Made by a program: the position numbers and the translations under genes. From the IMG/VR virus record IMGVR_UViG_2711768001_000012: DNA of 43,825 nucleotides, one strand, 5' to 3'. Of this stretch, positions 1 through 43,825 are shown one piece after another. The stretch comes from a virus. Lineage: Duplodnaviria; Heunggongvirae; Uroviricota; Caudoviricetes. The notes under the pieces are model-generated. The model was not told the origin of the DNA and did not search any database. It saw only the letters and a list, made by a program, of their open reading frames with translations. Each line of letters starts with the position of its first letter. Position 1 is the first letter of the stretch.

Positions 1-1236
1 CTACGATAACCGCGCATTCAACATGGCTACCTGTTCGTCGTTCATGTCATCAATCCACATACCGTAAATTTCATACACCATCTGCGCAGTTTCATGCCCC
101 ATCTGGCTGGCTATAAACGCCGGGTTCGCTCCTGCCGTCAACAGCCAGCAGGCAAAAGTATGCCGCGTATGGTACGGATTACGGCGGCGAATACCAGCAC
201 GTTTTACTGCTGCATTCCATCTCGCACCCAAACTGCTTACCGAGTAATAAGGTTTCTGTTTTCCGTTACACACTCTGGGCATGAAAACAAAATGCAGTTT
301 TTGCTTTTCGGTTCTGCCGTACTCCCGATGATAAAAAGTGATTTCGCTTTTGCGATGATGCCCGGTCAGTTTGTATTGCTCCTTCAGTGCTTCAAGAGCA
401 GGCTGCAGTAGTGTTACCGTCCGGATCCCCGCATTTGTTTTTGGGGGACCGAACATATCCAGTATCGTCAGGTTTCTTCTGACATTCACAACTCCCTTCT
501 CGAAATCCACATCCTCCCACGCCAGAGCAGCCAGTTCCCCGTGACGAAGCCCGGAGTATACGGCAAATTTCCACAAGTTCTGGCTCTGTCCTTTTTCACT
601 TTCCATTAATGCATTGAATTCTGTTTTAGATAACGGGTCAGGCTTTATTCTGTTTCTCTGTAATTTCTTTACTCCTTCAAATGGTTTGGTTGATATAAAT
701 CCCGACTGATACGCAAAACGTAACAACGAACAGAGCAGGGCGATATAGTTATCAACTGTGCGCACGGTTCTTCCTTTTTTGTTGGATCTTGGATTATCCA
801 GGTAAAGCGTTTCTCCATGCAGCAGTTCATTCCGGTAGTTTAAGATATCGCTATAACGAATATGCGATATCGGAGTACTCTCACAAATTATTATCCTGAG
901 TGTTTTTAATTGTGATTTCGTTTTCTTCATTGTGTTTGTTGTTAACTCTGTTTCTTTAATTTTTGTCCAGATATCACAAAGCTCCCCGAACGTTTTTATG
1001 ACCCTCGTTGTCACCATTTTTGCCCCAGTGCTGGACTGGGGAAAACGTCTTAAATACTCAAACTCACCGGAATTGATTTCATGAACTATCAACGCTCTTA
1101 AATTCCCGGCTTTTTTAATGTTACTGTTAGTAACCTCCCAGCCTTTCAATGTTTCCCGACATCGTTTTCCTCGAAACATGAACCAGATGCGAATGTATTT
1201 ACCTCGAATCTCGACACCTGTTGGTAATTTAGACAT
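1..1236 (-). CDS. int: Tyrosine-type site-specific integrase (prophage integrase)
   Basis: 411-aa ORF with ATG at 1236-1234 and stop (rc of cta) at 3-1; C-terminal catalytic region HTRHTFACWLL...YEIYG typical of tyrosine recombinases; sits at the prophage end next to xis. Confidence 0.9.
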   Translation of the reverse strand: MSKLPTGVEIRGKYIRIWFMFRGKRCRETLKGWEVTNSNIKKAGNLRALIVHEINSGEFEYLRRFPQSSTGAKMVTTRVIKTFGELCDIWTKIKETELTTNTMKKTKSQLKTLRIIICESTPISHIRYSDILNYRNELLHGETLYLDNPRSNKKGRTVRTVDNYIALLCSLLRFAYQSGFISTKPFEGVKKLQRNRIKPDPLSKTEFNALMESEKGQSQNLWKFAVYSGLRHGELAALAWEDVDFEKGVVNVRRNLTILDMFGPPKTNAGIRTVTLLQPALEALKEQYKLTGHHRKSEITFYHREYGRTEKQKLHFVFMPRVCNGKQKPYYSVSSLGARWNAAVKRAGIRRRNPYHTRHTFACWLLTAGANPAFIASQMGHETAQMVYEIYGMWIDDMNDEQVAMLNARLS

Positions 1237-1237
1237 A

Positions 1238-1453
1238 TCATGAGTCTTTGATAAACTGATTTATCTTTGGATAGTTATACCAGATAATCCCTCGCTTACT
1301 GTCTGGCTTCCCTAAAGGAGATACTCGTTTGAAGTGGAAGCCTTCCACCCAACAGTTCTGGCGGTATGCTTCAATTTGTCTGGCCCCCAGACCAGTGCGA
1401 AGCATCAGGCCGTATTCAACCATCCACTCTTCATTAAAGATTACTTGTGCCAT
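1238..1453 (-). CDS. xis: Excisionase-like protein (Rac XisR/YdaQ-like)
   Basis: Small ORF immediately upstream of int, stop 1 nt before int start; first ATG at 1453 ([10 protein letters not shown]...) preceded by AGGTGA; the track start at 1477 is a TTG. Confidence 0.65.
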
Positions 1454-1552
1454 CGCATCACCTCTGGCAGGCGCCAATGTTAGACTTAAATTGACGCCCG
1501 ATGTTGATTATTAATAATCAGCTATGAAGTTTTAATTTGAATACAATGCAAT

Positions 1553-1741
1553 TCACGAGGACTGAAGTTTCTCGCAATTAAAATTTATCAGTTTTACTTT
1601 CTGCTCTCTGGAAACGCCTGCTTCTTTTTTACCTGAGAGCATTTTTTCGCATTCTGATTTCGTTAGTTTAGATTTTGAATATCTTGTCCAGTTAGTAGGA
1701 GTGCCACCTTCCTTTTCAATAGTGGCGGTAATTTTATACAT
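1553..1741 (-). CDS. Small hypothetical protein (YdaC-like); start uncertain
   Basis: ORF 1553-1813; the internal ATG at 1741 (MYKITATIEKEGG...) has a strong GGAGGTG Shine-Dalgarno, whereas the 1813 start lies inside the upstream coding sequence. Confidence 0.45.
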   Translation of the reverse strand: MYKITATIEKEGGTPTNWTRYSKSKLTKSECEKMLSGKKEAGVSREQKVKLINFNCEKLQSS

Positions 1742-1778
1742 GAACACCTCCATTATTATTTCCAGTGGTTCGTTTATT

Positions 1779-1928
1779 TCATCGTTCGAGTGCTTCTTTT
1801 TCACTTCCACCATAACCGGTTCGGGATTCGCATCCGTTACACTTCGCTCGGTAATATCCTGAAATGGCTTTCACCGTTACTGATGGACAACCACAAAATG
1901 GACATGGTTTAACATTGTCATATCTCAT
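1779..1928 (-). CDS. ralR: Lar/RalR-family restriction alleviation protein (zinc ribbon)
   Basis: Hand-translated 49-aa ORF absent from the track (below 60 aa): MRYDNVKPCPFCGCPSVTVKAISGYYRAKCNGCESRTGYGGSEKEALER, with CPFCG...CNGC motif; alternative in-frame ATG at 1940. Confidence 0.55.
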   Translation of the reverse strand: MRYDNVKPCPFCGCPSVTVKAISGYYRAKCNGCESRTGYGGSEKEALER

Positions 1929-1983
1929 AATTTTTCTCATAAAAATATTTCAAGTTGGCGGTGCATTACACCGCCAGGCTGAA

Positions 1984-2793
1984 TTATTCCTCTGAATTAT
2001 CGATTACACTGTATTCCCCGGTTAATACAGAGGAATCTGCAGGATCGATTGTCAGTGGTTCCTTTTCATCCATTGATACTGCACGCTGGATCTCAATTGA
2101 TACGGGCAGATATTTGAACAGGCGACGAATAGCCGTTTTCTTTGCCATTTCTTCCCAGTGAGTTACCCACGGCCCGTTATTACCAGCTTTACTCTGGCTG
2201 CGCACCAGCTCAATCTGTTTGCGCGTCATAACTTCAAACTGAGTACCTCCGTCTTTCAGTCTTGCGACAGCATAGACGTGGGTAACAGGGGCATCTTCGT
2301 TTTCTCCTGGGCGGTGTATTAACTTTTCATCAAGGCCAAATTCGAAATTAAACTCGTCACCTTCACGGACAACACGGGCTGACAGGCTGGCGATTTGACC
2401 TGAACGGCGAGCCAGATCAATCATGCCGCGATAGCCAATGATTAGCTGAACGTTTTTTTTACCGCTCTTTTCGTTTTTATTACCAAAAGGCAGTAAATAT
2501 GCATGACCGAGGGCGCTACCGGGCTCAAGTCCGAGCTGTGAACACTGTACGATTGCACTGACAAAACTCATAGTGTCACAGTTTCCTAACGCCGGAACTT
2601 TACGAATTTCTGTGGTGGCGATACGGATCATACGTTCAGCCGTCATATGGCGTGGAAGAGCTGCTGCCAGTTGCTCTTTCATTGATGGCTGGTTAATAAA
2701 ACTAATCACGTCGTTATTTTTAATTGCTGCTGGTGCACGGTTTCCCTGAGTTTTTTGCAGATCGGCTTTTGCGATTGGTGGTTGCTTAGTCAT
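1984..2793 (-). CDS. recT: RecT single-strand annealing recombinase
   Basis: 269-aa product starting [21 protein letters not shown]..., recognised as Rac RecT; AGGAA Shine-Dalgarno upstream of ATG 2793; start region overlaps recE 3' end. Confidence 0.9.
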
Positions 2794-5386
2794 TTGCATA
2801 TTCCTTAGCCCAGCGGGGCAGTGATAACGTCTTAATAGCTGGCCATTCATCGGTATTGAGGCAGTCAGCCAGGGTTCGCAGATTGCGGTGATATTCCAGC
2901 TGACCTGCCAGTTTTGCTTCTTCGCCCATCATGAAAATTTCAACCGGATAACGTCCGCATTCAATAGTTGTGCTGGCAACCAGAAAAACGAAAGTTGGCT
3001 GCACTCCAAACTGTGCTTCATAACCGTCACTGTAGAATGCATCCTGAACGTGATAGCGGTAGTCGTAATAAGCGGTTTTGAATCGTTGAATATCCGCCGT
3101 AGTTTTCACGTCCATGATCCAGTGAAATTCAGGGATAATTTTGTCCGGACGGCACCGACACAAAATTGCTGTTTCAGGATCTTCCCAGTAAATTGATGAT
3201 TCAGCGTGTCCGGCGCTTTCAACAAGCCATTGCCCCAGCGGCAAAGCCATAACGCTCTGATACATGAGTTCAATTTTCCGGCCTTCTTCGGCAGTGATAA
3301 CCGTTTTTCCTGTGCTTGCGCATTCCCTCAGAAACGCTTTCTCTTCTTCTTTTCCGGAGTTTGTCCGGCGGTTAAATTCAGGTGCTACGATAAAGCGGTT
3401 ACTGAATTCTTCCGGCTCAAGTACCCGGCAGTGGAAAGCGGTTCCTAAATCGAGCGTTTTTGTCTTTGTGGTGTCCACGGGGGCATTTTTACGCCACAAA
3501 TACAGTGCCGGAGTATCAGCAATGTCATCGAGCTGAGACTTACTGACACCGGGACCCGCGTGGTAATTCTCATTCGAAATTCCGTAATAAATACCTGGCT
3601 CTATGTCTTCTACGATTACGGGATCTGCGACTTCGCCAGTTTCATCACTGCAATCGCGATGCGGATCGCTGCCAGCATTCTCATTGTGCGGATGTTCAGC
3701 GCCTTCCATTTCCTCCGGATCATTTTCCTTAGCTTCAACCTGACTCTCTTCATCGAATGTTTCCTGGTATGTTGCGTCGCCCATCACCGCACCACAGTCA
3801 GGGCAGTTATCCCCGCCAGTCTGGCCGCAGGCATTGCAGGCTATTTCCGGTTCCTGTTGCACTACTGGCTCAGGTTGATTCATATCCGGGCTGGTTTTTT
3901 CCGTTTCTGGCTGGTTCTGGTACACACAATCGCGAGTCTGGATCCCCTTTACCCATTTCGGATCGTTCGGGTCGCTAATTCCGTCAACAAATTCACCACG
4001 TGATGCAGCAAGCAATTTATCGGCATCGACAGGATTTTTTGATGGAATGTTTTTCCGGGCTTCATGGAGTTCTGCCCGCAGTTCCTGATATTTCGCATCA
4101 ACAGAATTTACCTGTGACTGAGCATCCAGCGGCTGCGTGTCCTGATGATGTTCAGTTGCGTCCGGTTCCATTGTTTCAGCCTCTCCCTGTTCAACTGCCG
4201 TTGTTCCAGATGGTTGCGGTTTTTCTTCATCATCCTGTTTTCCTTCTTCTGTTACTCGCTGCGGCATCGGGGCAGAGGAGCGACCGCAGGCAATATCCAC
4301 GATTTCCGGATCAGGGTTGGCATGATCGGTTTCAGTCAGTACTTTGTTCAGATATTCAGTGACGTGCGCGGGGATGACCTCGATCCCAATTGGTGCTTCT
4401 TTTACGGACGCAACCACGATGGCGCGGGAATAATCCAGCCCGCCAGGCATGGTGATGAATTTGTCGCGGAAAACAGAAAAGGGCGGTTTATTTTCAGCGA
4501 TAATTTCCTCAATGCGTTTAGCGTGTGCCGGATGAAGGTTATAGATGTCCAGATCCATTGAACGGGCCAGTACGCCAGTGGCTACGTCCCGCGCCAGTGA
4601 CGTCAGATCGTGTACGAAACCTTCGCCGCGATCGGTGAGGTTTCCGCCGCCAGCATTAGCACCGGAAGCCGTGCGAGTGATGTGTGAAACACGATTACCC
4701 TTCATCCACTCTTTTGTCAGCAGTCCTCGATCGGTGTAGTCAGCGTTCAGGTATGCTTCGAAAAAAGCAGTTATCAGTCCCAGGTTTGAATTACCAGGAT
4801 TAGGGAAAACTTTGTCAGTGTCACGAACCAGTTTGTGGAGTTCGCGAATTTCCAGCGGGTCGAGCAGGCTGGTTTTGTGGGAAACAGCCAGGGCAGTAAC
4901 AGCCGGTAGTTCTTCAGCCCGAGCAATGTGTAATGCCTGGAGTCCGTCGCGTGAAACGTGCGTTACCGGTTTTTCGCTGCCGTGTTGAGCAAGCCAACGA
5001 ATGGGCAGTTCCTGGCCAGAAATTGGGAGTAGCATATTCTCCTCAATCTCAGGCATGTCTTCGCCGTTGACGTTGGTATTGCCTTGATAGTGAGCGTTGT
5101 CTGGTGCTGCTCCCGGTTTTAGTTCCCATGTCATGGAGTCTTTGCTGAGTTGATAGCGTTCACTCCAGGTAAAATCGATCTCACCTTCAGCGGGCAGGTC
5201 ATTAACGACAGGAAAATTCGTGGCAACAGCTTTAAAATAGCTGCTCAGTTTTTTACCTGACTTAACGATCAGGTAGTCCAGAGTGGCACAGGTCGATTCA
5301 AAATCGTTGCTTGCCCACAGGACGACGTCAGGTTCACCGGATGATTTTTTCGCTTTCCGTAACAGGAAGAGTGGTTTTGTGCTCAT
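2786..5386 (-). CDS. recE: RecE exonuclease VIII
   Basis: 866-aa ORF directly upstream of and overlapping recT, with an acidic low-complexity central region; length and position match Rac RecE. Confidence 0.88.
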
Positions 5387-5487
5387 TGTTTTTTAACCTC
5401 AACTCAGATTAAAATTCGTTTTGTTCAGTGAATGATCTTGCCGGATACACACTGTTCATAGCCTGCGCCATACGCAGGCTATTTCTT

Positions 5488-5763
5488 TCAGATTTCACCT
5501 TTTAATTTCATTGCAATTAGAGTTGCCAGAAATTCGGCTTTTTTTTCTGCGGGCAGATTCTTTCCGATATGCACCAGGCACATTTTTTTGACACCTTCAT
5601 CAAGTGTTTTTACGTTGCCTGATGGACCATCGATATCAACCACAGTGAATGGGGTTTCTTTATTTTCTGTTTTAATTACGTAGCCAATGCGCTTTCCTTC
5701 CAGATTCACCTCGTGAACAATGTCATCGGTAGTTACAACAGTGGCTTCATAATTGGTAATCAT
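5488..5763 (-). CDS. racC: RacC-like small protein
   Basis: Internal ATG at 5763 (MITNYEATVVTTDDIVHEV...) preceded by GGAGA; position right after recE in the leftward operon. Confidence 0.7.
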   Translation of the reverse strand: MITNYEATVVTTDDIVHEVNLEGKRIGYVIKTENKETPFTVVDIDGPSGNVKTLDEGVKKMCLVHIGKNLPAEKKAEFLATLIAMKLKGEI

Positions 5764-5837
5764 GTTTTTCTCCTTAATTAAGGTTGAGCGAATACCTGCC
5801 ATTTCTGGCATAAATTCAGTTTCGAATAGTCAATTAA

Positions 5838-6008
5838 TTAAAGTTCATGTGCCATCTGGTCTTTTTCGGCACAAGCTTCACTGCAATATTTTCTCGGTTC
5901 GTCTTTTGATAAAATCCCGTGCATGAAGTGAAGCATTCTTTCAATAGCTTTGCTTTCTTCAACGTCTTTTTTGCAAAGGTGGTAAGCACATTTTATTTTC
6001 TTAGTCAT
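5838..6008 (-). CDS. ydaE: YdaE-like small zinc-binding protein
   Basis: Hand-translated 56-aa ORF not in track: [56 protein letters not shown]; its ATG overlaps the kilR stop (ATGA). Confidence 0.65.
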   Translation of the reverse strand: MTKKIKCAYHLCKKDVEESKAIERMLHFMHGILSKDEPRKYCSEACAEKDQMAHEL

Positions 6009-6229
6009 CACCATGACTCCGCCTTTACAGGTAAACCATCACGACCGAGGAAGACTTTAATCATGCGGTCAGTAATGCATGTTTTTGTGGTCAGGTTACG
6101 AATATATAGTTTTCGCTTTTTAATATTGTTTGCCGAGGCAATATATGTCCGGCCTTCATGAAGAACATAATCGCCAGGAGTCACACACTGACGTGGTATT
6201 TCATCAGTTCCGAAGTGATGTGCAATCAT
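6008..6229 (-). CDS. kilR: KilR-like cell-division inhibitor
   Basis: 73-aa product [46 protein letters not shown]... recognised as Rac KilR; internal ATG of track ORF 6008-6241. Confidence 0.75.
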
Positions 6230-6670
6230 AATTATCTCCATTTTTACAAATGAACTTTGTTGATGCGGTGCCTGGTGCCTCCAGGTGACTGCAACCAGTT
6301 AACAATTACAGTCGGCTTTCCCACCCAAACCAATAAGGACTAACATGACTTTTAACTGTGCCACGTGCGCTTAGCCGCATTCACCGCATCACAAAATTCA
6401 CTTTAAAAAGGGCGGACATCAGCCGAACTTCAAGAAAAAAACTGATGCCGCCAGGACTACACACAGCAATGTCGTTATTTACAACCGGAGGCGCACTCCC
6501 ACCATTTAAATTTAACAGACAAGACCGACTCTTTATGGATATCGGAAATGCGCCTTCGTGTTGTGCCCGGTTTTATTTCACCACCTCCGGGCTTCGGTGG
6601 TCTCGGCTATACCCCTACAGCGAGAGCTTGTGTTAACATTTCAATACCCTTACAGTTGAGAGTTATTGAT

Positions 6671-7159
6671 ATGTTGGATGTATTTACTCCATTGTTGAAA
6701 CTTTTTGCTAACGAGCCACTCGAAATACTTATGTATACGATTATCATTTTTGGTCTCACTCTCTGGCTGATACCGAAAGAGTTTACTGTCGCATTCAATG
6801 CTTATACTGAAATACCTTGGCTCTTTCAGATTATCGTTTTTGCCTTTTCTTTCGTGGTCGCCATTTCCTTCTCAAGATTGCGAGCACATATTCAAAAGCA
6901 TTATTCATTACTACCAGAGCAACGAGTATTGCTTCGTTTATCTGAGAAAGAAATCGCTGTATTTAAAGATTTCCTTAAAACAGGAAATCTTATTATCACT
7001 TCTCCTTGCCGTAACCCGGTTATGAAAAAATTAGAACGGAAGGGCATCATTCAACATCAGAGTGATAGCGCAAACTGTTCTTATTATCTCGTCACCGAAA
7101 AATACTCCCATTTTATGAAGTTATTCTGGAACAGCAGGAGTAGACGTTTTAATCGTTAG
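6671..7159 (+). CDS. sieB: Superinfection exclusion protein B
   Basis: 162-aa product from ATG 6671 (MLDVFTPLLKLFANEPLEILMYTIIIFGLTLWLI...) with N-terminal hydrophobic segments; opposite strand to the leftward early operon, as in Rac. Confidence 0.8.
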   Translation: MLDVFTPLLKLFANEPLEILMYTIIIFGLTLWLIPKEFTVAFNAYTEIPWLFQIIVFAFSFVVAISFSRLRAHIQKHYSLLPEQRVLLRLSEKEIAVFKDFLKTGNLIITSPCRNPVMKKLERKGIIQHQSDSANCSYYLVTEKYSHFMKLFWNSRSRRFNR

Positions 7160-7311
7160 CTTACTGTGTGCTTCTCCAACCATCGGCGCGCACCAGTTTC
7201 GGTTTTAAATGTTTTGCTTTTGGTATACGTCATGGCAGTGAACGTTCCATCCTGGTTGGGGAACACGCCGCACACCAGGGATTCGTTGTTGCCGAGGTCG
7301 ATTTTTTGCAT
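7156..7311 (-). CDS. ydaF: YdaF-like small protein
   Basis: Hand-translated 51-aa ORF: MQKIDLGNNESLVCGVFPNQDGTFTAMTYTKSKTFKTETGARRWLEKHTVS; convergent with sieB and overlapping it by 4 nt. Confidence 0.55.
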   Translation of the reverse strand: MQKIDLGNNESLVCGVFPNQDGTFTAMTYTKSKTFKTETGARRWLEKHTVS

Positions 7312-7321
7312 TTTGCGAATC

Positions 7322-7456
7322 TCACATCTTGTTGCTGTGTATAGCGACTTCTGCCTGCCAGAGATCCCAGTCGTTGCTGCGTAAAGCCTGCACAGCCTGG
7401 TTGTAAGTGATACCGCAACAATCCATCAAATACTGAACTACTTCGTAATGCACCAT
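7322..7456 (-). CDS. ydaG: YdaG-like small protein
   Basis: 44-aa product from ATG 7456 (MVHYEVVQYLMDCCGITYNQAVQALRSNDWDLWQAEVAIHSNKM) preceded by GGGGAGAG. Confidence 0.6.
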   Translation of the reverse strand: MVHYEVVQYLMDCCGITYNQAVQALRSNDWDLWQAEVAIHSNKM

Positions 7457-7599
7457 CTTATCTCTCCCCTTAACGCCGGGTGGCGGAACTGAAACCTGCT
7501 GCACTGCAAAATCTGAACCCTGCCGTCATGTTCATACGCCTCGGGCTGGCTACTTAACCCCTGACCACTGCCTGGTAACTCGAAGTATTGCCCTGCGTT

Positions 7600-7690
7600 C
7601 TGTGGGGCGGGGTGGGTTGGTAGGTATATAATGTACTTTGTGTTCATTGATGTAAAGTACTATAAGTACATTTTGTGTGTAAAAAAATGA
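7600..7690 (-). promoter_or_regulatory. Candidate leftward early promoter/operator region with GTAC-core repeats
   Basis: Intergenic between racR-like 3' end and ydaG; perfect 7-bp inverted repeat GTACTTT (7633-7639) / AAAGTAC (7654-7660) and a third AAGTACA copy at about 7665-7671; TATATAAT and TTTACA-like hexamers on the minus strand. Confidence 0.3.
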
Positions 7691-7746
7691 GATGGGATAA
7701 AGTGAAGCACAAACCCGGAGGGGGACGCTACCGGATTTATGCTGGT

Positions 7747-8166
7747 TTAAGAGGCTTTTTGTTTTTTCTTTCGTGCTAGCTCTTCGTAAATTGCATTGTA
7801 CTTCTGTTTTTTCTCCTCAAGAGTTTTTAAAAGTTCATCTGTCTCACTGTCAGGGAGCTCGTCCAGAAGGTCAATGATGATTTTTTGTCTTGGATTTAAC
7901 TCCTGATAGAAACGTACCTGTCCACTTTCTTCTGTATCCTCTCCCAAAAGATAGGTTGGTGTTGTTCCAATGAGTGTTGCTAATTCCCTTAATTTCTCTC
8001 GGCGAGGAATTGTTTCGCCATTAAACCATTTGCTAACCGCTTTTGGTGTTAATTTCATTCGACGGGCAATTTCTGCCTGCCTTCCATGTTGTTCATAACC
8101 AGCGTTTTCACAGGCTAGCGCAAGCCTACTGGCGAACTCTTTACGCGCTTTATCTTCATGAACCAT
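7747..8166 (-). CDS. HTH (XRE/cI-like) prophage repressor, RacR-like position
   Basis: Helix-turn-helix segment QAEIARRMKLTPKAVSKWFNGETIPRREKLRELATLIGTTPTYLL; transcribed divergently from ydaS; no S24 peptidase motif seen; first ATG at 8166 (track start 8184 is a GTG), possibly leaderless. Confidence 0.7.
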   Translation of the reverse strand: MVHEDKARKEFASRLALACENAGYEQHGRQAEIARRMKLTPKAVSKWFNGETIPRREKLRELATLIGTTPTYLLGEDTEESGQVRFYQELNPRQKIIIDLLDELPDSETDELLKTLEEKKQKYNAIYEELARKKKQKAS

Positions 8167-8245
8167 AAGTTCAATGATATTCACTCTTGAATGTACTGTC
8201 AGTTCTGTTATAGCATGTACTCAAAGTTCACATTGTGAGGGTGAT
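8167..8245. promoter_or_regulatory. Divergent immunity promoter/operator region (repressor vs ydaS)
   Basis: 79-bp intergenic region; two ATGTACT copies (8191-8197 and 8215-8221), an ACTGTCAGT palindrome, and TTGAAT-17 bp-TATAGC promoter-like hexamers ahead of ydaS. Confidence 0.45.
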
Positions 8246-8500
8246 ATGAACCAGAAAACACTTGAAGATGTAATCAAAACTGTTCGCGTTTCTGTTGTGG
8301 CCGACGTTTGTGGTGTCAGCCAAAGAGCAATCTACAAATGGATGGATAACGGAAAATTGCCTCGCACAGAATATACCGGCGAAACAAATTACGCTGAAAA
8401 AATCGCTCATGCATCAAACGGATTATTTTCTGCTGATGTAATTTTAACTATTGGCAGAAATAAAACTACTACGAAAAAGCTGATGGGAGTTGATTCATGA
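8246..8500 (+). CDS. ydaS: Cro/cII-like HTH protein YdaS
   Basis: 84-aa product MNQKTLEDVIKTVRVSVVADVCGVSQRAIYKWMDNGKLPR... with HTH; GAGGGTG Shine-Dalgarno; first gene of the rightward operon. Confidence 0.75.
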   Translation: MNQKTLEDVIKTVRVSVVADVCGVSQRAIYKWMDNGKLPRTEYTGETNYAEKIAHASNGLFSADVILTIGRNKTTTKKLMGVDS

Positions 8501-8919
8501 AAATCAAGCATGAGCACATCGAGTCAGTGTTGTTAGCCCTGGCAGCCGAAAAAGGGCAGGCATGGGTAGCCAATGCCATTACTGAAGAATATCTGCGCCA
8601 GGGGGGCGGCGAATTGCCCCTGGTACCAGGCAAGGACTGGAATAATCAGCAGAATATCTATCACCGTTGGTTGAAAGGTGAAACGAAAACGCAAAGAGAA
8701 AAAATTCAGAAGCTGATCCCAGCAATTCTGGCAATCCTTCCGCGCGAGCTGCGTCACCGACTCTGCATCTTCGATACCCTGGAACGCCGTGCATTACTGG
8801 CGGCGCAGGAAGCGTTAAGTACGGCAATTGATGCGCATGATGATGCAGTCCAAGCCGTTTACCGGAAAGCGCATTTCAGCGGCGGCGGGTCTTCCGACGA
8901 TTCTGTCATTGTTCATTAA
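8497..8919 (+). CDS. ydaT: YdaT-like protein
   Basis: 140-aa ORF whose ATG overlaps the ydaS stop (ATGA), indicating translational coupling. Confidence 0.7.
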   Translation: MKIKHEHIESVLLALAAEKGQAWVANAITEEYLRQGGGELPLVPGKDWNNQQNIYHRWLKGETKTQREKIQKLIPAILAILPRELRHRLCIFDTLERRALLAAQEALSTAIDAHDDAVQAVYRKAHFSGGGSSDDSVIVH

Positions 8920-8982
8920 GCAAAAGTTTCCATGCTGTTTGTGCTTATTCTAAGCCACCGGGCAGCATCATACGGGGCAATT

Positions 8983-9789
8983 ATGGCCGCATTACCATAC
9001 ATGCAACTGTACATAGCTGATTACCTGGCTGACACCATGCATTTGTCAGCAGAGGAGCATGGTGCGTATTTGTTGCTGATGTTCAATTACTGGCAAACAG
9101 GAAAGCCAATACCTAAAAACAGGCTGGCAAAAATTGCCCGTCTGACTAACGAGCGATGGGCTGATGTTGAACCATCCTTGCAGGAGTTTTTTTGCGATAA
9201 CGGCGAGGAATGGGTGCATCTTCGGATTGAGGAAGATCTGGCATCAGTCAGGGAAAAATTAACCAAAAAATCAGCCGCAGGAAAAGCATCTGTTCAGGCC
9301 AGAAGAAGCAGAAAGGAAGCAGATGTTCAAACAAAACAAGAGAGAAATTTAACAGGTGTTCAAACAGATGTTGAAGTGGTGTTTGAACATGATGTCAACA
9401 CAAAGGCAACTAATAAAGATACAGATAAAGATCTAAAAACAGATCCCCCCCTAAATCCCCCCCGGGGGAATCGAGGTGTCAAAAAGTTTGACCCTCTGGA
9501 TATTGCTTTGCCGAACTGGATTTCTGTCTCGCTTTGGCGTGAGTGGGTTGAATTTCGCCAGGCATTGCGAAAACCGATTCGAACGGAGCAGGGCGCTAAC
9601 GGGGCGATACGGGAGCTGGAAAAATTCCGCCAGCAGGGTTTTTCACCTGAGCAGGTGATTCGACACAGCATCGCCAATGAATACCAGGGCTTGTTCGCGC
9701 CGAAAGGTGTTCGACCTGAGACGTTACTCCGACAGGTTAACACCGTCTCGTTACCGGATAGTGCGATCCCGCCAGGCTTCAGGGGGTAA
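8983..9789 (+). CDS. ydaU: YdaU-like replication-associated protein
   Basis: ORF 8932-9789; internal ATG at 8983 has better Shine-Dalgarno context; precedes the DnaC-like loader as in Rac. Confidence 0.6.
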   Translation: MAALPYMQLYIADYLADTMHLSAEEHGAYLLLMFNYWQTGKPIPKNRLAKIARLTNERWADVEPSLQEFFCDNGEEWVHLRIEEDLASVREKLTKKSAAGKASVQARRSRKEADVQTKQERNLTGVQTDVEVVFEHDVNTKATNKDTDKDLKTDPPLNPPRGNRGVKKFDPLDIALPNWISVSLWREWVEFRQALRKPIRTEQGANGAIRELEKFRQQGFSPEQVIRHSIANEYQGLFAPKGVRPETLLRQVNTVSLPDSAIPPGFRG

Positions 9790-9795
9790 CTGACC

Positions 9796-10228
9796 ATGAA
9801 AAATATTGCGACAGGCGACGTTCTTGAACGTATCCGCAGACTGGCCCCGTCACATGTAACCGCGCCATTCAAGACGGTAGCGGAGTGGCGCGAGTGGCAA
9901 CTTTCCGAAGGCCAGAAACGTTGTGAGGAGATCAACCGTCAGAATCGTCAGTTGCGGGTGGAAAAAATTCTGAATCGCTCTGGCATCCAGCCATTGCACC
10001 GCAAATGCTCGTTTTCGAATTACCAGGTGCAGAACGAAGCGCAGCGATACGCGTTGAGTCAGGCGAAATCCATCGCTGATGAACTGATGACCGGGTGTAC
10101 AAATTTTGCGTTCAGCGGAAAACCTGGTACCGGGAAGAACCACTTAGCGGCAGCTATCGGGAATCGCCTGCTGAAAGACGGTCAGACAGTGATTGTGGTT
10201 ACCGTGGCTGATGTTATGAGTGCCCTGC
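9796..10228 (+). CDS. DnaC-like helicase loader ATPase (YdaV-like), 3' end lost in N-run
   Basis: Walker A motif FSGKPGTGKNHLAAAIG; the ORF runs into the N-run at 10229 and the track ORF fuses it artificially with the next gene. Confidence 0.75.
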
Positions 10229-10269
10229 NNNNNNNNNNNNNNNNNNNNNNNNNNNNNNNNNNNNNNNNN
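10229..10269. other. Run of 41 N (gap or masked sequence)
   Basis: Ambiguous bases; too short to hold the missing ~100 codons of the DnaC-like gene. Confidence 0.99.
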
Positions 10270-10293
10270 AATTTTTACCGGGAGGAAATTTTT

Positions 10294-11055
10294 ATGGAGA
10301 CTGTTTTTGACGCACTGAAAGCAATGGGAAAAGCCACATCCATAGAACTTGCTGCGCGACTTGATATCAGTCGTGAAGAAGTGCTGAACGAACTATGGGA
10401 ACTGAAAAAAGCTGGTTTCGTTGATAAAAGCGCGTACACCTGGCGTGTGGCTGATAACAACGTTCAGCAGGAACAGCCAATGCAGGCAGAACTGCCGGAA
10501 GAAACCACCACGGCAACTGTAGTGAAAATCTCAGAGTGCGATTTAACCGCGACGATTGAACAACGCGGACCACAAACGGCGGATGAACTGGCTACGCTGT
10601 TCGGTACAACATCCCGCAAAGTTGCTTCAACGCTGGCAATGGCAATCAGCAAAGGACGCCTGATTCGCGTAAACCAGAACAGTAAATTTCGTTACTGCAT
10701 GCCGGGCGATAATTTACCAGCAGAGCCGAAAGCTGCATCGGTAGCGGAAACTGATGGTAAAGCCTTTCCTCAGCCAGCCGGTGTTGCGTTACCAGTACAG
10801 GAAGCGGCAACACAGGAAGATATTAAAACAGAAACTGTGGCGGACATTGTGCAGTCGCTGCCATCGTTTACTGAAACGCAAGCGGATGACCTAGTTTTAC
10901 CATCGCTGCATATGGCAAACCGCGAACTGCGTCGGGCGAAAAATCATGTCCAGAAGTGGGAGCGAGTCTGCGCCGCGCTGCGGGAGCTGAACAAGCACCG
11001 GGATATTGTCCGACAGATTGTCGATTCCTCCAGTCGTATTGTGTCGGAAAAGTGA
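10294..11055 (+). CDS. Hypothetical protein with N-terminal winged-helix-like region
   Basis: ATG 10294 preceded by GGGAGG; [43 protein letters not shown] resembles a wHTH; acidic/Ala-rich middle. Confidence 0.5.
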
Positions 11056-11070
11056 TTGCCGGAGGCGCTT

Positions 11071-11487
11071 ATGGCAAAAGTTTTTACACAGGAAGAGCGT
11101 GAAAAAATTAAGGAGCAGGTTGTTGAGTTGGTACGCCAGAGTGGGCGCGAGACGTTAAGGCAACTGGAGGCCAAGACAGGTGCGACAAGATATCTGATGA
11201 GCATTCTTGCCAGAGAGTTGGTTGCCAGTGGCGATGTATACAACTCTGGCTATGGGTTATTCCCGTCTGAACAGGCTCGTAAGGATTGGAAAAACGCCCG
11301 CAAAAAACTATCCAGGGCAAAGGTGAAAAAAACGGTTGTGGTTGATCCTGACCTTATCTGGTCATTACCAGACGGAGAAATACGCCGCTATGACAGGCGT
11401 CAGAACATAATCTGTCGCGAGTGCCGGAAGAGTGAAGTTATGAAACGTGTACTGGCATTTTATCAAGGAAATCTTCGGTATTTATAG
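11071..11487 (+). CDS. Hypothetical protein
   Basis: ATG 11071 preceded by GGAGG (11061-11065); 138 aa, basic C-terminal half with CxxC (ICRECRK). Confidence 0.5.
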   Translation: MAKVFTQEEREKIKEQVVELVRQSGRETLRQLEAKTGATRYLMSILARELVASGDVYNSGYGLFPSEQARKDWKNARKKLSRAKVKKTVVVDPDLIWSLPDGEIRRYDRRQNIICRECRKSEVMKRVLAFYQGNLRYL

Positions 11488-11625
11488 ACGTTACTAGATC
11501 AAAGAGCATTAGTTCATATGTAAATTGACATTTTTCTGGCACAGGGGAGAGCTAGCGTGGTTGTCCGCTTTGTGCCAATAGCGGACATTGCTGGCTCATG
11601 GTATGTTAGTTTAAGGAGGCAGGTT

Positions 11626-12648
11626 ATGCCCTGTATTTCGCTGTGGTATAATAGTTGCGCAATTGATACAAGGGAGCGTTACATCGTGAAAATTGTTTTC
11701 GAGGTTAATGGAAAGAAAGTTCCACTAAAATCTTTAAAATACATAAGCAAAAAAGATCAACTCGAAGTAATGAAAAACTGGTTCTTTGAAAACTTTGAAG
11801 ATCCGGCAAATGCTTGTCCGTATGAAAGTAGAGAAGGTGGCTATGCTTACATATATGGCGGGCCGTATGATGCGAGCGAAGAACTACAATCCATCTTCGG
11901 TCAATATGTTAAATCTGAGTATATTGAGGAATTAGTAGATGAATTACAAACACAATGTTTTGACTGGTCTGGAAACTCAAATAATATAGATGATTGGTAC
12001 GATGATGATATCTACGACGCTGTAACGTCTTCCGGTAATCCGTATTTAAAATTCATTGATAATATCGATAAAATAAAAAAACTTGCAAAAGATAAAACTG
12101 AACAACAGCAAAAAAACCACTTGCTTAGTTTGCTCTACACGAATGTTATTACAGCTTTGGAAACGCTTTATGTTGAGCTATTCATTAATTCTATAGAGAA
12201 AGATGATGTCTACATAGCCAATTGTATAGAAAAAGGTAAGACTGAATTTAAAGTAAGCAAAGATATTGCTGCGTTGCCTTTCAAGGGTGAACCCATCGAG
12301 AAAATTAGGGGAGAGCTAATCAGGTCAATCAAGGAACACTTGATCAGTGCAAGCTGGCATAGCACTAAAAAGGTAATCGACCGCTATGAAGCTACATTCG
12401 ATATAAAAGTACAAAAAGACTGTCCGATAGAAGCTATTGAATTGGCAACCCTCAATCGAAATCACTTAGTGCATCGTGGTGGAAAGGATAAAGAAGGGAA
12501 CCTCGTAGTGATTACAGACCAGGATCTTGAAACGCTGATTGAAAATGCATCGAACCTGGCAATTATGCTCTACAACAGTTTAAATGTAGCAACGAATAAA
12601 ACCACCATTTTGCAACCAGATGACAAACCGTTCATTCATGAATTTTAA
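11626..12648 (+). CDS. Hypothetical protein with HEPN-like Rx4H motif (cargo gene A)
   Basis: ATG 11626 preceded by AAGGAGG (11613-11619); alternative GTG start at 11686; low GC; RNHLVH motif near the C-terminus (ATLNRNHLVHRGG). Confidence 0.6.
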   Translation: MPCISLWYNSCAIDTRERYIVKIVFEVNGKKVPLKSLKYISKKDQLEVMKNWFFENFEDPANACPYESREGGYAYIYGGPYDASEELQSIFGQYVKSEYIEELVDELQTQCFDWSGNSNNIDDWYDDDIYDAVTSSGNPYLKFIDNIDKIKKLAKDKTEQQQKNHLLSLLYTNVITALETLYVELFINSIEKDDVYIANCIEKGKTEFKVSKDIAALPFKGEPIEKIRGELIRSIKEHLISASWHSTKKVIDRYEATFDIKVQKDCPIEAIELATLNRNHLVHRGGKDKEGNLVVITDQDLETLIENASNLAIMLYNSLNVATNKTTILQPDDKPFIHEF

Positions 12649-12663
12649 TAGCGCAGGTCATAC

Positions 12664-13665
12664 ATGGATATTCGCACACGAAAGACAAAATTTTTAGAGT
12701 CGTTAGATTCAACTGAAGTGATACGCAAAGCAGTAAGTCTCGCTATAGATTGCATTATTGATAATCATAATAGTAATGAAGATACCCCCTTAGTTATTAC
12801 CAGCTATGATGATCTCTGTAGAATCCAGGTGCTAAATTATGTACAGGAGTTTTGCGAAGCTGCATTCCCTGATATGGATGAATATTACTTTAGTCCTAAC
12901 ATACTTCGCATCAACGGCAAGACTAGTGAAGAAGCTTGTATTAACTTAATTAAACTCTTAAGAAGTACAAAAGGCATGCTATTCTGGTCCGATGCCCCAT
13001 CGTGGTTCGCTAGCCTCCCCGACGGATTATTCCATGTTGTTAACATTGATCAAAAAATCGTTACTCGCGGCCTTAATAAGAAAAACTCTAAGCCGACAAT
13101 AATCAATAAAGATTACAGTGTAGATACACTACTATCAGAGCTATTTTTGAATGGCGCACACATGGAGCAACCCAACGTACACAACGTTTCTGAGGGAAAC
13201 ATGAAGTTCTATGATGAATGCCATGCTGGATTAATCAGACCAATACCCGCTCCAATAGGCGCGTCATACGATGAAGAGATCACAATTAATTCTCCAGATT
13301 GGCAAAAGCTCGCGTGTGTAGCTTTACGCCGCTATCAGTCGAAGGAATGTCATGACGGAATGCAATGGGATACAACCGATCATGGTTGGACTGATGTAAT
13401 CGCGTATCCATTCGTCGAAGAAATACAATCAATGGATAATAGTGGTTATCGACAATGTTTAGTTGGGCTGGTCACAATAAACAATTCAAATGCAAATTCT
13501 CCGTACCTATCTACCGTTTGGATACATCCATTTTATCGCAGGAGAGGGTTATTAAGTAAGTTATGGCCAAAATTACAAGAGTTATATGGAAGTAACTTCG
13601 AAATTGAGCGACCTAATGAAAATATGAAAGCATTTCTGAAAAGTGCGAAACACGCAGATTACTAA
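12664..13665 (+). CDS. Hypothetical protein with tentative C-terminal GNAT-like motif (cargo gene B)
   Basis: 333-aa ORF 15 bp downstream of gene A, same strand, low GC; VWIHPFYRRRGLLSKLWPKL resembles GNAT motif A. Confidence 0.55.
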   Translation: MDIRTRKTKFLESLDSTEVIRKAVSLAIDCIIDNHNSNEDTPLVITSYDDLCRIQVLNYVQEFCEAAFPDMDEYYFSPNILRINGKTSEEACINLIKLLRSTKGMLFWSDAPSWFASLPDGLFHVVNIDQKIVTRGLNKKNSKPTIINKDYSVDTLLSELFLNGAHMEQPNVHNVSEGNMKFYDECHAGLIRPIPAPIGASYDEEITINSPDWQKLACVALRRYQSKECHDGMQWDTTDHGWTDVIAYPFVEEIQSMDNSGYRQCLVGLVTINNSNANSPYLSTVWIHPFYRRRGLLSKLWPKLQELYGSNFEIERPNENMKAFLKSAKHADY

Positions 13666-14220
13666 TTTATGAATCAGTCTGTGGAGTTAGGGTTGGTGTG
13701 AACAAGTAGGGTAAGAGCCTCAACGTGATGCTATGCCGACCTGCTCCCTGAGAATTCACACAGAAGGCTGCTAGCAATGTCTGCAGATCGCTCAAAGCGG
13801 ACTAAAATGTTGGCTTGTTTCTGACTTAGAGCATTTAAGGAAGTGCTGGTGGTGACTGGTTGTTGTGTTCCATTTCTACAGAATAAAATCACAGAAACTA
13901 TACCCAATAGTTGTATTGAATCACTGACGAGACAGCCTCATATTTATCAGGACTGGTGTGCGTCTAATACAGGGGGTTGTCGTGCTGGTTCTCAAATGTG
14001 CGCTGGCTATTGCGGCTGTAATGGCAATTTATTGTCTTGCTGTTGTTCTTATGGAGCGGCTTTCTGATTGATTACATACTGGCTAGAAAAAAGGTGTTAC
14101 CTTGGTTTATCTTTGTCCGGCAAGGTGCGCTCATTAATCTTAAGTAAATTTATTGCTCAAGTATTCAGATTACTTCTTATGGTTGAAGTCTCCTGTCAAT
14201 GTAGAACCAATATATTTACA

Positions 14221-14256
14221 AAAATGAGACCCGTCGGGGATAGCCCTGCCGGGTCT
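14221..14256 (-). terminator. Candidate rho-independent terminator for the YeaR-like gene
   Basis: Inverted repeat AGACCCG (14227-14233) / CGGGTCT (14250-14256); on the minus strand it is followed by a U-run (rc of TACAAAAATG). Confidence 0.4.
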
Positions 14257-14285
14257 GACTGTTAAAGCATTTTTAATATGATCAT

Positions 14286-14624
14286 CTATTTTTTGGTGCT
14301 ATAGACTTTTTCGCCCGAAAAGTCTGGAGCGACCCAAAAGTTAATATTAAACTGAGCATCATCGCTTAGTTCAACACGGTGCCAGTATTGTGGTGGGCTT
14401 GTTGCAAAAGCGCCAGCATTAATGACTACTTTTATCTCCGGTTCAGTAGCATTCTCATCAGTAAAACCATAATATGTTACAGTGCCTTCCATTACGCACA
14501 ACTGCCCAAAAACACCTGCTGCTGTATTATGATGTGTTAATAACGCTGAAGGTACGTTCTCTTTTGTGAAGAACGGAGTTGAGCGTTTGATTACCCAATC
14601 TTTAGGAATTCTCTTGTGTGTCAT
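14286..14624 (-). CDS. DUF1971/YeaR-like protein
   Basis: 112-aa product from ATG 14624 with GGAGGAGGTGG Shine-Dalgarno; resembles E. coli YeaR as recalled from memory (HHNTAAGVFGQLCV...GTVTYYGF...PPQYWHRVE...FNINFWVAP); opposite strand to neighbours. Confidence 0.6.
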   Translation of the reverse strand: MTHKRIPKDWVIKRSTPFFTKENVPSALLTHHNTAAGVFGQLCVMEGTVTYYGFTDENATEPEIKVVINAGAFATSPPQYWHRVELSDDAQFNINFWVAPDFSGEKVYSTKK

Positions 14625-15437
14625 AACCACCTCCTCCAAAACATGCATTAAAAATGCATCTTTTGGAGGGTTATGTCAAGCTGTTATGAAACACATAATT
14701 GATATGTTGATTAGAGGAGAAGATAGAATAAATATGGTTGTTTTTCGTATAACTATTTGTTTTACTTTTAGTTTATGCATTCTGTGTGTTAGGAATAAGT
14801 TATTAAAGTTTAATCAAAAAATCTCGATGTAGTCCACATAGATTACTGTTACTGAACCTTATTGTGTGTATTAGTTGTGTTCTGAAATTTCAGCTTAATT
14901 ATTTATGATGTATTTTTTAACGATAAATATTTTCCCAGGATACCTTTACTGTGTATATAAATAAATTATATACGCATAAATAATGTAAAGGCGTCCTTTT
15001 AGATATATCTTATCAAATGTTAATGACTTGAGTGGGAAATATGATTCCAGCAACTTATCATGTGGCTACTTTATAAAAATAATGCCCATATAAAACAACA
15101 AGCGAAAAGGATTACGGATAAAAAAGGAGCGAGATGTGCGAACTTGTTATTTTCCATGTTTAACCACCTTAAATAATTGATGATGACGGGATGATTGCAT
15201 CTGTAATGCTTTTATTGAAATGTTATGATAAAAAAGAACTTTTGCATAACATTAAAATGTAATTTATCTAATCGTTTTTAATAATAAGTGTCGTATTTCT
15301 ATCCTTGTACCAGCTATTTGATATGTAGTGTTTGTTCATGCTATGTGGGGCTTTACACCATAGCCAGTTTATTTATACTTTATTCGTCAGCCTGAACAAC
15401 TGGCATCTGCTGCGCTGCGCCATCGAGAGATTGAGAA

Positions 15438-16037
15438 ATGGCGCATATACAACTGGTCAAACAAACCTCTTCTGGTTTACTTCTCCCGGCGACGCCGGAG
15501 AGTTGCGATTTTCTGCATCAAATCAAAATAGGTGAGTGGATACACGCAGACTTTAAGCGTGTGCGTAACTACGCATTCCACAAGCGTTTTTTCAAACTCC
15601 TGCAACTGGGATTCGATTACTGGACTCCGGTCGGTGGGGCGATCACGCCTCGCGAACGAGAACTGCTGTCTGGTTTCGTTGATTACCTGTGCGAATCAGT
15701 TGGTCGGGAACACACGCCAGCCCTGAGTGATGCCGCAGAGCAATACCTTAACACCGTTGCGACTCGTAGAACCCGGGATACGGCGTTGCTAAAGTCGTTT
15801 GAGGCTTTCCGCGAGTGGGTAACCATTCAGGCCGGATTTTACACCGAGCATATTTATCCGGACGGTAGCCGTGGGCGTCGGGCAAAATCCATCGCTTTTG
15901 CGAATATGGACGAAGTCGAGTTTCAGCAGGTTTATAAATCTGTACTGAATGTGCTGTGGAACTGGATTCTGTTCCGTAAATTCTCCTCTCAGGAGGAAGT
16001 TGAAAATGTGGCCGCACAACTACTGGAGTTTGCGTAA
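15438..16037 (+). CDS. DUF1367-family phage protein (YbcN-like)
   Basis: 199-aa ORF in nin-region position; family assignment recalled from DLP12/Qin-type prophages. Confidence 0.55.
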   Translation: MAHIQLVKQTSSGLLLPATPESCDFLHQIKIGEWIHADFKRVRNYAFHKRFFKLLQLGFDYWTPVGGAITPRERELLSGFVDYLCESVGREHTPALSDAAEQYLNTVATRRTRDTALLKSFEAFREWVTIQAGFYTEHIYPDGSRGRRAKSIAFANMDEVEFQQVYKSVLNVLWNWILFRKFSSQEEVENVAAQLLEFA

Positions 16038-16327
16038 TGGTGAATTTACGTAAAGCGGCTAAAGGCCAGATGTGCCAGATCAGAATCCCTGGCTACTGCA
16101 ATCACAATCCCGAAACCTCTGTGCTGGCGCATTACAGGCTGGCGGGGACGTGCGGAACAGCGACAAAACCACATGATATGCAGGCGGCGATAGCCTGTAG
16201 CTCATGCCACGATCTAATCGACGGGCGGGTAAAAACCAGCGATTACACCAAAGAAGAATTGCGCCTGATGCATGCTGAAGGGGTTTTTCGCACACAAGAA
16301 ATCTGGAGAAAGAAAGGTCATTTATGA
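16037..16327 (+). CDS. DUF1364-family zinc-binding phage protein (YbcO-like)
   Basis: 96 aa with Cys/His clusters (CQIRIPGYCNH...ACSSCHD); start overlaps the upstream stop (TAATG). Confidence 0.55.
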   Translation: MVNLRKAAKGQMCQIRIPGYCNHNPETSVLAHYRLAGTCGTATKPHDMQAAIACSSCHDLIDGRVKTSDYTKEELRLMHAEGVFRTQEIWRKKGHL

Positions 16328-16866
16328 TTTACCCAACGAATACAGGAAAAAGCGGAGAACACCTTCGCCTCACCACGCTGGAAAGTGTCTGGATTCAGGG
16401 AAAACTACGTATGTGGGGGCGCTGGTCGTATATTGGCGGTGGCAGGTCAGGGAATATGTTCAATCAGTTGTTGGCATCCAAAAAACTGACGAAAACAGCC
16501 ATTAATGAAGCCCTGCGCAGAATGAAAAAAGCGGGAATAGAGAAAGCTGAGCTGGAAGCGTTTTTGCGAGAGATGATCAACGGCAAGCAAAAGAGCTGGC
16601 TGGCGCATTGTACTGATGCAGAGGCGTTATGTATTGATCGAGTCATAAGTGAGGTGCTGGCAGAGCATCCAGGATTGATTTGCATTCTCCGGCAACGCTA
16701 TGAAGGGCGGGGGATGACTAAGCGCAAAATGGCTGAATTGCTAAATGATGCACACCCAGAGTGGTGTTTTAGCACATGCGAAAAACGGATTGCTAATTGG
16801 TTAGCTGTTGCTGAGTATGCCCTATATATTCCCATGCGTGAATCATTTGCTGAGAAAATGGCTTGA
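16324..16866 (+). CDS. Putative late-gene antiterminator (Q-like)
   Basis: 180-aa ORF overlapping the upstream stop, last gene before a terminator and the lysis/late region; position-based with weak family recollection. Confidence 0.5.
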   Translation: MIYPTNTGKSGEHLRLTTLESVWIQGKLRMWGRWSYIGGGRSGNMFNQLLASKKLTKTAINEALRRMKKAGIEKAELEAFLREMINGKQKSWLAHCTDAEALCIDRVISEVLAEHPGLICILRQRYEGRGMTKRKMAELLNDAHPEWCFSTCEKRIANWLAVAEYALYIPMRESFAEKMA

Positions 16867-16944
16867 TTTCTTACGTATAAACTGCTTCAATTTTGCTATG
16901 CTTCGCAAAGCTGTATCGCGAGGCGGATTGCAGACATGGACATC

Positions 16945-16976
16945 GTAAAAAAACCGCTTAATGCGGTTTTTTTACG
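16945..16976 (+). terminator. Rho-independent terminator (tR'-like) downstream of Q-like gene
   Basis: AAACCGC-TTAAT-GCGGTTT hairpin (16951-16969) followed by TTTTTTT; an A-run upstream makes it potentially bidirectional. Confidence 0.6.
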
Positions 16977-17293
16977 TCAGGAAAGCAGGGGAGAATGCTG
17001 CTAGTTGGGCAACTGGTCTTTCTGCTCCAAATTATAACAGAGACCAGTTATAGTTTCGGTGCTGTGTTTTTTTTACAATATTGTGATAACACATTGCTGG
17101 CGGGAGTTTTGATATTTCTTGGCAGGGGCTGATGATGCGTTATCCTGATGTCGTCAACTCATATAAAATGAGATGAGAGATCATTGCAGGGTGGTTTGTA
17201 ATTCGCTGTTTAGCGGGACAATATGTTGTCTGATACAAGACACCCGACGCCTCAGATTACTATAATAAAGACGAAGCATCCTTTGTATTGACC

Positions 17294-17320
17294 AACCGCC
17301 TGTTTAGGCGGTTCTTTTTG
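17294..17320 (+). terminator. Rho-independent terminator-like hairpin
   Basis: AACCGCC-TGTTT-AGGCGGTT followed by CTTTTT. Confidence 0.5.
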
Positions 17321-17910
17321 GGCTGGTTTATTGTATGCCAAATGATTATTAAAAAGGTTGTGTTAATAACAAGATCCGAAATAATATGCCTGCATATTTT
17401 TATCTTGCTTATATTCTGCATATTGTGCATAGCAGGCTCATCCCTGCAATCAAAACTGTATGATGAGTATTTTTTGTTTTCCTTTTTTCCAGTCATCTGA
17501 TGATGACCTGCTTCTTTTTAATCCGGATCGACATCAGTTTTTTAAGATAATTCCTGCGAGTTATATGCATAAATGCCACAAACTCCGCATTTTATGTGGT
17601 TGGGAGTTGCCGGGCGCGCAGTGAGTTTGCTAAGAAAACTCCTGCATGGTGAATCCCCCTGTGCGGTGGGGTGATACCATTAACCTTTTCTGTCGCCGAC
17701 AGGTATCACGAACATTTTGTTCACCGGGAGGCACCCGGCACCATGCACTTCAATAGATTCTCTCCACATTATGGATATTCTTTCAGAATATCCCACGCAG
17801 ACTTTGTGTAAATGTTAACAAATGTGCGTTTTATTTGATCTGATTCGCTGTTTGAGCGTCCAAAACAACGGTATATATAATCCTTTACTATATGACATAT
17901 GTGAGGAAAA

Positions 17911-18339
17911 ATGGGTTTTCGTAGCGCATCAATTCTTACGTTGATTATTAGTGGGATTATTATCGGGTGCACTGATGCTGTATCGACAAATTATCATGAC
18001 CGTACATCATATTACTCCGATAAAGCAATAGAGACACAGTATGTGAGTTCATCTGAACGTACTTCTGATGTTAGTGAGGATATCCGTCTGTATGCCCATC
18101 AAATCAAGAGCGCCATCGAAAAACAGTTCGGGGATGCGAGTAAGTATTCAGGAAAAGAGTGTACACTGAGAATGCATATGGCCCCGAATGGCCTTCTACT
18201 GGAGGTTAAAAGAGAAAGTGGAGACCTCGATTTATGTCGTGAAGCGATGAATGCGATAAAGAATGCTGATATACCTGCCCCCCCTTCGCCGGAAGTATAT
18301 AAAGTATTTCAAAATGGGGTGCTGGATTTTAAACCCTGA
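17911..18339 (+). CDS. Lipoprotein with TolA C-terminal (domain III)-like domain
   Basis: Signal peptide plus lipobox IIGC; GAGGA Shine-Dalgarno; C-terminal YAHQIKSAIEKQFGDASKYSGKECTLRMHMAPNGLLLEVKRESGDLDLCREAMNAIKNADIPAPPSPEVYKVFQNGVLDFKP closely parallels the E. coli TolA C-terminus as recalled. Confidence 0.75.
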   Translation: MGFRSASILTLIISGIIIGCTDAVSTNYHDRTSYYSDKAIETQYVSSSERTSDVSEDIRLYAHQIKSAIEKQFGDASKYSGKECTLRMHMAPNGLLLEVKRESGDLDLCREAMNAIKNADIPAPPSPEVYKVFQNGVLDFKP

Positions 18340-18489
18340 TATTTATTGTTTTGTAATAAACGGTTTCGGCTTAGGTTTGTTCTGACACAGCTACGGCACT
18401 GAGCTAAATTTAGCGGATAGTCAGCTCTGAGCCAGTGGCGGACGTAACAACTACTATTGCTGAGATTTTAATGGATTGAGGAGCAAGAA

Positions 18490-18885
18490 GTGGGATTAAA
18501 GAAAATCGTTATGTTGACTTTTTGGGTCGGTTTTGTTGCGGGATGCACACCTTTACACCCTTCAGATTGCCACAAAACTACTGCTACAGGTAGTTGCAGT
18601 TCAGGACGCTGGGATGATCAGGATGAATGGGGGGCGCAAGCGCGGGGAATCAGAGCTGCAATTAATGCCAAACTTGATGAGCCGCATAACTGGAAAGGGA
18701 AAAAATGCAGGTTGCATATGGAATTCTCTCAGGATGGCACGGCGTTAAAAATATCTACCAGTAACGGTGATAAAGCCTATTGCGAAGCGATAAAGTCCGC
18801 AGCTCATAAAGCCAAATTTCCGGCCTTCAACAATCCGGAAGTCTACAGAGATTTTCAGAAATCTGGCTTTGACATGCGAGGTTAG
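18490..18885 (+). CDS. Second lipoprotein with TolA domain III-like C-terminus (paralog)
   Basis: GTG start with GAGGAG Shine-Dalgarno; signal peptide plus lipobox VAGC; C-terminus KKCRLHMEFSQDGTALKISTSNGDKAYCEAIKSAAHKAKFPAFNNPEVYRDFQKSGFDM aligns with the first lipoprotein and with TolA domain III. Confidence 0.7.
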   Translation: MGLKKIVMLTFWVGFVAGCTPLHPSDCHKTTATGSCSSGRWDDQDEWGAQARGIRAAINAKLDEPHNWKGKKCRLHMEFSQDGTALKISTSNGDKAYCEAIKSAAHKAKFPAFNNPEVYRDFQKSGFDMRG

Positions 18886-19010
18886 CTCTTCAATTACTAT
18901 ATCTCATTCATAGCAAACTGACAGATTTGATGATGTTCTATATACGAAACCTGTGATGTCAAGTCTGAGCTAATACAAATAAACATAATATCAGAGAAAT
19001 ACATTTTATT

Positions 19011-19034
19011 AGCTCGCTACGGCGAGCTTTTTAT
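19011..19034 (+). terminator. Terminator-like hairpin after second lipoprotein gene
   Basis: AGCTCGC-TACG-GCGAGCT followed by TTTTAT. Confidence 0.45.
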
Positions 19035-19136
19035 ATTGCATCGTCTCCAGCATATATATCAATTAAGGCTCTGATTGATGTGTCTGAAAGCCTACACATA
19101 ATAACTATGCCATCCGTTCCGTGCGGAGGTGAGGCT

Positions 19137-19352
19137 ATGAAATCCATGGACAAAATTTCAACAGGCATTGCCTACGGCACCTCCGCAGGCAGTGCTGGCT
19201 ACTGGTTTTTACAGTTGCTCGATAGAGTAACTCCGTCACAGTGGGCTGCAATCGGTGTGCTGGGTAGTCTGGTATTTGGCCTGCTGACGTACCTGACAAA
19301 CCTTTATTTCAAGATTAAAGAAGATAAGCGCAAGGCTGCGAGAGGTGAATAA
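19137..19352 (+). CDS. Holin (phage 21 S-like pinholin)
   Basis: 71-aa product [31 protein letters not shown]... with dual-start MKSMDK arrangement, GGAGGTGAGG Shine-Dalgarno, two transmembrane segments. Confidence 0.8.
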
Positions 19353-19853
19353 TGCCTCCATCATTACGAAAAGTCGTTGCTGCTGCTATTGGTGGCGGAG
19401 CAATTGCTATAGCATCAGTGTTAATCACTGGCCCAAGTGGTAACGATGGTCTGGAAGGTGTCAGCTACATACCATACAAAGATATTGTTGGTGTATGGAC
19501 TGTATGTCACGGGCATACAGGAAANNNNNNNNNNNNNNNNNNNNNNNNNNNNNNNNNNNNNNNNNNNNNNNNNNNNNNNNNNNNNNNNNNNNNNNNNNNN
19601 NNNNNNNNNNNNNNNNNNNNNNNNNNNNNNNNNNNNNNNNNNNNNNNNNNNNNNNNNNNNNNNNNNNNNNNNNNNNNNNNNNNNNNNNNNNNNNNNNNNN
19701 NNNNNNNNNNNNNNNNNNNNNNNNNNNNNNNNNNNNNNNNNNNNNNNNNNNNNNNNNNNNNNNNNNNNNNNNNNNNNNNNNNNNNNGCAATGGAAAGGTC
19801 TCATGACTCGTCGTGAGATTGAGCGTGAAATCTGTTTGTGGGGTCAGCAATGA
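19352..19853 (+). CDS. SAR endolysin (phage 21 R-like lysozyme), middle replaced by N-run
   Basis: N-terminal SAR segment [27 protein letters not shown]; the C-terminus [21 protein letters not shown] appears in a different frame after the N-run, so the N length is not frame-true. Confidence 0.8.
19525..19786. other. Run of 262 N inside the endolysin gene
   Basis: Ambiguous bases; flanking endolysin segments are in different frames. Confidence 0.99.
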
Positions 19854-20314
19854 ACAGAGTAACCGCGATTATCTCCGCTCTGGTTATCTGCATCATCGTC
19901 TGCCTGTCATGGGCTGTTAATCATTACCGTGATAACGCCATTACCTACAAAGCCCAGCGCGACAAAAATGCCAGAGAACTGAAGCTGGCGAACGCGGCAA
20001 TTACTGACATGCAGATGCGTCAGCGTGATGTTGCTGCGCTCGATGCAAAATACACGAAGGAGTTAGCTGATGCGAAAGCTGAAAATGATGCTCTGCGTGA
20101 TGATGTTGCCGCTGGTCGTCGTCGGTTGCACATCAAAGCAGTCTGTCAGTCAGTGCGTGAAGCCACCACCGCCTCCGGCGTGGATAATGCAGCCTCCCCC
20201 CGACTGGCAGACACCGCTGAACGGGATTATTTCACCCTCCGGGAACGACTGGTAATGATGCAGGCCCAACTTGAAGGTGCTCAGCAATACATAACCGAGC
20301 AGTGTTTAAAGTAA
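19850..20314 (+). CDS. Rz i-spanin (RzpR-like)
   Basis: ATG overlaps the endolysin stop (ATGA); N-terminal transmembrane segment and coiled-coil periplasmic region. Confidence 0.8.
20070..20255 (+). CDS. Rz1 o-spanin lipoprotein (RzoR-like), embedded in Rz
   Basis: 61-aa ORF in the +1 frame inside Rz; lipobox VVGC and proline-rich [15 protein letters not shown]. Confidence 0.75.
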
Positions 20315-20451
20315 AATCTTAACTACAATATGATTCATTTTGATGATTGTTTCATAAGGAACAGTGAAGTAAGATCTAAGAGGAGTTAAATTTTATACAG
20401 TATAATCATAATATTGCAGCAAGGTGGTTATAATTGAAAGAATATTTAGAT

Positions 20452-21909
20452 ATGAATACATCTCATGTAAGAGTTGTTACTCATATGTGTGGGTTCCTGG
20501 TTTGGCTCTATAGTCTTTCAATGTTGCCACCAATGGTTGTAGCATTGTTTTATAAAGAAAAAAGCCTGTTCGTTTTCTTTATAACTTTCGTTATATTTTT
20601 TTGCATTGGTGGCGGAGCGTGGTATACAACTAAGAAATCTGGCATTCAATTACGTACCCGTGATGGGTTTATTATAATTGTAATGTTTTGGATTTTGTTT
20701 TCTGTTATTAGTGCATTCCCTTTATGGATTGACTCAGAACTTAATTTAACGTTCATTGATGCTCTGTTTGAAGGGGTTTCTGGAATAACAACAACAGGAG
20801 CAACTGTAATTGATGATGTTAGTTCATTACCTCGGGCATATTTGTACTATCGGTCACAGTTAAATTTTATAGGTGGTTTAGGAGTTATTGTTCTGGCGGT
20901 TGCAGTATTGCCATTATTGGGTATTGGTGGTGCAAAGCTTTATCAGTCAGAAATGCCGGGGCCATTTAAGGATGACAAACTCACTCCCCGCCTGGCCGAT
21001 ACGTCACGGACACTGTGGATAACTTATTCTTTATTAGGTATTGCTTGTATTGTCTGTTATAGACTTGCAGGAATGCCTTTGTTTGATGCTATTTGTCACG
21101 GGATTTCCACAGTTTCGCTTGGTGGTTTCTCAACTCATAGCGAGAGTATCGGATATTTTAATAACTATTTGGTTGAGCTGGTGGCTGGTTCTTTTTCCCT
21201 GCTATCGGCTTTCAACTTCACTCTTTGGTATATTGTTATTAGCAGAAAAACGATAAAACCTTTAATCAGAGATATTGAACTTCGTTTCTTTCTGTTAATA
21301 GCCTTAGGGGTGATCATTGTTACCTCTTTCCAGGTCTGGCATATAGGTATGTATGACTTGCATGGAAGTTTTATTCATTCGTTTTTTCTTGCCAGCTCCA
21401 TGCTCACTGATAATGGTTTAGCTACGCAGGATTATGCAAACTGGCCCACGCACACGATAGTGTTTTTGCTGTTGTCAAGTTTCTTTGGGGGATGTATAGG
21501 TTCAACCTGTGGTGGAATTAAGTCACTTCGATTTCTTATACTTTTCAAACAAAGCAAACACGAGATAAATCAGCTTTCTCATCCCAGAGCGTTGTTGAGT
21601 GTAAATGTAGGAGGGAAGATAGTTACAGATCGTGTAATGAGGTCTGTATGGAGTTTCTTTTTTCTTTATACTCTCTTCACGGTGTTTTTTATACTGGTGT
21701 TAAATGGTATGGGATATGATTTTCTTACATCATTTGCAACAGTGGCTGCATGTATTAATAATATGGGATTAGGTTTTGGGGCTACTGCATCGTCATTCGG
21801 AGTGCTTAATGACATTGCAAAATATTTAATGTGCATAGCTATGATTCTTGGTCGCCTTGAAATTTATCCTGTTATTATATTGTTTTCAGGTTTTTTTTGG
21901 CGCTCCTAA
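20452..21909 (+). CDS. trkG: Trk-system potassium uptake protein TrkG
   Basis: 485-aa polytopic membrane protein from MNTSHVRVVTHMCGFLVWLYSL..., recognised as Rac-encoded TrkG; markedly AT-rich; immediately downstream of Rz/Rz1 as in Rac. Confidence 0.9.
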   Translation: MNTSHVRVVTHMCGFLVWLYSLSMLPPMVVALFYKEKSLFVFFITFVIFFCIGGGAWYTTKKSGIQLRTRDGFIIIVMFWILFSVISAFPLWIDSELNLTFIDALFEGVSGITTTGATVIDDVSSLPRAYLYYRSQLNFIGGLGVIVLAVAVLPLLGIGGAKLYQSEMPGPFKDDKLTPRLADTSRTLWITYSLLGIACIVCYRLAGMPLFDAICHGISTVSLGGFSTHSESIGYFNNYLVELVAGSFSLLSAFNFTLWYIVISRKTIKPLIRDIELRFFLLIALGVIIVTSFQVWHIGMYDLHGSFIHSFFLASSMLTDNGLATQDYANWPTHTIVFLLLSSFFGGCIGSTCGGIKSLRFLILFKQSKHEINQLSHPRALLSVNVGGKIVTDRVMRSVWSFFFLYTLFTVFFILVLNGMGYDFLTSFATVAACINNMGLGFGATASSFGVLNDIAKYLMCIAMILGRLEIYPVIILFSGFFWRS

Positions 21910-22046
21910 TATATGGCTGATTTATAATTGTGAGTTTAATATTATGTTGACTCACTCATTGATCCAATACCTAACTTTACCAGCAACACCTCCGCCCCCA
22001 GTAGCACTGGCTGCTGGGGTGCGTTTTATTCATAAAGCAAGGCTGT

Positions 22047-22835
22047 ATGAGCGAGAAATTAAAGATAGTCTATCGCCCATTACAAGAATTGTCACCGTAT
22101 GCGCACAACGCCAGGACGCACAGTACTGAGCAGGTGGCACAACTGGTAGAAAGTATTAAGCAATTCGGCTGGACTAATCCGGTGCTGATTGACGAAAAGG
22201 GCGAAATTATTGCGGGTCACGGTCGTGTTATGGCGGCTGAAATGCTCAAAATGGATTCTGTTCCGGTCATTGTTCTGTCTGGCCTGACGGATGAGCAGAA
22301 AAAGGCGTACCGCCTGGCAGATAATCGCCTGCCGATGAATGCTGGCTGGGATGAAGATCTGTTGCGGATGGAGCTGTCGGACCTAATCAATGCTGATTTT
22401 GATGTCTCCCTGACAGGCTTCATCCCGGCAGAAATTGATGAACTGTTGACGGATGTTTTGCCCGGTACAGGAAATGAGGAGGAGCCGTATACGACGAAAA
22501 TTGATACGCCTGTTTATGAGCCGTCAGGCGGTAAACCGGATATCAGTGAACTGTACGACGATACGAAAACTCAGGAGCTGATCAGCCGGATACGTTCGGC
22601 GTCCCTTGATCCTGATATTGAGAAATTCCTCCTGTGTGCAGCAGAACGTCACACGGTGTTTAATTTCAGCAGAATTGCGGACTATTACGCTCATGCCCCC
22701 GCTGAAATTCAGTGCCTTTTCGAGGAGTCGGCGCTGGTGATCATTGATTATCAGCAGGCTATTGAAAATGGATTTGTCCGAATGACGCAGCGCATGGTGG
22801 AGATCATGCATGGCGGGGAGGAGGAATATGCGTGA
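22047..22835 (+). CDS. ParB-like nuclease domain protein
   Basis: N-terminal ParB/Srx-like domain (KIVYRPLQELSPYAHNARTH...IIAGHGRVMAA); located just upstream of the terminase genes. Confidence 0.65.
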   Translation: MSEKLKIVYRPLQELSPYAHNARTHSTEQVAQLVESIKQFGWTNPVLIDEKGEIIAGHGRVMAAEMLKMDSVPVIVLSGLTDEQKKAYRLADNRLPMNAGWDEDLLRMELSDLINADFDVSLTGFIPAEIDELLTDVLPGTGNEEEPYTTKIDTPVYEPSGGKPDISELYDDTKTQELISRIRSASLDPDIEKFLLCAAERHTVFNFSRIADYYAHAPAEIQCLFEESALVIIDYQQAIENGFVRMTQRMVEIMHGGEEEYA

Positions 22836-23760
22836 TGATTTTTGCGCCTTTATTCTGACTCACGGGCGACCGGACAAAGTTCTGACTTACCGGACGTTGC
22901 GTCGTGCTGGCTATACCGGGAAAATTTTTATCGTTGTTGATGATGAAGATAAGACACGGCATCAGTACATGGCTGAATTTGGTGAACAGGTGCTGGTATT
23001 TTCCAAAGCCGATATTGCTAGTCGTTTTGACGAAGCCGATAATTTTAGTGACCGCCGCTCAATTTTTTACGCCCGTAATGCCTGTTTCGACCAGGCAAAA
23101 CTGGTCGGGTGTAAATACTTCATTCAGCTCGATGATGATTATCACGAGTTCCAGTTTCGGGTGGATCGCAACTATGACCAGGCCTATTTCCCGATAAGGA
23201 AACTGGATGAGATCCTTTCTGAAATGCTTGCGTACTACGAATCAATACCTGCTCTTTCCATCGCTATGTCGCAGGGCGGGGATTTTCTTGGTGACAATGG
23301 CGGCCATGCTTCGTGGGTGAAACGCAAGGCAATGAACAGCTTTATCTGTTCGGTTGATCGACCGTTCTCATTCATGGGGCGCATTAACGAGGATGTGAAT
23401 ACGTACACGAATCTCGGTCGCTGTGGTGAATTGTTTATGACGATCGGTGCTGTCCAGTTAGGGCAGAAACAGACGCAGAAAAACAGCGGCGGAATGACCG
23501 AGCTGTATCTGGATTCCGGAACCTACGTTAAAAGTTTTTACTCCGTCATGTATGCGCCGTCGTGCGTAAAAATCTCACTTATGGGTGCCAGTCATAAACG
23601 CATTCACCATCAGGTCACCTGGAACAACGCTGCAGTAAAAATCCTTCACGAAAAATACAGGAAGAAGACACCCTGCATATCAATGGGGGTGACAAATGAT
23701 TCCGTATTCGAAAGTCGAGTCTCTGGCAGCGTGCCGGATGACTGCACAACAAATCGCTGA
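22828..23760 (+). CDS. Hypothetical protein, possible GT-A-like glycosyltransferase fold
   Basis: ATG 22828 preceded by GGGAGGAGGA; weak motif evidence only (FILTHGRPD at N-terminus, QLDDDYHEF DxD-like). Confidence 0.4.
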   Translation: MRDDFCAFILTHGRPDKVLTYRTLRRAGYTGKIFIVVDDEDKTRHQYMAEFGEQVLVFSKADIASRFDEADNFSDRRSIFYARNACFDQAKLVGCKYFIQLDDDYHEFQFRVDRNYDQAYFPIRKLDEILSEMLAYYESIPALSIAMSQGGDFLGDNGGHASWVKRKAMNSFICSVDRPFSFMGRINEDVNTYTNLGRCGELFMTIGAVQLGQKQTQKNSGGMTELYLDSGTYVKSFYSVMYAPSCVKISLMGASHKRIHHQVTWNNAAVKILHEKYRKKTPCISMGVTNDSVFESRVSGSVPDDCTTNR

Positions 23761-23947
23761 CGTTCTGGATGTTGATCTGAACCGACTGAAAGAAAATCGG
23801 GAAGCAATGACAGATTTTTATGCGGCCATCCGTAAGGGCAGAGCGAAAGGTGAAGCCGAGTTACGAGCGGCATTGTTTAAGCTTGCCAGAAAAGGGGATG
23901 CCTTTGCTCTGCGCGAACTACTCAGGGTGGATAAAAATCAGGACTAA
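23696..23947 (+). CDS. Small hypothetical protein upstream of terminase
   Basis: 83-aa ORF with GGGGTGA Shine-Dalgarno; overlaps the 3' end of the preceding gene. Confidence 0.35.
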   Translation: MIPYSKVESLAACRMTAQQIADVLDVDLNRLKENREAMTDFYAAIRKGRAKGEAELRAALFKLARKGDAFALRELLRVDKNQD

Positions 23948-23950
23948 CTG

Positions 23951-25045
23951 ATGAGCAGACCGGACTGGGGGGCGTTGCAGCAGGAGTATATTGCTGAATA
24001 CACCCGCTCCGGTATATCTCCGGTGGCATGGTGTGAAGCAAGGGGACTGAATTACGCAACAGCCCGTCGTTACATCAAAAAAACTCCGAAAAATGCGCAG
24101 ACAGAAATGTGCAAAACTGCGCAAAAAAGTGCGCAGAAAAAATCTGCGCAGACTGCACAAAAGCGGAACGAAAAATCTCAGGAAAAAAAGCCAGTATTCG
24201 ATGCGGGCCTGAATGAGGGCGACGCGGAGGAATTTTCGTTCTGTCCCGATGAATTCGGCATTTCTGACCAGCAGGCTAAGTTTGCGATGCTTGTTGCTCA
24301 GGGTAAAAAGCCGACAGAGGCGTACCGACTAGCCGGTTATGAGGGGCAAGGTGCGACAGCTAACAGCAACGCCAGTCGTATGCTTAGAAATGCCAGGGTT
24401 TTTCGCGCTATCAGCTACTTCCGCAATCAGTACCAGAAACGCTATACCGCAGACCTGGATTTACTAGTGAGTCAGTTGATGGCTATTGTCCTGGCCGACC
24501 CCAATCAGCTTGCACAATTTCGCCGTGTTAACTGCCGTTATTGCTGGGGCGAGAATCATCTCTACCAGTGGCGCGATATAGCAGAATTCGACAAGGCAGC
24601 GGCGCAGGCTTCCAGAGATGGCAAACCCGAACCGGAATATGGAGGCCTCGGCTTTGTTGATAACGCCATACCCAATCCGGACTGCCCGAAGTGCTGCGGT
24701 GAGGGAACGGGACAGCTTTATATGGCTGATACCACTCTGCTTGATGGGGATGCGCGGCAATTATATGCAGGGGCAAAATTCGGAAAATTCGGCGTTGAGA
24801 TCCTGCTGGAGGATAAGGCTGCCGCCCGGCGTGAATTGTTGCGTTTGTTTTCTGCTGGCGGGGCTTTATGTGCAGATAAGCGGCTACGGGAACTGGAAAT
24901 TGAACGGCGCAGAATGGAAAACCAGAAGCTGCGCAAAGAGATCGAAACGGTGGAAGATAATGAACATCCCCAGCCTGTGGCGATCAATATTAATGTGGTT
25001 GATGCCAGAGTAAGGAGTGATGAAGATGATCTCTCCGACGCTTAA
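23951..25045 (+). CDS. Putative terminase small subunit
   Basis: N-terminal HTH-like region, basic linker and Cys cluster (NCRYCWGE...DCPKCCGEG); directly upstream of and overlapping the large terminase. Confidence 0.55.
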   Translation: MSRPDWGALQQEYIAEYTRSGISPVAWCEARGLNYATARRYIKKTPKNAQTEMCKTAQKSAQKKSAQTAQKRNEKSQEKKPVFDAGLNEGDAEEFSFCPDEFGISDQQAKFAMLVAQGKKPTEAYRLAGYEGQGATANSNASRMLRNARVFRAISYFRNQYQKRYTADLDLLVSQLMAIVLADPNQLAQFRRVNCRYCWGENHLYQWRDIAEFDKAAAQASRDGKPEPEYGGLGFVDNAIPNPDCPKCCGEGTGQLYMADTTLLDGDARQLYAGAKFGKFGVEILLEDKAAARRELLRLFSAGGALCADKRLRELEIERRRMENQKLRKEIETVEDNEHPQPVAININVVDARVRSDEDDLSDA

Positions 25046-26327
25046 TGTGCCTCAGGCGCGATTTCTTTCAATGCCCCATAAATTTAAAGCCTATATTGCT
25101 GGTTTTGGCTCGGGCAAAACATGGGTTGGGTGTGGCGGCATATGCAAGGGGATTTGGGAGCATCCAGGTATAAATCAGGGATATTTTGCGCCAACGTATC
25201 CCCAAATTCGCGATATTTTTTACCCTACAGTGGAAGAAGTTGCTGCTGACTGGGGATTGAACGTAAAAATTAATGAGGGAAATAAAGAGGTTCACTTTTA
25301 TTACGGACGCCAGTATCGGGGAACCACTATCTGCAGATCGATGGAGAAGCCACAAACGATCGTCGGTTTCAAAATTGGTAATGCGTTGGTGGATGAACTG
25401 GACATTTTGCCGAAGGAAAAAGCCAGAACGGCGTGGCGCAAGATAATTGCACGTATGCGTTATAAGATTGATGGACTTCGCAACGGTATTGACGTTACAA
25501 CCACGCCGGAAGGATTCAAATTTGTCTACGAGCAGTTTGTTAAAGCCGTGCGTGAAAAAACAGAGCTGGCCTCACTGTATGGTCTGGTGCAGGCATCTAC
25601 TTTCGATAATGAAAAGAACCTGCCAGCAGATTACATTCCTTCGCTTCTTGAATCATACCCTCCAGAGCTGATTAAAGCCTATCTTCGAGGACAGTTTACT
25701 AACCTGACAAGTGGTACTGTTTACCATCAGTTTGACCGGAAACTGAATAATTGCGAAGAAGTGGAGCAGCCAGGGGAGCCGATTTATATTGGGATGGATT
25801 TTAACGTTGGAAAGATGGCGGGAATCGTCCATGTGCTGCGTTTGGGGCTTCCATGTGCGGTAACTGAAATCATCAATGCCTACGATACGCCGGATATGAT
25901 CCGCATCATTAAAGAACGCTTCTGGCTGTATGATGGGAATGATTACCGGAAAGTGAGGGAAATTTATATTTATCCAGATGCTTCCGGGGATTCCAGAAAA
26001 TCAAGTAACGCAAGTACGACGGATATAGCCCAGCTTAAGCAGGCTGGTTTTAACGTTGTGGTGAACAGCTCGAACCCGCCAGTAAAAGATCGCGTTAACT
26101 CAATGAATGCAATGTTCTGCAATGCCAATGGTGAGCGTCGCTATAAAGTTAATGTGAAGCGTTGCCCGTTATATGCCGAATCTCTGGAGCAACAGGTCTG
26201 GGATGAGAAGGGGGAGCCTGATAAAAAATCTGGCAATGATCACCCGAATGATGCCGGAGGTTATTTCATCGTTAAGCAATTCCCTATTGTCAAACCGACC
26301 GGAAGAGTCACATCACTTCGGATTTAA
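25017..26327 (+). CDS. Terminase large subunit
   Basis: Walker A-like AGFGSGKTWVG near the N-terminus; 436 aa; followed by the portal gene. Confidence 0.8.
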   Translation: MMKMISPTLNVPQARFLSMPHKFKAYIAGFGSGKTWVGCGGICKGIWEHPGINQGYFAPTYPQIRDIFYPTVEEVAADWGLNVKINEGNKEVHFYYGRQYRGTTICRSMEKPQTIVGFKIGNALVDELDILPKEKARTAWRKIIARMRYKIDGLRNGIDVTTTPEGFKFVYEQFVKAVREKTELASLYGLVQASTFDNEKNLPADYIPSLLESYPPELIKAYLRGQFTNLTSGTVYHQFDRKLNNCEEVEQPGEPIYIGMDFNVGKMAGIVHVLRLGLPCAVTEIINAYDTPDMIRIIKERFWLYDGNDYRKVREIYIYPDASGDSRKSSNASTTDIAQLKQAGFNVVVNSSNPPVKDRVNSMNAMFCNANGERRYKVNVKRCPLYAESLEQQVWDEKGEPDKKSGNDHPNDAGGYFIVKQFPIVKPTGRVTSLRI

Positions 26328-26329
26328 TT

Positions 26330-27736
26330 ATGGCTGATATATCAACACCCAACCTCGACTATAACGATATGCTGGAGGCGTGGGATATTAACGACGCACT
26401 GATGGGCGGTACGCTTGAAATGCGCAGGCAGGGGGAAAATTATCTCCCAAAATGGCCTAACGAAGATGAAGACGCTTATAAAAAACGCCTGTCTGTGGCT
26501 ACGCTACTTCCTGTGTATGAAGAAAGCATCAAGCAAAATATTGGGCGCATATTTGCAGAGCCGACAGTATTGAGTGAGGAAACGCCGGCAAAAATCAGGG
26601 AATATGCAGAAAATATCGACATGGAGGGGAGCCGACTGGATGTGTGGGCGCAGCAATTTTTCAGCCTCGCATTTCAGTATGGTGTGGCACATGCGCTGGT
26701 GGACTATCCACGAACGGATATGAAAGAGATTCGGACAAAAGCCGATGAAAACGCGACCGGTGGTCGTCCGTACGTTACGATGCTGAATCCACGCCAGGTT
26801 ATTGGATGGAAATCGAAAGTTGAAAAAGGGAAAGTTGTTCTCACTGATTTGCGTATAAAAGAGGTCATCATTATTGATGGTGATGATTTCGGGCAGAAGA
26901 AGGTGGAGCAGATCCGCCATATTATGCCCCGTCGAGTTGAAATTTATCGACGTAGCGAAGGCACTAATGGCGAATCTGTCTGGACGCTTCATGAGTCATG
27001 GAATACCAGCCGTGATGATATTCCTCTGGTAACACTGTACACGAAGAAAACAGGATTTATGCGTGGTACACCGCCATTGCTTAATCTTGGCTTGCTGAAT
27101 ATCAAGCACTGGCAAAGCCAGAGCGAGCAGGACAATATTCTTCATGTTGCCCGCGTTCCATTGCTGGTGGCCTACGGGCTGGACAGGAATGAAGAACTGA
27201 CGGTTGGTGCATCCACCGCTACGATTTTTGAGGACAGAACAAAAAATGGCCTCGAATATGTTGAACATAGTGGCGCAGCGATAGAATCTGGCGAAACATC
27301 ACTTGAGAAGCTGGAAAATCAGATGCGTCATGCCGGCGCTAAACTTCTGCGTGCTGAAAATACATCCACCAAATCTGTTGATCAGACTAATGAAGAGCGA
27401 ATGCAGGAAAACTCGCCGCTTTATACAATGGCGAACTCCCTCGAAGATGCCCTCGATAATATTCTCCAGATAATGGCGGAATGGATCGGAGAGAGTTGCG
27501 GTGGCAATGTGGATGTGCGCACTGAACTGGATGTATCTGCCCAGGTGTTTGACTCATCCTCCGCGCTGGCTGTTCAGTCATTGCGTCAGGGCGGTGATAT
27601 ACGTCAGATTGATGCGGTTCGGGTGTTGCAGGCGTTGAAATTTATCGATCAGGATTCCCGTCCAGAGGAAGTGATCGATGAATTAAAAAATCAGAGTGTA
27701 ATGCTGATGGAAATCAATGATGCAAACCGTGAATGA
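26330..27736 (+). CDS. Portal protein
   Basis: 468-aa ORF immediately after the large terminase; size and position typical of portal. Confidence 0.7.
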   Translation: MADISTPNLDYNDMLEAWDINDALMGGTLEMRRQGENYLPKWPNEDEDAYKKRLSVATLLPVYEESIKQNIGRIFAEPTVLSEETPAKIREYAENIDMEGSRLDVWAQQFFSLAFQYGVAHALVDYPRTDMKEIRTKADENATGGRPYVTMLNPRQVIGWKSKVEKGKVVLTDLRIKEVIIIDGDDFGQKKVEQIRHIMPRRVEIYRRSEGTNGESVWTLHESWNTSRDDIPLVTLYTKKTGFMRGTPPLLNLGLLNIKHWQSQSEQDNILHVARVPLLVAYGLDRNEELTVGASTATIFEDRTKNGLEYVEHSGAAIESGETSLEKLENQMRHAGAKLLRAENTSTKSVDQTNEERMQENSPLYTMANSLEDALDNILQIMAEWIGESCGGNVDVRTELDVSAQVFDSSSALAVQSLRQGGDIRQIDAVRVLQALKFIDQDSRPEEVIDELKNQSVMLMEINDANRE

Positions 27737-28832
27737 ACGGCTGCGTGATGAATCAATTGCTCATGCAGTCTGGATATCCCGCTATAGCACTGGCGTGGCT
27801 GCCAGAATGGTGAAAATACTGAATGACAGCGATGCGGAACTTACTGCTCGCCTGCTGATAGCACTGGACAGCCTCGATCCAGGTAGTTTTACCGTTAAGC
27901 GCCTGGAGTCACTTCTGGCGAGCGTCAGAGAGGTTAACCGCACTGCTATTAACAGCATGTTTACCAGTCTCTCCGGAGAGCTGAACGAGCTGGCAATTTA
28001 TGAGGCTGGTTATCAGTTAAGTCTGTTTGATTCTATGCTACCTGATTTTGTTGCTGATGTTCACCCTCTGGTTGGTATCTCTCCTGATGCACTTTATGCC
28101 GCTGCAATGGCGCGACCATTCCAGGGACGACTGCTCAGTGAGTGGGCCTCAGATCTTGAGGCGGATCGGCTCAGACGCATAACAAATACAGTGCGTCAGG
28201 GTTTTTTGCTGGGGGATACCAATGAGCAGATCGCAAGAAAAATTCGGGGACATGTCAGTAAGGGATTTCAGGATGGTGCATTGCAGATGAGCCGGGCTAA
28301 TGCGGCCAGCATTGCAAAAACAGCGGTTGGACATCTTGCTGCTACTGCCCGTGAGAGTTTTGCCAGCGCGAATAATGATTTGATTAAGGGTAAGCAATGG
28401 TTATCAACGCTTGATAATCGTACTACGCCACAATGTCGAATCAGGGATCGCCTCAAATATACGCTGAATAATAAACCTGTAGGTCACAGCGTGCCTTATT
28501 TGCAGGGGCCGGGAAAAATTCATTTCTGCTGCCGCTCAACGGAAACGTTCATTCTGAAATCAGCGAAGGAACTGGGTATTGATGTTCGCGATATTTCCCC
28601 GGCTGAGCGGGCCAGCATGGATGGCGTGGTGGCCGGAGATACAACCTACAGGGAATGGTTTTTGCGTCAGCCTTACACCAGACAAAAACAGATTGTGGGG
28701 GAAAGCCGAGCAAAGCTGATTCGGGATGGTGGTATGTCGCCAGATGAATTTTACACCGATAAAGGCGAATGGCTGACGCTGAAGCAGCTCCGTGAGCGTG
28801 ATGCACAGGTATTCAGAAAAGCAGGGATTTAA
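27717..28832 (+). CDS. Head morphogenesis protein (Mu F/SPP1 gp7-like)
   Basis: 371-aa ORF after portal; family assignment from recollection of minor head protein sequences. Confidence 0.6.
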   Translation: MMQTVNERLRDESIAHAVWISRYSTGVAARMVKILNDSDAELTARLLIALDSLDPGSFTVKRLESLLASVREVNRTAINSMFTSLSGELNELAIYEAGYQLSLFDSMLPDFVADVHPLVGISPDALYAAAMARPFQGRLLSEWASDLEADRLRRITNTVRQGFLLGDTNEQIARKIRGHVSKGFQDGALQMSRANAASIAKTAVGHLAATARESFASANNDLIKGKQWLSTLDNRTTPQCRIRDRLKYTLNNKPVGHSVPYLQGPGKIHFCCRSTETFILKSAKELGIDVRDISPAERASMDGVVAGDTTYREWFLRQPYTRQKQIVGESRAKLIRDGGMSPDEFYTDKGEWLTLKQLRERDAQVFRKAGI

Positions 28833-28851
28833 ATAAATCATTTATTACAAC

Positions 28852-28877
28852 AGGCTACCTTCGGGTGGCCTTTTTTA
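28852..28877 (+). terminator. Terminator-like hairpin between head morphogenesis and scaffold genes
   Basis: AGGCTACC-TTCG-GGTGGCCT stem-loop (one G-U pair) followed by TTTTTT. Confidence 0.45.
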
Positions 28878-28936
28878 TTGCTGCGATCCGGATGGTGAGC
28901 AGCGTAACTGTCGGAAGACTTAAACCAGGTACTAAT

Positions 28937-29701
28937 ATGAAACTGAAAACGGTCGAGATTAACGGAAAACAATACGCAGAAATTGATACTGCTGGCCTGC
29001 CAGTTTATGTGCACGACGATGGTAAAGAAATTGGCTTCGATGCACCGCTGGCGACAAAAAAAATTACAGAGCTTAATGGCGAGGCAAAAAATCATCGCCT
29101 GGCTAAAGAAGCTGCAGAGGAAAAACTGGCTAAGTTTGCCGCTATCGAAGACCCGAAGAAGGCGATCGAGGCACTGGAAATGCTGTCAAAAATCGACCAG
29201 AAAAAGCTGCTCGATGCGGGACAGGTTGACCAGGTTAAGGCAGAAATTACGAAAAATTTTCAGCAGCAATTAGATGAAGAAAAGCAACGCTCTCAGATGC
29301 TGGAGAAGCAGCTTTACGATTCTATGATTGGCGGTAGTTTTGCGGGTTCAAAATATATTGCCGATAAAATTGCGATCCCGGCAGATTTATTACAAGCCCG
29401 CTTCGGGCAGGCATTCAAAGTGGAAGAAGGGAGGATCGTTGCTTATGACGCTTCCGGCAACAAAATTTATTCCCGCGCGAAGCCTGGCGAACTGGCGCAG
29501 TTTGATGAGGCGCTGGAGTTCCTTGTCGAAAATTACCCTCAGAAAGACTACATCCTGAAAGCCAGTGGCAACAATGGCGGCGGCTCCCGTCCGACACAGC
29601 ATGATATTGGTCAGAAAACGATGAAACGCTCTGCTTTTGATGCACTGGATGTTGCAGGTAAGCAAAACGCATTGAAAGACGGTATCACAATCGTTGATTA
29701 A
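28937..29701 (+). CDS. Putative scaffolding protein
   Basis: 254-aa product from ATG 28937, charged and helical (EKLAKFAAIEDPKKAIEALEMLSKIDQKKLLDAGQVDQVKAEI), directly upstream of the major capsid gene. Confidence 0.55.
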   Translation: MKLKTVEINGKQYAEIDTAGLPVYVHDDGKEIGFDAPLATKKITELNGEAKNHRLAKEAAEEKLAKFAAIEDPKKAIEALEMLSKIDQKKLLDAGQVDQVKAEITKNFQQQLDEEKQRSQMLEKQLYDSMIGGSFAGSKYIADKIAIPADLLQARFGQAFKVEEGRIVAYDASGNKIYSRAKPGELAQFDEALEFLVENYPQKDYILKASGNNGGGSRPTQHDIGQKTMKRSAFDALDVAGKQNALKDGITIVD

Positions 29702-29799
29702 CACATTTGTCAGCTTCCGGATGGGAGCTGGTGTCAGGGCTGGATAGCTCATTACTCCATCTATTCACAATTACGCAAATTTTTAAGGAATATTTAATT

Positions 29800-30939
29800 A
29801 TGGCTGGAAATACCCTGACCGGGTTGATCCCGACTATTTATACCGCCCTGGATGTTGTATCCCGTGAGCAGGTAGGTTTTATCCCTGCGGTAGCAAAAAA
29901 CGCAAAAGCTGACGCCGCAGCAAAAGATCAGACGGTAACCGCGCCAGTTGCGCCTGAGGCGAAAACCGAAGATATCGTACCGGGGCCGTCAGCTCCGAAT
30001 ACCGGTGATCAAAATATTGGCACTGTTGATGTAAAAATTACTAAATCCAAAATGGCACCGGTTAAATGGAATGGTGAAGAACAACTGGCTCTTGGCCCTT
30101 CAGGGACTTACAACACCATTCTGGCTGATCAGTTCAAGCAGGCTTTTCGCGCCCTTGCAAACGAGGTTGAGGCTGATCTTGGTGCGTTGTATTTCGGTGC
30201 TTCCCGCGCCGTGGGAACCGCAGGGACAACGCCGTTTGGTGTTAAAGATGATCTTTCTGATGCTGCTCTGGCTCGTCAGGTTCTGGAGGATAACGGCGCA
30301 CCGACAACCGATCTGCAGATGGTGCTTGGCTCCACTGCCATTGCTAATTTGCGCGGAAAACAGTCTGTATTGTTTAAAGTGAATGAATCCGGCACTGAAC
30401 AGCTACTGCGTGAGGGCGTGTTGGGGCGTCTGGAGGGATTCAATATTCACAGTTCGGCAGGTGTGAAACGAGCGCCAAAGGTTGCTGCAACTGGTTATCT
30501 CGTGAATGGAGAGAAAAAAGAAGGCGATGTTCTTATTTCCATTGATACTGGTTCGGGGAGTATTTCTGCAGGTCAGATTGTTACGTTCGCTGGTGATCCG
30601 AATCAGTATGTTGTGGCAGCAGCGACCAGCAATCTGATTACTCTTGCAGCGCCCGGACTGCGTCAGGATCTGGCCGATGATACTGCCATCACAGTTGTTG
30701 GGGCCTTTACTGCAAATATGGCGTTTGATCGCAACGCGTTTCTGCTGGCATCCCGTACTCCGGCAATGCCGGAAGGTGGCGATAATGCTGATGATGTAAT
30801 GAATGTTACGGACCCGATTTCAGGGATTACGTTCCAGATTGCACTGTATCGTCAGTATCGCCAGGTGCGCTATGAAGTTGGACTGGCATGGGGTGTTTCA
30901 TCAGTGAAGCCGGCACATGGTTGTCTGATTCTTGGTTAA
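29800..30939 (+). CDS. Major capsid protein
   Basis: 379-aa product from ATG 29800 with TAAGGAA Shine-Dalgarno; follows scaffold and is followed by a hairpin terminator. Confidence 0.7.
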   Translation: MAGNTLTGLIPTIYTALDVVSREQVGFIPAVAKNAKADAAAKDQTVTAPVAPEAKTEDIVPGPSAPNTGDQNIGTVDVKITKSKMAPVKWNGEEQLALGPSGTYNTILADQFKQAFRALANEVEADLGALYFGASRAVGTAGTTPFGVKDDLSDAALARQVLEDNGAPTTDLQMVLGSTAIANLRGKQSVLFKVNESGTEQLLREGVLGRLEGFNIHSSAGVKRAPKVAATGYLVNGEKKEGDVLISIDTGSGSISAGQIVTFAGDPNQYVVAAATSNLITLAAPGLRQDLADDTAITVVGAFTANMAFDRNAFLLASRTPAMPEGGDNADDVMNVTDPISGITFQIALYRQYRQVRYEVGLAWGVSSVKPAHGCLILG

Positions 30940-30949
30940 ACATTCAAAC

Positions 30950-30970
30950 GGGGCTTCGGCCCCATTTTTA
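30950..30970 (+). terminator. Hairpin terminator after major capsid gene
   Basis: GGGGC-TTCG-GCCCC followed by ATTTTTA. Confidence 0.5.
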
Positions 30971-30981
30971 ATGGGGGGCAT

Positions 30982-31158
30982 ATGGCCGGATTAACTAAAG
31001 AGCAAAGAGCACAGCGTGAAGCCGCACAAAAAACGCAAATTGAGTTAGTGGTTATGGTGACCGATTATCAGATGTTTCCCGGCGCACCAACTATCGCTAA
31101 TGTTCATCCTGATGAAGTTGACAACTGGAAGGCTATGGGCTGGAAAACTCAGGAGTAA
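30982..31158 (+). CDS. Small hypothetical protein (58 aa)
   Basis: Hand-translated MAGLTKEQRAQREAAQKTQIELVVMVTDYQMFPGAPTIANVHPDEVDNWKAMGWKTQE; fills the gap between capsid and the next gene; not in track. Confidence 0.35.
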   Translation: MAGLTKEQRAQREAAQKTQIELVVMVTDYQMFPGAPTIANVHPDEVDNWKAMGWKTQE

Positions 31159-31161
31159 CAC

Positions 31162-31557
31162 ATGATCACTTACGTGACCTGTGATGACGTTGATAATGCG
31201 TTTGGGAACGCCTGGACGAGTGAGAACGCTAAAAATAAAGCTGTTTTAATGGCTAATGCCTGGCTTAATGGCTTCAACCTGAAAATTAACCCATCCCGTA
31301 TTCCGGAAGAGGTAAAACTTGCGGGAGCATATGCAGCCAGAATTGCCTCATTCGGTAAGTTGTTTCAGCAGAAAAATGATTCTGGCGTTGTTATCAGTAA
31401 AGCCGTGTCGGCTGACGGGGTCAGTGTATCGAAATCATTTTCTGAGTTGCCAGCAAACAGCACTGCATTGCTTGAACCCGATTTACAGCTTGCGATAGCA
31501 CTGCTGAAACCGTACGGACTTAGTCGCTCACAAGTCAGGGTTGTGAGGGGGGGATAA
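31162..31557 (+). CDS. Head-tail connector/adaptor protein (putative)
   Basis: 131-aa ORF with AGGAG Shine-Dalgarno, first of four tightly packed small genes between capsid and major tail. Confidence 0.45.
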   Translation: MITYVTCDDVDNAFGNAWTSENAKNKAVLMANAWLNGFNLKINPSRIPEEVKLAGAYAARIASFGKLFQQKNDSGVVISKAVSADGVSVSKSFSELPANSTALLEPDLQLAIALLKPYGLSRSQVRVVRGG

Positions 31558-31940
31558 TGGGGCTTCGTGAAGAGATTCAGTCAGAGGTTGCCGCTGCTTT
31601 TGATGAGGATTTAGCGGACGCCGTGAGTGATTTTTCTGGTTCTTACGTTACGCACCGGCACTGGGATCCTGTGACGGAAACTGGCGGCGAATCAACCGCA
31701 ATCTATACCGGGCGAGGCGTGTTGACACGTTATAAGCTGGGCAGAATTGATGGGATTAATATTTTGCATGGTGACCTTAAATTAACCGCTCTGGTATGCG
31801 AGGTTACGGATAAACCAGCTGTCGACCATATTATTGAGATTTATGATCCTGTATCAAGGCAGTTACAACGATACGAGGTAATTACAGCAAGTGTAGATCC
31901 TTCCGCATCAGTTTACTCTATCCAGTTAAGGAGAGCGTAA
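31557..31940 (+). CDS. Head-tail joining protein (putative)
   Basis: 127-aa ORF, start overlaps the upstream stop. Confidence 0.4.
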   Translation: MGLREEIQSEVAAAFDEDLADAVSDFSGSYVTHRHWDPVTETGGESTAIYTGRGVLTRYKLGRIDGINILHGDLKLTALVCEVTDKPAVDHIIEIYDPVSRQLQRYEVITASVDPSASVYSIQLRRA

Positions 31941-32321
31941 ATGGCAAAGGCATGGGATATAGAACCGTCAATATTTGCCGGGATGATTGAGGAAGATGTA
32001 GGGCTGAAGATTCGCTACATCGCTATGCAGATTCTTACTGCTATTGATATTGCTGCTCCGGTTGATACCGGACGTTTCAGAAATAACAACCTGGTGTCGT
32101 TACAGCATCCCGATTTTGGTATATCTGATAACGTGGATCCGAACGGTACGATTGCTGTTCAGCGTGGGATCGGGGTTATTTCGAAAGCTGCAAATTACGG
32201 GGTTATTTATATCCAGAATAACCTTCCTTATGCAGAGGCTCTTGAAAACGGTCATTCACAACAAGCGCCAACTGGCGTGTATGCCAACGCTTTTCATGGT
32301 GTTTTACAGGCTTACAAATGA
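31941..32321 (+). CDS. Tail component protein (putative)
   Basis: 126-aa ORF immediately after the previous stop. Confidence 0.4.
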   Translation: MAKAWDIEPSIFAGMIEEDVGLKIRYIAMQILTAIDIAAPVDTGRFRNNNLVSLQHPDFGISDNVDPNGTIAVQRGIGVISKAANYGVIYIQNNLPYAEALENGHSQQAPTGVYANAFHGVLQAYK

Positions 32322-32710
32322 AGTTTACTGAAATCAGAAATACGGTTATTTCCAGAATGACGGCACAGACGATTATTGATGGAAAAGACGTATTGTATCC
32401 GAACGGGCCAACGTTCGATCCTTCCGGTAAGTTAATCTGGGCGCGGTTAAGTAATATTCCCGGGCAGGCTGGAGTTAATGAAATTGGCGCGGGGCCGGTT
32501 GTTTATCGCACGGGGATAATCATTATTCAGTTATTTGTCCCCGCAGGTTCTGGTTCAAAACTCATTACTGAGACAGCCGATAAATTGCGGGAACTGTTTG
32601 AGTTTCAGGATGACGATCGTCTCAGTTACCAGGCTGTTTCCTCAATAGCCGTTGGCGAAAAGAATGGCTGGTTCCAGCTTAATCTTCAAATTCCATATCG
32701 CGCGCTCTAG
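32318..32710 (+). CDS. Tail completion protein (putative)
   Basis: 130-aa ORF overlapping the upstream stop (ATGA). Confidence 0.4.
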   Translation: MKFTEIRNTVISRMTAQTIIDGKDVLYPNGPTFDPSGKLIWARLSNIPGQAGVNEIGAGPVVYRTGIIIIQLFVPAGSGSKLITETADKLRELFEFQDDDRLSYQAVSSIAVGEKNGWFQLNLQIPYRAL

Positions 32711-32736
32711 CGCAATTAATGACATAGGAGGCTCCT

Positions 32737-33699
32737 GTGAGTTCAGGTGCAAAGGTTATCTCGGCATTTATCCGGGAGACGGTTGCAGGCACTACGCCAG
32801 CAAGTGGTGACTGGAGTTTATTAAAACGCACAAGCTGGGGAGTAAAACCCACCCAGAATAAAGGCGAAAATAATGAGATTGGTGGCTCCCGGATGGCTCA
32901 GGGGGCGACGCCTGGCACTGTGGATGTCGGCGGTGATGTTGGTACCAAATTTCGCTGGGGTCAACATGATGATTTTCTTGCATCCTGTTTCGGCGCGGAA
33001 TGGTCAGGCGATTCTCTGACAATGGGGAATGAGCGAATAACATTTTCTCTGGCGACCTATGCGTCCGATGTCGGAATTGCCTCTGTCGTCAGAGGAGCGC
33101 AGGTTGGCTCATGGAAAATGCAGATCCCTAACGACGGCGATATTACAGCGACCGTAACCTTTGCCGGACTGGACTGGGAATCAAAGGCCGATGATACGAA
33201 TTTTATCAAAGGCGAACCTGTGGATAGTGCAGGAAAGCTACGTTATTCGTTTAAGGAGGTTTCAGCAGTAAGCCTGAATGGTGTTGCCGGAGGTAACGGT
33301 TTTTGTATCGACAGTTTTGATATTCAGTTCGATAACAAACTCCAGACACAGCGTTGTATCGGGACTGGCTCGCCTTATGCAGGAGCAAATATTCCGACTA
33401 CTTTTACACCGTCCGGTACGGTGACGCTTTCATGGTCTAAAGCCGCGTGGGAAATCTGGAGTAAAACACTGACTGGAGAAACAGTTCCGTTCAGCTTCAC
33501 GCTTTCGAATGGAGAGGGGGCATACACTTTCAGTTTCCCGAAGGTTCAGGTGTCAGGTGAATGGCCTGATGGGGGTAATAGCGACATTATCCAGGTTCAA
33601 TTGAGCATTACCGCAGCAGATGAAGCACCTACGATAACCAGAAAAAAAAATTCCCCGGCTGCCGTGATCGCAAAAGCCAGTGCTGAGGCGATTAGTTGA
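32737..33699 (+). CDS. Major tail (tube) protein
   Basis: 320-aa ORF immediately upstream of the G/GT chaperone pair and tape measure; Thr/Gly/Ser-rich. Confidence 0.6.
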   Translation: MSSGAKVISAFIRETVAGTTPASGDWSLLKRTSWGVKPTQNKGENNEIGGSRMAQGATPGTVDVGGDVGTKFRWGQHDDFLASCFGAEWSGDSLTMGNERITFSLATYASDVGIASVVRGAQVGSWKMQIPNDGDITATVTFAGLDWESKADDTNFIKGEPVDSAGKLRYSFKEVSAVSLNGVAGGNGFCIDSFDIQFDNKLQTQRCIGTGSPYAGANIPTTFTPSGTVTLSWSKAAWEIWSKTLTGETVPFSFTLSNGEGAYTFSFPKVQVSGEWPDGGNSDIIQVQLSITAADEAPTITRKKNSPAAVIAKASAEAIS

Positions 33700-33747
33700 T
33701 TTTCCGTTATTCCTCCTGTGGTACTGCCCTACAGGGGGACGCATTGA

Positions 33748-34209
33748 ATGAGGTTATGGATGTTTATTCTTAATCAGAAAATTATCATTGGTGGAGAACG
33801 CTGGTTTACGCCAATGAAGGACTTAAAACCTGTAGACGGGTTAAAACTGTTGGTGGCAAGCAGCGATAACGATCAGTATCGCTCCCGTAATGCATTAATC
33901 CGTCGCCACATTGAGAAAATGGATGCCAGTTTGCACGTCGGAACGAAGGAGTTTGATATTTCAAAGGTTTCCGAGGTGGATTCTGTTGATGATTTACTCA
34001 TTGATAATGCCGCTCGTTATCTGCTGAAAGACTGGAAAGGGGTTGGTGAACTGGTTAATGGTGTTGAGGTTGCACTGGAATATACGGCAGAACGAGGGAT
34101 CGCGCTGCTTAAGCAGAATCCAGAGTTGTACTGGCAGATCCTTGCAGAAGCAGCCAGCATCGCCCAGGGTAAAGAGCAGCAGAAGCAGGATACGATAAAA
34201 AAGCCATAG
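33748..34209 (+). CDS. Tail assembly chaperone (lambda gpG-like)
   Basis: 153-aa ORF ending just after an A_AAA_AAG slippery heptamer; sits between major tail and tape measure. Confidence 0.65.
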   Translation: MRLWMFILNQKIIIGGERWFTPMKDLKPVDGLKLLVASSDNDQYRSRNALIRRHIEKMDASLHVGTKEFDISKVSEVDSVDDLLIDNAARYLLKDWKGVGELVNGVEVALEYTAERGIALLKQNPELYWQILAEAASIAQGKEQQKQDTIKKP

Positions 34210-34517
34210 CTGCCCAGCGGTGGTTATCGGAGTTCGGGGGAGAAAGGGGGGAAAAGGCAAGATGGAAGCGAGAAAAACTCAGGTTGCCACCGATACCGGA
34301 ACCAGAAATAGACCCGGTGCTTAAGGAGTTGTTGTACGCCTATTCGGTAATATCCCGTGCCCGACGTTATGCTGGAATGGCTGGGGTGCCTTTGCCTTTA
34401 TCTCTGACAGAGATAAATGAATATTTAGCCACTCATCCGGTATTGATTGAGCGCGATGAATTTGAAGCAGTGATCTTTGCACTGGATGACCAGTATTTTC
34501 AGGAGCAGTGTGTGTAG
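34197..34517 (+). CDS. -1 frameshift extension of tail assembly chaperone (gpGT-like product)
   Basis: The -1 frame is open from the slippery heptamer (34197-34203) to the stop at 34515-34517. Confidence 0.55.
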   Translation, partial: KKAIAAQRWLSEFGGERGEKARWKREKLRLPPIPEPEIDPVLKELLYAYSVISRARRYAGMAGVPLPLSLTEINEYLATHPVLIERDEFEAVIFALDDQYFQEQCV

Positions 34518-34637
34518 TTGTTAATTACGTACACTCTGTTACAGAGATGTGATGGTGTCTTTAATTAAATCGATGATGCTCCTGGAGAAAAGCATTGCGT
34601 GGCCTCGTAATCGCTATATCTACTATTATGTCGCCTG

Positions 34638-34662
34638 AAACCCACTTCGCGGTGGGTTTTTT
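34638..34662 (+). terminator. Hairpin plus T-run between chaperone and tape measure genes
   Basis: AAACCCAC-TTCGCG-GTGGGTTT followed by TTTTG, about 20 bp upstream of the tape measure start. Confidence 0.35.
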
Positions 34663-34682
34663 GTTGTCAGGAGTTTTAATAA

Positions 34683-37600
34683 ATGGCAGAGCAAACCTCG
34701 CGTCTCGCAATAATTATTGATAGCACTGGAGCGAAAAATAATGCTGACAATCTGACCTCCTCATTAGTCAAAATGACGCAGGCTGGGGAAACTGCTGCAA
34801 ATAGCGCAGGGAAAGTGACTAAGGCAACAGAAGATGAGAAGAACGCGCTCGCAAAATTAAAAGCAGCTATTGATCCAGTTGGTGCCGCAATTGATACTGT
34901 CGGTCGACGCTATTCTGAATTAAAGAAATTTTTCGATAAAGGGCTTATTGATAAAGAAGAATATGAATTTCTTGTCCGTAAACTTAATGAAACCACAGAG
35001 GAATTGAGCGGGGTTGCGCAAGCGCAGAGAGAAGCCGAGAAGGCCGGAAAACTTGCTGCCGCCCAGCAGGAAGCGCAGGCTCAGGCCTTTCAAAGAATGC
35101 TGGACAAGATCGACCCTCTGGCTGCGGCGCTAAGAAATCTTGAACAACAGCATGATGAACTTAATGCTGCGTTTGCATCCGGGAAAATAAATGGTTCTCA
35201 GTTTGAGAATTATAGCCGAAAAATACAGGAAACACGGCGAGAGCTTACCGGAGAGGCTCAGGCAGAGCGAGAAGCAGCAAAAGCGCATGATGAACAGGTT
35301 GTTGCTTTGCAACGTCTGATTGCTCAACTTGATCCTGTCGGAACTGCTTTTAATCGTCTGGTAGAACAACAGAAACAGCTCAATGAAGCAAAAGCTAAGG
35401 GGATGCTTTCTCCTGAAATGTATGAGGAGCTTTCTGGAAAACTTCGTGCTATGCGGAGTGAGCTTGAGGTTACTCAATCACAATTAAGCAAAACCGGAAT
35501 GTCGGCAAAACAAACGGCTTTTGCTATGCGCATGTTGCCTGTACAAATGACGGATATTGTTGTTGGGTTGTCCACTGGTCAGTCGCCATTTATGGTGTTA
35601 ATGCAGCAGGGCGGCCAGCTAAAAGATATGTTCGGTGGGATTGGCCCGGCGATCAAAGGTGTAGGTTCTTATGTGCTGGGATTAATTAATCCTTTTACCC
35701 TGGCCGCAGCAGCCGTTGGGGTCTTAGGACTGGCTTACTATAAAGGCTCTCAGGAGCAGGACGAATTTAATAAATCTCTTATTCTTACCGGAAATCAGTT
35801 GGGGACAACCAGCGGGCAATTGGGCGATATAGCTCAACGTGCCGGGAATGCGGCTGATTCGACAACTGGTGCTGCGGCGGCAGTATTAAATCAGCTTGTG
35901 CGTTCGGGAAAGGTAGCGAGCAGTTCGCTGGAGCAAGTGACGACAGCGATAGTAAAAACGAGCGAAGTAACAGGAATATCAACCGAACAACTGGTTAATG
36001 ACTTCAATGAAATTGCAAAGGATCCTGTCAGTGCCATATCAAAACTTAATGATCAGTACCATTTTCTGACACTTGCGACTTATAACCAGATTAAGGCGCT
36101 ACAGGATGAAGGGAACCAGCAGGAGGCCGCCCGCATTGCGACAGAAGAATACTCATCCTCAATGATCCAGCGCACCAACCAGATTAAAGAAAATCTTGGT
36201 TATCTTGAGACTGCATGGAAAGCTGTCGCAGACTCCGCAAAATGGGCATGGGATTCCATGCTGGATATTGGCCGTGAGGCCTCCCTTGATCAAAAAATCT
36301 CAGATGTTCTCCGTCAAATTGATGAAATAGAAAAAAATACCCGACCCGGAGTTTTCGGGTTAGGTGGCATTGGAGATGGCGGAGCTCAAAATAAAAGGCT
36401 GGCACGATTAAAGCAGCAATTGGGCGTACTTCAAGCAGAAAAAATTGCTCAGGACGTACTAAATTCATCAATAAACGATTACAACAAGCGACAACAGGAA
36501 GGAATTGAACTCAGACAGAGAGCAGATGCCTTTTCAAAACAATATCAGACCCGGGAGCAGCAGAGAGCTAGTGAACTTGCAAAACTGGAAAAGCTAAAGA
36601 ATCAGTATTCAAAGGAAGAATATAATAATCTTATCGCTCAAATAAATGAGCGTTATAAAGATCCAAAGCAACCAAAGGCGAAAGGTTATTCTGATGATGC
36701 AGCCCAACGAATGATTGATCATCTGAATCAACAGAATGCGTTACTAAGTTCACAAGCTGAGTTGACCGTTAAATTAAGTTCCTCTGAACAGGAACTGGTT
36801 AAGTGGCGTCAGCGGATTGCCGACCTAGAGTCACGACCATCATCGAAATTAACCCAGGATCAGAAATCGCTTCTCTTACACCGGGAAGAAATAACCACGT
36901 TGATGGAGAAAAATGTTGCGATTGAAAAAAATAACAGGCTAATCAAGGAATCCGCCGAAATAACAGCATGGCGTGATTCATTGCAGGCTTCGATTGATAA
37001 TCGTCAGCAGGGGTATGATATTCAGATTGCTGGTTATGGGGTTGGCGATAAAAATCAGCAACGCCAGCAGGAATTACTGCGGATTGAACATGGATATAAC
37101 AATCAGCGTCTGCAACTTGAACGTGACTATGCAGATAAATCCCGTGGAATGTCAGATCATGTTTTTCAAGAGAAAATGCAGGCTCTGAATGATGCTCTGG
37201 AACGGGAAAAAGAAATTGTCAGACAGAAAAACGAGCAGCTCGATATTCAGGCAGGAGACTGGGTTAGTGGTGCCTCCCAGGGATTCAATAACTGGCTGGA
37301 TGACACTAAGGATATCAGTGAGCAGATAAAATCAACCACGACTCAGATGTTTGATGGGATGACCGATGCGCTGGGTGATTTTGTCACGACAGGCAAGGCA
37401 AATTTTCGTTCTTTCGCTACTTCCGTGATTTCGGATCTTAGTCGAATAGCATTAAAGGCTTCAATTACTGGGATTTTCGACAGCATTAGTAACAGTTCTT
37501 CTGGGGGGATTTTAGGAACTATCGGGAGTGCTATTAGTAAATTTATTCCGAATGCAAAGGGCGGTGTTTATGAGTCTCCGTCATTGAGCACGTATTCGAA

Positions 37601-37916
37601 CGGTATTTATGATTCCCCGCAATTTTTTGCTTTTGCAAAAGGGGCTGGTGTTTTTGGTGAGGCTGGACCGGAAGCCATTATGCCATTAACACGAACTTCC
37701 GATGGTTCTCTTGGTGTCAGAGCTATTAATAGTAAAAGTGGTAATGGAGGCGGAGATATTACCTATGCCCCTGTATACCAAATCACTATTCAAAATGACG
37801 GCCAGAATGGAGAGATTGGCCCTCAGGCAATAAAAGCACTTATGGGGATGGTTGATCAGCGGGTGCAGGGCAATCTGTTAAATATGCGACGTGATGGGGG
37901 AATGTTAAGTGGCTAA
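34683..37916 (+). CDS. Tail tape measure protein
   Basis: 1077-aa ORF with AGGAG Shine-Dalgarno; coiled-coil-rich N-terminal half; directly upstream of gpM/gpL homologs. Confidence 0.85.
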
Positions 37917-37950
37917 TACGGAAGAATTTCACTGGTTACCAGAGGATGGA

Positions 37951-38247
37951 ATGAAAACAGAAAATAAACCATCGATAAAAACTGTAAGATTTGGTGATGG
38001 TTATGAGCAACGAAGTCCAAATGGACTTAATCATTCTCTGCGCGTTTTCACCTGTGATTTCAAAGTTGAGGCGAATGAACGTGATTCATTTGAAAAATTT
38101 TTAGCCCGGCATGAAGGCTATAAATCTTTTTTTTGGCGCCCGCCGGGTATTAACAGAAAAATCAGAGTGGTGTGTCGAACGTGGTCAGCGACAGAACATA
38201 TCACCTATACCGATTTTTCGTGTCAGTTTGACGAAGTGGTGATCTGA
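37951..38247 (+). CDS. Minor tail protein M (lambda gpM-like)
   Basis: From ATG 37951 with GAGGA Shine-Dalgarno: MKTENKPSIKTVRFGDGYEQRSPNGLN... closely matches lambda M as recalled. Confidence 0.8.
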   Translation: MKTENKPSIKTVRFGDGYEQRSPNGLNHSLRVFTCDFKVEANERDSFEKFLARHEGYKSFFWRPPGINRKIRVVCRTWSATEHITYTDFSCQFDEVVI

Positions 38248-38945
38248 TGCAGGACATACAACAGGAAACGCTGAATGAATGCATTCGTGCGGAGCAGTCG
38301 GCCAGCGTGGTGCTCTGGGAAATCGACCTGACCGAGGTAGGCGGGGATCGCTACTTTTTCTGCAATGAGCAGAACGAGAAAGGAGAGTCTGTCACCTGGC
38401 AGAGTCGGCAGTATCAGGCCTATCCCATTCAGGGGAGTGGATTTGAGATGAACGGCAAAGGTGCCAGTGCAAGGCCAACGCTGAAAGTCTCTAATCTGCA
38501 CGGCATGGTCACCGGGATGGCGGAAGACCTGCAGAGTCTGGTCGGCGGAACGGTGGTCAGGCGTAAGGTTTACGCCCGTTTTCTGGATGCGGTGAACTTC
38601 GTCAACGGAAACAGTGACGCCGATCCGGAGCAGGAGGTGATCAGCCGCTGGCGTATTGAGCAGTGCAGCGAACTGAGCGCGGTCAGTGCCTCCTTTGTAC
38701 TGTCCACGCCGACGGAAACGGACGGCGCTGTTTTTCCGGGGCGCATCATGCTTGCTAATACCTGCACCTGGACCTATCGCGGTGATGAGTGCGGTTATCA
38801 CGGTCCGGCTGTCGCGGATGAATATGACCAGCCAACGTCCGATATCACGAAGGATAAATGCAGCAAATGCCTGAGCGGTTGTAAGTTCCGCAATAACGTC
38901 GGCAACTTTGGCGGCTTCCTTTCCATTAACAAACTTTCGCAGTAA
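38247..38945 (+). CDS. Minor tail protein L (lambda gpL-like)
   Basis: 232 aa, MQDIQQETLNECIRAEQSASVVLWEIDLTEVGGDRYFFCNEQNEKGE... near-identical to lambda L as recalled. Confidence 0.9.
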   Translation: MQDIQQETLNECIRAEQSASVVLWEIDLTEVGGDRYFFCNEQNEKGESVTWQSRQYQAYPIQGSGFEMNGKGASARPTLKVSNLHGMVTGMAEDLQSLVGGTVVRRKVYARFLDAVNFVNGNSDADPEQEVISRWRIEQCSELSAVSASFVLSTPTETDGAVFPGRIMLANTCTWTYRGDECGYHGPAVADEYDQPTSDITKDKCSKCLSGCKFRNNVGNFGGFLSINKLSQ

Positions 38946-38950
38946 ATCCC

Positions 38951-39694
38951 ATGACACAGACAGAATCAGCGATTCTGGCGCACGCCCGGCGATGTGCGCC
39001 AGCGGAGTCGTGCGGCTTCGTGGTGAGAACACCGGAGGGGGAAAGATATTTTCCCTGCGTGAATATTTCCGGTGAGCCGGAGGAGTATTTCCGGATGGCT
39101 CCGGAGGACTGGCTGCAGGCAGAGATGCAGGGTGAGATTGTGGCGCTGGTCCACAGCCACCCCGGTGGTCTGCCCTGGCTGAGTGAGGCCGACCGGCGGC
39201 TGCAGGTGCAGAGTGATTTGTCGTGGTGGCTGGTCTGCCGCGGGGCGATTCACAAGTTCCGCTGTGTGCCGCATCTCACCGGGCGGCGCTTTGAGCACGG
39301 GGTGACGGACTGTTACACGCTGTTCCGGGACGCTTACCATCTGGCGGGAATTGAGATGCCAGATTTTCATCGTGAGGACGACTGGTGGCGTAATGGTCAG
39401 AATCTCTATCTGGATAATCTGGAGGCTACAGGGCTGTATCAGGTGCCGTTGTCAACGGCGCAGCCGGGCGATGTGCTGCTGTGCTGTTTTGGTTCATCGG
39501 TGCCGAATCATGCCGCCATTTACTGTGGTGACGGCGAGCTGCTGCACCATATTCCTGAACAACTGAGCAAACGAGAGAGGTATACCGACAAATGGCAGCG
39601 ACGCACACACTCCCTCTGGCGTCACCGGGCATGGCACGCATCTGCCTTTACGGGGATTTGCAGCGATTTGGCCGCCGCATCGACCTTCGTGTGA
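38951..39694 (+). CDS. Tail tip assembly protein K (lambda gpK-like, JAB/MPN plus NlpC/P60)
   Basis: HSHPGGLPWLSEAD JAMM-like motif; sequence matches lambda K as recalled; overlaps the start of I. Confidence 0.85.
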   Translation: MTQTESAILAHARRCAPAESCGFVVRTPEGERYFPCVNISGEPEEYFRMAPEDWLQAEMQGEIVALVHSHPGGLPWLSEADRRLQVQSDLSWWLVCRGAIHKFRCVPHLTGRRFEHGVTDCYTLFRDAYHLAGIEMPDFHREDDWWRNGQNLYLDNLEATGLYQVPLSTAQPGDVLLCCFGSSVPNHAAIYCGDGELLHHIPEQLSKRERYTDKWQRRTHSLWRHRAWHASAFTGICSDLAAASTFV

Positions 39695-40099
39695 AAACGG
39701 GGGCCGAAGCCATCCGGGCACTGGCCACACAGCTCCCGGCATTTCGTCAGAAACTGAGCGACGGCTGGTATCAGGTGCGCATTGCCGGGCGTGATGCAGG
39801 CGAAAATGAATTATCTGCCCGTCTTAATGAACCGCTGGCAAATGGTGCCGTGATCCACATCGTTCCGCGTCTGGCGGGTGCCAAAAGTGGCGGTGTGTTT
39901 CAGGCGGTGCTGGGTGCGGCGCTGATTGCGGTGGCATGGTGGAACCCTGTGGGCTGGCTGGGGGCCGCGGCTGTATCGGGTATGTATGCAGCAGGGGCCA
40001 GTATGATCCTGGGTGGTGTGGCGCAGATGCTGGCACCGAAAGCCAGGACGCCCACGGCAGCCAGTACAGATAACGGCAAACAGAACACGTATTTCTCGT
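39592..40099 (+). CDS. Tail tip assembly protein I (lambda gpI-like), 3' end lost in N-run
   Basis: MAATHTLPLASPGMARICLYGDLQRFGRRIDLRVKTGAEAIRALATQLPAFRQKLSDGWYQVRIAGRD... matches lambda I; truncated by the N-run at 40100. Confidence 0.8.
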
Positions 40100-40448
40100 N
40101 NNNNNNNNNNNNNNNNNNNNNNNNNNNNNNNNNNNNNNNNNNNNNNNNNNNNNNNNNNNNNNNNNNNNNNNNNNNNNNNNNNNNNNNNNNNNNNNNNNNN
40201 NNNNNNNNNNNNNNNNNNNNNNNNNNNNNNNNNNNNNNNNNNNNNNNNNNNNNNNNNNNNNNNNNNNNNNNNNNNNNNNNNNNNNNNNNNNNNNNNNNNN
40301 NNNNNNNNNNNNNNNNNNNNNNNNNNNNNNNNNNNNNNNNNNNNNNNNNNNNNNNNNNNNNNNNNNNNNNNNNNNNNNNNNNNNNNNNNNNNNNNNNNNN
40401 NNNNNNNNNNNNNNNNNNNNNNNNNNNNNNNNNNNNNNNNNNNNNNNN
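40100..40448. other. Run of 349 N covering the I/J junction
   Basis: Ambiguous bases hide the 3' end of I and the 5' end of J. Confidence 0.99.

Positions 40449-43825
<3,377 letters not shown>

What the first reader, a model, noticed from the sequence alone, without database searches (positions are those of the whole stretch)
7600..8245. Shared GTAC-core repeats at both candidate operator regions of the immunity locus
ATGTACT-type motifs occur twice between the repressor and ydaS (8191-8197 and 8215-8221, overlapping promoter-like hexamers) and as an inverted repeat GTACTTT / AAAGTAC plus a third copy downstream of the repressor gene (7633-7671), where a leftward early promoter for ydaG-ydaF-kilR-recET would be expected. 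Recurrence at both sites is what a lambda-style OL/OR arrangement bound by one repressor would produce.
Basis: seen in the sequence. Interest (0 to 1): 0.35.

Follow-up and report, generated by a model that had tools for sequence, protein, structure and literature searches.

The report
Prophage repressor operators, left and right
The repeated GTAC motifs are half-sites of five 15-bp binding sites that flank a prophage repressor gene, three on one side and two on the other, a layout already shown by experiment for the related phages 933W and HK022, so the finding is real but ordinary.

Summary
The real unit is a 15-bp dyad, TG(T/A)AC-N5-GT(A/T)CA. They overlap a leftward promoter (TTTACA-17-CATTAT), a probably leaderless repressor promoter (CTGACA-17-TATCAT) and a weaker rightward promoter. 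The window is a Rac-family prophage, but its immunity cassette (7623-8490) is not K-12's racR/ydaS. The repressor's DNA-binding domain and the Cro-like gene are HK022/933W-type. 933W has five footprinted 15-bp operators (OR1-3, OL1-2) with the same G-W-A-C half-site, read by K42 and K46, which are invariant here. Every relative examined keeps the 3+2 layout; among close relatives half-sites are nearly invariant while the N5 spacers vary freely. K-12 Rac has its own RacR dyads at the equivalent two positions. The one departure is a DicA-like helical tail in place of the LexA-type cleavage domain. Verdict: a new member of a known kind. No binding data exist for this protein.

The parts
7623..8490 (.). 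Immunity (imm) cassette: left operators, repressor gene, right operators and cro-like gene. This stretch replaces the racR/ydaS cassette of K-12 Rac.
   Evidence: blastn against K-12 Rac gives 99.3% identity up to 7622 and 99.4% from 8491, with no match in between.
7632..7646 (.). OL1: dyad TGTAC-TTTGT-GTTCA. It lies in the spacer of the leftward promoter and covers the first two bases of its -10 hexamer.
   Evidence: Half-sites are conserved and the spacer varies across 42 variants. Relatives have an equivalent site.
7656..7670 (.). OL2: dyad AGTAC-TATAA-GTACA (minus strand TGTAC-TTATA-GTACT). It abuts the -35 of the leftward promoter and shares one base with it.
7628..7656 (-). Candidate PL: -35 TTTACA (7656-7651), 17-nt spacer, -10 CATTAT (7633-7628). 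It points towards the ydaG-like gene, ydaF, kilR and recET.
   Evidence: Promoter scan scores it 9 of 12. TTTACA is unchanged at this position in HK022, Klebsiella phage 2b and the Salmonella prophages. K-12 has TTGACA-17-TATAGT at the same place. The transcription start has not been mapped.
7747..8166 (-). Repressor gene (139 aa): an HK022/933W-type helix-turn-helix domain plus a DicA-like helical tail, with no S24 peptidase domain.
   Evidence: Pfam HTH_3. 100% identical to the annotated CI repressor of phage Tritos. K42 and K46 are invariant across the family. Aligns to DicA. AlphaFold2 model.
8159..8173 (.). OR3: dyad TGAAC-CATAA-GTTCA with the repressor ATG (8166-8164, minus strand) inside its N5 spacer. 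Predicted to give autorepression.
   Evidence: Identical on the other strand to HK022's TGAACTTATGGTTCA. Equivalent in position to the annotated OR3 of 24B.
8174..8202 (-). Candidate PRM: -35 CTGACA (8202-8197, inside OR2), 17-nt spacer, -10 TATCAT (8179-8174). The predicted start is at or 1 nt before the ATG, giving a leaderless repressor mRNA.
   Evidence: Promoter scan scores it 10 of 12. 24B annotates its pRM start 1 nt before the cI ATG. Not mapped here.
8192..8206 (.). OR2: dyad TGTAC-TGTCA-GTTCT. It lies in the PR spacer and covers the -35 of PRM.
8187..8216 (+). Candidate PR: -35 TTGAAT (8187-8192), 18-nt spacer, -10 TAGCAT (8211-8216). It points towards the cro-like gene.
   Evidence: Read from the sequence. 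It scores only 8 of 12, below the scan's threshold. It sits at the same position as the annotated pR of 24B (TTGCAA-18-TAATAC) and as HK022's TTGACT-18-TAATAT. Inferred, not mapped.
8216..8230 (.). OR1: dyad TGTAC-TCAAA-GTTCA. It shares one base with the PR -10 and covers the predicted start site.
8246..8500 (+). Cro-like gene (84 aa). It occupies the position of ydaS but is HK022-Cro-type.
   Evidence: 59% identical to HK022 Cro, 44% to 24B Cro, 19% to K-12 YdaS. Matches phrog_35.

Best explanation
The GTAC-core repeats are half-sites of five 15-bp dyad operators, TG(T/A)AC-N5-GT(A/T)CA, for the 139-aa repressor encoded between them. Each is most likely bound by a repressor dimer through its helix-turn-helix domain. 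On the left, OL1 and OL2 are 24 bp apart. One fills the spacer and the start of the -10 of a leftward promoter, and the other abuts its -35, so occupancy shuts off the ydaG-like/ydaF/kilR/recET operon. On the right, OR1 and OR2 are also 24 bp apart. They cover the start site and spacer of the rightward promoter for the cro-like gene and ydaT, so occupancy maintains lysogeny. OR3 lies 33 bp further on and straddles the repressor's own start codon and the start of a probably leaderless transcript, so at high repressor concentration it limits repressor synthesis. The HK022-type Cro-like protein probably binds the same sites with a different preference order. The whole OL-repressor-OR-cro block (7623-8490) is a portable immunity cassette of the HK022/933W family that replaces the racR/ydaS cassette in an otherwise K-12-like Rac prophage. 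What is shown here: the sites, their enrichment, their conservation pattern, the homology of protein and operators to characterised systems, and the cassette boundaries. What is inferred: actual binding, promoter activity and start sites, the order of occupancy, and any cooperativity or OL-OR looping.
For: Enrichment and confinement: the dyad core occurs 6 times against 1.41 expected, with 5 copies in the two spacers; per-spacer shuffles give P = 0.0008 or lower. Promoter overlap: TTTACA-17-CATTAT and CTGACA-17-TATCAT on the minus strand. Protein homology: the N-terminal domain is 47.5% identical to HK022 CI and 50.7% to 933W-type CI. K42 and K46, shown by mutagenesis to read 933W operator positions 2, 4 and 5 (PMC3317979), are invariant. 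Operator homology: the annotated 24B sites are OR1 CGTACTTTCAGTACG, OR2 TGAACTGAAAGTTTT and OR3 CGTACTCATGGTTCA, the last with the cI ATG in its spacer and the pRM start 1 nt before that ATG. HK022 carries TGAACTTATGGTTCA twice and GGAACTGATAGTACA once. 933W has exactly five natural operators, OR1-3 and OL1-2. Layout: three sites at x, x+24 and x+57 plus a downstream pair 24 bp apart occur in HK022, Klebsiella phage 2b, two Salmonella prophages, 89%-identity relatives, phage Tritos and 80 IMG/VR loci. In Salmonella the pair lies beyond an inserted higBA pair. Footprint: in a motif-blind alignment of 42 distinct left-spacer variants, half-site columns average 0.25 non-consensus variants (16 of 20 invariant), N5 columns 5.8 and other columns 1.68 (P = 0.012). 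Reciprocal control: in K-12 Rac the published RacR dyad TAGGY-N3-RCCTA occurs 4 times in 9 kb (0.00 expected). Two copies are the known right-hand sites and two lie in the racR-ydaG spacer around TTGACA-17-TATAGT. Each motif is absent from the other prophage. Function in relatives: depleting RacR in K-12 derepresses ydaG, ydaF, kilR, racC and recET 40- to 70-fold (PMC6765115; bioRxiv 10.64898/2026.09.06.749655). HK022 CI binds adjacent operators cooperatively and loops OL to OR (PMC8053113). CP-933P PaaR2 and YdaS repress a PL carrying OL1-3 (PMC8630535).
Against: There is no binding, footprint, start-site or reporter evidence for this repressor or these sites; the case rests on sequence statistics, comparison and homology. 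The rightward promoter matches the consensus only 8 of 12 and was not called by the scan. OR2 overlaps the -35 of the candidate PRM rather than abutting it, so lambda-like activation of PRM is not implied. The C-terminal domain differs from those of 933W and HK022 CI (no S24 domain), so their cooperativity and looping cannot simply be transferred. 933W repressor itself is reported not to bind adjacent sites cooperatively (abstract of PMC3317979). Many of the compared loci are close relatives, so the conservation statistics are not fully independent, and my first footprint was biased by selecting loci on the motif. removes that bias and is weaker (P = 0.012).
Confidence: 0.88

Rival explanations
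1. The dyads are real protein-binding sites, but the left pair does not control a promoter. It serves only as an auxiliary anchor for looping to the right operators, or it is chiefly a target of the Cro-like protein rather than of the repressor.
For: No transcription start has been mapped. The candidate PL matches the consensus only 9 of 12. HK022 CI does loop OL to OR. In CP-933P both PaaR2 and YdaS act on the left promoter, so which protein occupies the sites cannot be told from sequence.
Against: The -35 TTTACA and the -10 CAT-AT are conserved alongside the dyads in lineages as distant as HK022 and Klebsiella phage 2b. In Salmonella the pair follows the head of the leftward operon rather than the repressor gene. 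K-12 has a near-consensus promoter at the same place, and its leftward genes are derepressed 40- to 70-fold when RacR is depleted. In CP-933P the equivalent PL is an active, repressible promoter.
Confidence: 0.07
2. The left-hand repeats form an RNA or DNA hairpin that ends or stabilises the repressor transcript (a 3' structure or terminator) and are not protein-binding sites.
For: A perfect 9-nt inverted repeat, AATGTACTT / AAGTACATT, lies at 7630-7638 and 7664-7672. The minus-strand RNA folds at -7.1 kcal/mol with z = -2.2. The region lies downstream of the repressor stop codon.
Against: The stem is weak and AT-rich, has a 25-nt loop and no U-tract. No terminator-like site was found in 7400-8400. 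The bases conserved across relatives are the four half-sites, including the inner GTACT and TGAAC that do not pair in this hairpin. The same dyads recur upstream of the repressor gene, where a terminator makes no sense.
Confidence: 0.03
3. The repeats are chance recurrences of an AT-rich word in AT-rich intergenic DNA.
For: The 7-mer ATGTACT is not enriched window-wide (5 against 3.27 expected). Five other 9-of-10 matches to the dyad elsewhere in the window fit the random expectation of 4.8.
Against: Composition-matched shuffles of each spacer rarely give two sites (P = 0.0008 or lower). The spacings of 24, 24 and 33 bp are fixed and recur in all relatives. Substitutions avoid the half-sites. 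Experimentally mapped operators of homologous repressors have the same sequence.
Confidence: 0.02

Closest known systems
Operators of Shiga-toxin phage 933W and the 933W-type phage vB_EcoP_24B (OR1-3, OL1-2) and their CI repressor
   Same: 15-bp dyads with G-(A/T)-A-C at positions 2-5 of each half-site, a loosely conserved position 1, T or C at position 6 and an A/T-rich centre. Three sites at OR and two at OL. OR3 has the repressor ATG in its spacer, and the repressor mRNA is leaderless. The helix-turn-helix domains are homologous (50.7% over residues 1-73), with K42 and K46 conserved.
   Different: The repressor here is 139 aa with a DicA-like helical tail instead of the S24 autocleavage domain. 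Residue 41 is Pro, not Ser. OR1-OR2 spacing is 24 bp rather than 25. OR2 here has two good half-sites, whereas 933W-type OR2 has one deviant half (GTTTT). The host element is a Rac-family prophage at ttcA, not an Stx phage.
Immunity region of coliphage HK022 (cI, cro, OR, OL)
   Same: The same half-sites and 5-nt spacer. HK022's TGAACTTATGGTTCA is identical to the window's OR3. OR starts fall at x, x+24 and x+57 and the OL pair is 24 bp apart. TTTACA follows OL2 in both. Cro is 59% identical, and the CI N-terminal domain is 47.5% identical with a nearly identical recognition helix (TPKAISKWFNGE against TPKAVSKWFNGE). Cooperative binding and OL-OR looping are documented for HK022 (PMC8053113).
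   Different: HK022 CI has an S24 domain. HK022 also has extra sites (an OL3, and an operator about 300 bp downstream of OR, seen at L004 2164), and no counterpart of either was found here. The flanking genes differ: nun and cII in HK022, against a ydaG-like gene and ydaT here.
RacR/YdaS/YdaT immunity region of E. coli K-12 Rac
   Same: Same prophage backbone, 99.3-99.4% identical on both sides of the cassette. Same geometry: a repressor flanked by dyads, one right-hand dyad holding the repressor ATG in its spacer, and promoters with one dyad abutting the -35 and one across the spacer and -10.
   Different: The repressor, the cro-like gene and the operator motif ((T/A)TAGGC-N3-GCCTA(T/A)) are all unrelated. 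Neither motif occurs in the other element. The papers read map only the right-hand RacR operators.
PaaR2/YdaS/YdaT switch of cryptic prophage CP-933P (E. coli O157:H7)
   Same: A Rac-like prophage in which a CI-like repressor and a Cro-like YdaS were shown by experiment to control both PR/PRM and a distal PL carrying OL1-3. The repressor mRNA is leaderless (PMC8630535).
   Different: A different operator sequence (GTTTAGTAA-type 18-bp palindromes), four right-hand repeats, and a toxin-antitoxin pair co-transcribed with the repressor.
DicA repressor of the Qin prophage
   Same: The same two-domain architecture: helix-turn-helix domain, linker and a short helical tail carrying an LP-SE-D motif. 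29% identity over residues 30-137, E = 5e-15. dicA also has 5-N5-5 dyads on both sides (seen by eye).
   Different: A different recognition sequence (TTAGT-N5-CTAAC type), and the N-terminal 29 residues do not align.

Membership tests
HK022/933W-type lambdoid operator-repressor set | 15-bp dyad operators with G-(A/T)-A-C at positions 2-5 of both half-sites and a 5-bp centre | tested here: met
   All five sites match GWAC-N5-GTWC exactly. The pattern matches the annotated 24B operators, HK022's spacer and the base preferences mapped for 933W.
HK022/933W-type lambdoid operator-repressor set | Repressor DNA-binding domain homologous to 933W/HK022 CI, with the recognition-helix residues K42 and K46 | tested here: met
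   47.5% and 50.7% identity by tblastn. K42, S45, K46, W47, F48 and N49 are invariant in alignment A2. Residue 41 is Pro, as in HK022, not Ser as in 933W.
HK022/933W-type lambdoid operator-repressor set | Three operators between the repressor gene and cro, two at the head of the leftward operon | tested here: met
   Sites at 8159, 8192, 8216 and at 7632, 7656. No further site scoring 8 of 10 with an intact core lies in 7300-9000. 933W has five natural operators.
HK022/933W-type lambdoid operator-repressor set | OR3 spans the repressor start codon, and PRM gives a leaderless mRNA | tested here: inconclusive
   The sequence fits: the ATG lies in the OR3 spacer, and the -10 TATCAT ends 7 nt before the ATG, as annotated for 24B. 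The start site cannot be mapped with these tools.
HK022/933W-type lambdoid operator-repressor set | Repressor carries a LexA-like S24 autocleavage C-terminal domain (RecA-dependent induction) | tested here: not met
   No Peptidase_S24 match. The protein ends at 139 aa with a helical tail where HK022, 24B, P0021 and P0034 have the S24 domain. The tail is DicA-like and is modelled as a helical hairpin. The protein is therefore a domain-swapped relative, not a full-length ortholog.
HK022/933W-type lambdoid operator-repressor set | Sequence-specific binding of the repressor to these sites | not testable with these tools
   Needs EMSA, footprinting or ChIP.
Lambda-style OL/OR immunity region | One repressor gene flanked by two operator clusters that share one motif | tested here: met
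   The K-12 Rac control shows the same with its own motif.
Lambda-style OL/OR immunity region | Each cluster overlaps an outward-facing sigma-70 promoter | tested here: inconclusive
   The PL candidate scores 9 of 12 and is conserved. The PR candidate scores only 8 of 12 and is supported by positional homology to the annotated 24B pR. No promoter activity has been measured.
Lambda-style OL/OR immunity region | A divergent cro-like gene next to OR | tested here: met
   The gene at 8246-8500 is 59% identical to HK022 Cro.
Lambda-style OL/OR immunity region | Cooperative binding at adjacent sites and long-range OL-OR looping | not testable with these tools
   The 24-bp spacing equals HK022's, and OL to OR is 503-584 bp centre to centre. 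The C-terminal domain differs, so behaviour cannot be inferred.
K-12 Rac racR/ydaS immunity type | A RacR ortholog with TAGGC-N3-GCCTA operators and a YdaS ortholog | tested here: not met
   No nucleotide homology across 7623-8490. The K-12 dyad is absent from the window. The cro-like protein is 19% identical to YdaS.

The most novel reading that the evidence does not exclude
The repressor is a natural chimera. An HK022/933W-specificity DNA-binding domain is fused to a DicA-type helical tail in place of the RecA-cleavable S24 domain. If so, this very common E. coli prophage type (at least 80% of the 1.2-kb query region is present in 1044 of 5426 complete genomes) would be held by a repressor that SOS-induced cleavage cannot remove. 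Because its operators and recognition helix are nearly identical to HK022's, it might also cross-repress, or be cross-repressed by, HK022-immunity phages, and perhaps partly by 933W-type Stx phages. That would link the induction of separate prophages in one cell.
Probability: 0.3. Interest if true: 0.45.

Novelty: new member of a known kind. Interest (0 to 1): 0.22.

Why it matters
The result gives a precise, testable operator map for an immunity type carried by about a fifth of complete E. coli genomes and by the sequenced phage Tritos. It shows that 'Rac' prophages come in at least two immunity types that differ in repressor, operators and cro-like gene, so results for K-12 RacR/YdaS should not be carried over to these strains. 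As a by-product, it indicates that K-12 Rac itself has left-hand RacR operators around a near-consensus leftward promoter. That would explain why kilR and recET are derepressed when RacR is depleted, and none of the six Rac papers I read maps these sites. None of this changes how lambdoid switches are understood to work.

Tried and rejected
- Window-wide enrichment of the 7-mer ATGTACT was not significant. AATGTACTKT with one mismatch was not significant either. Only the dyad and its clustering are informative.
- A first conservation analysis selected loci by motif score and so overstated half-site conservation. A purely positional re-extraction was degraded by small indels in a few loci. I replaced both with a motif-blind MAFFT alignment.
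- The K-12 RacR motif was searched for in the window and was absent.
- Extra sites like HK022's OL3 or its operator downstream of OR were searched for in 7300-9000 and none was found.
- The sixth core match at 17710-17722 and five other 9-of-10 matches were judged to be background.
- A terminator or hairpin reading of the left region was tested and found weak.
- PDB sequence search and Foldseek returned only generic XRE-family helix-turn-helix hits, for example P22 C2 and SinR, and gave no information about the C-terminal tail.
- A literature search found nothing on phage Tritos and no description of a Rac left operator or of sbcA mutations at this site in the library held. Older subscription-journal papers on HK022 (Carlson and Little 1993) and on Rac kil and sbcA could not be read.
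Full report
**What is in the sequence.** Counted over the whole 43.8-kb window the 7-mer is not enriched (5 copies, 3.27 expected, 27 of 100 shuffles reach 5). Four of the five copies nevertheless fall in the two short non-coding stretches on either side of the gene at 7747-8166.

The repeat finder showed that the unit is longer, ATGTACT-N4-GTTC. A direct scan showed a 15-bp dyad, TG[T/A]AC-N5-GT[A/T]CA. Its core, GWAC-N5-GTWC, occurs six times in the window against 1.41 expected, and no shuffle in 100 reaches six. Five of the six are at 7633, 7657, 8160, 8193 and 8217. Shuffling each spacer on its own composition gives P = 0.0008 for the left pair; for the right pair no shuffle in 5000 reached the observed count. 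The other 9-of-10 matches in the window (five of them) fit the random expectation of 4.8.

The observation therefore stands, with two corrections.

**Context.** The window is a Rac-family prophage inserted at ttcA, with intR, xisR, ralR, recT, recE, racC, kilR, sieB, ydaF, ydaT, ydaU and ydaV. At least 80% of the 1.2-kb stretch around the finding is present in 1044 of 5426 complete E. coli genomes. It is not, however, the K-12 immunity region. Identity to K-12 Rac is 99.3% up to 7622 and 99.4% from 8491, with nothing alignable in between.

The 868-bp cassette holds four things: the left dyads, a 139-aa HTH_3 protein, the right dyads, and an 84-aa cro-like gene. That gene is 59% identical to HK022 Cro, 44% to the Cro of the 933W-type phage 24B, and only 19% to K-12 YdaS. 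The repressor is 100% identical to the annotated CI repressor of Escherichia phage Tritos. Its N-terminal domain is 47.5% identical to HK022 CI, 50.7% to 933W-type CI and about 63% to Klebsiella phage repressors.

**Promoters.** A consensus scan of 7400-8400 returns exactly two sites, both on the minus strand.
- TTTACA-17-CATTAT at 7656 to 7628 points into the ydaG-like/ydaF/kilR/recET operon. OL2 abuts its -35, and OL1 fills its spacer and the first two bases of its -10.
- CTGACA-17-TATCAT at 8202 to 8174 has a -10 that ends 7 nt before the repressor ATG, which implies a leaderless mRNA. Its -35 lies inside OR2.

The rightward promoter is weaker: TTGAAT-18-TAGCAT at 8187-8216 scores 8 of 12 and falls below the scan's threshold. 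It does occupy the same position, relative to OR1 and OR2, as the annotated pR of 24B (TTGCAA-18-TAATAC) and as HK022's TTGACT-18-TAATAT. No terminator-like site was found. The left region folds only weakly as RNA (-7.1 kcal/mol, no U-tract).

**Link to characterised systems.** The GenBank record of 24B annotates OR1 CGTACTTTCAGTACG, OR2 TGAACTGAAAGTTTT and OR3 CGTACTCATGGTTCA. OR3 has the cI ATG in its centre, and the pRM start is 1 nt before that ATG. HK022's cI-cro spacer carries TGAACTTATGGTTCA twice and GGAACTGATAGTACA once. The first of these is identical to the window's OR3 read on the other strand.

Koudelka and colleagues (PMC3317979) report the following for 933W:
- It has five natural 15-bp operators, OR1-3 and OL1-2.
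- Position 1 is loosely conserved and positions 2-5 are G, A/T, A, C. T at position 3 gives tighter binding.
- Position 6 is T or C, and the centre is A/T.
- S41, K42 and K46 determine specificity.

In an alignment of the window's protein with 24B CI, HK022 CI and five other relatives, K42, S45, K46, W47, F48 and N49 are invariant. The window's dyads therefore belong to this known operator family and show the same three-plus-two count.

**Comparative evidence.** A scan of fetched loci found the same layout in every lineage: three sites starting at x, x+24 and x+57, the last over the repressor ATG, plus a pair 24 bp apart further downstream. This holds for HK022, Klebsiella phage 2b, two Salmonella prophages whose repressors are 62-65% identical, two metagenomic relatives at 89%, phage Tritos and 80 IMG/VR contigs. 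The exceptions are minor. 24B fails only because its OR2 has a deviant half-site. Two loci carry one extra mismatch in OL2, and one contig is too short.

In the Salmonella prophages a higB/higA-like pair sits between the repressor and the left pair. The pair is then 1312 nt from OR3 instead of 496. It therefore follows the head of the leftward operon, not the 3' end of the repressor gene. TTTACA immediately after OL2 is unchanged in all of these lineages.

To avoid circularity I aligned, without reference to the motif, the 170 nt after the repressor stop codon from 80 loci, which gave 42 distinct sequences.
- Half-site columns carry 0.25 non-consensus variants on average (16 of 20 invariant).
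- N5 centre columns carry 5.8 (2 of 10 invariant).
- Remaining columns carry 1.68.
- The permutation test gives P = 0.012.

An earlier version selected loci by motif and is not relied on.

**Reciprocal control.** K-12 Rac has an unrelated repressor whose footprinted operators are (T/A)TAGGC-N3-GCCTA(T/A) (PMC9638921). In 9 kb of K-12 Rac, TAGGY-N3-RCCTA occurs four times against 0.00 expected. Two copies are the published right-hand sites. The other two, 25 bp apart, lie in the racR-ydaG spacer, immediately beyond the point where homology with the window breaks. They flank a near-consensus leftward promoter, TTGACA-17-TATAGT, in the same geometry as in the window. The window's dyad is absent from K-12, and K-12's dyad is absent from the window. 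Two unrelated repressors in the same backbone thus each have their own motif at both positions, which is what an OL/OR arrangement predicts.

Functional data from relatives agree. Lowering RacR derepresses ydaG, ydaF, ydaE, kilR, racC and recET 40- to 70-fold (PMC6765115; bioRxiv 10.64898/2026.09.06.749655). CP-933P has an experimentally repressible PL with OL1-3 (PMC8630535). HK022 CI binds adjacent sites cooperatively and loops OL to OR (PMC8053113).

**How it most likely works.** Repressor dimers occupy OL1 and OL2 and block the leftward promoter. Dimers at OR1 and OR2 block the rightward promoter for cro and ydaT. OR3, over the repressor's own start, limits repressor synthesis at high concentration. 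The Cro-like protein probably uses the same sites. Binding, start sites, occupancy order, cooperativity and looping are all inferred, not shown. Centre-to-centre distances are 24 bp within each pair, 33 bp from OR2 to OR3, and 503-584 bp between left and right sites.

**What differs.** The repressor lacks the S24 autocleavage domain of 933W and HK022 CI. Residues 30-137 align with the Qin repressor DicA (29% identity, E = 5e-15), and the tail matches phrog_5736. An AlphaFold2 model built on only eight sequences (mean pLDDT 82) gives a helix-turn-helix domain at 1-74, a disordered linker at 77-87 and a helical hairpin at 92-138. Foldseek finds only generic XRE-family matches. The protein is therefore a domain-swapped relative, not a full ortholog. 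The cooperativity and RecA-dependent induction of its relatives cannot be assumed for it.

**Verdict.** It is a new member of a well-characterised operator family inside a textbook lambdoid immunity cassette, so interest is low to modest.

Noticed in passing
L002 4627-4668 (NC_000913.3 1419626-1419667), K-12 Rac racR-ydaG spacer: Two RacR-type dyads (TAGGTAATGCCTA and TAGGCTATGCCTA) bracket a near-consensus leftward promoter, TTGACA-17-TATAGT. This looks like a left operator and PL for K-12 Rac. None of the six Rac papers I read maps these sites; they map only the racR-ydaS spacer and interpret the RacR octamer as binding four sites there.
   Followed up: partly
window 7747-7940 (C-terminal third of the repressor): The repressor has no S24 peptidase domain. 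Its tail is DicA-like (29% identity to Qin DicA over residues 30-137) and is modelled as a helical hairpin. Relatives with the same DNA-binding domain (P0021, P0034, HK022, 24B) do carry the S24 domain. This implies a domain swap and probably induction that does not depend on RecA-mediated cleavage.
   Followed up: partly
window 8490-8507: A perfect YdaT box, TTGATTCATGAAAATCAA, with the ydaT ATG (8497) in its spacer, sits on the right junction of the immunity cassette (homology to K-12 resumes at 8491). It matches the CP-933P consensus TTGATT-N6-AATCAA; K-12 has ATGATT. I did not look for a PRE-like reverse promoter inside the cro-like gene.
   Followed up: no
L007 3053-3720 and L008 3088-3755 (Salmonella prophages): A higB-toxin / HTH-antitoxin-like gene pair is inserted between the repressor gene and the left operator pair. 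This parallels rexAB in lambda and paaA2-parE2 in CP-933P.
   Followed up: no
L092 about 1867-1933 and 2378-2432 (Qin prophage, both sides of dicA): dicA is flanked on both sides by its own 5-N5-5 dyads (TTAGTCATAACTAAC, TTAGCATTAGCTAAC, TTAGTCATGGCTAAT). The two-sided operator layout therefore appears to be general in Rac/Qin-type prophages. Seen by eye only, with no statistics.
   Followed up: no
window 17709-17723: A sixth exact core match, CGAACATTTTGTTCA, lies in a stretch free of ORFs of 60 aa or more and is followed by a GC-rich inverted repeat (CCGGGAGGCACCCGG). It is probably chance (1.4 core matches expected per window), but I did not check its conservation.
   Followed up: no
L003 2667-2993 (phage Tritos 'Cro'); window 8174-8500: The Tritos record starts Cro at an upstream ATG, giving 108 aa and running through OR1 and OR2. 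The family alignment and the RefSeq annotation support the 84-aa start at window 8246.
   Followed up: partly
window 10229-10269, 19525-19786, 40100-40448, 41410-41607, 41879-42120, 43095-43463: Six masked runs of N total 1461 bases. The first interrupts the ydaV-like reading frame.
   Followed up: no
window 7630-7638 and 7664-7672: A perfect 9-nt inverted repeat, AATGTACTT / AAGTACATT, is formed by the outer half-sites of OL1 and OL2 plus their flanks. The whole left region is therefore symmetric: the outer halves are TGTAC-type and the inner halves are GTACT and TGAAC. Its significance is unknown.
   Followed up: partly

Follow-up and report, generated by a model that had tools for sequence, protein, structure and literature searches.

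A low-GC prophage cassette matching the published anti-phage system DS-33, with a predicted HEPN RNase gene and a GNAT-fold companion gene

Organization and Composition of the Cassette

The window, i.e., the whole stretch of 43,825 nt analyzed here, harbors two co-directional genes, designated A and B, in the slot that separates the replication module from the nin/Q module of a Rac-like E. coli prophage, just downstream of a DUF977 replication-module gene, as shown in Table 1. An earlier note on this DNA had drawn the genes at 11626-12648 and 12664-13665 with 15 bp between them, of which the end of gene A, both ends of gene B and the spacing were retained, while the start of gene A at 11626 was not. 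The cassette was indeed more AT-rich than the flanking replication and nin-type genes, as had been claimed: the GC profile gave 0.384 for positions 11560-13710, against about 0.49 for the flanks (0.485 in the replication module and 0.491 in the nin/Q module) and 0.465 over the window as a whole, with 0.361 for gene A, 0.391 for gene B and a GC3 of 0.35. The cassette is free of N-runs, and the low-GC dips at 19-20.5 kb and 39.5-43.5 kb, which are partly N-run artefacts, were excluded as comparators.

Table 1. Features of the two-gene cassette in the window.
Feature	Coordinates	Strand	Basis or remark
Mobile cassette, from the promoter through gene A, the 15-nt spacer and gene B into about 45 nt of 3′ flank	11628..13710	+	Bounds taken from nucleotide homology with the Aeromonas caviae relaxase element L084
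Putative extended -10 promoter of the cassette, TGGTATAAT	11644..11652	+	Conserved position relative to the GTG start
Shine-Dalgarno of gene A, AAGGGAG	11670..11676	+	9 nt upstream of GTG 11686; AAGGAG kept in Aeromonas and Yersinia homologues
Gene A: DS-33A (WP_014639476.1), 320 aa, HEPN RNase defence effector (RNase predicted)	11686..12648	+	Sequence identity; RefSeq annotates the same CDS
N-terminal HEPN/RES-NTD1 domain of A (PF18870), residues ~1-97, presumed sensor/regulatory module	11686..11976	+	Weak Pfam match and homologues
HEPN domain of A (RiboL-PSP type), residues ~140-308	12103..12609	+	
Rx4H catalytic motif RNHLVH of A (R258-N-H-L-V-H263)	12457..12474	+	Invariant in homologues; published R258A null
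Disordered C-terminal tail of A, ...DDKPFIHEF	12610..12645	+	pLDDT < 50 at residues 310-315
A-B spacer TAGCGCAGGTCATAC, after the TAA stop, 15 nt	12649..12663	+	Length fixed, sequence nearly so, in all paired loci
Gene B: DS-33B-type protein (WP_000354966.1), 333 aa	12664..13665	+	Annotated so in a locus with cassette DNA 100% identical to the window
Family-specific N-terminal alpha/beta domain of B, residues 1-175	12664..13188	+	Only in B relatives
GNAT-fold domain of B, residues 176-333	13189..13662	+	
Beta4/alpha3 acyl-CoA pyrophosphate-loop region (motif A) of B, W-I-H-P-F-Y-R-R-R-G-L-L	13519..13554	+	P289 at 13528-13530

The start codon of gene A was assigned to GTG 11686, giving a protein of 320 aa. 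The ATG at 11626, which would give 340 aa as in phrog_17908, was rejected since conservation supports the GTG: the homologues are 310-320 aa in length and none covers the additional 20 N-terminal residues, the GTG and its Shine-Dalgarno are kept in the Serratia, Aeromonas and Yersinia loci, and the Aeromonas locus has neither the ATG nor AAGGAGG. The 320-aa form is also the one used by RefSeq and by the published clone discussed below. With this start, TGGTATAAT falls within the ORF that begins at 11626 and not upstream of it, so the proposed arrangement of an AAGGAGG Shine-Dalgarno and a -10-like element just upstream of the ORF had to be given up, the real Shine-Dalgarno being AAGGGAG. The form TG-n-TA(T/C)AAT of this element is retained some 35 nt before the real start, as TGGTACAAT in Serratia and TGATACAAT in Aeromonas, both as far from the GTG as in the window. 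To judge from this conservation, the element is consistent with an extended -10 promoter of the cassette's own. It was not flagged by a simple sigma-70 hexamer and terminator scan because its -35 is poor, and this generic scan was uninformative, with counts equal to the shuffled expectation.

Domains and Motifs of the Gene A Protein

From family transitivity and the predicted structure, the gene A protein appears to combine an N-terminal HEPN/RES-NTD1 domain with a RiboL-PSP-type HEPN domain, an architecture already catalogued in 2013 (PMC3710099). The PF18870 profile scored 22.2 bits (E 1.9e-4) against the window protein, below the Pfam cut-off of 27.4 bits, and matched 37 of the 54 homologues (best E 1e-6), while proteins having only the N-terminal domain in common scored 28.7-29.4 bits. 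P45, G58-G59-P60, F71 and W94 are invariant in this domain. In other taxa it is fused to PIN_8, or to a GIGHNNPPE module with a hydrophobic C-terminus, and the PF18870 domain is fused to RES in aRES (bioRxiv 10.64898/2026.01.28.702374).

The HEPN domain itself gave no match to PF18735 (RiboL-PSP-HEPN) in the window protein at E ≤ 1, and 25 of the 54 family members matched this profile at E ≤ 1e-3, the best with 7e-11. An alpha-helical HEPN bundle was found in the predicted structure, the core of which is structurally similar to the HEPN of the HepT/MntA type VII system. R258, H263 and R264 are invariant in the 54 homologues, at identities of 26-87%. The suggestion that RNHLVH near the C-terminus fits the Rx4-6H signature of HEPN RNases was thus upheld by the fold, by the invariant R258 and H263, and by the published R258A null. 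PADLOC and NCBIfam scans of both proteins yielded nothing significant, none of the PADLOC models PD-T4-2, PD-T4-5, PD-T7-3, ApeA and AbiJ/U/V matched A at E ≤ 0.001, the PHROGs matches of A and B were families of "unknown function", and a profile of the A family against PDB sequences returned chance matches, none of them significant.

A terminal phenylalanine was observed in 83 of 111 full-length family members, mostly as ...E/D-x-E/D-F, and some tails read ...FDAESPF or ...DLPF, like the SSB tip. The alignments thus point to a conserved acidic tail with terminal phenylalanine as a feature of the A family, which is a new point, and a functional role for it is presumed. The link between this tail and the N-domain was checked for the HEPN and GIGHNNPPE architectures; for aRES, a profile search with the NTD alignment gave only short proteins or fragments of ≤150 aa, and a tblastn search of plasmids returned only further HEPN members.

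Domains and Motif A of the Gene B Protein

The AF2 model of the gene B protein (pLDDT 90.6) predicts a novel, family-specific N-terminal domain followed by a GNAT fold. The N-terminal domain had no match in Pfam, PADLOC or NCBIfam and no structural match in PDB or BFVD ranked above the GNAT matches, and in a scan of 1.84 billion representatives it was confined to full-length B relatives or their fragments. The about 200 aa of unassigned N-terminal sequence described in the earlier note are therefore a family-specific domain lacking database matches, but its extent is 175 aa.

In the remainder, the alpha/beta fold of GNAT was found in the predicted structure, and PF00583 matched residues 264-311 with 19.9 bits (E 9e-4; cut-off 20.7 bits), while some relatives lie above the cut-off, P0198 with 24.2 bits. 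The presence of VWIHPFYRRRGLL in B was confirmed. Its motif A reads R-x-x-G-x-L (R292-R-R-G295-L-L297) instead of Q/R-x-x-G-x-G/A. The GNAT assignment, first offered tentatively, gained the fold, and the motif indeed lacks the second Gly/Ala. Across the B family R292 is invariant, the glycine is mostly kept and the last G/A position is leucine or another residue. H288 is nearly invariant (≥90%), and P289 occurs in 63 of 63 B-family proteins and is invariant also in an alignment of standalone small GNATs.

Identity with DS-33 and Phage Protection

Gene A matches DS-33A, as listed in Table S8 of PMC13092281, at 320/320 residues, and gene B is identical over 332/333 residues to the tested DS-33B (WP_000354965.1), the sole difference being P289 in the window and L289 in the tested clone. 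DS-33, with the lab code "GNAT", is a DefensePredictor system (Science 2026; PMC13092281), and the cloned unit, 6922-8901, comprises 963 nt, 15 nt and 1002 nt. Because of these identities and the same operon, the sequence indicates that the window carries DS-33 itself, and as a discovery the cassette is not new. Searches of the full-text literature with the RefSeq accessions returned no match, the identity having surfaced only within supplementary tables, and DS-33 is absent from the main-text discussion of PMC13092281. The statement that neither protein belongs to a characterised family was consequently overturned, the pair being DS-33 and the architecture of A having been on record.

The protection values, given here as -log10 EOP from the screen and two replicates, are taken from the raw data of Table S7 of PMC13092281 and apply to the published allele. 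Wild-type DS-33 protected by 2-6 logs against T7 (3.0/3.8/2.6), T3 (3.5/3.3/2.4), Bas67 (2.3/4.0/2.0) and Bas26 (4.7/5.0/5.9). With the HEPN deletion and with R258A, protection against all four phages was lost (about 0), and with the GNAT deletion the values were 4.8/4.3 for T7, 3.3/3.3 for T3, 4.0/3.3 for Bas67 and 5.0/4.9 for Bas26. The DefensePredictor log-odds were 9.45 for A and 1.08 for B (PMC13092281). The earlier proposal of defence cargo is thus sustained by published plaque assays, in which protection of E. coli needs the HEPN gene and R258. Overall, the observation in the earlier note was confirmed in part, and its interpretation is supported, each main element having held up.

In both replicates, protection against T7 was 1-1.7 logs higher with the GNAT deletion, an observation that sits uneasily with a B lying outside the mechanism; B could dampen A, or the gain could be a polar or expression effect. 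Because the tested DS-33B carries P289L at a residue invariant in its family, the apparent dispensability of the GNAT gene may reflect a B already impaired in the tested clone, and the role of B seems not to have been really probed by the published assay, which is a new point.

These data bear on the possibility that B is a true regulatory partner, an acyltransferase that damps or gates the HEPN RNase by acylating, for example, A itself, the RNA or aminoacyl-tRNA on which A acts, or a phage trigger, and whose effect the P289L clone would cause the GNAT deletion to under-report. We regard this as unlikely, though not negligibly so. It would account for the raised protection after GNAT deletion (T7 3.78 to 4.78 and 2.60 to 4.30, Bas67 1.98 to 3.30, and T5 too) and for P289 being invariant in all B proteins and small standalone GNATs yet leucine in the clone; covalent control of a HEPN toxin has a precedent in HepT AMPylation, and the fixed 15-nt spacer and co-divergence of the pair from 100% down to A 78%/B 74%, in prophage, plasmid and ICE-like contexts, point the same way. 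However, the EOP shifts are about one log in two replicates and are possibly expression effects, in most taxa homologues of A work and are maintained in the absence of B, and B likewise survives without A, in basal solos as well as where A was deleted secondarily.

Distribution of the Cassette and Association of the Two Genes

The same promoter-A-B unit was also detected on two plasmids (L091 and L092). Altogether it is carried by prophages, by IncF plasmids, these from E. coli, Klebsiella and Citrobacter, and by a relaxase element; the bacteria concerned are E. coli, Klebsiella, Citrobacter, Serratia, Providencia and Aeromonas. Horizontal acquisition as a moron, which had been suggested from composition, agrees with this sharing of the unit by prophages, plasmids and a relaxase element across several genera. 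A count over complete E. coli genomes found the cassette in 209 of 5426; the ExPEC/APEC reference strains S88, IHE3034 and APEC O1 carry it, as does the type strain ATCC 11775. As a common cassette that blocks T7-like phages by 3-4 logs in the published data, DS-33 matters for phage therapy and for predicting host range. About 2500 E. coli genomes have the slot downstream of DUF977, and in other E. coli prophages the same slot is occupied by AbiH, SMEK-domain and DUF5677 genes; it is a variable hotspot for defence cargo, which is a new point.

In the paired loci, A and B co-diverge with a fixed spacer, down to identities of 78% for A and 74% for B. Such stable co-divergence with a kept spacer, through about 25% protein divergence, hints at functional coupling of the two genes. 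In 80 genomic loci of the A family no conserved neighbour was found, B being adjacent in only three, and solo B was found in Shewanella, Marinomonas, Neptunicella, Idiomarina, a Serratia ICE and a defence island. Natural loss of B was observed in E. coli SF-173, where B is interrupted by IS1 (IS1A) beside an intact, identical A, and natural loss of A with B intact was observed in AHB12, Providencia and two further loci (L098 and L099). Both families are thus mostly solo, and the A-B operon arose once in a crown clade, recently, and then spread as a unit. Co-occurrence of the pair elsewhere, which the earlier note had put forward as a check, was recovered as far as the paired unit in several genera and elements is concerned, but both families mostly stand alone. 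Since they do, and since the GNAT gene was dispensable in the published assay, A and B are not an obligate pair.

The same loci and the deletion strain speak to a HepT/MntA-like (type VII) toxin-antitoxin arrangement, with A as the toxin and B as an essential enzymatic antitoxin. A HEPN protein does adjoin a modifying enzyme here, and natural loss of A is commoner than that of B, as expected for a costly gene. Yet the GNAT-deletion strain was constructed, plated normally and gave full defence (PMC13092281), E. coli SF-173 has B::IS1A beside an intact A, most A homologues have no partner at all, and B is not an MNT nucleotidyltransferase. As B is not needed to keep A harmless (SF-173, the GNAT deletion, solo A), this arrangement is largely refuted and was judged very improbable.

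A further explanation is that B is separate cargo that serves the mobile element and merely shares the promoter of A. B could be an acyltransferase for counter-defence or host takeover, or else a second defence gene whose phage range differs from that of A. Its GNAT domain belongs to a family of about 160-aa standalone proteins, one small GNAT of which lies between a DUF3987 primase and a terminase in a phage contig. One B, with a deleted A remnant upstream, sits immediately after a plasmid-type ssb and before a ddrB-ParB gene, a layout typical of the plasmid leading region. Solo B also occurs in an ICE transfer region and in defence islands, and the log-odds are low for B (1.08) compared with A (9.45). 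We consider this quite possible, if slightly short of probable; the contexts of B are heterogeneous, which counts against it, and it is compatible with, and partly contained in, the explanation preferred below.

Preferred Explanation and Proposed Mechanism

We think it highly probable that the cassette is the published anti-phage system DS-33, an autonomously transcribed moron in which the HEPN gene A is the effector and B lies outside the core mechanism. Under this explanation, the lysogen would produce A constitutively, in the form of an inactive HEPN dimer or oligomer, and the N-terminal domain of A, possibly with the acidic Phe-ended tail, would hold the composite Rx4H site off until a phage-derived cue appears. 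A would then cleave RNA, the likeliest targets being tRNA anticodon loops or mRNA, by analogy with HepS, DARNA and ApeA, and translation might stop, aborting the infection. A may accordingly be viewed as the HEPN-effector counterpart of aRES, in which the same N-terminal domain goes with a RES NADase effector, and B as a cargo gene, acyl-CoA-dependent and with an evolutionary history of its own, that became linked to A recently and would at most tune it.

More speculatively, the consensus B allele of the window might encode a working acyltransferase by which the HEPN RNase is gated or directed to other targets and, in parallel, the acidic Phe tail and HEPN/RES-NTD1 might together act as an autoinhibitory latch or a sensor of the trigger, shared by DS-33A, aRES and other N-domain proteins; we hold this to be doubtful.

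Comparison with Known Systems

The closest system is DS-33, which has the same A, the same operon and a B one residue apart, with P289 in the window and L289 in the tested clone. The aRES proteins are similar in being standalone defence proteins with an N-terminal PF18870 domain and a C-terminal enzymatic effector, and they occur in defence islands, their defence being accompanied by growth arrest (bioRxiv 10.64898/2026.01.28.702374). Their effector, however, is a RES NADase making ADPR-1''-phosphate, in contrast to HEPN in A, and they have no GNAT neighbour; compared by domain definition only, A lacks a RES domain and so has an analogous architecture without being a member.

HepS, a solo HEPN Abi of the Gifsy-1 prophage, is an Rx4-6H-dependent anticodon nuclease that is constitutive and inactive by default (PMC13043305), and like A it is a HEPN protein whose gene follows the replication genes of a lambdoid prophage, in the accessory slot. 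It differs in being shorter than 250 aa (STM14_3211), in lacking PF18870 and in sensing through a J tail-tip peptide. Membership of A in HepS was rejected, as A has 320 aa with an extra N-domain and its profile had no significant sequence match among solved structures. PD-T4-2_B (RiboL-PSP-HEPN, PF18735), DARNA (PD-T7-3) and ApeA are likewise HEPN effectors of validated E. coli defence systems, and PD-T4-2_B is the best remote HHblits match of A (probability 96.1, coverage 0.55; PMC13092281 Table S8), but all differ from DS-33 in the N-terminal domain and in the partner gene.

HepT/MntA resembles the cassette in placing a HEPN RNase with a similar core beside a potentially modifying enzyme, whereas the partner in DS-33 is a GNAT and not an MNT, is dispensable, and leaves A non-toxic when absent. 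The TacT/AtaT/ItaT toxins and AcrVA5 are GNATs, and B has in common with them a GNAT fold on a mobile element, but it differs in its extra 175-aa N-domain, in having no RHH antitoxin neighbour and in its R-x-x-G-x-L motif A.

Location, Composition and Gene Model of the Cassette

The window represents a Rac-like E. coli prophage of the lambdoid type, and strain FORC_081 carries an identical region between ttcA/intR and the nin/Q-lysis-trkG-terminase genes. Gene A (HEPN protein) and gene B (protein with a GNAT-fold C-terminal half) are co-directional ORFs separated by a gap of 15 nt, in a stretch without masked bases. The low-GC two-gene island described in the earlier note is real, with a GC content of 0.384 for the cassette (A 0.361, B 0.391; GC3 ~0.35) compared with 0.485 for the replication module, 0.491 for the nin/Q genes and 0.465 for the whole window.

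The start of gene A proposed there, ATG 11626 behind an AAGGAGG, was replaced by GTG 11686, because the homologues are 310–320 aa in length and none extends over the 20 N-terminal residues of the 340-aa form, the Serratia and Aeromonas copies keep the GTG, an AAGGAG-type Shine-Dalgarno and a TG-n-TA(T/C)AAT element ~35 nt upstream, and the 320-aa protein is the form adopted in RefSeq and in the published clone. In the Aeromonas copy, neither the ATG nor the AAGGAGG is present. The −10-like element TGGTATAAT (11644–11652) was retained, but given the GTG start it lies inside the ORF as first drawn and not upstream of it; the most plausible reading is an extended −10 promoter belonging to the cassette, missed by a hexamer scan owing to the weak −35. 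The E. coli and Aeromonas copies are homologous at the nucleotide level from ~11628 to ~13710, which delimits a promoter-A-B unit.

Features of the window by position
Feature	Position	Strand	Remarks
RalA antitoxin sRNA (RalR/RalA type I TA system)	1557–1735		Rfam, 225 bits
DnaC-like/DUF1627 fusion, 419 aa	9796–11055		Rejected: N-run artefact or chimera
DUF977 gene	11056–11487		5′ neighbour of A-B pair
Gene A	11686–12648	+	320 aa, WP_014639476.1
Gene B	12664–13665	+	333 aa, WP_000354966.1
Stretch without called gene	13666–14285		~600 nt
Second low-GC stretch	13711–15437		GC 0.367; directly 3′ of cassette; includes the next gene
DUF1971/TehB-family gene	14286–14648	−	3′ neighbour of A-B pair
STnc100 sRNA	17614–17800		Rfam, 86.6 bits; upstream of the next two genes
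TolA-C-terminal-domain genes	17911–18339; 18490–18885
ParB_N-domain gene, then overlapping TET-associated glycosyltransferase (TAGT) gene	22047–23760		Just upstream of terminase; TAGT PF20691, E 4e-34; ParB_N gene also matches PADLOC type II methyltransferase model, E 1.5e-38
ORF, 548 aa	41306–42952	−	Rejected: N-run artefact or chimera
Six N-runs (41–369 nt)	10229–10269; 19525–19786; 40100–40448; 41410–41607; 41879–42120; 43095–43463

The second low-GC stretch is probably another moron, and the ParB_N and TAGT genes form a possible DNA-hypermodification or anti-restriction module. ORFs spanning the N-runs are artefacts or chimeras, as N codons never give stops, and the GC dips at 19–20.5 kb and 39.5–43.5 kb are partly artefacts, since N was counted in the denominator of the composition calculation.

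Conserved Features of Proteins A and B

The match of the window protein A to HEPN/RES N-terminal domain 1 (PF18870) was sub-threshold in Pfam; among 54 aligned A homologues (26–87% identity), 37 matched PF18870 and 25 matched RiboL-PSP-HEPN (PF18735; best E 7e-11). R258, H263, R264, E159 and W224-H225 are invariant in this alignment, together with P45, G58-G59-P60, F71 and W94 of the N-domain. Anantharaman et al. 2013 (PMC3710099) had already catalogued proteins in which HEPN/RES-NTD1 is fused to either HEPN or RES. The A-type N-domain was also found fused to a PIN_8 domain and, in many alphaproteobacteria, to a module that carries a GIGHNNPPE motif and is hydrophobic at its C-terminus, and because of these fusions HEPN/RES-NTD1 fits the role of a portable sensor or regulatory head with interchangeable effectors.

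The C-terminal residue is Phe in 83 of 111 full-length A-family members, usually as ...E/D-x-E/D-F, in a tail that is disordered in the predicted structure model, and Phe also terminates 15 of the 22 listed alphaproteobacterial N-domain proteins. To our knowledge, this conserved tail of the A family has no earlier description. Some distant A homologues end in ...FDAESPF or ...FDADLPF, resembling the SSB tip. The GIGHNNPPE family is widespread (alphaproteobacterial loci L054–L081, e.g., L062:7923–8822), with a head 40–50% identical to that of A; its body comprises a linker, the motif and a C-terminal hydrophobic segment that in many cases terminates in ...LPF. No Pfam domain covers this body, which may be an unexplored effector type.

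Protein B scored 19.9 bits against PF00583 (GNAT; cut-off 20.7), and an exhaustive profile search placed residues ~180–333 in a family of standalone ~160-aa proteins (E 1e-37 to 1e-20), while residues 1–175 were found nowhere outside B relatives. The signature W-[ILV]-H-P-F-x-R is common to the B family and the small standalone GNATs, with P289 and R292 invariant. Motif A of B reads R-x-x-G-x-L, versus Q/R-x-x-G-x-G/A, so the last G/A is indeed replaced; the GNAT fold, tentative in the earlier note, is certain, and the activity is putative. P289 of B lies at the beta4/alpha3 junction, which in GNATs forms the acyl-CoA pyrophosphate loop. The small standalone proteins (P0193–P0218, L097:4929–5411; W-I-H-P-F-x-R; phrog_36762) include one whose gene, in a phage contig, is flanked by a DUF3987 primase and the terminase, and two proteins of ~500 aa (P0234, P0242) each contain two degenerate copies.

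Distribution and Pairing of A and B

Among 80 genomic loci that encode an A homologue, B lies downstream of A in three, namely the three closest, and no other conserved neighbour of A was found across the 80. B homologues are solo or otherwise neighboured in Shewanella, Marinomonas (adjoining Abi_2), Neptunicella, Idiomarina and a Serratia ICE, and one lies in a defence island with TerB_N, BrxC-like, Mrr_cat and HEPN_Toprim_N genes. The A-B operon was observed in E. coli prophages (209 of 5426 complete genomes), IncF plasmids of E. coli and Klebsiella, an IncFIB Citrobacter plasmid, Serratia grimesii, an Aeromonas caviae relaxase element adjoining a SIR2 and cREC_REC pair, and one metagenomic contig.

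Across paired loci, the divergence of B parallels that of A (A/B identities of 100/100, 98.7/95.8, 98.1/95.2, 86.2/80.0 and 78.0/74.0%), and the 15-nt spacer is constant with almost unchanged sequence. All paired B proteins form one crown clade in a neighbour-joining tree without support values, with solo B on deeper branches; two "solo" B genes within the crown clade retain the last 40–60 nt of A upstream, and A was therefore deleted secondarily there. Natural knock-outs occur in SF-173 (B::IS1A, identical A intact), AHB12 (IS1 truncates A) and a Providencia plasmid (A frameshifted, B intact). These single knock-outs in both directions, together with the pairing data, speak against a toxin-antitoxin relation, whichever gene is taken as the toxin, and the mostly unpaired families, the tree and the knock-outs suggest a recent joining of two independent single-gene modules.

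In Aeromonas caviae (L084–L086), the cassette is ~1.2 kb from the divergent SIR2 (PF02146) and cREC_REC (PF20274) pair, likely a neighbouring defence system. Two ISSen4 copies in E. coli MB56 (L095) flank A exactly, at the promoter region/A and A/B boundaries, so A alone could be mobilised as a composite transposon. At L099, where A was deleted, B has an upstream gene (200–535) ending ...DFDDDIPF (SSB C-terminal tip) and a downstream 1017-aa ddrB-ParB protein, surroundings that resemble a plasmid leading region.

The Slot Downstream of DUF977

Of 5426 E. coli genomes, 2498 contain the 3′ end of DUF977 together with ~100 nt downstream. The content that follows varies, with the window cassette as one occupant, which directly supports the accessory slot suggested earlier. 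Other occupants are a DUF5677 gene (KE47), an AbiH-family gene with a hypothetical gene (B7A), and a SMEK-domain gene with a methyltransferase (UTME-9); a SMEK-domain protein also constitutes the validated system DS-27 (PMC13092281). There is thus evidence for a defence hotspot next to DUF977. In HS30-1 (L105, NZ_CP029492.1 2369052–2377257), most of the same Rac-type prophage has been lost by deletion, and an ISApl1-flanked mcr-1 (colistin resistance) composite transposon lies directly after the DUF977 remnant, in the cassette's position.

Comparison with the Published DS-33 System

The RefSeq accessions of A and B gave no match in full-text literature searches and were found in the supplementary tables of PMC13092281. 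The earlier note recognised neither protein as a characterised family; the pair is in fact DS-33, a system listed as validated in DefensePredictor (Science 2026, PMC13092281) under WP_014639476.1 plus WP_000354965.1 (lab code "GNAT") and not discussed in the main text of that paper. DS-33A as printed is identical to A, and residue 289 is the sole difference between DS-33B and B. In Table S8, the log-odds are 9.45 for A and 1.08 for B, and the best remote match of A is PD-T4-2_B (RiboL-PSP-HEPN; probability 96.1).

Protection by DS-33 as −log10 EOP (screen and two replicates; Table S7 of PMC13092281)
Phage	Wild type	GNAT deletion
T7	3.0/3.78/2.60	4.78/4.30
T3	3.48/3.30/2.40	3.30/3.30
Bas67	2.30/4.0/1.98	4.0/3.30
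Bas26	4.70/5.0/5.90	5.0/4.90
T5	0.77/0.08	1.73/0.55

Values for all five phages were ~0 on HEPN deletion (−0.48 to 0.54) and with R258A (−0.30 to 0.78), which bears out the reading of A as a HEPN defence gene. Protection, its dependence on the HEPN gene and the finding that the GNAT gene is dispensable in that assay are therefore already published (PMC13092281). The tested DS-33B has Leu at 289, where Pro is found in the window, in every other paired locus examined, in 63 of 63 B-family proteins and, invariantly, in the small standalone GNATs; in the published deletion experiment, a null may therefore have been set against an allele that was already hypomorphic. A regulatory role of B on A would agree with the modest rise in protection on deleting the GNAT gene and with the long co-divergence of the two proteins, and is considered unlikely; B would rather be an independent acyl-CoA-dependent cargo gene, tuning A at most.

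Protection was shown to need gene A and R258. By analogy with HepS (PMC13043305), DARNA/PD-T7-3 and aRES, the lysogen would make A in an inactive oligomeric state, with the N-domain, perhaps together with the acidic Phe-terminated tail, keeping A off or sensing a phage cue; activation would open the composite Rx4H site, and A would then cleave RNA, probably tRNA, so that infection aborts. The finding is real and the earlier note was essentially correct, but the defence system was already described and experimentally validated as DS-33, to which this analysis adds the caveat on P289L, a C-terminal tail conserved in the A family and evidence for the DUF977-adjacent slot as a defence hotspot.

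What the first reader, a model, noticed from the sequence alone, without database searches (positions are those of the whole stretch)
14221..14624. Reverse-oriented YeaR/DUF1971-like gene with its own terminator inside the accessory island
A 112-aa ORF on the minus strand, with a very strong Shine-Dalgarno (GGAGGAGGTGG) and a downstream hairpin plus U-run, resembles the YeaR/DUF1971 family (stress- and tellurite-associated in E. coli). It is transcribed against the surrounding rightward phage transcription, which is typical of an independently expressed lysogenic-conversion moron. It may be part of the same acquired island as the HEPN-like/GNAT-like cassette.
Basis: partly seen in the sequence, partly recalled or inferred. 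Interest (0 to 1): 0.35.

Follow-up and report, generated by a model that had tools for sequence, protein, structure and literature searches.

The report
Prophage gene wired to nitric-oxide sensor
A small gene carried backwards in a Rac-type E. coli prophage is a close copy of a Salmonella nitric-oxide-stress gene (STM1808 type), and it carries a near-perfect binding site for the host's NO-sensing repressor NsrR, so the lysogen probably switches it on when it meets nitric oxide.

Summary
A 112-aa ORF lies at 14286-14624 on the minus strand. It has an 8-nt Shine-Dalgarno and a downstream hairpin plus U-run, and it gives a full-length DUF1971 hit (E 2e-26).

- The protein is not a YeaR orthologue (42% identity) and not a TehB methyltransferase.
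- It belongs to the tightly conserved STM1808-type group: 79% identity to the Salmonella protein beside dsbB, and about 80% to PDB 3DL3.

The new point is a 23-bp NsrR operator at 14640-14662, AAGATGCATTTTTAATGCATGTT.
- It scores 27.8 bits on a matrix built from 26 published E. coli sites. Only ytfE scores higher.
- It sits 15 nt before the ATG and covers the -10 of a TTGACA-17-CATTTT promoter.
- The same operator and promoter layout occurs upstream of all but one of the enterobacterial orthologues in 52 of 80 species loci.

I therefore read the gene as an NO-inducible, NsrR-repressed moron.

The gene occurs in about 8% of complete E. coli genomes, in every sampled context beside the ninB-ybcO-Q module of Rac-type prophages. 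The cargo on its other side varies, so it is not part of the HEPN/GNAT cassette. Regulation and phenotype are inferred, not shown. I class it as a new member of a known kind, of moderate interest.

The parts
14286..14624 (-). CDS, 112 aa, STM1808-type DUF1971 protein (small cupin-like beta-barrel). H32, H82 and E85 are conserved.
   Evidence: RefSeq WP_000149055.1.
14627..14637 (-). Shine-Dalgarno GGAGGAGGTGG. The GGAGG core ends 5 nt from the ATG.
   Evidence: Read from the sequence. Weaker variants (GATGAGGTGG, GGGAGGTGG) occur in other alleles.
14640..14662 (.). Predicted NsrR operator, an 11-1-11 inverted repeat. Gene strand: AAGATGCATTTTTAATGCATGTT.
   Evidence: Two mismatches to the ytfE site, with 0 of 100 shuffles giving a match. 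PSWM from 26 published sites gives 27.8 bits; the next best in the window is 13.8; 0 of 2000 shuffles reach it. Conserved upstream of orthologues in 52 of 80 loci and in all sampled E. coli alleles.
14651..14656 (-). Predicted -10 hexamer CATTTT, at operator positions 7-12. An overlapping TTTAAT lies at 14652-14647; other alleles have TATAAT there.
   Evidence: Chromosomal orthologues have the same layout: a -35, 17-18 nt, then TATTTT, CATATT or TATATT at operator positions 7-12. Inferred; no transcription start data.
14674..14679 (-). Predicted -35 hexamer TTGACA, 17 nt upstream of CATTTT.
   Evidence: Conserved in all sampled E. coli alleles.
14220..14256 (-). Intrinsic-terminator-like hairpin (14256-14227) plus U-run (14224-14220).
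   Evidence: Kept in three allele families, with one compensatory pair.
14633..14669 (.). Extended 17-3-17 palindrome (94% complementary). It contains the NsrR site and reaches into the SD.
   Evidence: Specific to this allele. Significance unknown.

Best explanation
The gene is a self-contained lysogenic-conversion module carried by Rac-type prophages. It consists of a sigma-70 promoter (TTGACA, 17 nt, CATTTT), an NsrR operator covering the -10 region, a strong ribosome-binding site, a 112-aa STM1808-type DUF1971 protein, and an intrinsic terminator.

Proposed mechanism:
1. Without nitric oxide, the host [Fe-S] repressor NsrR sits on the operator and blocks RNA polymerase.
2. NO, or nitrite/nitrate respiration, damages the NsrR cluster. 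Repression is lifted and the gene is transcribed from the prophage regardless of the phage's own lytic/lysogenic state.
3. The product is a small cupin-like metal-binding protein. By analogy with Salmonella STM1808, it helps the cell grow under nitrosative stress. The biochemical step is unknown. The most likely options are binding or buffering of zinc released from NO-damaged proteins, or a metal-centred reaction on an NO-derived species.

Shown here: gene, family, fold, operator sequence, its cross-species conservation, and its modular genomic context.
Inferred: NsrR binding, NO induction, transcription start (about 14644), and phenotype.
For: Family:
- DUF1971, full length.
- E 3.5e-59 and about 80% identity to 3dl3.
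- 72-82% identity to a tight group of 111-114-aa proteins in Enterobacteriaceae and Vibrionaceae.
- H31, H32, C43, E46, H82 and E85 are invariant.
- The Salmonella homologue lies in the order fadR-nhaB-dsbB-DUF1971. From memory, that is the STM1805-1808 gene order.
- STM1808 is cited as an NsrR-regulon gene with a role in virulence (PMC7527575).
- A 'tehB homolog' was predicted in the NsrR regulon of all enterobacteria (PMC1274295).

Operator:
- The published 11-1-11 model and site list come from PMC5320621.
- The window site scores 27.8 bits. Leave-one-out scores for known sites are ytfE 30.6, hcp 25.1, yeaR 22.5 and hmp 17.9.
- It is unique in the window.
- 52 of 80 orthologous loci have a site of 20 bits or more. 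All enterobacterial loci but one, L010 at 12.2 bits, do. The sites lie 15-27 nt before the ATG; the one non-enterobacterial locus, Photobacterium L056, is at 43 nt. The best score elsewhere in each 8-kb locus has a median of 10.7.
- DNA homology to chromosomal orthologues runs from the stop codon exactly to the far edge of the operator, 14288-14663.
- The -35/-10/operator geometry is shared with those orthologues.

Gene integrity: in the two divergent allele groups synonymous changes exceed non-synonymous ones, 4:3 and 8:4. The CDS is intact in 453 genomes.

Fold: model pLDDT 89.5. Foldseek TM is 0.95 to 3dl3, and about 0.5 to cupin metalloenzymes.
Against: - There is no expression, binding or phenotype data for this gene. 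No paper on the prophage copy was found.
- The -10 in this allele is weak. CATTTT matches 3 of 6; the overlapping TTTAAT lacks the -11 A. The consensus scanner found no promoter here.
- The most common E. coli allele has a degraded left half-site (AACACGCATTT, 20.7 bits) and a consensus TATAAT. Regulation may therefore differ between alleles.
- The zinc binding and the H32/H82 requirement of STM1808 rest on my memory of Karlinsey et al. 2012 (PMID 22831173), which could not be read here.
- Most Vibrio and Shewanella orthologues have no adjacent NsrR site, so the link is not universal in the family.
Confidence: 0.7

Rival explanations
1. It is a phage-borne YeaR equivalent: the same role and regulation as E. 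coli yeaR-yoaG, induced by nitrate through NarL and repressed by NsrR.
For: It has the same Pfam domain and fold. yeaR also carries an NsrR site.
Against: It is only 42% identical to YeaR, against 79-82% to the STM1808-type group. No yoaG-like ORF lies downstream: the small minus-strand ORFs have no Pfam hit. The upstream sequence beyond the operator is unrelated. NarL sites were not tested.
Confidence: 0.1
2. It is a tellurite or chalcogen resistance determinant, as the database names 'TehB family protein' and 'Tellurite resistance protein B' suggest.
For: RefSeq and PDB names. It is homologous to the N-terminal domain of H. influenzae TehB (3m70, E 5e-11).
Against: It has no SAM-methyltransferase domain. 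It is 112 aa long and scores 49 bits against the 303-bit TehB equivalog cut-off. The name derives from a fused domain, not from an assay.
Confidence: 0.05
3. It is a silent passenger: a captured chromosomal fragment with no current benefit, hitch-hiking beside the essential late-regulation module.
For: The -10 in this allele is weak. The gene lies in AT-rich DNA (29-41% GC) of the kind H-NS often silences. It has no PADLOC hit, and its PHROG family has unknown function.
Against: The CDS is intact in 453 of 457 genomes. The protein is identical even in degraded Rac remnants that lost the left arm. Synonymous changes exceed non-synonymous ones. Operator, SD and terminator are all retained.
Confidence: 0.12
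4. It serves the phage rather than the host, for example by sensing host NO or redox state to influence induction, or by acting during lytic growth.
For: It sits between the replication and late-regulation genes. In the literature NO is reported to modulate induction of lambdoid prophages (titles and abstracts seen).
Against: Orientation, own promoter and terminator uncouple it from phage transcription. Its closest relatives are ordinary chromosomal genes. It is retained in remnants that can no longer form phage.
Confidence: 0.03

Closest known systems
Salmonella enterica STM1808 (NsrR-regulated DUF1971 protein; Karlinsey et al. 2012, PMID 22831173)
   Same: - 79% identity over the full length, and nearly the same size (112 against 113 aa).
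- H32, H82 and E85 are conserved.
- A strong NsrR operator lies just before the SD and overlaps the -10.
   Different: - The location is a Rac-type prophage, not the dsbB-adjacent chromosomal site.
- The operator-to-ATG gap is 15 nt rather than 27.
- The -35 and upstream DNA are unrelated.
- GC3 is 0.35 against 0.54.
- The function of the prophage copy is untested.
Kluyvera/Leclercia/Pantoea/Buttiauxella chromosomal DUF1971 genes (L004-L025)
   Same: - They are the nearest clade in the NJ tree, at 79-82% identity.
- The operator-to-ATG spacing is the same at 16-18 nt, and the promoter geometry is the same.
   Different: These copies also carry a Fur-box-like sequence 64-66 nt upstream of the ATG. 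The prophage copy lacks it.
Aliivibrio fischeri 'TehB' VfR98, PDB 3DL3
   Same: About 80% identity. The predicted structure superposes at TM 0.95 and rmsd 1.2 A.
   Different: The A. fischeri gene has no NsrR site in the 250 nt upstream (L069, 7.4 bits). It is a structural-genomics entry with no functional data.
E. coli YeaR (PDB 3BB6; yeaR-yoaG operon)
   Same: Same domain and fold (TM 0.82). It is also an NsrR target.
   Different: It is a paralogue at 42% identity. It is co-transcribed with yoaG. It is chromosomal and core.
TehB SAM-dependent methyltransferase (H. influenzae 3M70; NCBIfam NF008992)
   Same: The N-terminal DUF1971 domain of the H. influenzae protein is homologous (E 5e-11).
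   Different: The methyltransferase domain is absent, and the protein fails the equivalog cut-off at 49 against 303 bits.

Membership tests
Pfam DUF1971 (PF09313) | Profile match above the gathering score over the whole domain | tested here: met
   92 bits against 23.1, profile positions 1-80 of 80.
STM1808-type DUF1971 group | Full-length, high identity to the Salmonella protein encoded beside dsbB | tested here: met
   79% over 112 aa. The Salmonella locus reads fadR-nhaB-dsbB-DUF1971. Equating that gene with locus tag STM1808 rests on remembered gene order.
STM1808-type DUF1971 group | Histidines H32 and H82 (reported as needed for Zn binding and NO resistance; from memory of PMID 22831173) | tested here: met
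   Both are present at the same numbering and are invariant in 14 orthologues. They are also conserved in YeaR and H. influenzae TehB.
STM1808-type DUF1971 group | NsrR operator in the promoter | tested here: met
   A 27.8-bit site lies 15 nt from the ATG. It is conserved in 52 of 80 loci. This is sequence evidence only; binding was not tested.
STM1808-type DUF1971 group | Zinc binding and contribution to nitrosative-stress resistance | not testable with these tools
   Needs ICP-MS on purified protein and growth assays.
STM1808-type DUF1971 group | Positional orthology (beside dsbB) | tested here: not met
   The gene lies in a Rac-type prophage between variable cargo and the ninB-like gene. 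It is therefore a xenologue, not a positional orthologue.
YeaR (yeaR-yoaG) | Closest similarity to YeaR, and a downstream yoaG | tested here: not met
   42% identity against 79-82% to the other group. There is no yoaG-like ORF downstream.
TehB tellurite methyltransferase | SAM-dependent methyltransferase domain; NCBIfam equivalog score of at least 303 | tested here: not met
   49.1 bits; only profile positions 11-106 of 289 are matched.
Phage moron (independently expressed lysogenic-conversion gene) | Own promoter and terminator | tested here: inconclusive
   A promoter and operator are predicted and match the layout in orthologues. The terminator is supported by conservation and one covarying pair. 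No transcript data are available.
Phage moron (independently expressed lysogenic-conversion gene) | Present in some but absent from closely related phages at the same position | tested here: met
   Only 3 of 8 phage records with the ninB-ybcO-Q module carry it. Rac-SA53 and vB_EcoS-683R6 have other genes there.
Phage moron (independently expressed lysogenic-conversion gene) | Expression in the lysogen and benefit to the host | not testable with these tools
   Needs RNA-seq or reporter fusions and phenotype assays.

The most novel reading that the evidence does not exclude
Rac-type prophages have captured a complete NO-responsive host stress module, promoter, NsrR operator and gene together. 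They act as the only vehicle of the STM1808-type nitrosative-stress function in E. coli, so that about 8% of strains gain an extra NsrR-regulon member by lysogeny.

The module is then domesticated: the identical protein is kept in degraded Rac remnants. Its operator and -10 are retuned between alleles. The window allele has a stronger operator and a weaker -10. The commonest allele has a weaker left half-site and a consensus TATAAT. That retuning would give strain-specific set-points of NO induction.
Probability: 0.35. Interest if true: 0.55.

Novelty: new member of a known kind. Interest (0 to 1): 0.42.

Why it matters
Nitric oxide is a main weapon of macrophages and of inflamed gut and bladder. 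In Salmonella, STM1808 is cited as contributing to virulence (PMC7527575).

E. coli has no chromosomal copy of this gene type. A distant-mode blastn search found only the prophage alleles, in 457 of 5426 genomes. If the prophage copy is NsrR-controlled and protective, then:
- carriage of this Rac variant becomes a strain-specific fitness factor in inflamed hosts;
- it is a clean example of a prophage gene plugged into a host stress regulon through a captured operator;
- database labels that imply tellurite resistance would be shown to mislead.

Tried and rejected
- Simple promoter/terminator scan. It found neither the promoter nor the terminator on the minus strand. The thresholds were too strict: it requires a loop of 8 or less and at least 4 of 6 matches per hexamer.
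- Rfam, at gathering and permissive thresholds, and tRNA scan. Nothing relevant lies in 13600-15500; the only hit was a chance miRNA match at E 0.12.
- Hok/Gef or other small-toxin gene in 13754-14285, as seen beside the gene in other alleles. The small ORFs have no Pfam hit. Rejected.
- Fur box in the window promoter. The best match has 8 mismatches, which is chance level. Rejected for the prophage copy, although the box is present in Kluyvera-group orthologues.
- FNR site. Reading the upstream sequence by eye showed no TTGAT-N4-ATCAA. NarL heptamers were not tested formally.
- PADLOC. No hit for the DUF1971 protein or for the two cassette proteins.
- Literature. Karlinsey et al. 2012 could not be opened by PMC id or DOI. 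Searches for RefSeq accessions and for NsrR plus prophage gave nothing on this gene.
- The idea that the gene belongs to the HEPN/GNAT island. Rejected from comparison of contexts.

Full report
**1. What is there**

The minus strand carries a 112-aa ORF at 14286-14624. Its ATG is preceded by GGAGGAGGTGG (14637-14627). The AGGAGGTG stretch is an 8-nt match to the anti-Shine-Dalgarno, and the GGAGG core ends 5 nt before the start. A longer 120-aa reading from the ATG at 14648 has no ribosome-binding site. All orthologues begin at the position of the 112-aa start, and RefSeq annotates the 339-nt CDS as WP_000149055.1.

A stem, AGACCCG...CGGGTCT (14256-14227), starts 29 nt after the stop codon. 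It is followed by CA and five T (14224-14220). It folds at -17.2 kcal/mol, z -2.5. Three diverged E. coli allele families keep this hairpin and U-run. One allele shows a G-C to A-U compensatory change. The flanking genes on both sides are on the plus strand.

**2. What the protein is**

- Pfam DUF1971 matches over the whole domain (E 2.3e-26).
- Against solved structures, the best match by far is 3DL3, the Aliivibrio fischeri protein labelled TehB (E 3.5e-59, about 80% identity).
- E. coli YeaR (3BB6) follows at E 1.6e-24 and 42% identity.
- The N-terminal domain of H. influenzae TehB (3M70) is third at E 5e-11.
- The NCBIfam TehB equivalog scores 49 bits against a 303-bit cut-off. There is no methyltransferase domain, so 'tellurite resistance' is a name and not a property.

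A search of the large protein database finds a tight group of 111-114-aa proteins at 72-82% identity. They occur in Salmonella, Kluyvera, Leclercia, Citrobacter, Klebsiella, Raoultella, Vibrio, Aliivibrio, Photobacterium and Shewanella. H31, H32, C43, E46, H82 and E85 are invariant.

The Salmonella member lies in the order fadR-nhaB-dsbB-DUF1971. As I remember the LT2 numbering, that is STM1805 to STM1808. STM1808 is cited in held papers as an NsrR-regulon gene with a role in virulence (PMC7527575). From memory of the abstract of Karlinsey et al. 2012 (PMID 22831173), STM1808 is a zinc metalloprotein whose H32 and H82 are needed for zinc binding and NO resistance. That paper could not be opened. 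The window protein has histidines at exactly those positions.

An AlphaFold model (pLDDT 89.5) superposes on 3DL3 at TM 0.95. Beyond the family, its neighbours are cupin metalloenzymes at TM about 0.5. That fits a small metal-binding beta-barrel.

**3. The promoter carries a first-rank NsrR operator**

The gene-strand sequence just upstream of the SD is AAGATGCATTTTTAATGCATGTT (14662-14640). NsrR sites are 11-1-11 inverted repeats. The best site in E. coli CFT073, ytfE, is AAGATGCATTTAAAATGCATCTT (PMC5320621, Table 4).

- The window site differs from the ytfE site at two positions, and no such match occurs in 100 shuffles of the window.
- On a palindromic weight matrix built from the 26 distinct published sites, it scores 27.8 bits. 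Leave-one-out scores for known sites are 30.6 for ytfE, 25.1 for hcp, 24.3 for tehA, 22.5 for yeaR and 17.9 for hmp.
- The next best position in the 43.8-kb window scores 13.8.
- None of 2000 shuffles of the AT-rich intergenic region reaches 27.8.

**4. Comparative support**

I fetched 80 orthologous loci from different species and scanned the 250 nt upstream of each gene.

- 52 loci have a site of 20 bits or more, typically 24-30 bits. These include every enterobacterial locus except L010 (Leclercia adecarboxylata, 12.2 bits), plus Photobacterium L056. The enterobacterial sites lie 15-27 nt before the ATG; L056 is at 43 nt.
- The best score anywhere else in each roughly 8-kb locus has a median of 10.7.
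- Most Vibrio, Aliivibrio and Shewanella genes lack an adjacent site.

Rodionov et al. 2005 had already predicted a 'tehB homolog' in the NsrR regulon of all enterobacteria and of Photobacterium profundum (PMC1274295).

DNA similarity between the window and chromosomal orthologues (73-75%) runs from the stop codon to the far edge of the operator, 14288-14663, and stops there. What the prophage shares with them is therefore CDS, leader and operator.

The promoter geometry is also shared. In the orthologues a -35 (TTTACA, TTGACG or similar) is followed after 17-18 nt by a -10-like hexamer at operator positions 7-12 (TATTTT, CATATT or TATATT). The window has TTGACA (14679-14674), 17 nt, then CATTTT (14656-14651) in the same register. 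NsrR bound there would occlude the -10. The predicted start is near 14644. This step is inference, since no transcript data are available.

**5. Genomic setting**

The window is a Rac-type prophage. It holds the RalA sRNA, recE-like and kilR/sieB-type genes, a NinB-like/HNH/Q-like module at 15438-16866, and trkG.

The gene occurs in 457-466 of 5426 complete E. coli genomes. Copies are at 95-100% identity and nearly all are single chromosomal copies. A distant-mode search finds no more diverged copy. In E. coli this gene type therefore exists only as the prophage allele.

In all eleven contexts examined, the gene diverges from the DUF1367-DUF1364-DUF1133 module across an AT-rich spacer of about 800 bp. 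The other side differs each time:
- the HEPN-like and GNAT-like pair, in this window;
- three other hypothetical genes, in strain LD39-1;
- QueH;
- KilA-N plus Hok;
- a 1210-aa protein plus Hok;
- chromosomal MFS, gamma-glutamylcyclotransferase and LysR genes, in the commonest form, where the prophage's left arm has gone.

So the gene borders a variable cargo hotspot and is not part of the HEPN/GNAT cassette.

The gene is itself accessory. Only 3 of 8 phage records with the same late-regulation module carry it. Rac-SA53 and vB_EcoS-683R6 have other genes at that position.

A neighbour-joining tree places the prophage clade as sister to the Kluyvera/Leclercia/Pantoea chromosomal clade. Its GC3 of 0.35 compares with 0.57-0.67 in most sampled members of that clade, though K. 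intermedia (L024) is 0.40. In the two divergent allele groups, synonymous differences outnumber non-synonymous ones, 4:3 and 8:4. Remnant prophages encode the identical protein.

**6. Allele differences in the control region**

The CDS is at least 99% identical in 309 genomes. The 66-nt promoter stretch of the window type is found by megablast in only 17.

| Allele | Operator (gene strand) | Score | Other features |
|---|---|---|---|
| Commonest (Rac remnants) | AACACGCATTTATAATGCATGTT | 20.7 bits | consensus TATAAT; SD weakened to GATGAGGTGG in most copies |
| Hok-linked | AAGGTGCATTTATAATGCATGTT | 26.6 bits | consensus TATAAT |
| Window | AAGATGCATTTTTAATGCATGTT | 27.8 bits | TTTAAT instead of TATAAT |

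Only the window allele has the operator embedded in a 17-3-17 palindrome that reaches the SD. Whether this reflects regulatory tuning is open.

**7. Verdict**

- DUF1971 membership holds, and the gene looks like an independent moron.
- It is not YeaR-like in the strict sense.
- It is not a tellurite gene.
- It is not part of the neighbouring cassette.

The best reading is an NsrR-repressed, NO-inducible STM1808-type protein supplied to E. coli by Rac-type prophages (confidence about 0.7). The regulatory part is more secure than the phenotype. It is a new member of a known kind. The gene and family are annotated, and the family's NsrR link is published for chromosomal copies. I found no description of the prophage-borne, operator-bearing copy in the literature that could be searched.

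Noticed in passing
L004-L025, 64-66 nt upstream of the DUF1971 ATG: Chromosomal orthologues of the Kluyvera/Leclercia/Pantoea/Buttiauxella group carry a Fur-box-like sequence. An example is GATAATGAGATTCATTATC, and matches have 2-6 mismatches to the 19-bp consensus recalled from memory. It sits at a fixed position just upstream of the -35, which suggests dual iron and NO control. The Salmonella/Citrobacter/Klebsiella group and the prophage copy lack it.
   Followed up: partly
window 14625-14690, compared with L003 and L083-L089: The promoter/operator stretch differs at 5-6 positions between alleles whose CDS differs by one synonymous change. Only 17 genomes share the window's version. In the window allele these changes create a near-perfect 37-nt palindrome (14633-14669) that includes the SD. 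Possible causes are quasi-palindrome correction or regulatory retuning. This is unexplained.
   Followed up: partly
window about 11586-13753: The HEPN-like (363 aa) and GNAT-like (333 aa) gene pair occupies a swappable slot between the DUF977 gene and the DUF1971 module. Other genomes hold unrelated cargo there. Both proteins match PHROGs of unknown function, have no PADLOC hit, and give only sub-threshold Pfam hits to HEPN_RES_NTD1 and Acetyltransf_1.
   Followed up: partly
window 14663-15437: A spacer of about 800 bp at 29-31% GC, with no annotated gene, separates the DUF1971 promoter from the NinB-like gene. A promoter-like site, TTTACA-16-TATACT, lies at 15352-15379 on the plus strand. An IS1 has inserted in this spacer in strain PK8566.
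   Followed up: no
window 13754-14285: About 530 bp downstream of the gene is shared with other E. coli and Shigella copies. It has no convincing ORF, no Pfam hit and no Rfam hit. In the other allele family this position holds a truncated hok/gef gene.
   Followed up: partly
L083, L087-L089 (E. coli E308, CREC-591, PK8566, D7): The commonest context of the gene in E. coli is a Rac remnant whose whole left arm is missing. MFS transporter, gamma-glutamylcyclotransferase and LysR genes abut the 3' side of the DUF1971 module, yet the encoded protein is identical.
   Followed up: partly
window 1557-1735 and 17614-17800: Rfam finds the RalA antitoxin sRNA (225 bits) and the STnc100 sRNA (86.6 bits), both above their gathering scores.
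   Followed up: no
window 17911-18339 and 18490-18885: Two adjacent small proteins with TolA C-terminal domains (E 2e-23 and 1e-14) lie between the Q-like gene and the lysis genes. They are possible interference or exclusion morons.
   Followed up: no
L067, L070, L077 (Neptunomonas, Parendozoicomonas): These loci have no NsrR site next to the DUF1971 gene but have a 22-24-bit site elsewhere within 4 kb. It may sit in front of an operon or a neighbouring NO-response gene.
   Followed up: no
PP818812.1 (Actinobacillus phage vB_Apl-pPE4), record 14116-15447: A phage attributed to Actinobacillus pleuropneumoniae matches the E. coli Rac NinB-YbcO-Q module at 91.6% DNA identity. That is unexpectedly high for such a distant host.
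   Followed up: no
window 10229-10269, 19525-19786, 40100-40448, 41410-41607, 41879-42120, 43095-43463: There are runs of N in the window. ORFs that cross them, such as 9796-11055, are artificial fusions.
   Followed up: no

What the first reader, a model, noticed from the sequence alone, without database searches (positions are those of the whole stretch)
17911..18885. Tandem paralogous lipoproteins carrying a TolA domain III-like C-terminus at the late-region moron position
Both ORFs have a signal peptide with a lipobox (IIGC and VAGC) and a C-terminal ~80-aa domain that parallels the E. coli TolA C-terminal domain as I recall it (TolA: YAGQIKSAIESKFYDASSYAGKTCTLRIKLAPDGMLLDIKPEGGDPALCQAALAAAKLAKIPKPPSQAVYEVFKNAPLDFKP; ORF1: YAHQIKSAIEKQFGDASKYSGKECTLRMHMAPNGLLLEVKRESGDLDLCREAMNAIKNADIPAPPSPEVYKVFQNGVLDFKP). 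TolA domain III is the periplasmic docking site for filamentous-phage g3p and for group A colicins. A prophage-encoded periplasmic copy could act as a decoy for superinfection exclusion or colicin resistance, or could modulate Tol-Pal envelope function. The genes sit between the Q-like antiterminator and the lysis cassette, where Stx phages carry their toxin cargo. I am not aware of a characterised function for such phage TolA-III lipoproteins.
Basis: partly seen in the sequence, partly recalled or inferred. Interest (0 to 1): 0.8.

Follow-up and report, generated by a model that had tools for sequence, protein, structure and literature searches.

The report
Prophage outer-membrane TolA domain decoys
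A Rac-type E. coli prophage carries two small lipoprotein genes, each a free-standing copy of the TolA tip domain that colicins and filamentous phages grab to enter cells; they most likely act as decoys that block such entry, but no study of them was found.

Summary
ORF1 (17911-18339, 142 aa) and ORF2 (18490-18885, 131 aa) each have a lipoprotein signal peptide, a linker and a complete TolA domain III. Evidence: Pfam PF06519 at E 2e-23 and 1e-14; PDB TolA-III at E 5e-28 and 5e-9; AlphaFold models superpose on 3QDP/2X9A/1TOL at TM 0.82-0.93. They lack TolA's membrane anchor and helical domain II, so they are not TolA. They are also not pseudogenes, although RefSeq labels ORF1 one (dN/dS 0.06-0.36; lipobox in 151 of 166 homologues).

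They sit between a Q-like antiterminator and the holin of a Rac-type prophage. The module has a promoter-like site and a terminator. It is present at 99% identity or more in about 14% of complete E. coli genomes and in phage mEp460_ev081.

The two are only 28% identical and are separate lineages, not a recent duplication.

Distant lipoprotein TolA-III homologues lie beside bacteriocin genes four independent times. Twice a standalone TonB C-terminal domain accompanies them. Others lie in transfer regions of conjugative plasmids.

Best explanation (about 0.5): outer-membrane-tethered, motor-uncoupled decoys for Tol-dependent bacteriocins and filamentous phages. This is inferred, not shown. No characterisation was found in the searchable literature.

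The parts
16324..16866 (+). Q-like late antiterminator (context: upstream boundary of the moron slot)
   Evidence: PHROG 753 'anti-termination protein Q-like', E 2e-79. RefSeq calls it a DUF1133 family protein.
17614..17800 (+). STnc100-like sRNA element, the left end of the mobile module
   Evidence: Rfam RF02076, 86.6 bits against gathering score 47, E 3.5e-19. The block shared with phage mEp460_ev081 starts at 17623.
17852..17881 (+). Sigma-70 promoter-like site (TTGAGC, 18 nt spacer, TATAAT) about 30 nt upstream of the ORF1 start codon
   Evidence: 10 of 12 consensus matches. This is a consensus match only; activity was not shown.
17911..17970 (+). ORF1 signal peptide with lipobox IIGC (Cys20; +2 Thr)
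   Evidence: A lipobox is present in 151 of 166 homologues.
17971..18072 (+). ORF1 linker (aa 21-54), predicted disordered
   Evidence: AF2 pLDDT below 50 for residues 1-52. dN/dS 0.50 over aa 1-54 (signal peptide plus linker) against the 66% variant.
18073..18339 (+). ORF1 TolA domain III (aa 55-142) plus stop codon
   Evidence: Pfam PF06519 E 2.4e-23. PDB 1S62/3QDP E 5e-28. Foldseek 3QDP/2X9A target-normalised TM 0.82-0.89, rmsd 1.4-2.0 A, 60% identity. Disulfide cysteines and beta3 LDFKP kept. dN/dS 0.24.
18490..18546 (+). ORF2 signal peptide with lipobox VAGC (Cys19; +2 Thr), GTG start
   Evidence: The n-region KK is conserved in orthologues.
18547..18621 (+). ORF2 conserved Cys-loop linker (aa 20-44)
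   Evidence: Near-invariant across genera. dN/dS 0.02-0.10. AF2 confidence is low here. Its role is unexplained.
18622..18885 (+). ORF2 TolA domain III (aa 45-131) plus stop codon
   Evidence: Pfam PF06519 E 1.3e-14. PDB E 5e-9. Foldseek 3QDP target-normalised TM 0.93, rmsd 1.0 A, 31% identity. dN/dS 0.06-0.08.
19011..19036 (+). Intrinsic terminator-like hairpin plus T-run between ORF2 and the holin
   Evidence: 7-bp stem with 5 GC pairs, followed by TTTTTATATT.
19137..19352 (+). Holin (essD-like), the right end of the block shared with mEp460_ev081 (context)
   Evidence: PHROG holin families, E 2e-37. RefSeq essD. The shared block ends at 19353.

Best explanation
ORF1 and ORF2 are prophage cargo (moron) genes. 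Each encodes an outer-membrane lipoprotein made of a flexible tether and a folded copy of TolA domain III.

Proposed mechanism:
- After Sec export and lipidation at Cys20 or Cys19, the Lol pathway should place them in the inner leaflet of the outer membrane, because residue +2 is Thr, not Asp.
- The domain then hangs in the space between outer membrane and peptidoglycan. This is where colicin translocation domains and the filamentous-phage g3p N1 domain first emerge, and where TolB-Pal sits.
- The proteins lack TolA domains I and II, so they cannot couple to the TolQR motor. Any ligand they capture is held in a dead-end complex instead of being pulled in. Ligands could bind directly (colicin A/N/K-type, g3p) or through the TolB N-terminus (E-type colicins).
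- The expected result is tolerance of the lysogen to Tol-dependent bacteriocins and/or filamentous phages.
- The two proteins present different surfaces and probably cover different ligands. ORF1 mimics E. coli TolA closely. ORF2 has diverged at both mapped faces and carries a conserved Cys-loop.

Shown here: the domain identity and fold, the lipoprotein signals, purifying selection, the modular mobile distribution, and the genomic associations.

Inferred, not shown: localisation, ligand binding, expression in the lysogen, and the protective phenotype.
For: 1. Domain and fold. The disulfide cysteines are kept in all lineages.

2. Lipoprotein signals: a lipobox is conserved in 151 of 166 close homologues and in at least 57 of 78 short representatives from a profile search of 1.84 billion proteins. 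None of these has Asp at +2.

3. Ligand faces: ORF1 keeps beta3 (QNGVLDFKP against KNAPLDFKP). This is the strand used by TolB, g3p and colicin N (PMC7391070, PMC4339652). ORF1 also keeps most of the colicin A box (LLEVKR against LLDIKP; K379 and K396 kept, K368 changed to His; PMC3365938).

4. Functional genes: dN/dS is 0.24 for the ORF1 domain and 0.06-0.12 for ORF2.

5. Moron architecture: a promoter-like site, a terminator ahead of the holin, and lower GC than the flanks. The same module lies behind a different Q gene in phage mEp460_ev081. An ORF1 variant sits alone in a Stx-phage-like late region.

6. Association with bacteriocin loci:
- A Klebsiella ColRNAI cloacin plasmid has a TolA-III lipoprotein plus a signal-peptide TonB_C protein beside the cloacin operon.
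- A Klebsiella IncF plasmid has it after exc1/exc2 and a colicin-like tRNase gene.
- A K. grimontii plasmid has it after a HlyD/peptidase-ABC bacteriocin-type exporter.
- Metagenome contig L020 has a TonB_C lipoprotein, a pore-forming colicin domain, an immunity-like gene, Bor, a TolA-III lipoprotein and a second immunity-like gene.

7. Association with pilus-making plasmids: ORF2 orthologues lie directly after the nikB relaxase on IncK2/Z plasmids and in the pO157 leading region. In Serratia one lies next to GmrSD and HEPN genes.

8. Precedent: periplasmic g3p-N1 sequesters TolA and gives colicin A resistance and a 4-log drop in phage uptake (PMC10424213). From my own knowledge, periplasmic TolA-III made wild-type cells colicin-tolerant and leaky (Levengood-Freyermuth et al. 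1993). The reference was verified, but its text was not held.
Against: - No binding, localisation, expression or phenotype data exist for these proteins.
- Promoter and terminator are consensus matches only. Expression in the lysogen is not shown, and the genes lie in the Q-dependent late transcript.
- ORF2 has diverged at both ligand faces mapped on E. coli TolA, so its ligand cannot be inferred.
- ORF1 keeps the TolB-binding strand. It could therefore poison the host's own Tol-Pal system, which would be a cost for a lysogen.
- Several distant homologues sit in ordinary chromosomal contexts with no bacteriocin or mobile-element genes nearby.
- There is no PADLOC hit.
- The bacteriocin association rests on a small, non-random sample of contexts and was not tested statistically.
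Confidence: 0.5

Rival explanations
1. Late-expressed lysis or release accessory. The Q-antiterminated late transcript makes both proteins just before lysis. The outer-membrane-tethered TolA-III domains titrate the TolB N-terminus, acting as a dominant-negative on Tol-Pal. This loosens the outer membrane and increases vesiculation, which would help the spanin step or progeny release.
For: The genes lie directly upstream of holin/lysozyme/Rz-Rz1 in the late operon. The module shared with mEp460_ev081 includes the holin. ORF1 keeps the TolB-binding beta3 strand. Mutations that disrupt this strand (D418P, K420P) give a tol phenotype with periplasmic leakage (PMC4339652).
Against: Homologues on non-lytic elements have no lysis to assist. 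These include colicin plasmids, conjugative plasmids and chromosomal islands. A strong terminator separates ORF2 from the holin, and a promoter-like site precedes ORF1, as expected for lysogen-expressed morons. Most lambdoid phages lyse without such genes. TolA-TolB affinity is reported as low, about 40-200 uM (PMC7391070).
Confidence: 0.17
2. Envelope modulator in the lysogen. By binding TolB, or another TolA-III partner, at the outer membrane, the lipoproteins tune Tol-Pal activity, outer-membrane vesicle output or envelope robustness. This would give a fitness or virulence-related trait rather than blocking invaders.
For: The TolA-III fold and the TolB-binding strand are retained in ORF1. 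The review PMC7391070 notes that vesicle production could be regulated by modulating TolB interactions with Pal or TolA. Other prophage outer-membrane lipoproteins such as Bor alter host surface traits, and a Bor gene lies next to a homologue in L020.
Against: This does not explain the repeated pairing with bacteriocin genes, immunity-like genes and standalone TonB_C proteins. ORF2, the most widespread lineage, has lost the canonical beta3 sequence.
Confidence: 0.15
3. Exclusion of superinfecting tailed phages, or of another unknown invader that needs the Tol system or a TolA-III-like contact. This would not involve colicins or filamentous phages.
For: Prophage position. A Serratia orthologue lies beside GmrSD/HEPN defence genes. 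There is a functional analogy with the Cor and Llp lipoproteins (own knowledge).
Against: From my own knowledge, no tailed coliphage is known to require TolA-III. There is no PADLOC hit. The bacteriocin neighbourhoods point elsewhere.
Confidence: 0.08
4. Decaying fragments of a captured tolA gene with no function, which is the reading implied by RefSeq's 'tolA pseudogene, missing N-terminus' label for ORF1.
For: RefSeq/PGAP flags ORF1 as an incomplete tolA. Rare frameshifted copies exist among the homologues.
Against: The N-terminus is not missing. It is replaced by a conserved lipoprotein signal peptide. dN/dS is 0.06-0.36. The intact pair is present at 99% identity or more in 771 complete genomes. 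A large family of short lipoprotein TolA-III proteins exists.
Confidence: 0.02

Closest known systems
TolA domain III of the Tol-Pal system (E. coli TolA residues 334-421; PDB 1S62, 3QDP, 1TOL, 2X9A)
   Same: Same domain family and fold: Pfam PF06519, target-normalised TM 0.82-0.93, and the conserved disulfide. ORF1 is 59% identical and keeps the beta3 LDFKP strand and most of the colicin A box.
   Different: There is no N-terminal membrane anchor with the TolQR-coupling motif and no helical domain II. The proteins are anchored to the outer membrane by a lipid instead of to the inner membrane. They are encoded on a prophage, not in the tol-pal operon. ORF2 is only 31% identical, with both ligand faces changed.
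Laboratory periplasmic TolA-III or g3p-N1 overproduction (Levengood-Freyermuth et al. 1993; Bouveret et al. 2002; PMC10424213)
   Same: A motor-uncoupled copy of one partner in the periplasm titrates the other. The outcome is colicin tolerance and loss of filamentous-phage uptake. This is the proposed mode of action.
   Different: Those are engineered soluble fragments made at high level, and they also cause outer-membrane leakiness. Here the domain is a natural, lipid-anchored, mobile-element-encoded gene product whose phenotype is untested.
Phage and plasmid entry-blocking outer-membrane lipoproteins (Cor of phi80/N15, Llp of T5, TraT of F)
   Same: They are small outer-membrane lipoproteins encoded by mobile elements that protect the carrier cell from incoming phages or DNA. 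They occupy moron or accessory positions.
   Different: There is no sequence or fold relationship. Those proteins inactivate or mask an outer-membrane receptor (FhuA, OmpA). These would mimic a periplasmic import hub and capture the invader's own translocation domain.
Colicin immunity proteins and tol-type tolerance mutations
   Same: The expected phenotype is protection from bacteriocins at a step after receptor binding (tolerance). Homologues are encoded beside bacteriocin and immunity genes.
   Different: Immunity proteins neutralise one cognate toxin domain. Tolerance normally arises by loss of Tol function. Here a gained gene would give broad protection at the translocation step while leaving the host's tolA intact.
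PHROG 5772 and RefSeq 'cell envelope integrity TolA C-terminal domain-containing protein'
   Same: Both ORFs are clear members (E 1e-62 and 7e-65). This is the existing database label for exactly these proteins.
   Different: These are annotation bins with no assigned function. RefSeq additionally mislabels ORF1 as a tolA pseudogene.

Membership tests
TolA C-terminal domain (Pfam PF06519, TolA-III fold) | Profile match above the curated gathering score | tested here: met
   ORF1 82.6 bits and ORF2 54.6 bits against a cutoff of 25.
TolA C-terminal domain (Pfam PF06519, TolA-III fold) | Three-dimensional fold superposes on solved TolA-III | tested here: met
   AF2 domain pLDDT about 90. Foldseek 3QDP/2X9A/1TOL target-normalised TM 0.82-0.93, rmsd 1.0-2.0 A.
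TolA C-terminal domain (Pfam PF06519, TolA-III fold) | Conserved intradomain disulfide pair (E. coli C363/C388) | tested here: met
   Both cysteines are present in ORF1, ORF2 and all plasmid homologues aligned. Actual bond formation was not tested.
Bona fide TolA (NCBIfam NF007065 / TIGR02794 equivalogs) | Whole-protein score above the equivalog cutoff | tested here: not met
   NF007065: 107.8 and 53.7 bits against a cutoff of 213. TIGR02794: ORF1 75.6 (above 59.45, but the match covers only the last ~97 profile positions) and ORF2 47.2 (below).
Bona fide TolA (NCBIfam NF007065 / TIGR02794 equivalogs) | N-terminal inner-membrane anchor (domain I) and long helical domain II | tested here: not met
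   The proteins are 142 and 131 aa. Their N-termini are lipoprotein signal peptides followed by linkers of 34 and 25 residues.
Bona fide TolA (NCBIfam NF007065 / TIGR02794 equivalogs) | Encoded in the tolQRA-tolB-pal operon | tested here: not met
   Located in the prophage late region between a Q-like gene and the holin.
Bacterial lipoproteins (PROSITE PS51257 type; Lgt/LspA/Lnt substrates) | Lipobox with Cys at position 15-35, hydrophobic h-region, K/R in the n-region | tested here: met
   ORF1 TLIISGIIIGC (Cys20, R4). ORF2 LTFWVGFVAGC (Cys19, K4 K5). Conserved in 151 of 166 homologues.
Bacterial lipoproteins (PROSITE PS51257 type; Lgt/LspA/Lnt substrates) | Actual acylation and outer-membrane sorting | not testable with these tools
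   Only the sequence rule could be checked: +2 is Thr, not Asp, which predicts Lol-dependent outer-membrane sorting.
Phage morons (lysogenic-conversion cargo in lambdoid late regions) | Discrete insert present in some related phages and absent in others, in different backbones | tested here: met
   The block 17623-19353 is shared at 96.9% with mEp460_ev081 behind a different Q gene. An ORF1 variant sits alone in a Stx-phage-like late region.
Phage morons (lysogenic-conversion cargo in lambdoid late regions) | Own promoter and terminator allowing expression in the lysogen | tested here: inconclusive
   Promoter-like site at 17852-17881 (10 of 12 matches) and terminator at 19011-19028. GC is 0.39-0.46 against about 0.48-0.55 in the flanks. 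There are no transcript data.
Known anti-phage defence systems (PADLOC-DB v2) | Match to any defence-system protein model | tested here: not met
   No family at E up to 1 for either protein.
Import-hub decoy (functional class proposed here; not an established family) | Binds TolA-III ligands (g3p-N1, colicin A/N/K T-domains, TolB N-terminus) and confers tolerance | not testable with these tools
   Only residue conservation at the mapped interfaces could be checked. ORF1 largely keeps them and ORF2 does not.

The most novel reading that the evidence does not exclude
Mobile elements of Enterobacteriaceae (prophages, colicin plasmids, conjugative plasmids, islands) carry a general and so far unrecognised class of protection genes. 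These are free-standing, outer-membrane-anchored or periplasmic copies of the C-terminal 'hook' domains of the two energy-transducing hubs, TolA and TonB. They would act as motor-uncoupled decoys and give broad immunity, at the translocation step, to bacteriocins and to pilus-dependent filamentous phages. The ORF1/ORF2 pair would be a two-specificity version carried by about one in seven sequenced E. coli.
Probability: 0.35. Interest if true: 0.75.

Novelty: new variant of a known kind. Interest (0 to 1): 0.6.

Why it matters
If the decoy reading is right, roughly 14% of complete E. coli genomes carry a prophage-borne determinant of tolerance to Tol-dependent colicins and/or filamentous phages. 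Many Klebsiella and E. coli plasmids would carry related ones.

This would matter for several reasons:
- It would affect who wins bacteriocin-mediated competition in the gut.
- It bears on attempts to use colicins, klebicins or engineered filamentous phages as narrow-spectrum antimicrobials, because a mobile, broad-acting tolerance gene would already be in circulation.
- It would add receptor-domain mimicry in the periplasm as a new principle of exclusion, alongside receptor masking (Cor, Llp) and cognate immunity proteins.
- It would explain why standalone TonB C-terminal domains accompany these genes.

There is also a practical point. RefSeq currently labels ORF1 a tolA pseudogene, which hides the gene from pan-genome and association studies.

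Tried and rejected
- Literature: ten full-text searches combining TolA with prophage, decoy, superinfection exclusion, Rac, pO157, cloacin/ColRNAI, homolog/mimic and similar terms found no study of these proteins. Passing mentions were only annotation strings, such as a 1,355-bp 'TolA protein, hypothetical protein' strain-specific region in UPEC (PMC6854850).
- EDL933 lead: PMC11125564 links 'TolA' to EDL933_2012, which is 32-fold up with ciprofloxacin. Its own supplementary table calls that gene a tail fibre protein. I could not tie it to ORF1 or ORF2 and do not use it.
- Key precedent: the Levengood-Freyermuth 1993 paper is not held. Only its citation was verified.
- Origin of the ORF1 domain: a third homologue search with the ORF1 domain alone did not reach full-length TolA proteins, so the donor genus could not be determined.
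- Regulatory boxes: no convincing LexA or Fur box lies upstream of either gene. The best matches have 6-7 mismatches out of 19-20 positions.
- Accessory Tol system: the 453-aa neighbour of the Citrobacter ORF2 orthologue is a generic beta-propeller (a Lactonase match at 25.5 bits, just above its 21.7-bit cutoff, and seven sub-threshold hits), not a TolB/PD40 protein. This idea was dropped.
- PADLOC: no hits.
- STnc100: it is not the pR' leader of the host phage, because it travels with the module behind a different Q gene.
- Opposite strand: only short ORFs (67 aa or fewer) overlap the region and none has support.
Full report
**What is in the sequence**

The window is a Rac-type lambdoid prophage of E. 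coli. An almost identical region in strain ECCHD184 is annotated intR, xisR, ralR, recT, recE, kilR, sieB, then replication genes and nin-type genes. It continues with a Q-like gene, the two TolA-like genes, essD, rrrD, Rz/Rz1, trkG, terminase, and head and tail genes (window-to-locus alignment).

ORF1 begins at the first in-frame start codon, with GAGGA 5 nt upstream. ORF2 begins at a GTG, with GAGGAG 6 nt upstream. RefSeq uses a later ATG (18511) for ORF2. That start removes the Lys-Lys n-region which every orthologue keeps, so the GTG start is preferred.

**Domain identity**

- Both proteins match Pfam TolA_C (PF06519) at 82.6 and 54.6 bits against a cutoff of 25.
- Both match the E. coli TolA-III chains in the PDB (1S62, 3QDP, 2X9A, 1TOL) at E 5e-28 and 5e-9.
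- AlphaFold2 models have domain pLDDT of about 90 and disordered N-terminal parts (residues 1-52 and 1-39).
- The models superpose on 3QDP/2X9A/1TOL with target-normalised TM 0.82-0.89 for ORF1 (60% identity) and 0.93 for ORF2 (31% identity).
- The two cysteines of the TolA-III disulfide are kept.

**What they are not**

They are not TolA. They fall far below the NF007065 equivalog cutoff (107.8 and 53.7 bits against 213). They lack the membrane anchor and helical domain II, and they are not in a tol-pal operon.

They are not pseudogenes, although RefSeq labels ORF1 'tolA, incomplete, missing N-terminus'. The N-terminus is a lipoprotein signal peptide that passes the PS51257-type rule in both proteins and is conserved in 151 of 166 homologues. 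Selection is purifying:
- ORF1 against a 66%-identical variant: dN/dS 0.36 overall and 0.24 in the domain.
- ORF2 against pO157, Citrobacter and Serratia orthologues: dN/dS 0.08-0.12.

The residue after the lipid-modified Cys is Thr in both. By the E. coli +2 rule (established knowledge) this predicts sorting to the outer membrane.

**Relationship between the two**

They are homologous (E 2e-18) but only 28-29% identical. ORF1's domain is 59% identical to E. coli TolA-III.

ORF1-type proteins were found in E. coli, plus one entry named from Shigella sonnei (46 clusters). One variant sits alone in a Stx-phage-like late region, between Q, TfpB and AraC-family genes and NanS-p and the holin.

ORF2-type proteins are spread over Citrobacter, Enterobacter, Serratia, Klebsiella, Raoultella and Shigella (370 clusters). 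They also occur on pO157 and on IncK2/Z plasmids.

So 'tandem paralogues' should be read as two old lineages juxtaposed, not as a local duplication.

ORF2 also carries a Cys-loop linker (aa 20-45) that is as constrained as the domain itself (dN/dS 0.02-0.10). This remains unexplained.

**Module anatomy**

- The roughly 1-kb AT-rich gap after the Q-like gene contains terminator-like hairpins. Next comes an Rfam STnc100 element (17614-17800, 86.6 bits).
- A sigma-70-like site (TTGAGC, 18 nt, TATAAT; 17852-17881) precedes ORF1.
- A strong intrinsic terminator (19011-19028 plus a T-run) lies between ORF2 and the holin.
- GC is lower than in the flanking phage genes.
- The block 17623-19353 (STnc100, ORF1, ORF2, holin) is 96.9% identical to phage mEp460_ev081. 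There it follows a different Q gene and precedes different lysis genes.
- pO157 shares only the ORF2 gene (87%).
- The full pair is present at 99% identity or more in 771 of 5,426 complete E. coli genomes.

This is classic moron architecture. The promoter and terminator are consensus matches only, and no transcript data are available.

**The wider family**

A profile search of 1.84 billion representative proteins found 609 hits. Among the best 150, 78 are 100-170 aa long. At least 57 of these have a lipobox and none has Asp at +2. A few others have ordinary signal peptides. Free-standing exported TolA-III proteins are thus a large and diverse class.

Contexts sampled:
1. A Klebsiella 10-kb ColRNAI cloacin plasmid. 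It has a TolA-III lipoprotein (LTAC|K) overlapping a signal-peptide TonB_C protein, divergent from the cloacin, immunity and lysis operon.
2. A Klebsiella IncF plasmid, where the gene follows exc1/exc2 and a colicin-like tRNase gene.
3. A K. grimontii plasmid, where it follows a HlyD/peptidase-ABC exporter and a thioredoxin-fold gene.
4. Metagenome contig L020, with a TonB_C lipoprotein, a pore-forming colicin domain, an immunity-like membrane protein, Bor, a TolA-III lipoprotein and a second immunity-like gene.
5. Conjugative or F-derived plasmids: after nikB on IncK2/Z, in the pO157 leading region, and on a Klebsiella MPF_I plasmid.
6. Serratia, next to GmrSD and HEPN genes.
7. An integrase-bearing island.
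8. Several plain chromosomal sites.

The sample is small and not random. Even so, four independent bacteriocin neighbourhoods, two of them with a standalone TonB C-terminal domain, are hard to ignore.

**Ligand faces**

I used residues defined in the colicin A-TolA-III structure (PMC3365938), the colicin N/g3p/TolB competition study (PMC4339652) and the Tol-Pal review (PMC7391070).

| Site in E. coli TolA | E. coli | ORF1 | ORF2 |
|---|---|---|---|
| beta3 strand (binds TolB, g3p, colicin N) | KNAPLDFKP | QNGVLDFKP | QKSGFDMRG |
| colicin A box | LLDIKP | LLEVKR | ALKIST |
| cation-pi lysines K368 / K379 / K396 | K / K / K | H / K / K | E / S / H |

ORF1 largely keeps both faces. ORF2 differs at both. 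The Klebsiella plasmid proteins keep beta3 (NAPLDFRP).

**Mechanism**

The best-supported reading is a motor-uncoupled decoy tethered under the outer membrane. It would capture TolA-III ligands before they reach real TolA. These ligands are the colicin translocation domains that bind TolA directly, the TolB N-terminus exposed in E-type colicin complexes, and g3p N1 of Ff/If1-type phages.

The principle has laboratory precedent. Periplasmic g3p-N1 sequesters TolA and gives colicin A resistance and a 4-log drop in phage uptake (PMC10424213). From my own knowledge, periplasmic TolA-III made wild-type cells colicin-tolerant and leaky (Levengood-Freyermuth et al. 1993; the citation was verified, but the text is not held).

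Reported affinities suggest a decoy could favour invaders over TolB. The values are about 1-3 uM for colicin N binding to TolA-III (KD 0.85-3 uM across the assays quoted in PMC4339652; no g3p value appears in the passages retrieved). For TolB they are about 40-200 uM (PMC7391070), although 4 uM by SPR in PMC2707214. This preference is inference.

Placement on pilus-making plasmids fits protection from pilus-specific filamentous phages. Placement beside bacteriocin and immunity genes, together with TonB_C partners, fits protection from bacteriocins. The two roles are compatible.

**Rivals**

- A late-expressed lysis or release helper acting as a dominant-negative on Tol-Pal.
- An envelope or vesicle modulator in the lysogen.
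- Exclusion of some other invader.
- Non-functional debris.

The first two stay open because ORF1 keeps the TolB strand and lies in the late transcript. They do not explain the plasmid and bacteriocin contexts. The last is effectively excluded by the selection and conservation data.

**Novelty**

The proteins are already binned in databases (PF06519, PHROG 5772 'unknown function', the RefSeq domain name). No functional study was found in ten full-text searches, and PADLOC has no model. Many subscription-journal papers are not searchable, so earlier work cannot be excluded.

I class the finding as a new variant of a known kind. The known kind is mobile-element-encoded envelope lipoproteins that block entry. 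The new element is mimicry of a periplasmic import hub rather than masking of a receptor.

Interest is 0.6. The anatomy is solid and the hypothesis is directly testable with standard colicin and phage assays. The function is still inferred, and the expected phenotype reproduces a known laboratory effect.

Noticed in passing
window 17614-17800 (+): There is a clear match to the Rfam sRNA family STnc100 (RF02076, 86.6 bits, E 3.5e-19) directly upstream of ORF1. It travels with the TolA module into phage mEp460_ev081 behind a different Q gene, so it is part of the cargo block rather than the host phage's late leader. Its function is unknown.
   Followed up: partly
window 18490 vs 18511; locus L001 20480-20740 and 20912-21286: There are two RefSeq/PGAP annotation problems. 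ORF1 is flagged as a 'tolA pseudogene, missing N-terminus' although it is an intact, conserved lipoprotein gene. ORF2 is started at an internal ATG that removes the charged n-region of its signal peptide.
   Followed up: yes
L003 5641-6374 (Klebsiella plasmid CP043367); L020 1946-2392 and 5001-5384: Standalone TonB C-terminal-domain proteins accompany TolA-III lipoproteins next to bacteriocin genes. One has a Sec signal peptide and one has a lipobox. This suggests a matching 'TonB decoy' class.
   Followed up: partly
window 18547-18621 (ORF2 aa 20-44): The ORF2 'linker' has two extra cysteines. It is nearly invariant from E. coli to Serratia (dN/dS 0.02-0.10) yet is modelled with low confidence. 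It is probably a functional element of unknown role.
   Followed up: partly
window 11557-12648 and 12664-13665 (+): Two cargo ORFs of 363 and 333 aa lie between the replication genes and the nin region. They are absent from the otherwise near-identical ECCHD184 prophage. They have only weak Pfam hints (HEPN_RES_NTD1 at E 2e-4, GNAT at E 9e-4) and no PADLOC hit. They could be an uncharacterised defence or toxin pair.
   Followed up: partly
window 20434-21909 (+): The trkG potassium transporter gene sits directly after Rz/Rz1. This is the known Rac cargo gene and a second moron in the same late region.
   Followed up: no
window 19525-19786 and five other N-runs (10229-10269, 40100-40448, 41410-41607, 41879-42120, 43095-43463): Masked N-runs are present. 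The run at 19525-19786 falls inside the rrrD-type lysozyme gene. Its length shifts the frame by about 4 nt relative to ECCHD184, so the lysozyme ORF appears split in the window.
   Followed up: yes
window 16866-17600: The roughly 1-kb AT-rich non-coding stretch after the Q-like gene holds two strong terminator-like hairpins, at about 16948-16975 and at 17294-17313. These are presumably the Q-dependent late-terminator region.
   Followed up: no
L005 5229-5777; L016 4229-4777; L017 4061-4609: In the Klebsiella plasmid lineage, the TolA-III lipoprotein gene is consistently preceded by a thioredoxin-fold (Thioredoxin_2) gene. This might serve the domain's disulfide bond.
   Followed up: no

What the first reader, a model, noticed from the sequence alone, without database searches (positions are those of the whole stretch)
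22047..23760. ParB-like nuclease-domain protein paired with a possible GT-A-like enzyme just upstream of the terminase
A 262-aa protein with a clear ParB/Srx-type N-terminal domain (GHGRVMAA) is followed, with overlap, by a ~310-aa soluble protein whose FILTHGRPD start and QLDDD motif suggest a nucleotide-sugar transferase fold. A pair in this position, between the trkG moron and the packaging genes, could be a DNA modification or anti-restriction module acting on packaged DNA rather than a structural function. The second assignment rests on motifs only.
Basis: inference. Interest (0 to 1): 0.5.

Follow-up and report, generated by a model that had tools for sequence, protein, structure and literature searches.

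The report
Phage ParB-like partner plus TAGT glycosyltransferase
Two overlapping late genes of a Rac-like E. coli prophage encode a ParB-fold adaptor and a GT-A sugar transferase that occur as a fixed pair, usually just before the DNA-packaging genes, in viruses of bacteria and archaea; the pair probably adds sugar to phage DNA, yet these genomes lack the enzyme that normally makes the attachment point.

Summary
ORF 22047-22835 is ynaK: a ParB/Srx-fold protein with an unclassified acidic C-terminal domain. ORF 22828-23760 is a GT-A glycosyltransferase of Pfam family TAGT (E 4e-34) with its catalytic motifs intact. The genes overlap by 8 nt and lie in the late operon, directly upstream of the terminase genes.

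The main result is the linkage. In about 240 related loci and six cultured phage lineages, every TAGT of this subfamily with readable upstream DNA has the ynaK-type partner next to it (one locus, L244, is too truncated to show the C-terminal domain). These loci span more than 15 phyla and include a haloarchaeal virus. About 10-15% of partners have no ParB domain. So the constant part is the linker motif Y-[TS]-x-K-x3-P-x-Y-x-P plus the C-terminal domain.

No annotated or Pfam-detectable TET/JBP, thymidylate-synthase-like enzyme or DNA methylase is present here or in complete phage c5. The usual hydroxymethyl-pyrimidine acceptor therefore has no evident source.

Best reading (confidence about 0.5): a self-contained, ParB-assisted DNA glycosylation module, analogous to the ParB-activated phage thymine dioxygenases published in 2026. 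The main rival is glycosylation of the partner protein itself.

It is a new variant of a known kind, present in about 30% of complete E. coli genomes and directly testable.

The parts
22047..22835 (+). ynaK-type gene: 262-aa acidic (pI 4.5, net charge -24) ParB/Srx-fold partner protein
   Evidence: ORF. Pfam ParB_N 8.7e-7 and phrog_620 1.7e-90. RefSeq name ynaK. Charge.
22047..22346 (+). aa 1-100: ParB/Srx nucleotide-binding domain (N21, G57-H58-G59-R60 aligned to ParB box II GERR, D92-N93)
22347..22451 (+). aa 101-135: short helical segment after the ParB domain
   Evidence: AF2 helices 103-115, 120-123 and 127-134. This region is covered by the methylase-N-terminus matches (aa 3-141 and 10-144).
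22488..22523 (+). aa 148-159: near-universal linker motif Y-[TS]-x-K-[IV]-x-x-P-x-Y-x-P (YTTKIDTPVYEP) inside a segment predicted disordered
   Evidence: pLDDT below 50 for aa 137-170. Y148 98%, T/S149 97%, K151 87%, P155 98%, Y157 100% over 153 sequences. The motif is kept in partners that lack the ParB domain.
22557..22811 (+). aa 171-255: acidic all-helical C-terminal domain, in no Pfam family; the constant partner element of this TAGT subfamily
   Evidence: R201, A211, Y214, E226 and D234 are 100% conserved. It stands alone upstream of TAGT in about 10-15% of loci. Pfam gives only sub-threshold hits to PF23887. No structural match.
22817..22825 (+). Shine-Dalgarno GGAGGAGGA for the transferase gene, lying inside the end of ynaK
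   Evidence: Read directly from the sequence.
22828..23760 (+). 310-aa TAGT-family GT-A glycosyltransferase (RefSeq 'GREB1-related protein'); its start overlaps the ynaK stop by 8 nt
23131..23139 (+). D102-D103-D104: DxD-type metal/nucleotide-sugar motif of the transferase
   Evidence: Invariant in A1 and at least 90% in A3. Corresponds to the R...DDD...ED active-site signature described for phage GT-A DNA glycosyltransferases (bioRxiv 10.1101/2023.12.21.572611).
23512..23691 (+). aa 229-288: conserved basic C-terminal extension of the transferase beyond the Pfam TAGT model (GTYVKSFY...RIHH..W)
   Evidence: The Pfam match ends at aa 228 of the 316-aa frame. Invariant G231, T232, Y233, K235, R258, H260, H261 and W265. 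Net charge +7, pI 9.8. Low model confidence.
23696..23947 (+). 83-aa helix-turn-helix ORF (RefSeq calls 23738-23947) that overlaps the transferase 3' end; a small-terminase-like accessory
   Evidence: phrog_309 'terminase small subunit' 8.3e-23. Annotated as hypothetical protein.
23951..26327 (+). Terminase small (23951-25045) and large (25017-26327) subunit genes; the conserved downstream neighbours of the pair
   Evidence: Pfam Terminase_2 and Terminase_6N/6C. Terminase genes follow the pair in most related loci.

Best explanation
The two genes form one translationally coupled, self-contained enzyme system of the phage late operon. The 310-aa protein is an active GT-A (TAGT-family) glycosyltransferase that uses a nucleotide sugar. 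The 262-aa YnaK-type protein is its obligate partner. Its linker motif and acidic C-terminal domain bind or regulate the transferase, possibly through the transferase's basic C-terminal extension. Its ParB/Srx nucleotide-binding domain, the same kind that is fused to phage DNA methylases, couples the enzyme to double-stranded phage DNA, as ParB176 does for the thymine dioxygenase 5mYOX176. The system would glycosylate newly replicated phage DNA shortly before or during packaging and so protect it from host nucleases after injection. Shown here: the folds, the intact catalytic motifs, the gene overlap, the near-absolute co-occurrence, the position next to the terminase genes, and the absence of a recognisable hydroxymethyl-pyrimidine pathway. 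Inferred: that the two proteins interact physically, that DNA is the acceptor, that the ParB domain acts as loader or activator, and the anti-restriction role. Unknown: the acceptor atom and the sugar.
For: Family and fold of the transferase. Catalytic R14, D102-104, N187-E188-D189 and Q149/G151/D152 are invariant or nearly so. Characterised TAGT-family GT-A enzymes act on DNA or on sugars attached to DNA (PMC13216743; bioRxiv 2023.12.21.572611).

Obligate pairing. The partner is adjacent in 80/80 close viral loci. It is adjacent in 75 and one gene away in 3 of 80 diverse viral loci (40-46% identity); the other 2 start at a contig edge. In 80 species-representative genomes from more than 15 phyla there are 58 full-length and 13 CTD-only partners; 4 loci have no upstream DNA, 4 of the 5 oddly classified loci carry the CTD on inspection, and L244 is cut at a contig edge. 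The pair is also present in Lactobacillus phages c5 and phi jlb1, halovirus HHTV-2, Nocardia phage NTR1, a Porphyromonas phage (27% identity) and Vibrio 191-kb phages.

Pairwise identities of partner CTD and TAGT correlate (Pearson r = 0.71).

The flanking genes differ: the pair sits next to several terminase families or inside replication modules. The substrate must therefore be universal or encoded within the pair.

Link of the ParB module to DNA-modifying enzymes: aa 3-144 match methylase N-termini. In L131 a ParB_N-N6_N4 methylase fusion lies directly upstream of the pair.

Precedent: phage ParB-like proteins with the same layout (nucleotide-binding domain, short helices, about 50 disordered residues, CTD, no DNA-binding domain) are required activators of a DNA-modifying enzyme on dsDNA (PMC13229309).

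Charge complementarity: partner net -26, transferase C-terminal extension +7.
Against: No annotated or Pfam-detectable TET/JBP, C5-methylase, thymidylate-synthase-like or dCMP/dUMP hydroxymethylase gene occurs in this prophage or in the complete 31.8-kb phage c5. The hydroxymethyl group used by every characterised DNA-directed TAGT therefore has no evident source. Sugar transfer by a GT-A enzyme to a canonical DNA base has no precedent known to me.

The partner is strongly acidic and has no recognisable DNA-binding domain. About 10-15% of partners lack the ParB domain, so DNA loading by ParB cannot be essential to the chemistry.

One TAGT-domain protein, human GREB1, glycosylates a protein (PMC7968844). 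The authors of the 2023 survey judged GT contigs without a base-modification gene 'less likely' to act on DNA.

The models of both C-terminal regions are poor. No experiment on this pair was found.
Confidence: 0.5

Rival explanations
1. Protein glycosylation contained within the pair. The transferase attaches sugar to the partner protein at the invariant Tyr/Thr of the disordered linker motif (Y148, T/S149, Y157), in the manner of glycogenin or GREB1. The glycosylated acidic protein is then the functional product, for example a nuclease decoy, a packaging factor or an injected protein.
For: The motif lies in a segment predicted disordered, yet it is the most conserved part of the partner. Tyr is not replaced by Phe (Y157 100%; Y148 98% with Phe under 1%), and position 149 is Thr or Ser in 97% of sequences, the pattern expected when the hydroxyl groups matter. 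The motif is kept in partners without a ParB domain. No hydroxymethyl-base pathway is present. A protein-directed TAGT exists in GREB1 (PMC7968844). The substrate would travel with the pair, which explains its portability.
Against: Most characterised TAGT-family members act on DNA. The ParB module is the type fused to DNA methylases and sits beside one in L131. A conserved linear motif is equally well explained as a docking or pseudo-substrate peptide. No data show any glycosylation of this protein.
Confidence: 0.25
2. Two unrelated functions that merely sit together. The ParB-like protein is a packaging accessory or nuclease, like the HNH proteins next to cos sites, or a partition/regulatory protein as its annotation says. 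The glycosyltransferase is an independent accessory gene that modifies virion proteins or host envelope glycans.
For: Phage records annotate the first gene as 'chromosome (plasmid) partitioning protein'. The pair usually abuts the terminase genes. One related phage (L247) also carries four GT2 genes after its capsid gene, as in phages that glycosylate their virions. PDB GT-A neighbours include wall-teichoic-acid and protein glycosyltransferases.
Against: The two genes overlap and stay adjacent in essentially all of about 240 loci across bacteria and archaea, next to different terminase families or even in replication modules. The element that is always kept is the non-ParB C-terminal domain. 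No ParA gene and no HTH domain are present, and the TIGR00180 score is below cutoff (38.1 vs 58.45). The transferase has no membrane segment. Hosts with entirely different envelopes (E. coli, Lactobacillus, Nocardia, Haloarcula) carry the same pair.
Confidence: 0.1
3. Ordinary TAGT chemistry after all. The transferase glycosylates 5hmC or 5hmU that is made by an unrecognised, highly divergent oxygenase or hydroxymethylase encoded elsewhere in these genomes.
For: PMC13229309 reports thousands of 5mYOX-like contigs that escape the Pfam TET/JBP model, and lists GTs, ParBs and terminases as the domains that most often co-occur with 5mYOX. Phage genomes contain many hypothetical proteins.
Against: Annotation of this prophage and Pfam scans of its unassigned ORFs show no candidate. 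Phage c5 has only small unassigned ORFs (the largest is 208 aa) and no such enzyme. No recurrent third gene accompanies the pair in 84 diverse loci; the clusters seen in at least 4 loci and checked are terminases, NinG, an HTH protein, DUFs and a sugar dehydratase. No TET_JBP appears in the Pfam-annotated neighbourhoods.
Confidence: 0.1

Closest known systems
ParB-dependent phage thymine dioxygenases (5mYOX176 with ParB176; O'Toole et al., PNAS 2026, PMC13229309)
   Same: A phage ParB-like protein with a nucleotide-binding domain, a short helical segment, a disordered linker of about 50 aa and a C-terminal domain, and no DNA-binding domain. It is encoded next to a post-replicative DNA-modifying enzyme and is often near terminase genes. 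The YnaK model has the same layout.
   Different: The partner enzyme here is a GT-A glycosyltransferase, not an Fe/2OG dioxygenase, and no dioxygenase is present. Here the C-terminal domain alone can be the partner, whereas in ParB176 both domains were needed. Homology of the two C-terminal domains could not be tested because the published sequences are not held.
TET/JBP-associated glycosyltransferases and other phage GT-A DNA glycosyltransferases (Pfam PF20691; Iyer et al. 2013; Burke et al. 2021, PMC8256090; Pyle et al. 2023/2024)
   Same: Same Pfam family, GT-A fold and R...DDD...ED active-site signature. Phage-encoded and soluble.
   Different: Those enzymes act on 5hmC made by an adjacent C5-methylase and TET. 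No such genes exist here. This subfamily carries an extra conserved basic C-terminal extension and an obligate YnaK-type partner.
T2/T6 beta-glucosyl-HMC-alpha-glucosyltransferase (the PHROG label attached to this protein)
   Same: Assigned to the same Pfam family (PMC13216743).
   Different: The T6 enzyme adds a second glucose to alpha-glucosyl-hmC in a phage that makes hmC before replication. tblastn with the window protein finds no T-even phage except Aeromonas phage 65 and its relatives at 22% identity. The label is a family name, not a function for this protein.
ParB_N-DNA methyltransferase fusions of phages and prophages (phrog_498; PADLOC MTase_II; Kaljevic et al., PNAS 2025, PMC12704722)
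   Same: The first 140 or so residues (ParB domain plus following helices) are closely related (6e-51 and 1.5e-38). Both are prophage-enriched. One fusion sits directly upstream of the pair in L131.
   Different: In the fusions the enzyme is covalently attached and is a methylase. Here the ParB module carries a non-catalytic-looking acidic domain, and the enzyme is a separate, translationally coupled protein.
Canonical partition ParB / Noc / KorB CTPase clamps
   Same: Fold, and part of the nucleotide-binding signature (G57..R60 aligned to GERR; N93).
   Different: No HTH DNA-binding domain, no ParA gene, and below the TIGR00180 cutoff. The Glu of GERR is His or Asn and the first Arg is not kept.

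Membership tests
Pfam PF20691 TAGT (GT-A DNA-associated glycosyltransferases) | Sequence match above the curated gathering score over the whole model | tested here: met
   118.8 bits vs 27.5, profile positions 4-205 of 205. 119 of the 120 listed homologues carry PF20691 alone or with other domains.
Pfam PF20691 TAGT (GT-A DNA-associated glycosyltransferases) | GT-A fold with the R...DDD...ED active-site residues | tested here: met
Pfam PF20691 TAGT (GT-A DNA-associated glycosyltransferases) | Genomic association with an enzyme that makes hydroxymethyl-pyrimidine (TET/JBP with C5-methylase, or a thymidylate-synthase-like hydroxymethylase) | tested here: not met
   None in the annotation of this prophage or in Pfam scans of its unassigned ORFs. 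None in the complete phage c5 genome or in the Pfam-annotated neighbourhoods.
Pfam PF20691 TAGT (GT-A DNA-associated glycosyltransferases) | Transfer of a sugar to 5hmC or 5hmU in DNA, or to a sugar attached to them | not testable with these tools
   Needs LC-MS of DNA or an enzyme assay.
ParB/Srx superfamily (PF02195) | Sequence match above the gathering score, and the ParB/Srx fold | tested here: met
ParB/Srx superfamily (PF02195) | Conserved box II arginine and other phosphate-binding residues | tested here: met
   R60 90%, N93 95%, N21 99%, R/K23 88% over the partners that carry the domain. Aligned to GERR and the ENxx Asn of Noc. Nucleotide binding itself was not tested.
Canonical partition ParB (TIGR00180, ParABS) | HTH DNA-binding domain, neighbouring parA, family score above cutoff | tested here: not met
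   TIGR00180 38.1 vs cutoff 58.45. No HTH domain found. No parA in the prophage.
ParB-type activators of phage DNA-modifying enzymes (PMC13229309) | Architecture: nucleotide-binding domain, short helices, long disordered linker, CTD; no DNA-binding domain | tested here: met
   AF2 model: domain aa 1-95, helices 103-134, pLDDT below 50 for 137-170, helical 172-254. Compared with the description.
ParB-type activators of phage DNA-modifying enzymes (PMC13229309) | Encoded next to its cognate DNA-modifying enzyme and required for that enzyme's activity on dsDNA | tested here: inconclusive
   Adjacency to an enzyme is essentially absolute. But the enzyme is a glycosyltransferase whose substrate is unknown, and the requirement cannot be tested here.
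ParB_N-DNA methyltransferase fusions | Methyltransferase catalytic domain fused to the ParB module | tested here: not met
   Only the N-terminal 140 or so residues match. The C-terminal 120 residues match no methylase and no Pfam family.

The most novel reading that the evidence does not exclude
The pair is a complete two-protein DNA glycosylation system that needs no hydroxymethyl handle. It would attach a sugar directly to a canonical base, the backbone or a DNA end of the phage genome around the time of packaging. That would be a new kind of DNA modification, carried by about a third of E. coli genomes and by viruses of most prokaryotic phyla.
Probability: 0.2. Interest if true: 0.9.

Novelty: new variant of a known kind. 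Interest (0 to 1): 0.6.

Why it matters
Phage DNA glycosylation is understood only where a hydroxymethyl-pyrimidine is made first. Recent papers note that a large share of phage TAGT or GT-A genes are 'solitary' and leave their function open: 288 of 753 genomes in PMC13216743, and about 65% of GT contigs in the 2023 survey.

This finding gives those orphans a defined context. They are not solitary. They come with an obligate, previously undescribed partner domain, usually fused to a ParB nucleotide-binding module, and they sit at the head of the packaging operon.

If the target is DNA, this is a widespread, TET-independent modification that could affect restriction, CRISPR and modification-dependent defences, as well as sequencing of prophage-derived DNA. 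If the target is the partner protein, it is a new use of a DNA-glycosyltransferase family.

Either outcome can be tested in E. coli with two genes, because intact copies occur in hundreds of sequenced strains and in phage isolate records.

Tried and rejected
- **Partition function of the first gene.** Rejected: no ParA, no HTH, below the TIGR00180 cutoff, and the element is an integrated prophage.
- **Hidden base-hydroxymethylating enzyme.** Pfam scans of the unassigned prophage ORFs found nothing relevant. ORFs 11557-12648 and 12664-13665 gave only weak, sub-cutoff HEPN/RES-NTD and GNAT hits. Full annotation of phage c5 found nothing either.
- **Rosetta-stone fusions of partner and transferase.** None convincing. 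P0081 and P0222 look like read-through or deletion chimeras. The real fusions of this TAGT subfamily are to class I SAM methyltransferases, a sulfotransferase and a second TAGT. These indicate further glycan tailoring but do not identify the acceptor.
- **PDB sequence search with the transferase profile.** Nothing significant.
- **Defence-system membership.** PADLOC had no hit for the transferase and only the methylase N-terminus for the partner.
- **Literature on ynaK or on ParB with TAGT.** No functional study was found. Iyer et al. 2013 (PMC3763556) is not held. Supplementary sequences of the ParB176 paper are not held, so the two CTDs could not be compared.
- **Promoter and terminator scan.** Only a terminator-like hairpin between trkG and ynaK; no promoter excess.
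Full report
**Context.** The window is a full-length Rac-like lambdoid prophage of E. coli. A 2.1-kb stretch around the finding is 100% identical to strain EC2. In that genome it lies between recET/kilR/sieB, replication genes, a Q-like antiterminator, lysis genes and trkG on one side, and terminase, portal, capsid and tail genes on the other. The same stretch is found in 1610 of 5426 complete E. coli genomes, at 80% coverage or more in 867, and in ten phage records.

The first, 22047-22835, is ynaK.
- Residues 23-90 pass the Pfam ParB_N threshold, and the whole protein matches phrog_620 at 1.7e-90.
- GHGR aligns with the box II GERR of Noc/Spo0J.

The second ORF most probably starts at ATG 22828.
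- That start follows a GGAGGAGGA Shine-Dalgarno sequence and overlaps the ynaK stop codon by 8 nt, which suggests translational coupling.
- It gives the 310-aa protein that RefSeq calls 'GREB1-related protein'.
- It matches the whole Pfam TAGT model at 4.1e-34 and phrog_842 at 8e-104.
R14, D102-D104, N187/E188/D189 and Q149/G151/D152 are invariant or nearly so in alignments down to about 34-44% identity. They fit the R...DDD...ED signature described for phage GT-A DNA glycosyltransferases.
- Both proteins lack membrane segments.

**The main finding: an obligate pair.** The TAGT subfamily is very large. More than 7700 clusters at 90% identity score below 1e-5, and 1323 representative clusters at 50% identity score below 1e-3. 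I fetched three sets of related loci and searched the upstream DNA with a profile of the YnaK family.
- *Close viral loci.* The partner ORF lies immediately upstream and overlaps the transferase in 80 of 80 loci. trkG is present only in the E. coli subset, and the terminase large subunit is often of another type.
- *Diverse viral loci (40-46% identity).* The partner is adjacent in 75 of 80 and one gene away in 3. The other 2 begin at a contig edge.
- *Species-representative genomes.* The 80 loci come from more than 15 phyla, among them Bacteroidota, Firmicutes, Proteobacteria, Verrucomicrobiota, Acidobacteriota, Saccharibacteria and Planctomycetota, plus an archaeon. There are 58 full-length partners and 13 with only the C-terminal domain. 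Four loci have no upstream sequence. Of the five classified oddly, four carry the C-terminal domain on inspection; L244 is cut at a contig edge and shows only the ParB part.
- *Cultured viruses*. Lactobacillus phage c5 has ORF1 and ORF2 directly after the cos site, and TerL follows two small ORFs later. Phage phi jlb1 has ParB-TAGT-TerS-TerL-portal. Haloarchaeal virus HHTV-2 has gp21-gp22. Nocardia phage NTR1 has orf1-orf2-TerL. A Porphyromonas phage at only 27% identity has ParB-TAGT-TerS-TerL. Vibrio 191-kb phages have a 139-aa partner plus TAGT.
- *Downstream genes.* In 84 diverse loci the commonest downstream genes are a small HTH terminase subunit at +1 and a large terminase subunit at +2 (49 loci). 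In several loci the pair sits in a replication module instead.
- *Co-inheritance.* Pairwise identities of partner and transferase correlate (Pearson r = 0.71).

**Anatomy of the partner.** The ParB domain is dispensable in about 10-15% of loci. Partners there are proteins of 123-148 aa that begin just before the linker motif. Over 157 partners, conservation is as follows.

| Region | Conserved residues |
|---|---|
| Linker motif (predicted disordered) | Y148 98%, T/S149 97%, K151 87%, P155 98%, Y157 100%, P159 67% |
| C-terminal helical domain | R201, A211, Y214, E226, D234 100%; Q222 94% |
| ParB domain (when present) | N21 99%, G57 100%, H/N58 98%, R60 90%, N93 95% |

The C-terminal domain belongs to no Pfam family. 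Three diverged sequences gave only sub-threshold PF23887 hits, and it has no structural match. The partner is strongly acidic: median pI 4.4 and net charge about -26, concentrated in the linker and C-terminal domain. The transferase is mildly basic and has a conserved basic extension (aa 229-288, +7) beyond the Pfam model. When present, the ParB module with its following helices (aa 3-144) is much closer to the N-termini of phage DNA methyltransferases than to partition ParBs (phrog_498 6e-51; PADLOC MTase_II 1.5e-38). In locus L131 a ParB_N-N6_N4 methylase fusion lies directly upstream of the pair and a small terminase subunit gene follows it.

**What is missing.** Characterised DNA-directed TAGT or GT-A enzymes need 5hmC or 5hmU, or a sugar already attached to them.
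- The RefSeq annotation of this prophage and Pfam scans of its unassigned ORFs show no TET/JBP, C5-methylase or thymidylate-synthase-like enzyme.
- The complete 31.8-kb genome of phage c5 has none, and no unassigned ORF large enough to hide one.
- Pfam-annotated neighbourhoods of two further homologues have none.
- No third gene recurs with the pair.

So the pair is self-sufficient, or it uses something universal.

**Interpretation.** The pair moves between unrelated viruses with different terminases, capsids and hosts. Its acceptor must therefore be common to all of them (DNA or nucleotides) or be encoded in the pair (the partner).

I favour DNA, with confidence about 0.5, for four reasons:
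- the family precedent;
- the methylase-type ParB module;
- the tandem arrangement with a ParB-methylase fusion;
- the 2026 demonstration that a phage ParB-like protein of the same architecture is a required activator of a thymine dioxygenase on dsDNA. In that work GTs, ParBs and terminases were the domains that most often co-occurred with the dioxygenase (PMC13229309).

Earlier authors had proposed that ParB proteins direct modification enzymes to DNA during packaging (Iyer et al. 2013, as cited).

In this model the linker motif and C-terminal domain hold or regulate the transferase. The ParB domain adds nucleotide-gated coupling to dsDNA.

The serious rival (about 0.25) is that the invariant Tyr/Thr motif of the partner is itself the acceptor. 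Tyr is never replaced by Phe, and Thr/Ser are interchangeable, as expected if the hydroxyl groups matter. GREB1 also shows that a TAGT domain can glycosylate a protein.

Independent functions, or a hidden oxygenase, are less likely (about 0.1 each).

**Comparison with the literature.**
- The label 'beta-glucosyl-HMC-alpha-glucosyltransferase' is a family name carried over from T2/T6. tblastn finds no T-even homologue except Aeromonas phage 65 and its relatives at 22% identity.
- Recent work notes many 'solitary' TAGT or GT-A genes and leaves their role open.
- The ParB-fold survey of 2025 describes methylase and DUF fusions but no glycosyltransferase partner.
- I found no paper that treats ynaK, or a ParB protein paired with a TAGT that lacks a dioxygenase.

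I therefore classify this as a new variant of a known kind: a ParB-partnered nucleic-acid-modifying enzyme, and a TAGT without TET. The acceptor is unresolved, and that is the interesting part.

**Limits.**
- Everything about interaction, substrate and biological role is inference.
- Both C-terminal regions are poorly modelled.
- The published ParB176 sequence and Iyer et al. 2013 were not available.
- My test for hidden oxygenases rests on annotation and Pfam only.

Noticed in passing
L001 20148-20405 (= window 22047-22304), and one search hits P0192-P0240: RefSeq/PGAP annotates ynaK in genomes whose 2.1-kb region around the gene is 100% identical to the window as a pseudogene 'missing C-terminus' covering only the first 86 codons, although the 262-codon ORF is intact. 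The conserved C-terminal domain therefore goes unannotated. Many E. coli database proteins are the N-terminal 60% or so of YnaK joined to Lom, tail-fibre or terminase fragments, which suggests recurrent deletion end-points inside this gene.
   Followed up: partly
window 11557-12648 and 12664-13665 (+): Two adjacent unassigned ORFs (363 and 333 aa) lie between the replication genes and the Q region. They give only weak, sub-cutoff hits: HEPN/RES N-terminal domain (1.9e-4) and GNAT (9e-4). No PADLOC match. This is a possible accessory or defence cassette. The second ORF is frameshifted in strain EC2.
   Followed up: partly
window 17911-18339 and 18490-18885 (+): Two phage-encoded proteins with a TolA C-terminal domain (2.4e-23 and 1.3e-14) sit just upstream of the lysis cassette. 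They might interfere with Tol-dependent colicin or filamentous-phage entry.
   Followed up: no
window 21996-22029 (+): A 10-bp GC-rich hairpin followed by TGCGTTTTAT lies between trkG and ynaK. It looks like the terminator of the trkG insertion, which late-operon transcription would have to read through.
   Followed up: no
window 10229-10269, 19525-19786, 40100-40448, 41410-41607, 41879-42120, 43095-43463: Runs of N (masked sequence). One interrupts the lysozyme gene. None touches the two genes studied.
   Followed up: yes
window 14286-14648 (-): A DUF1971 (TehB-related) gene lies on the opposite strand, in a low-GC stretch between the unassigned cassette and the nin-like genes. It looks like another inserted accessory gene.
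   Followed up: no
proteins P0248, P0252, P0290, P0266, P0268; loci L140 and L152 (gene between partner and TAGT); L082 14059-15018: Relatives of the transferase are fused to or flanked by class I SAM methyltransferases, a Sulfotransfer_2 domain, a second TAGT domain and a UDP-sugar 4,6-dehydratase (Polysacc_synt_2). In some viruses the transferred glycan therefore appears to be extended, methylated or sulfated, or built from an unusual sugar.
   Followed up: partly
L247 17837-20316 (and L248 8659-11138): A phage carrying the ParB-TAGT-terminase arrangement also has three to four consecutive GT2 glycosyltransferase genes just after its capsid gene. This resembles the virion-glycosylation clusters of mycobacteriophages.
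   Followed up: no
window 23696-23947 (+): An 83-aa HTH ORF matches the middle of a small-terminase family (phrog_309) and lies directly before the 364-aa small terminase subunit gene. The DNA-recognition part of the packaging enzyme may be split between two proteins.
   Followed up: no
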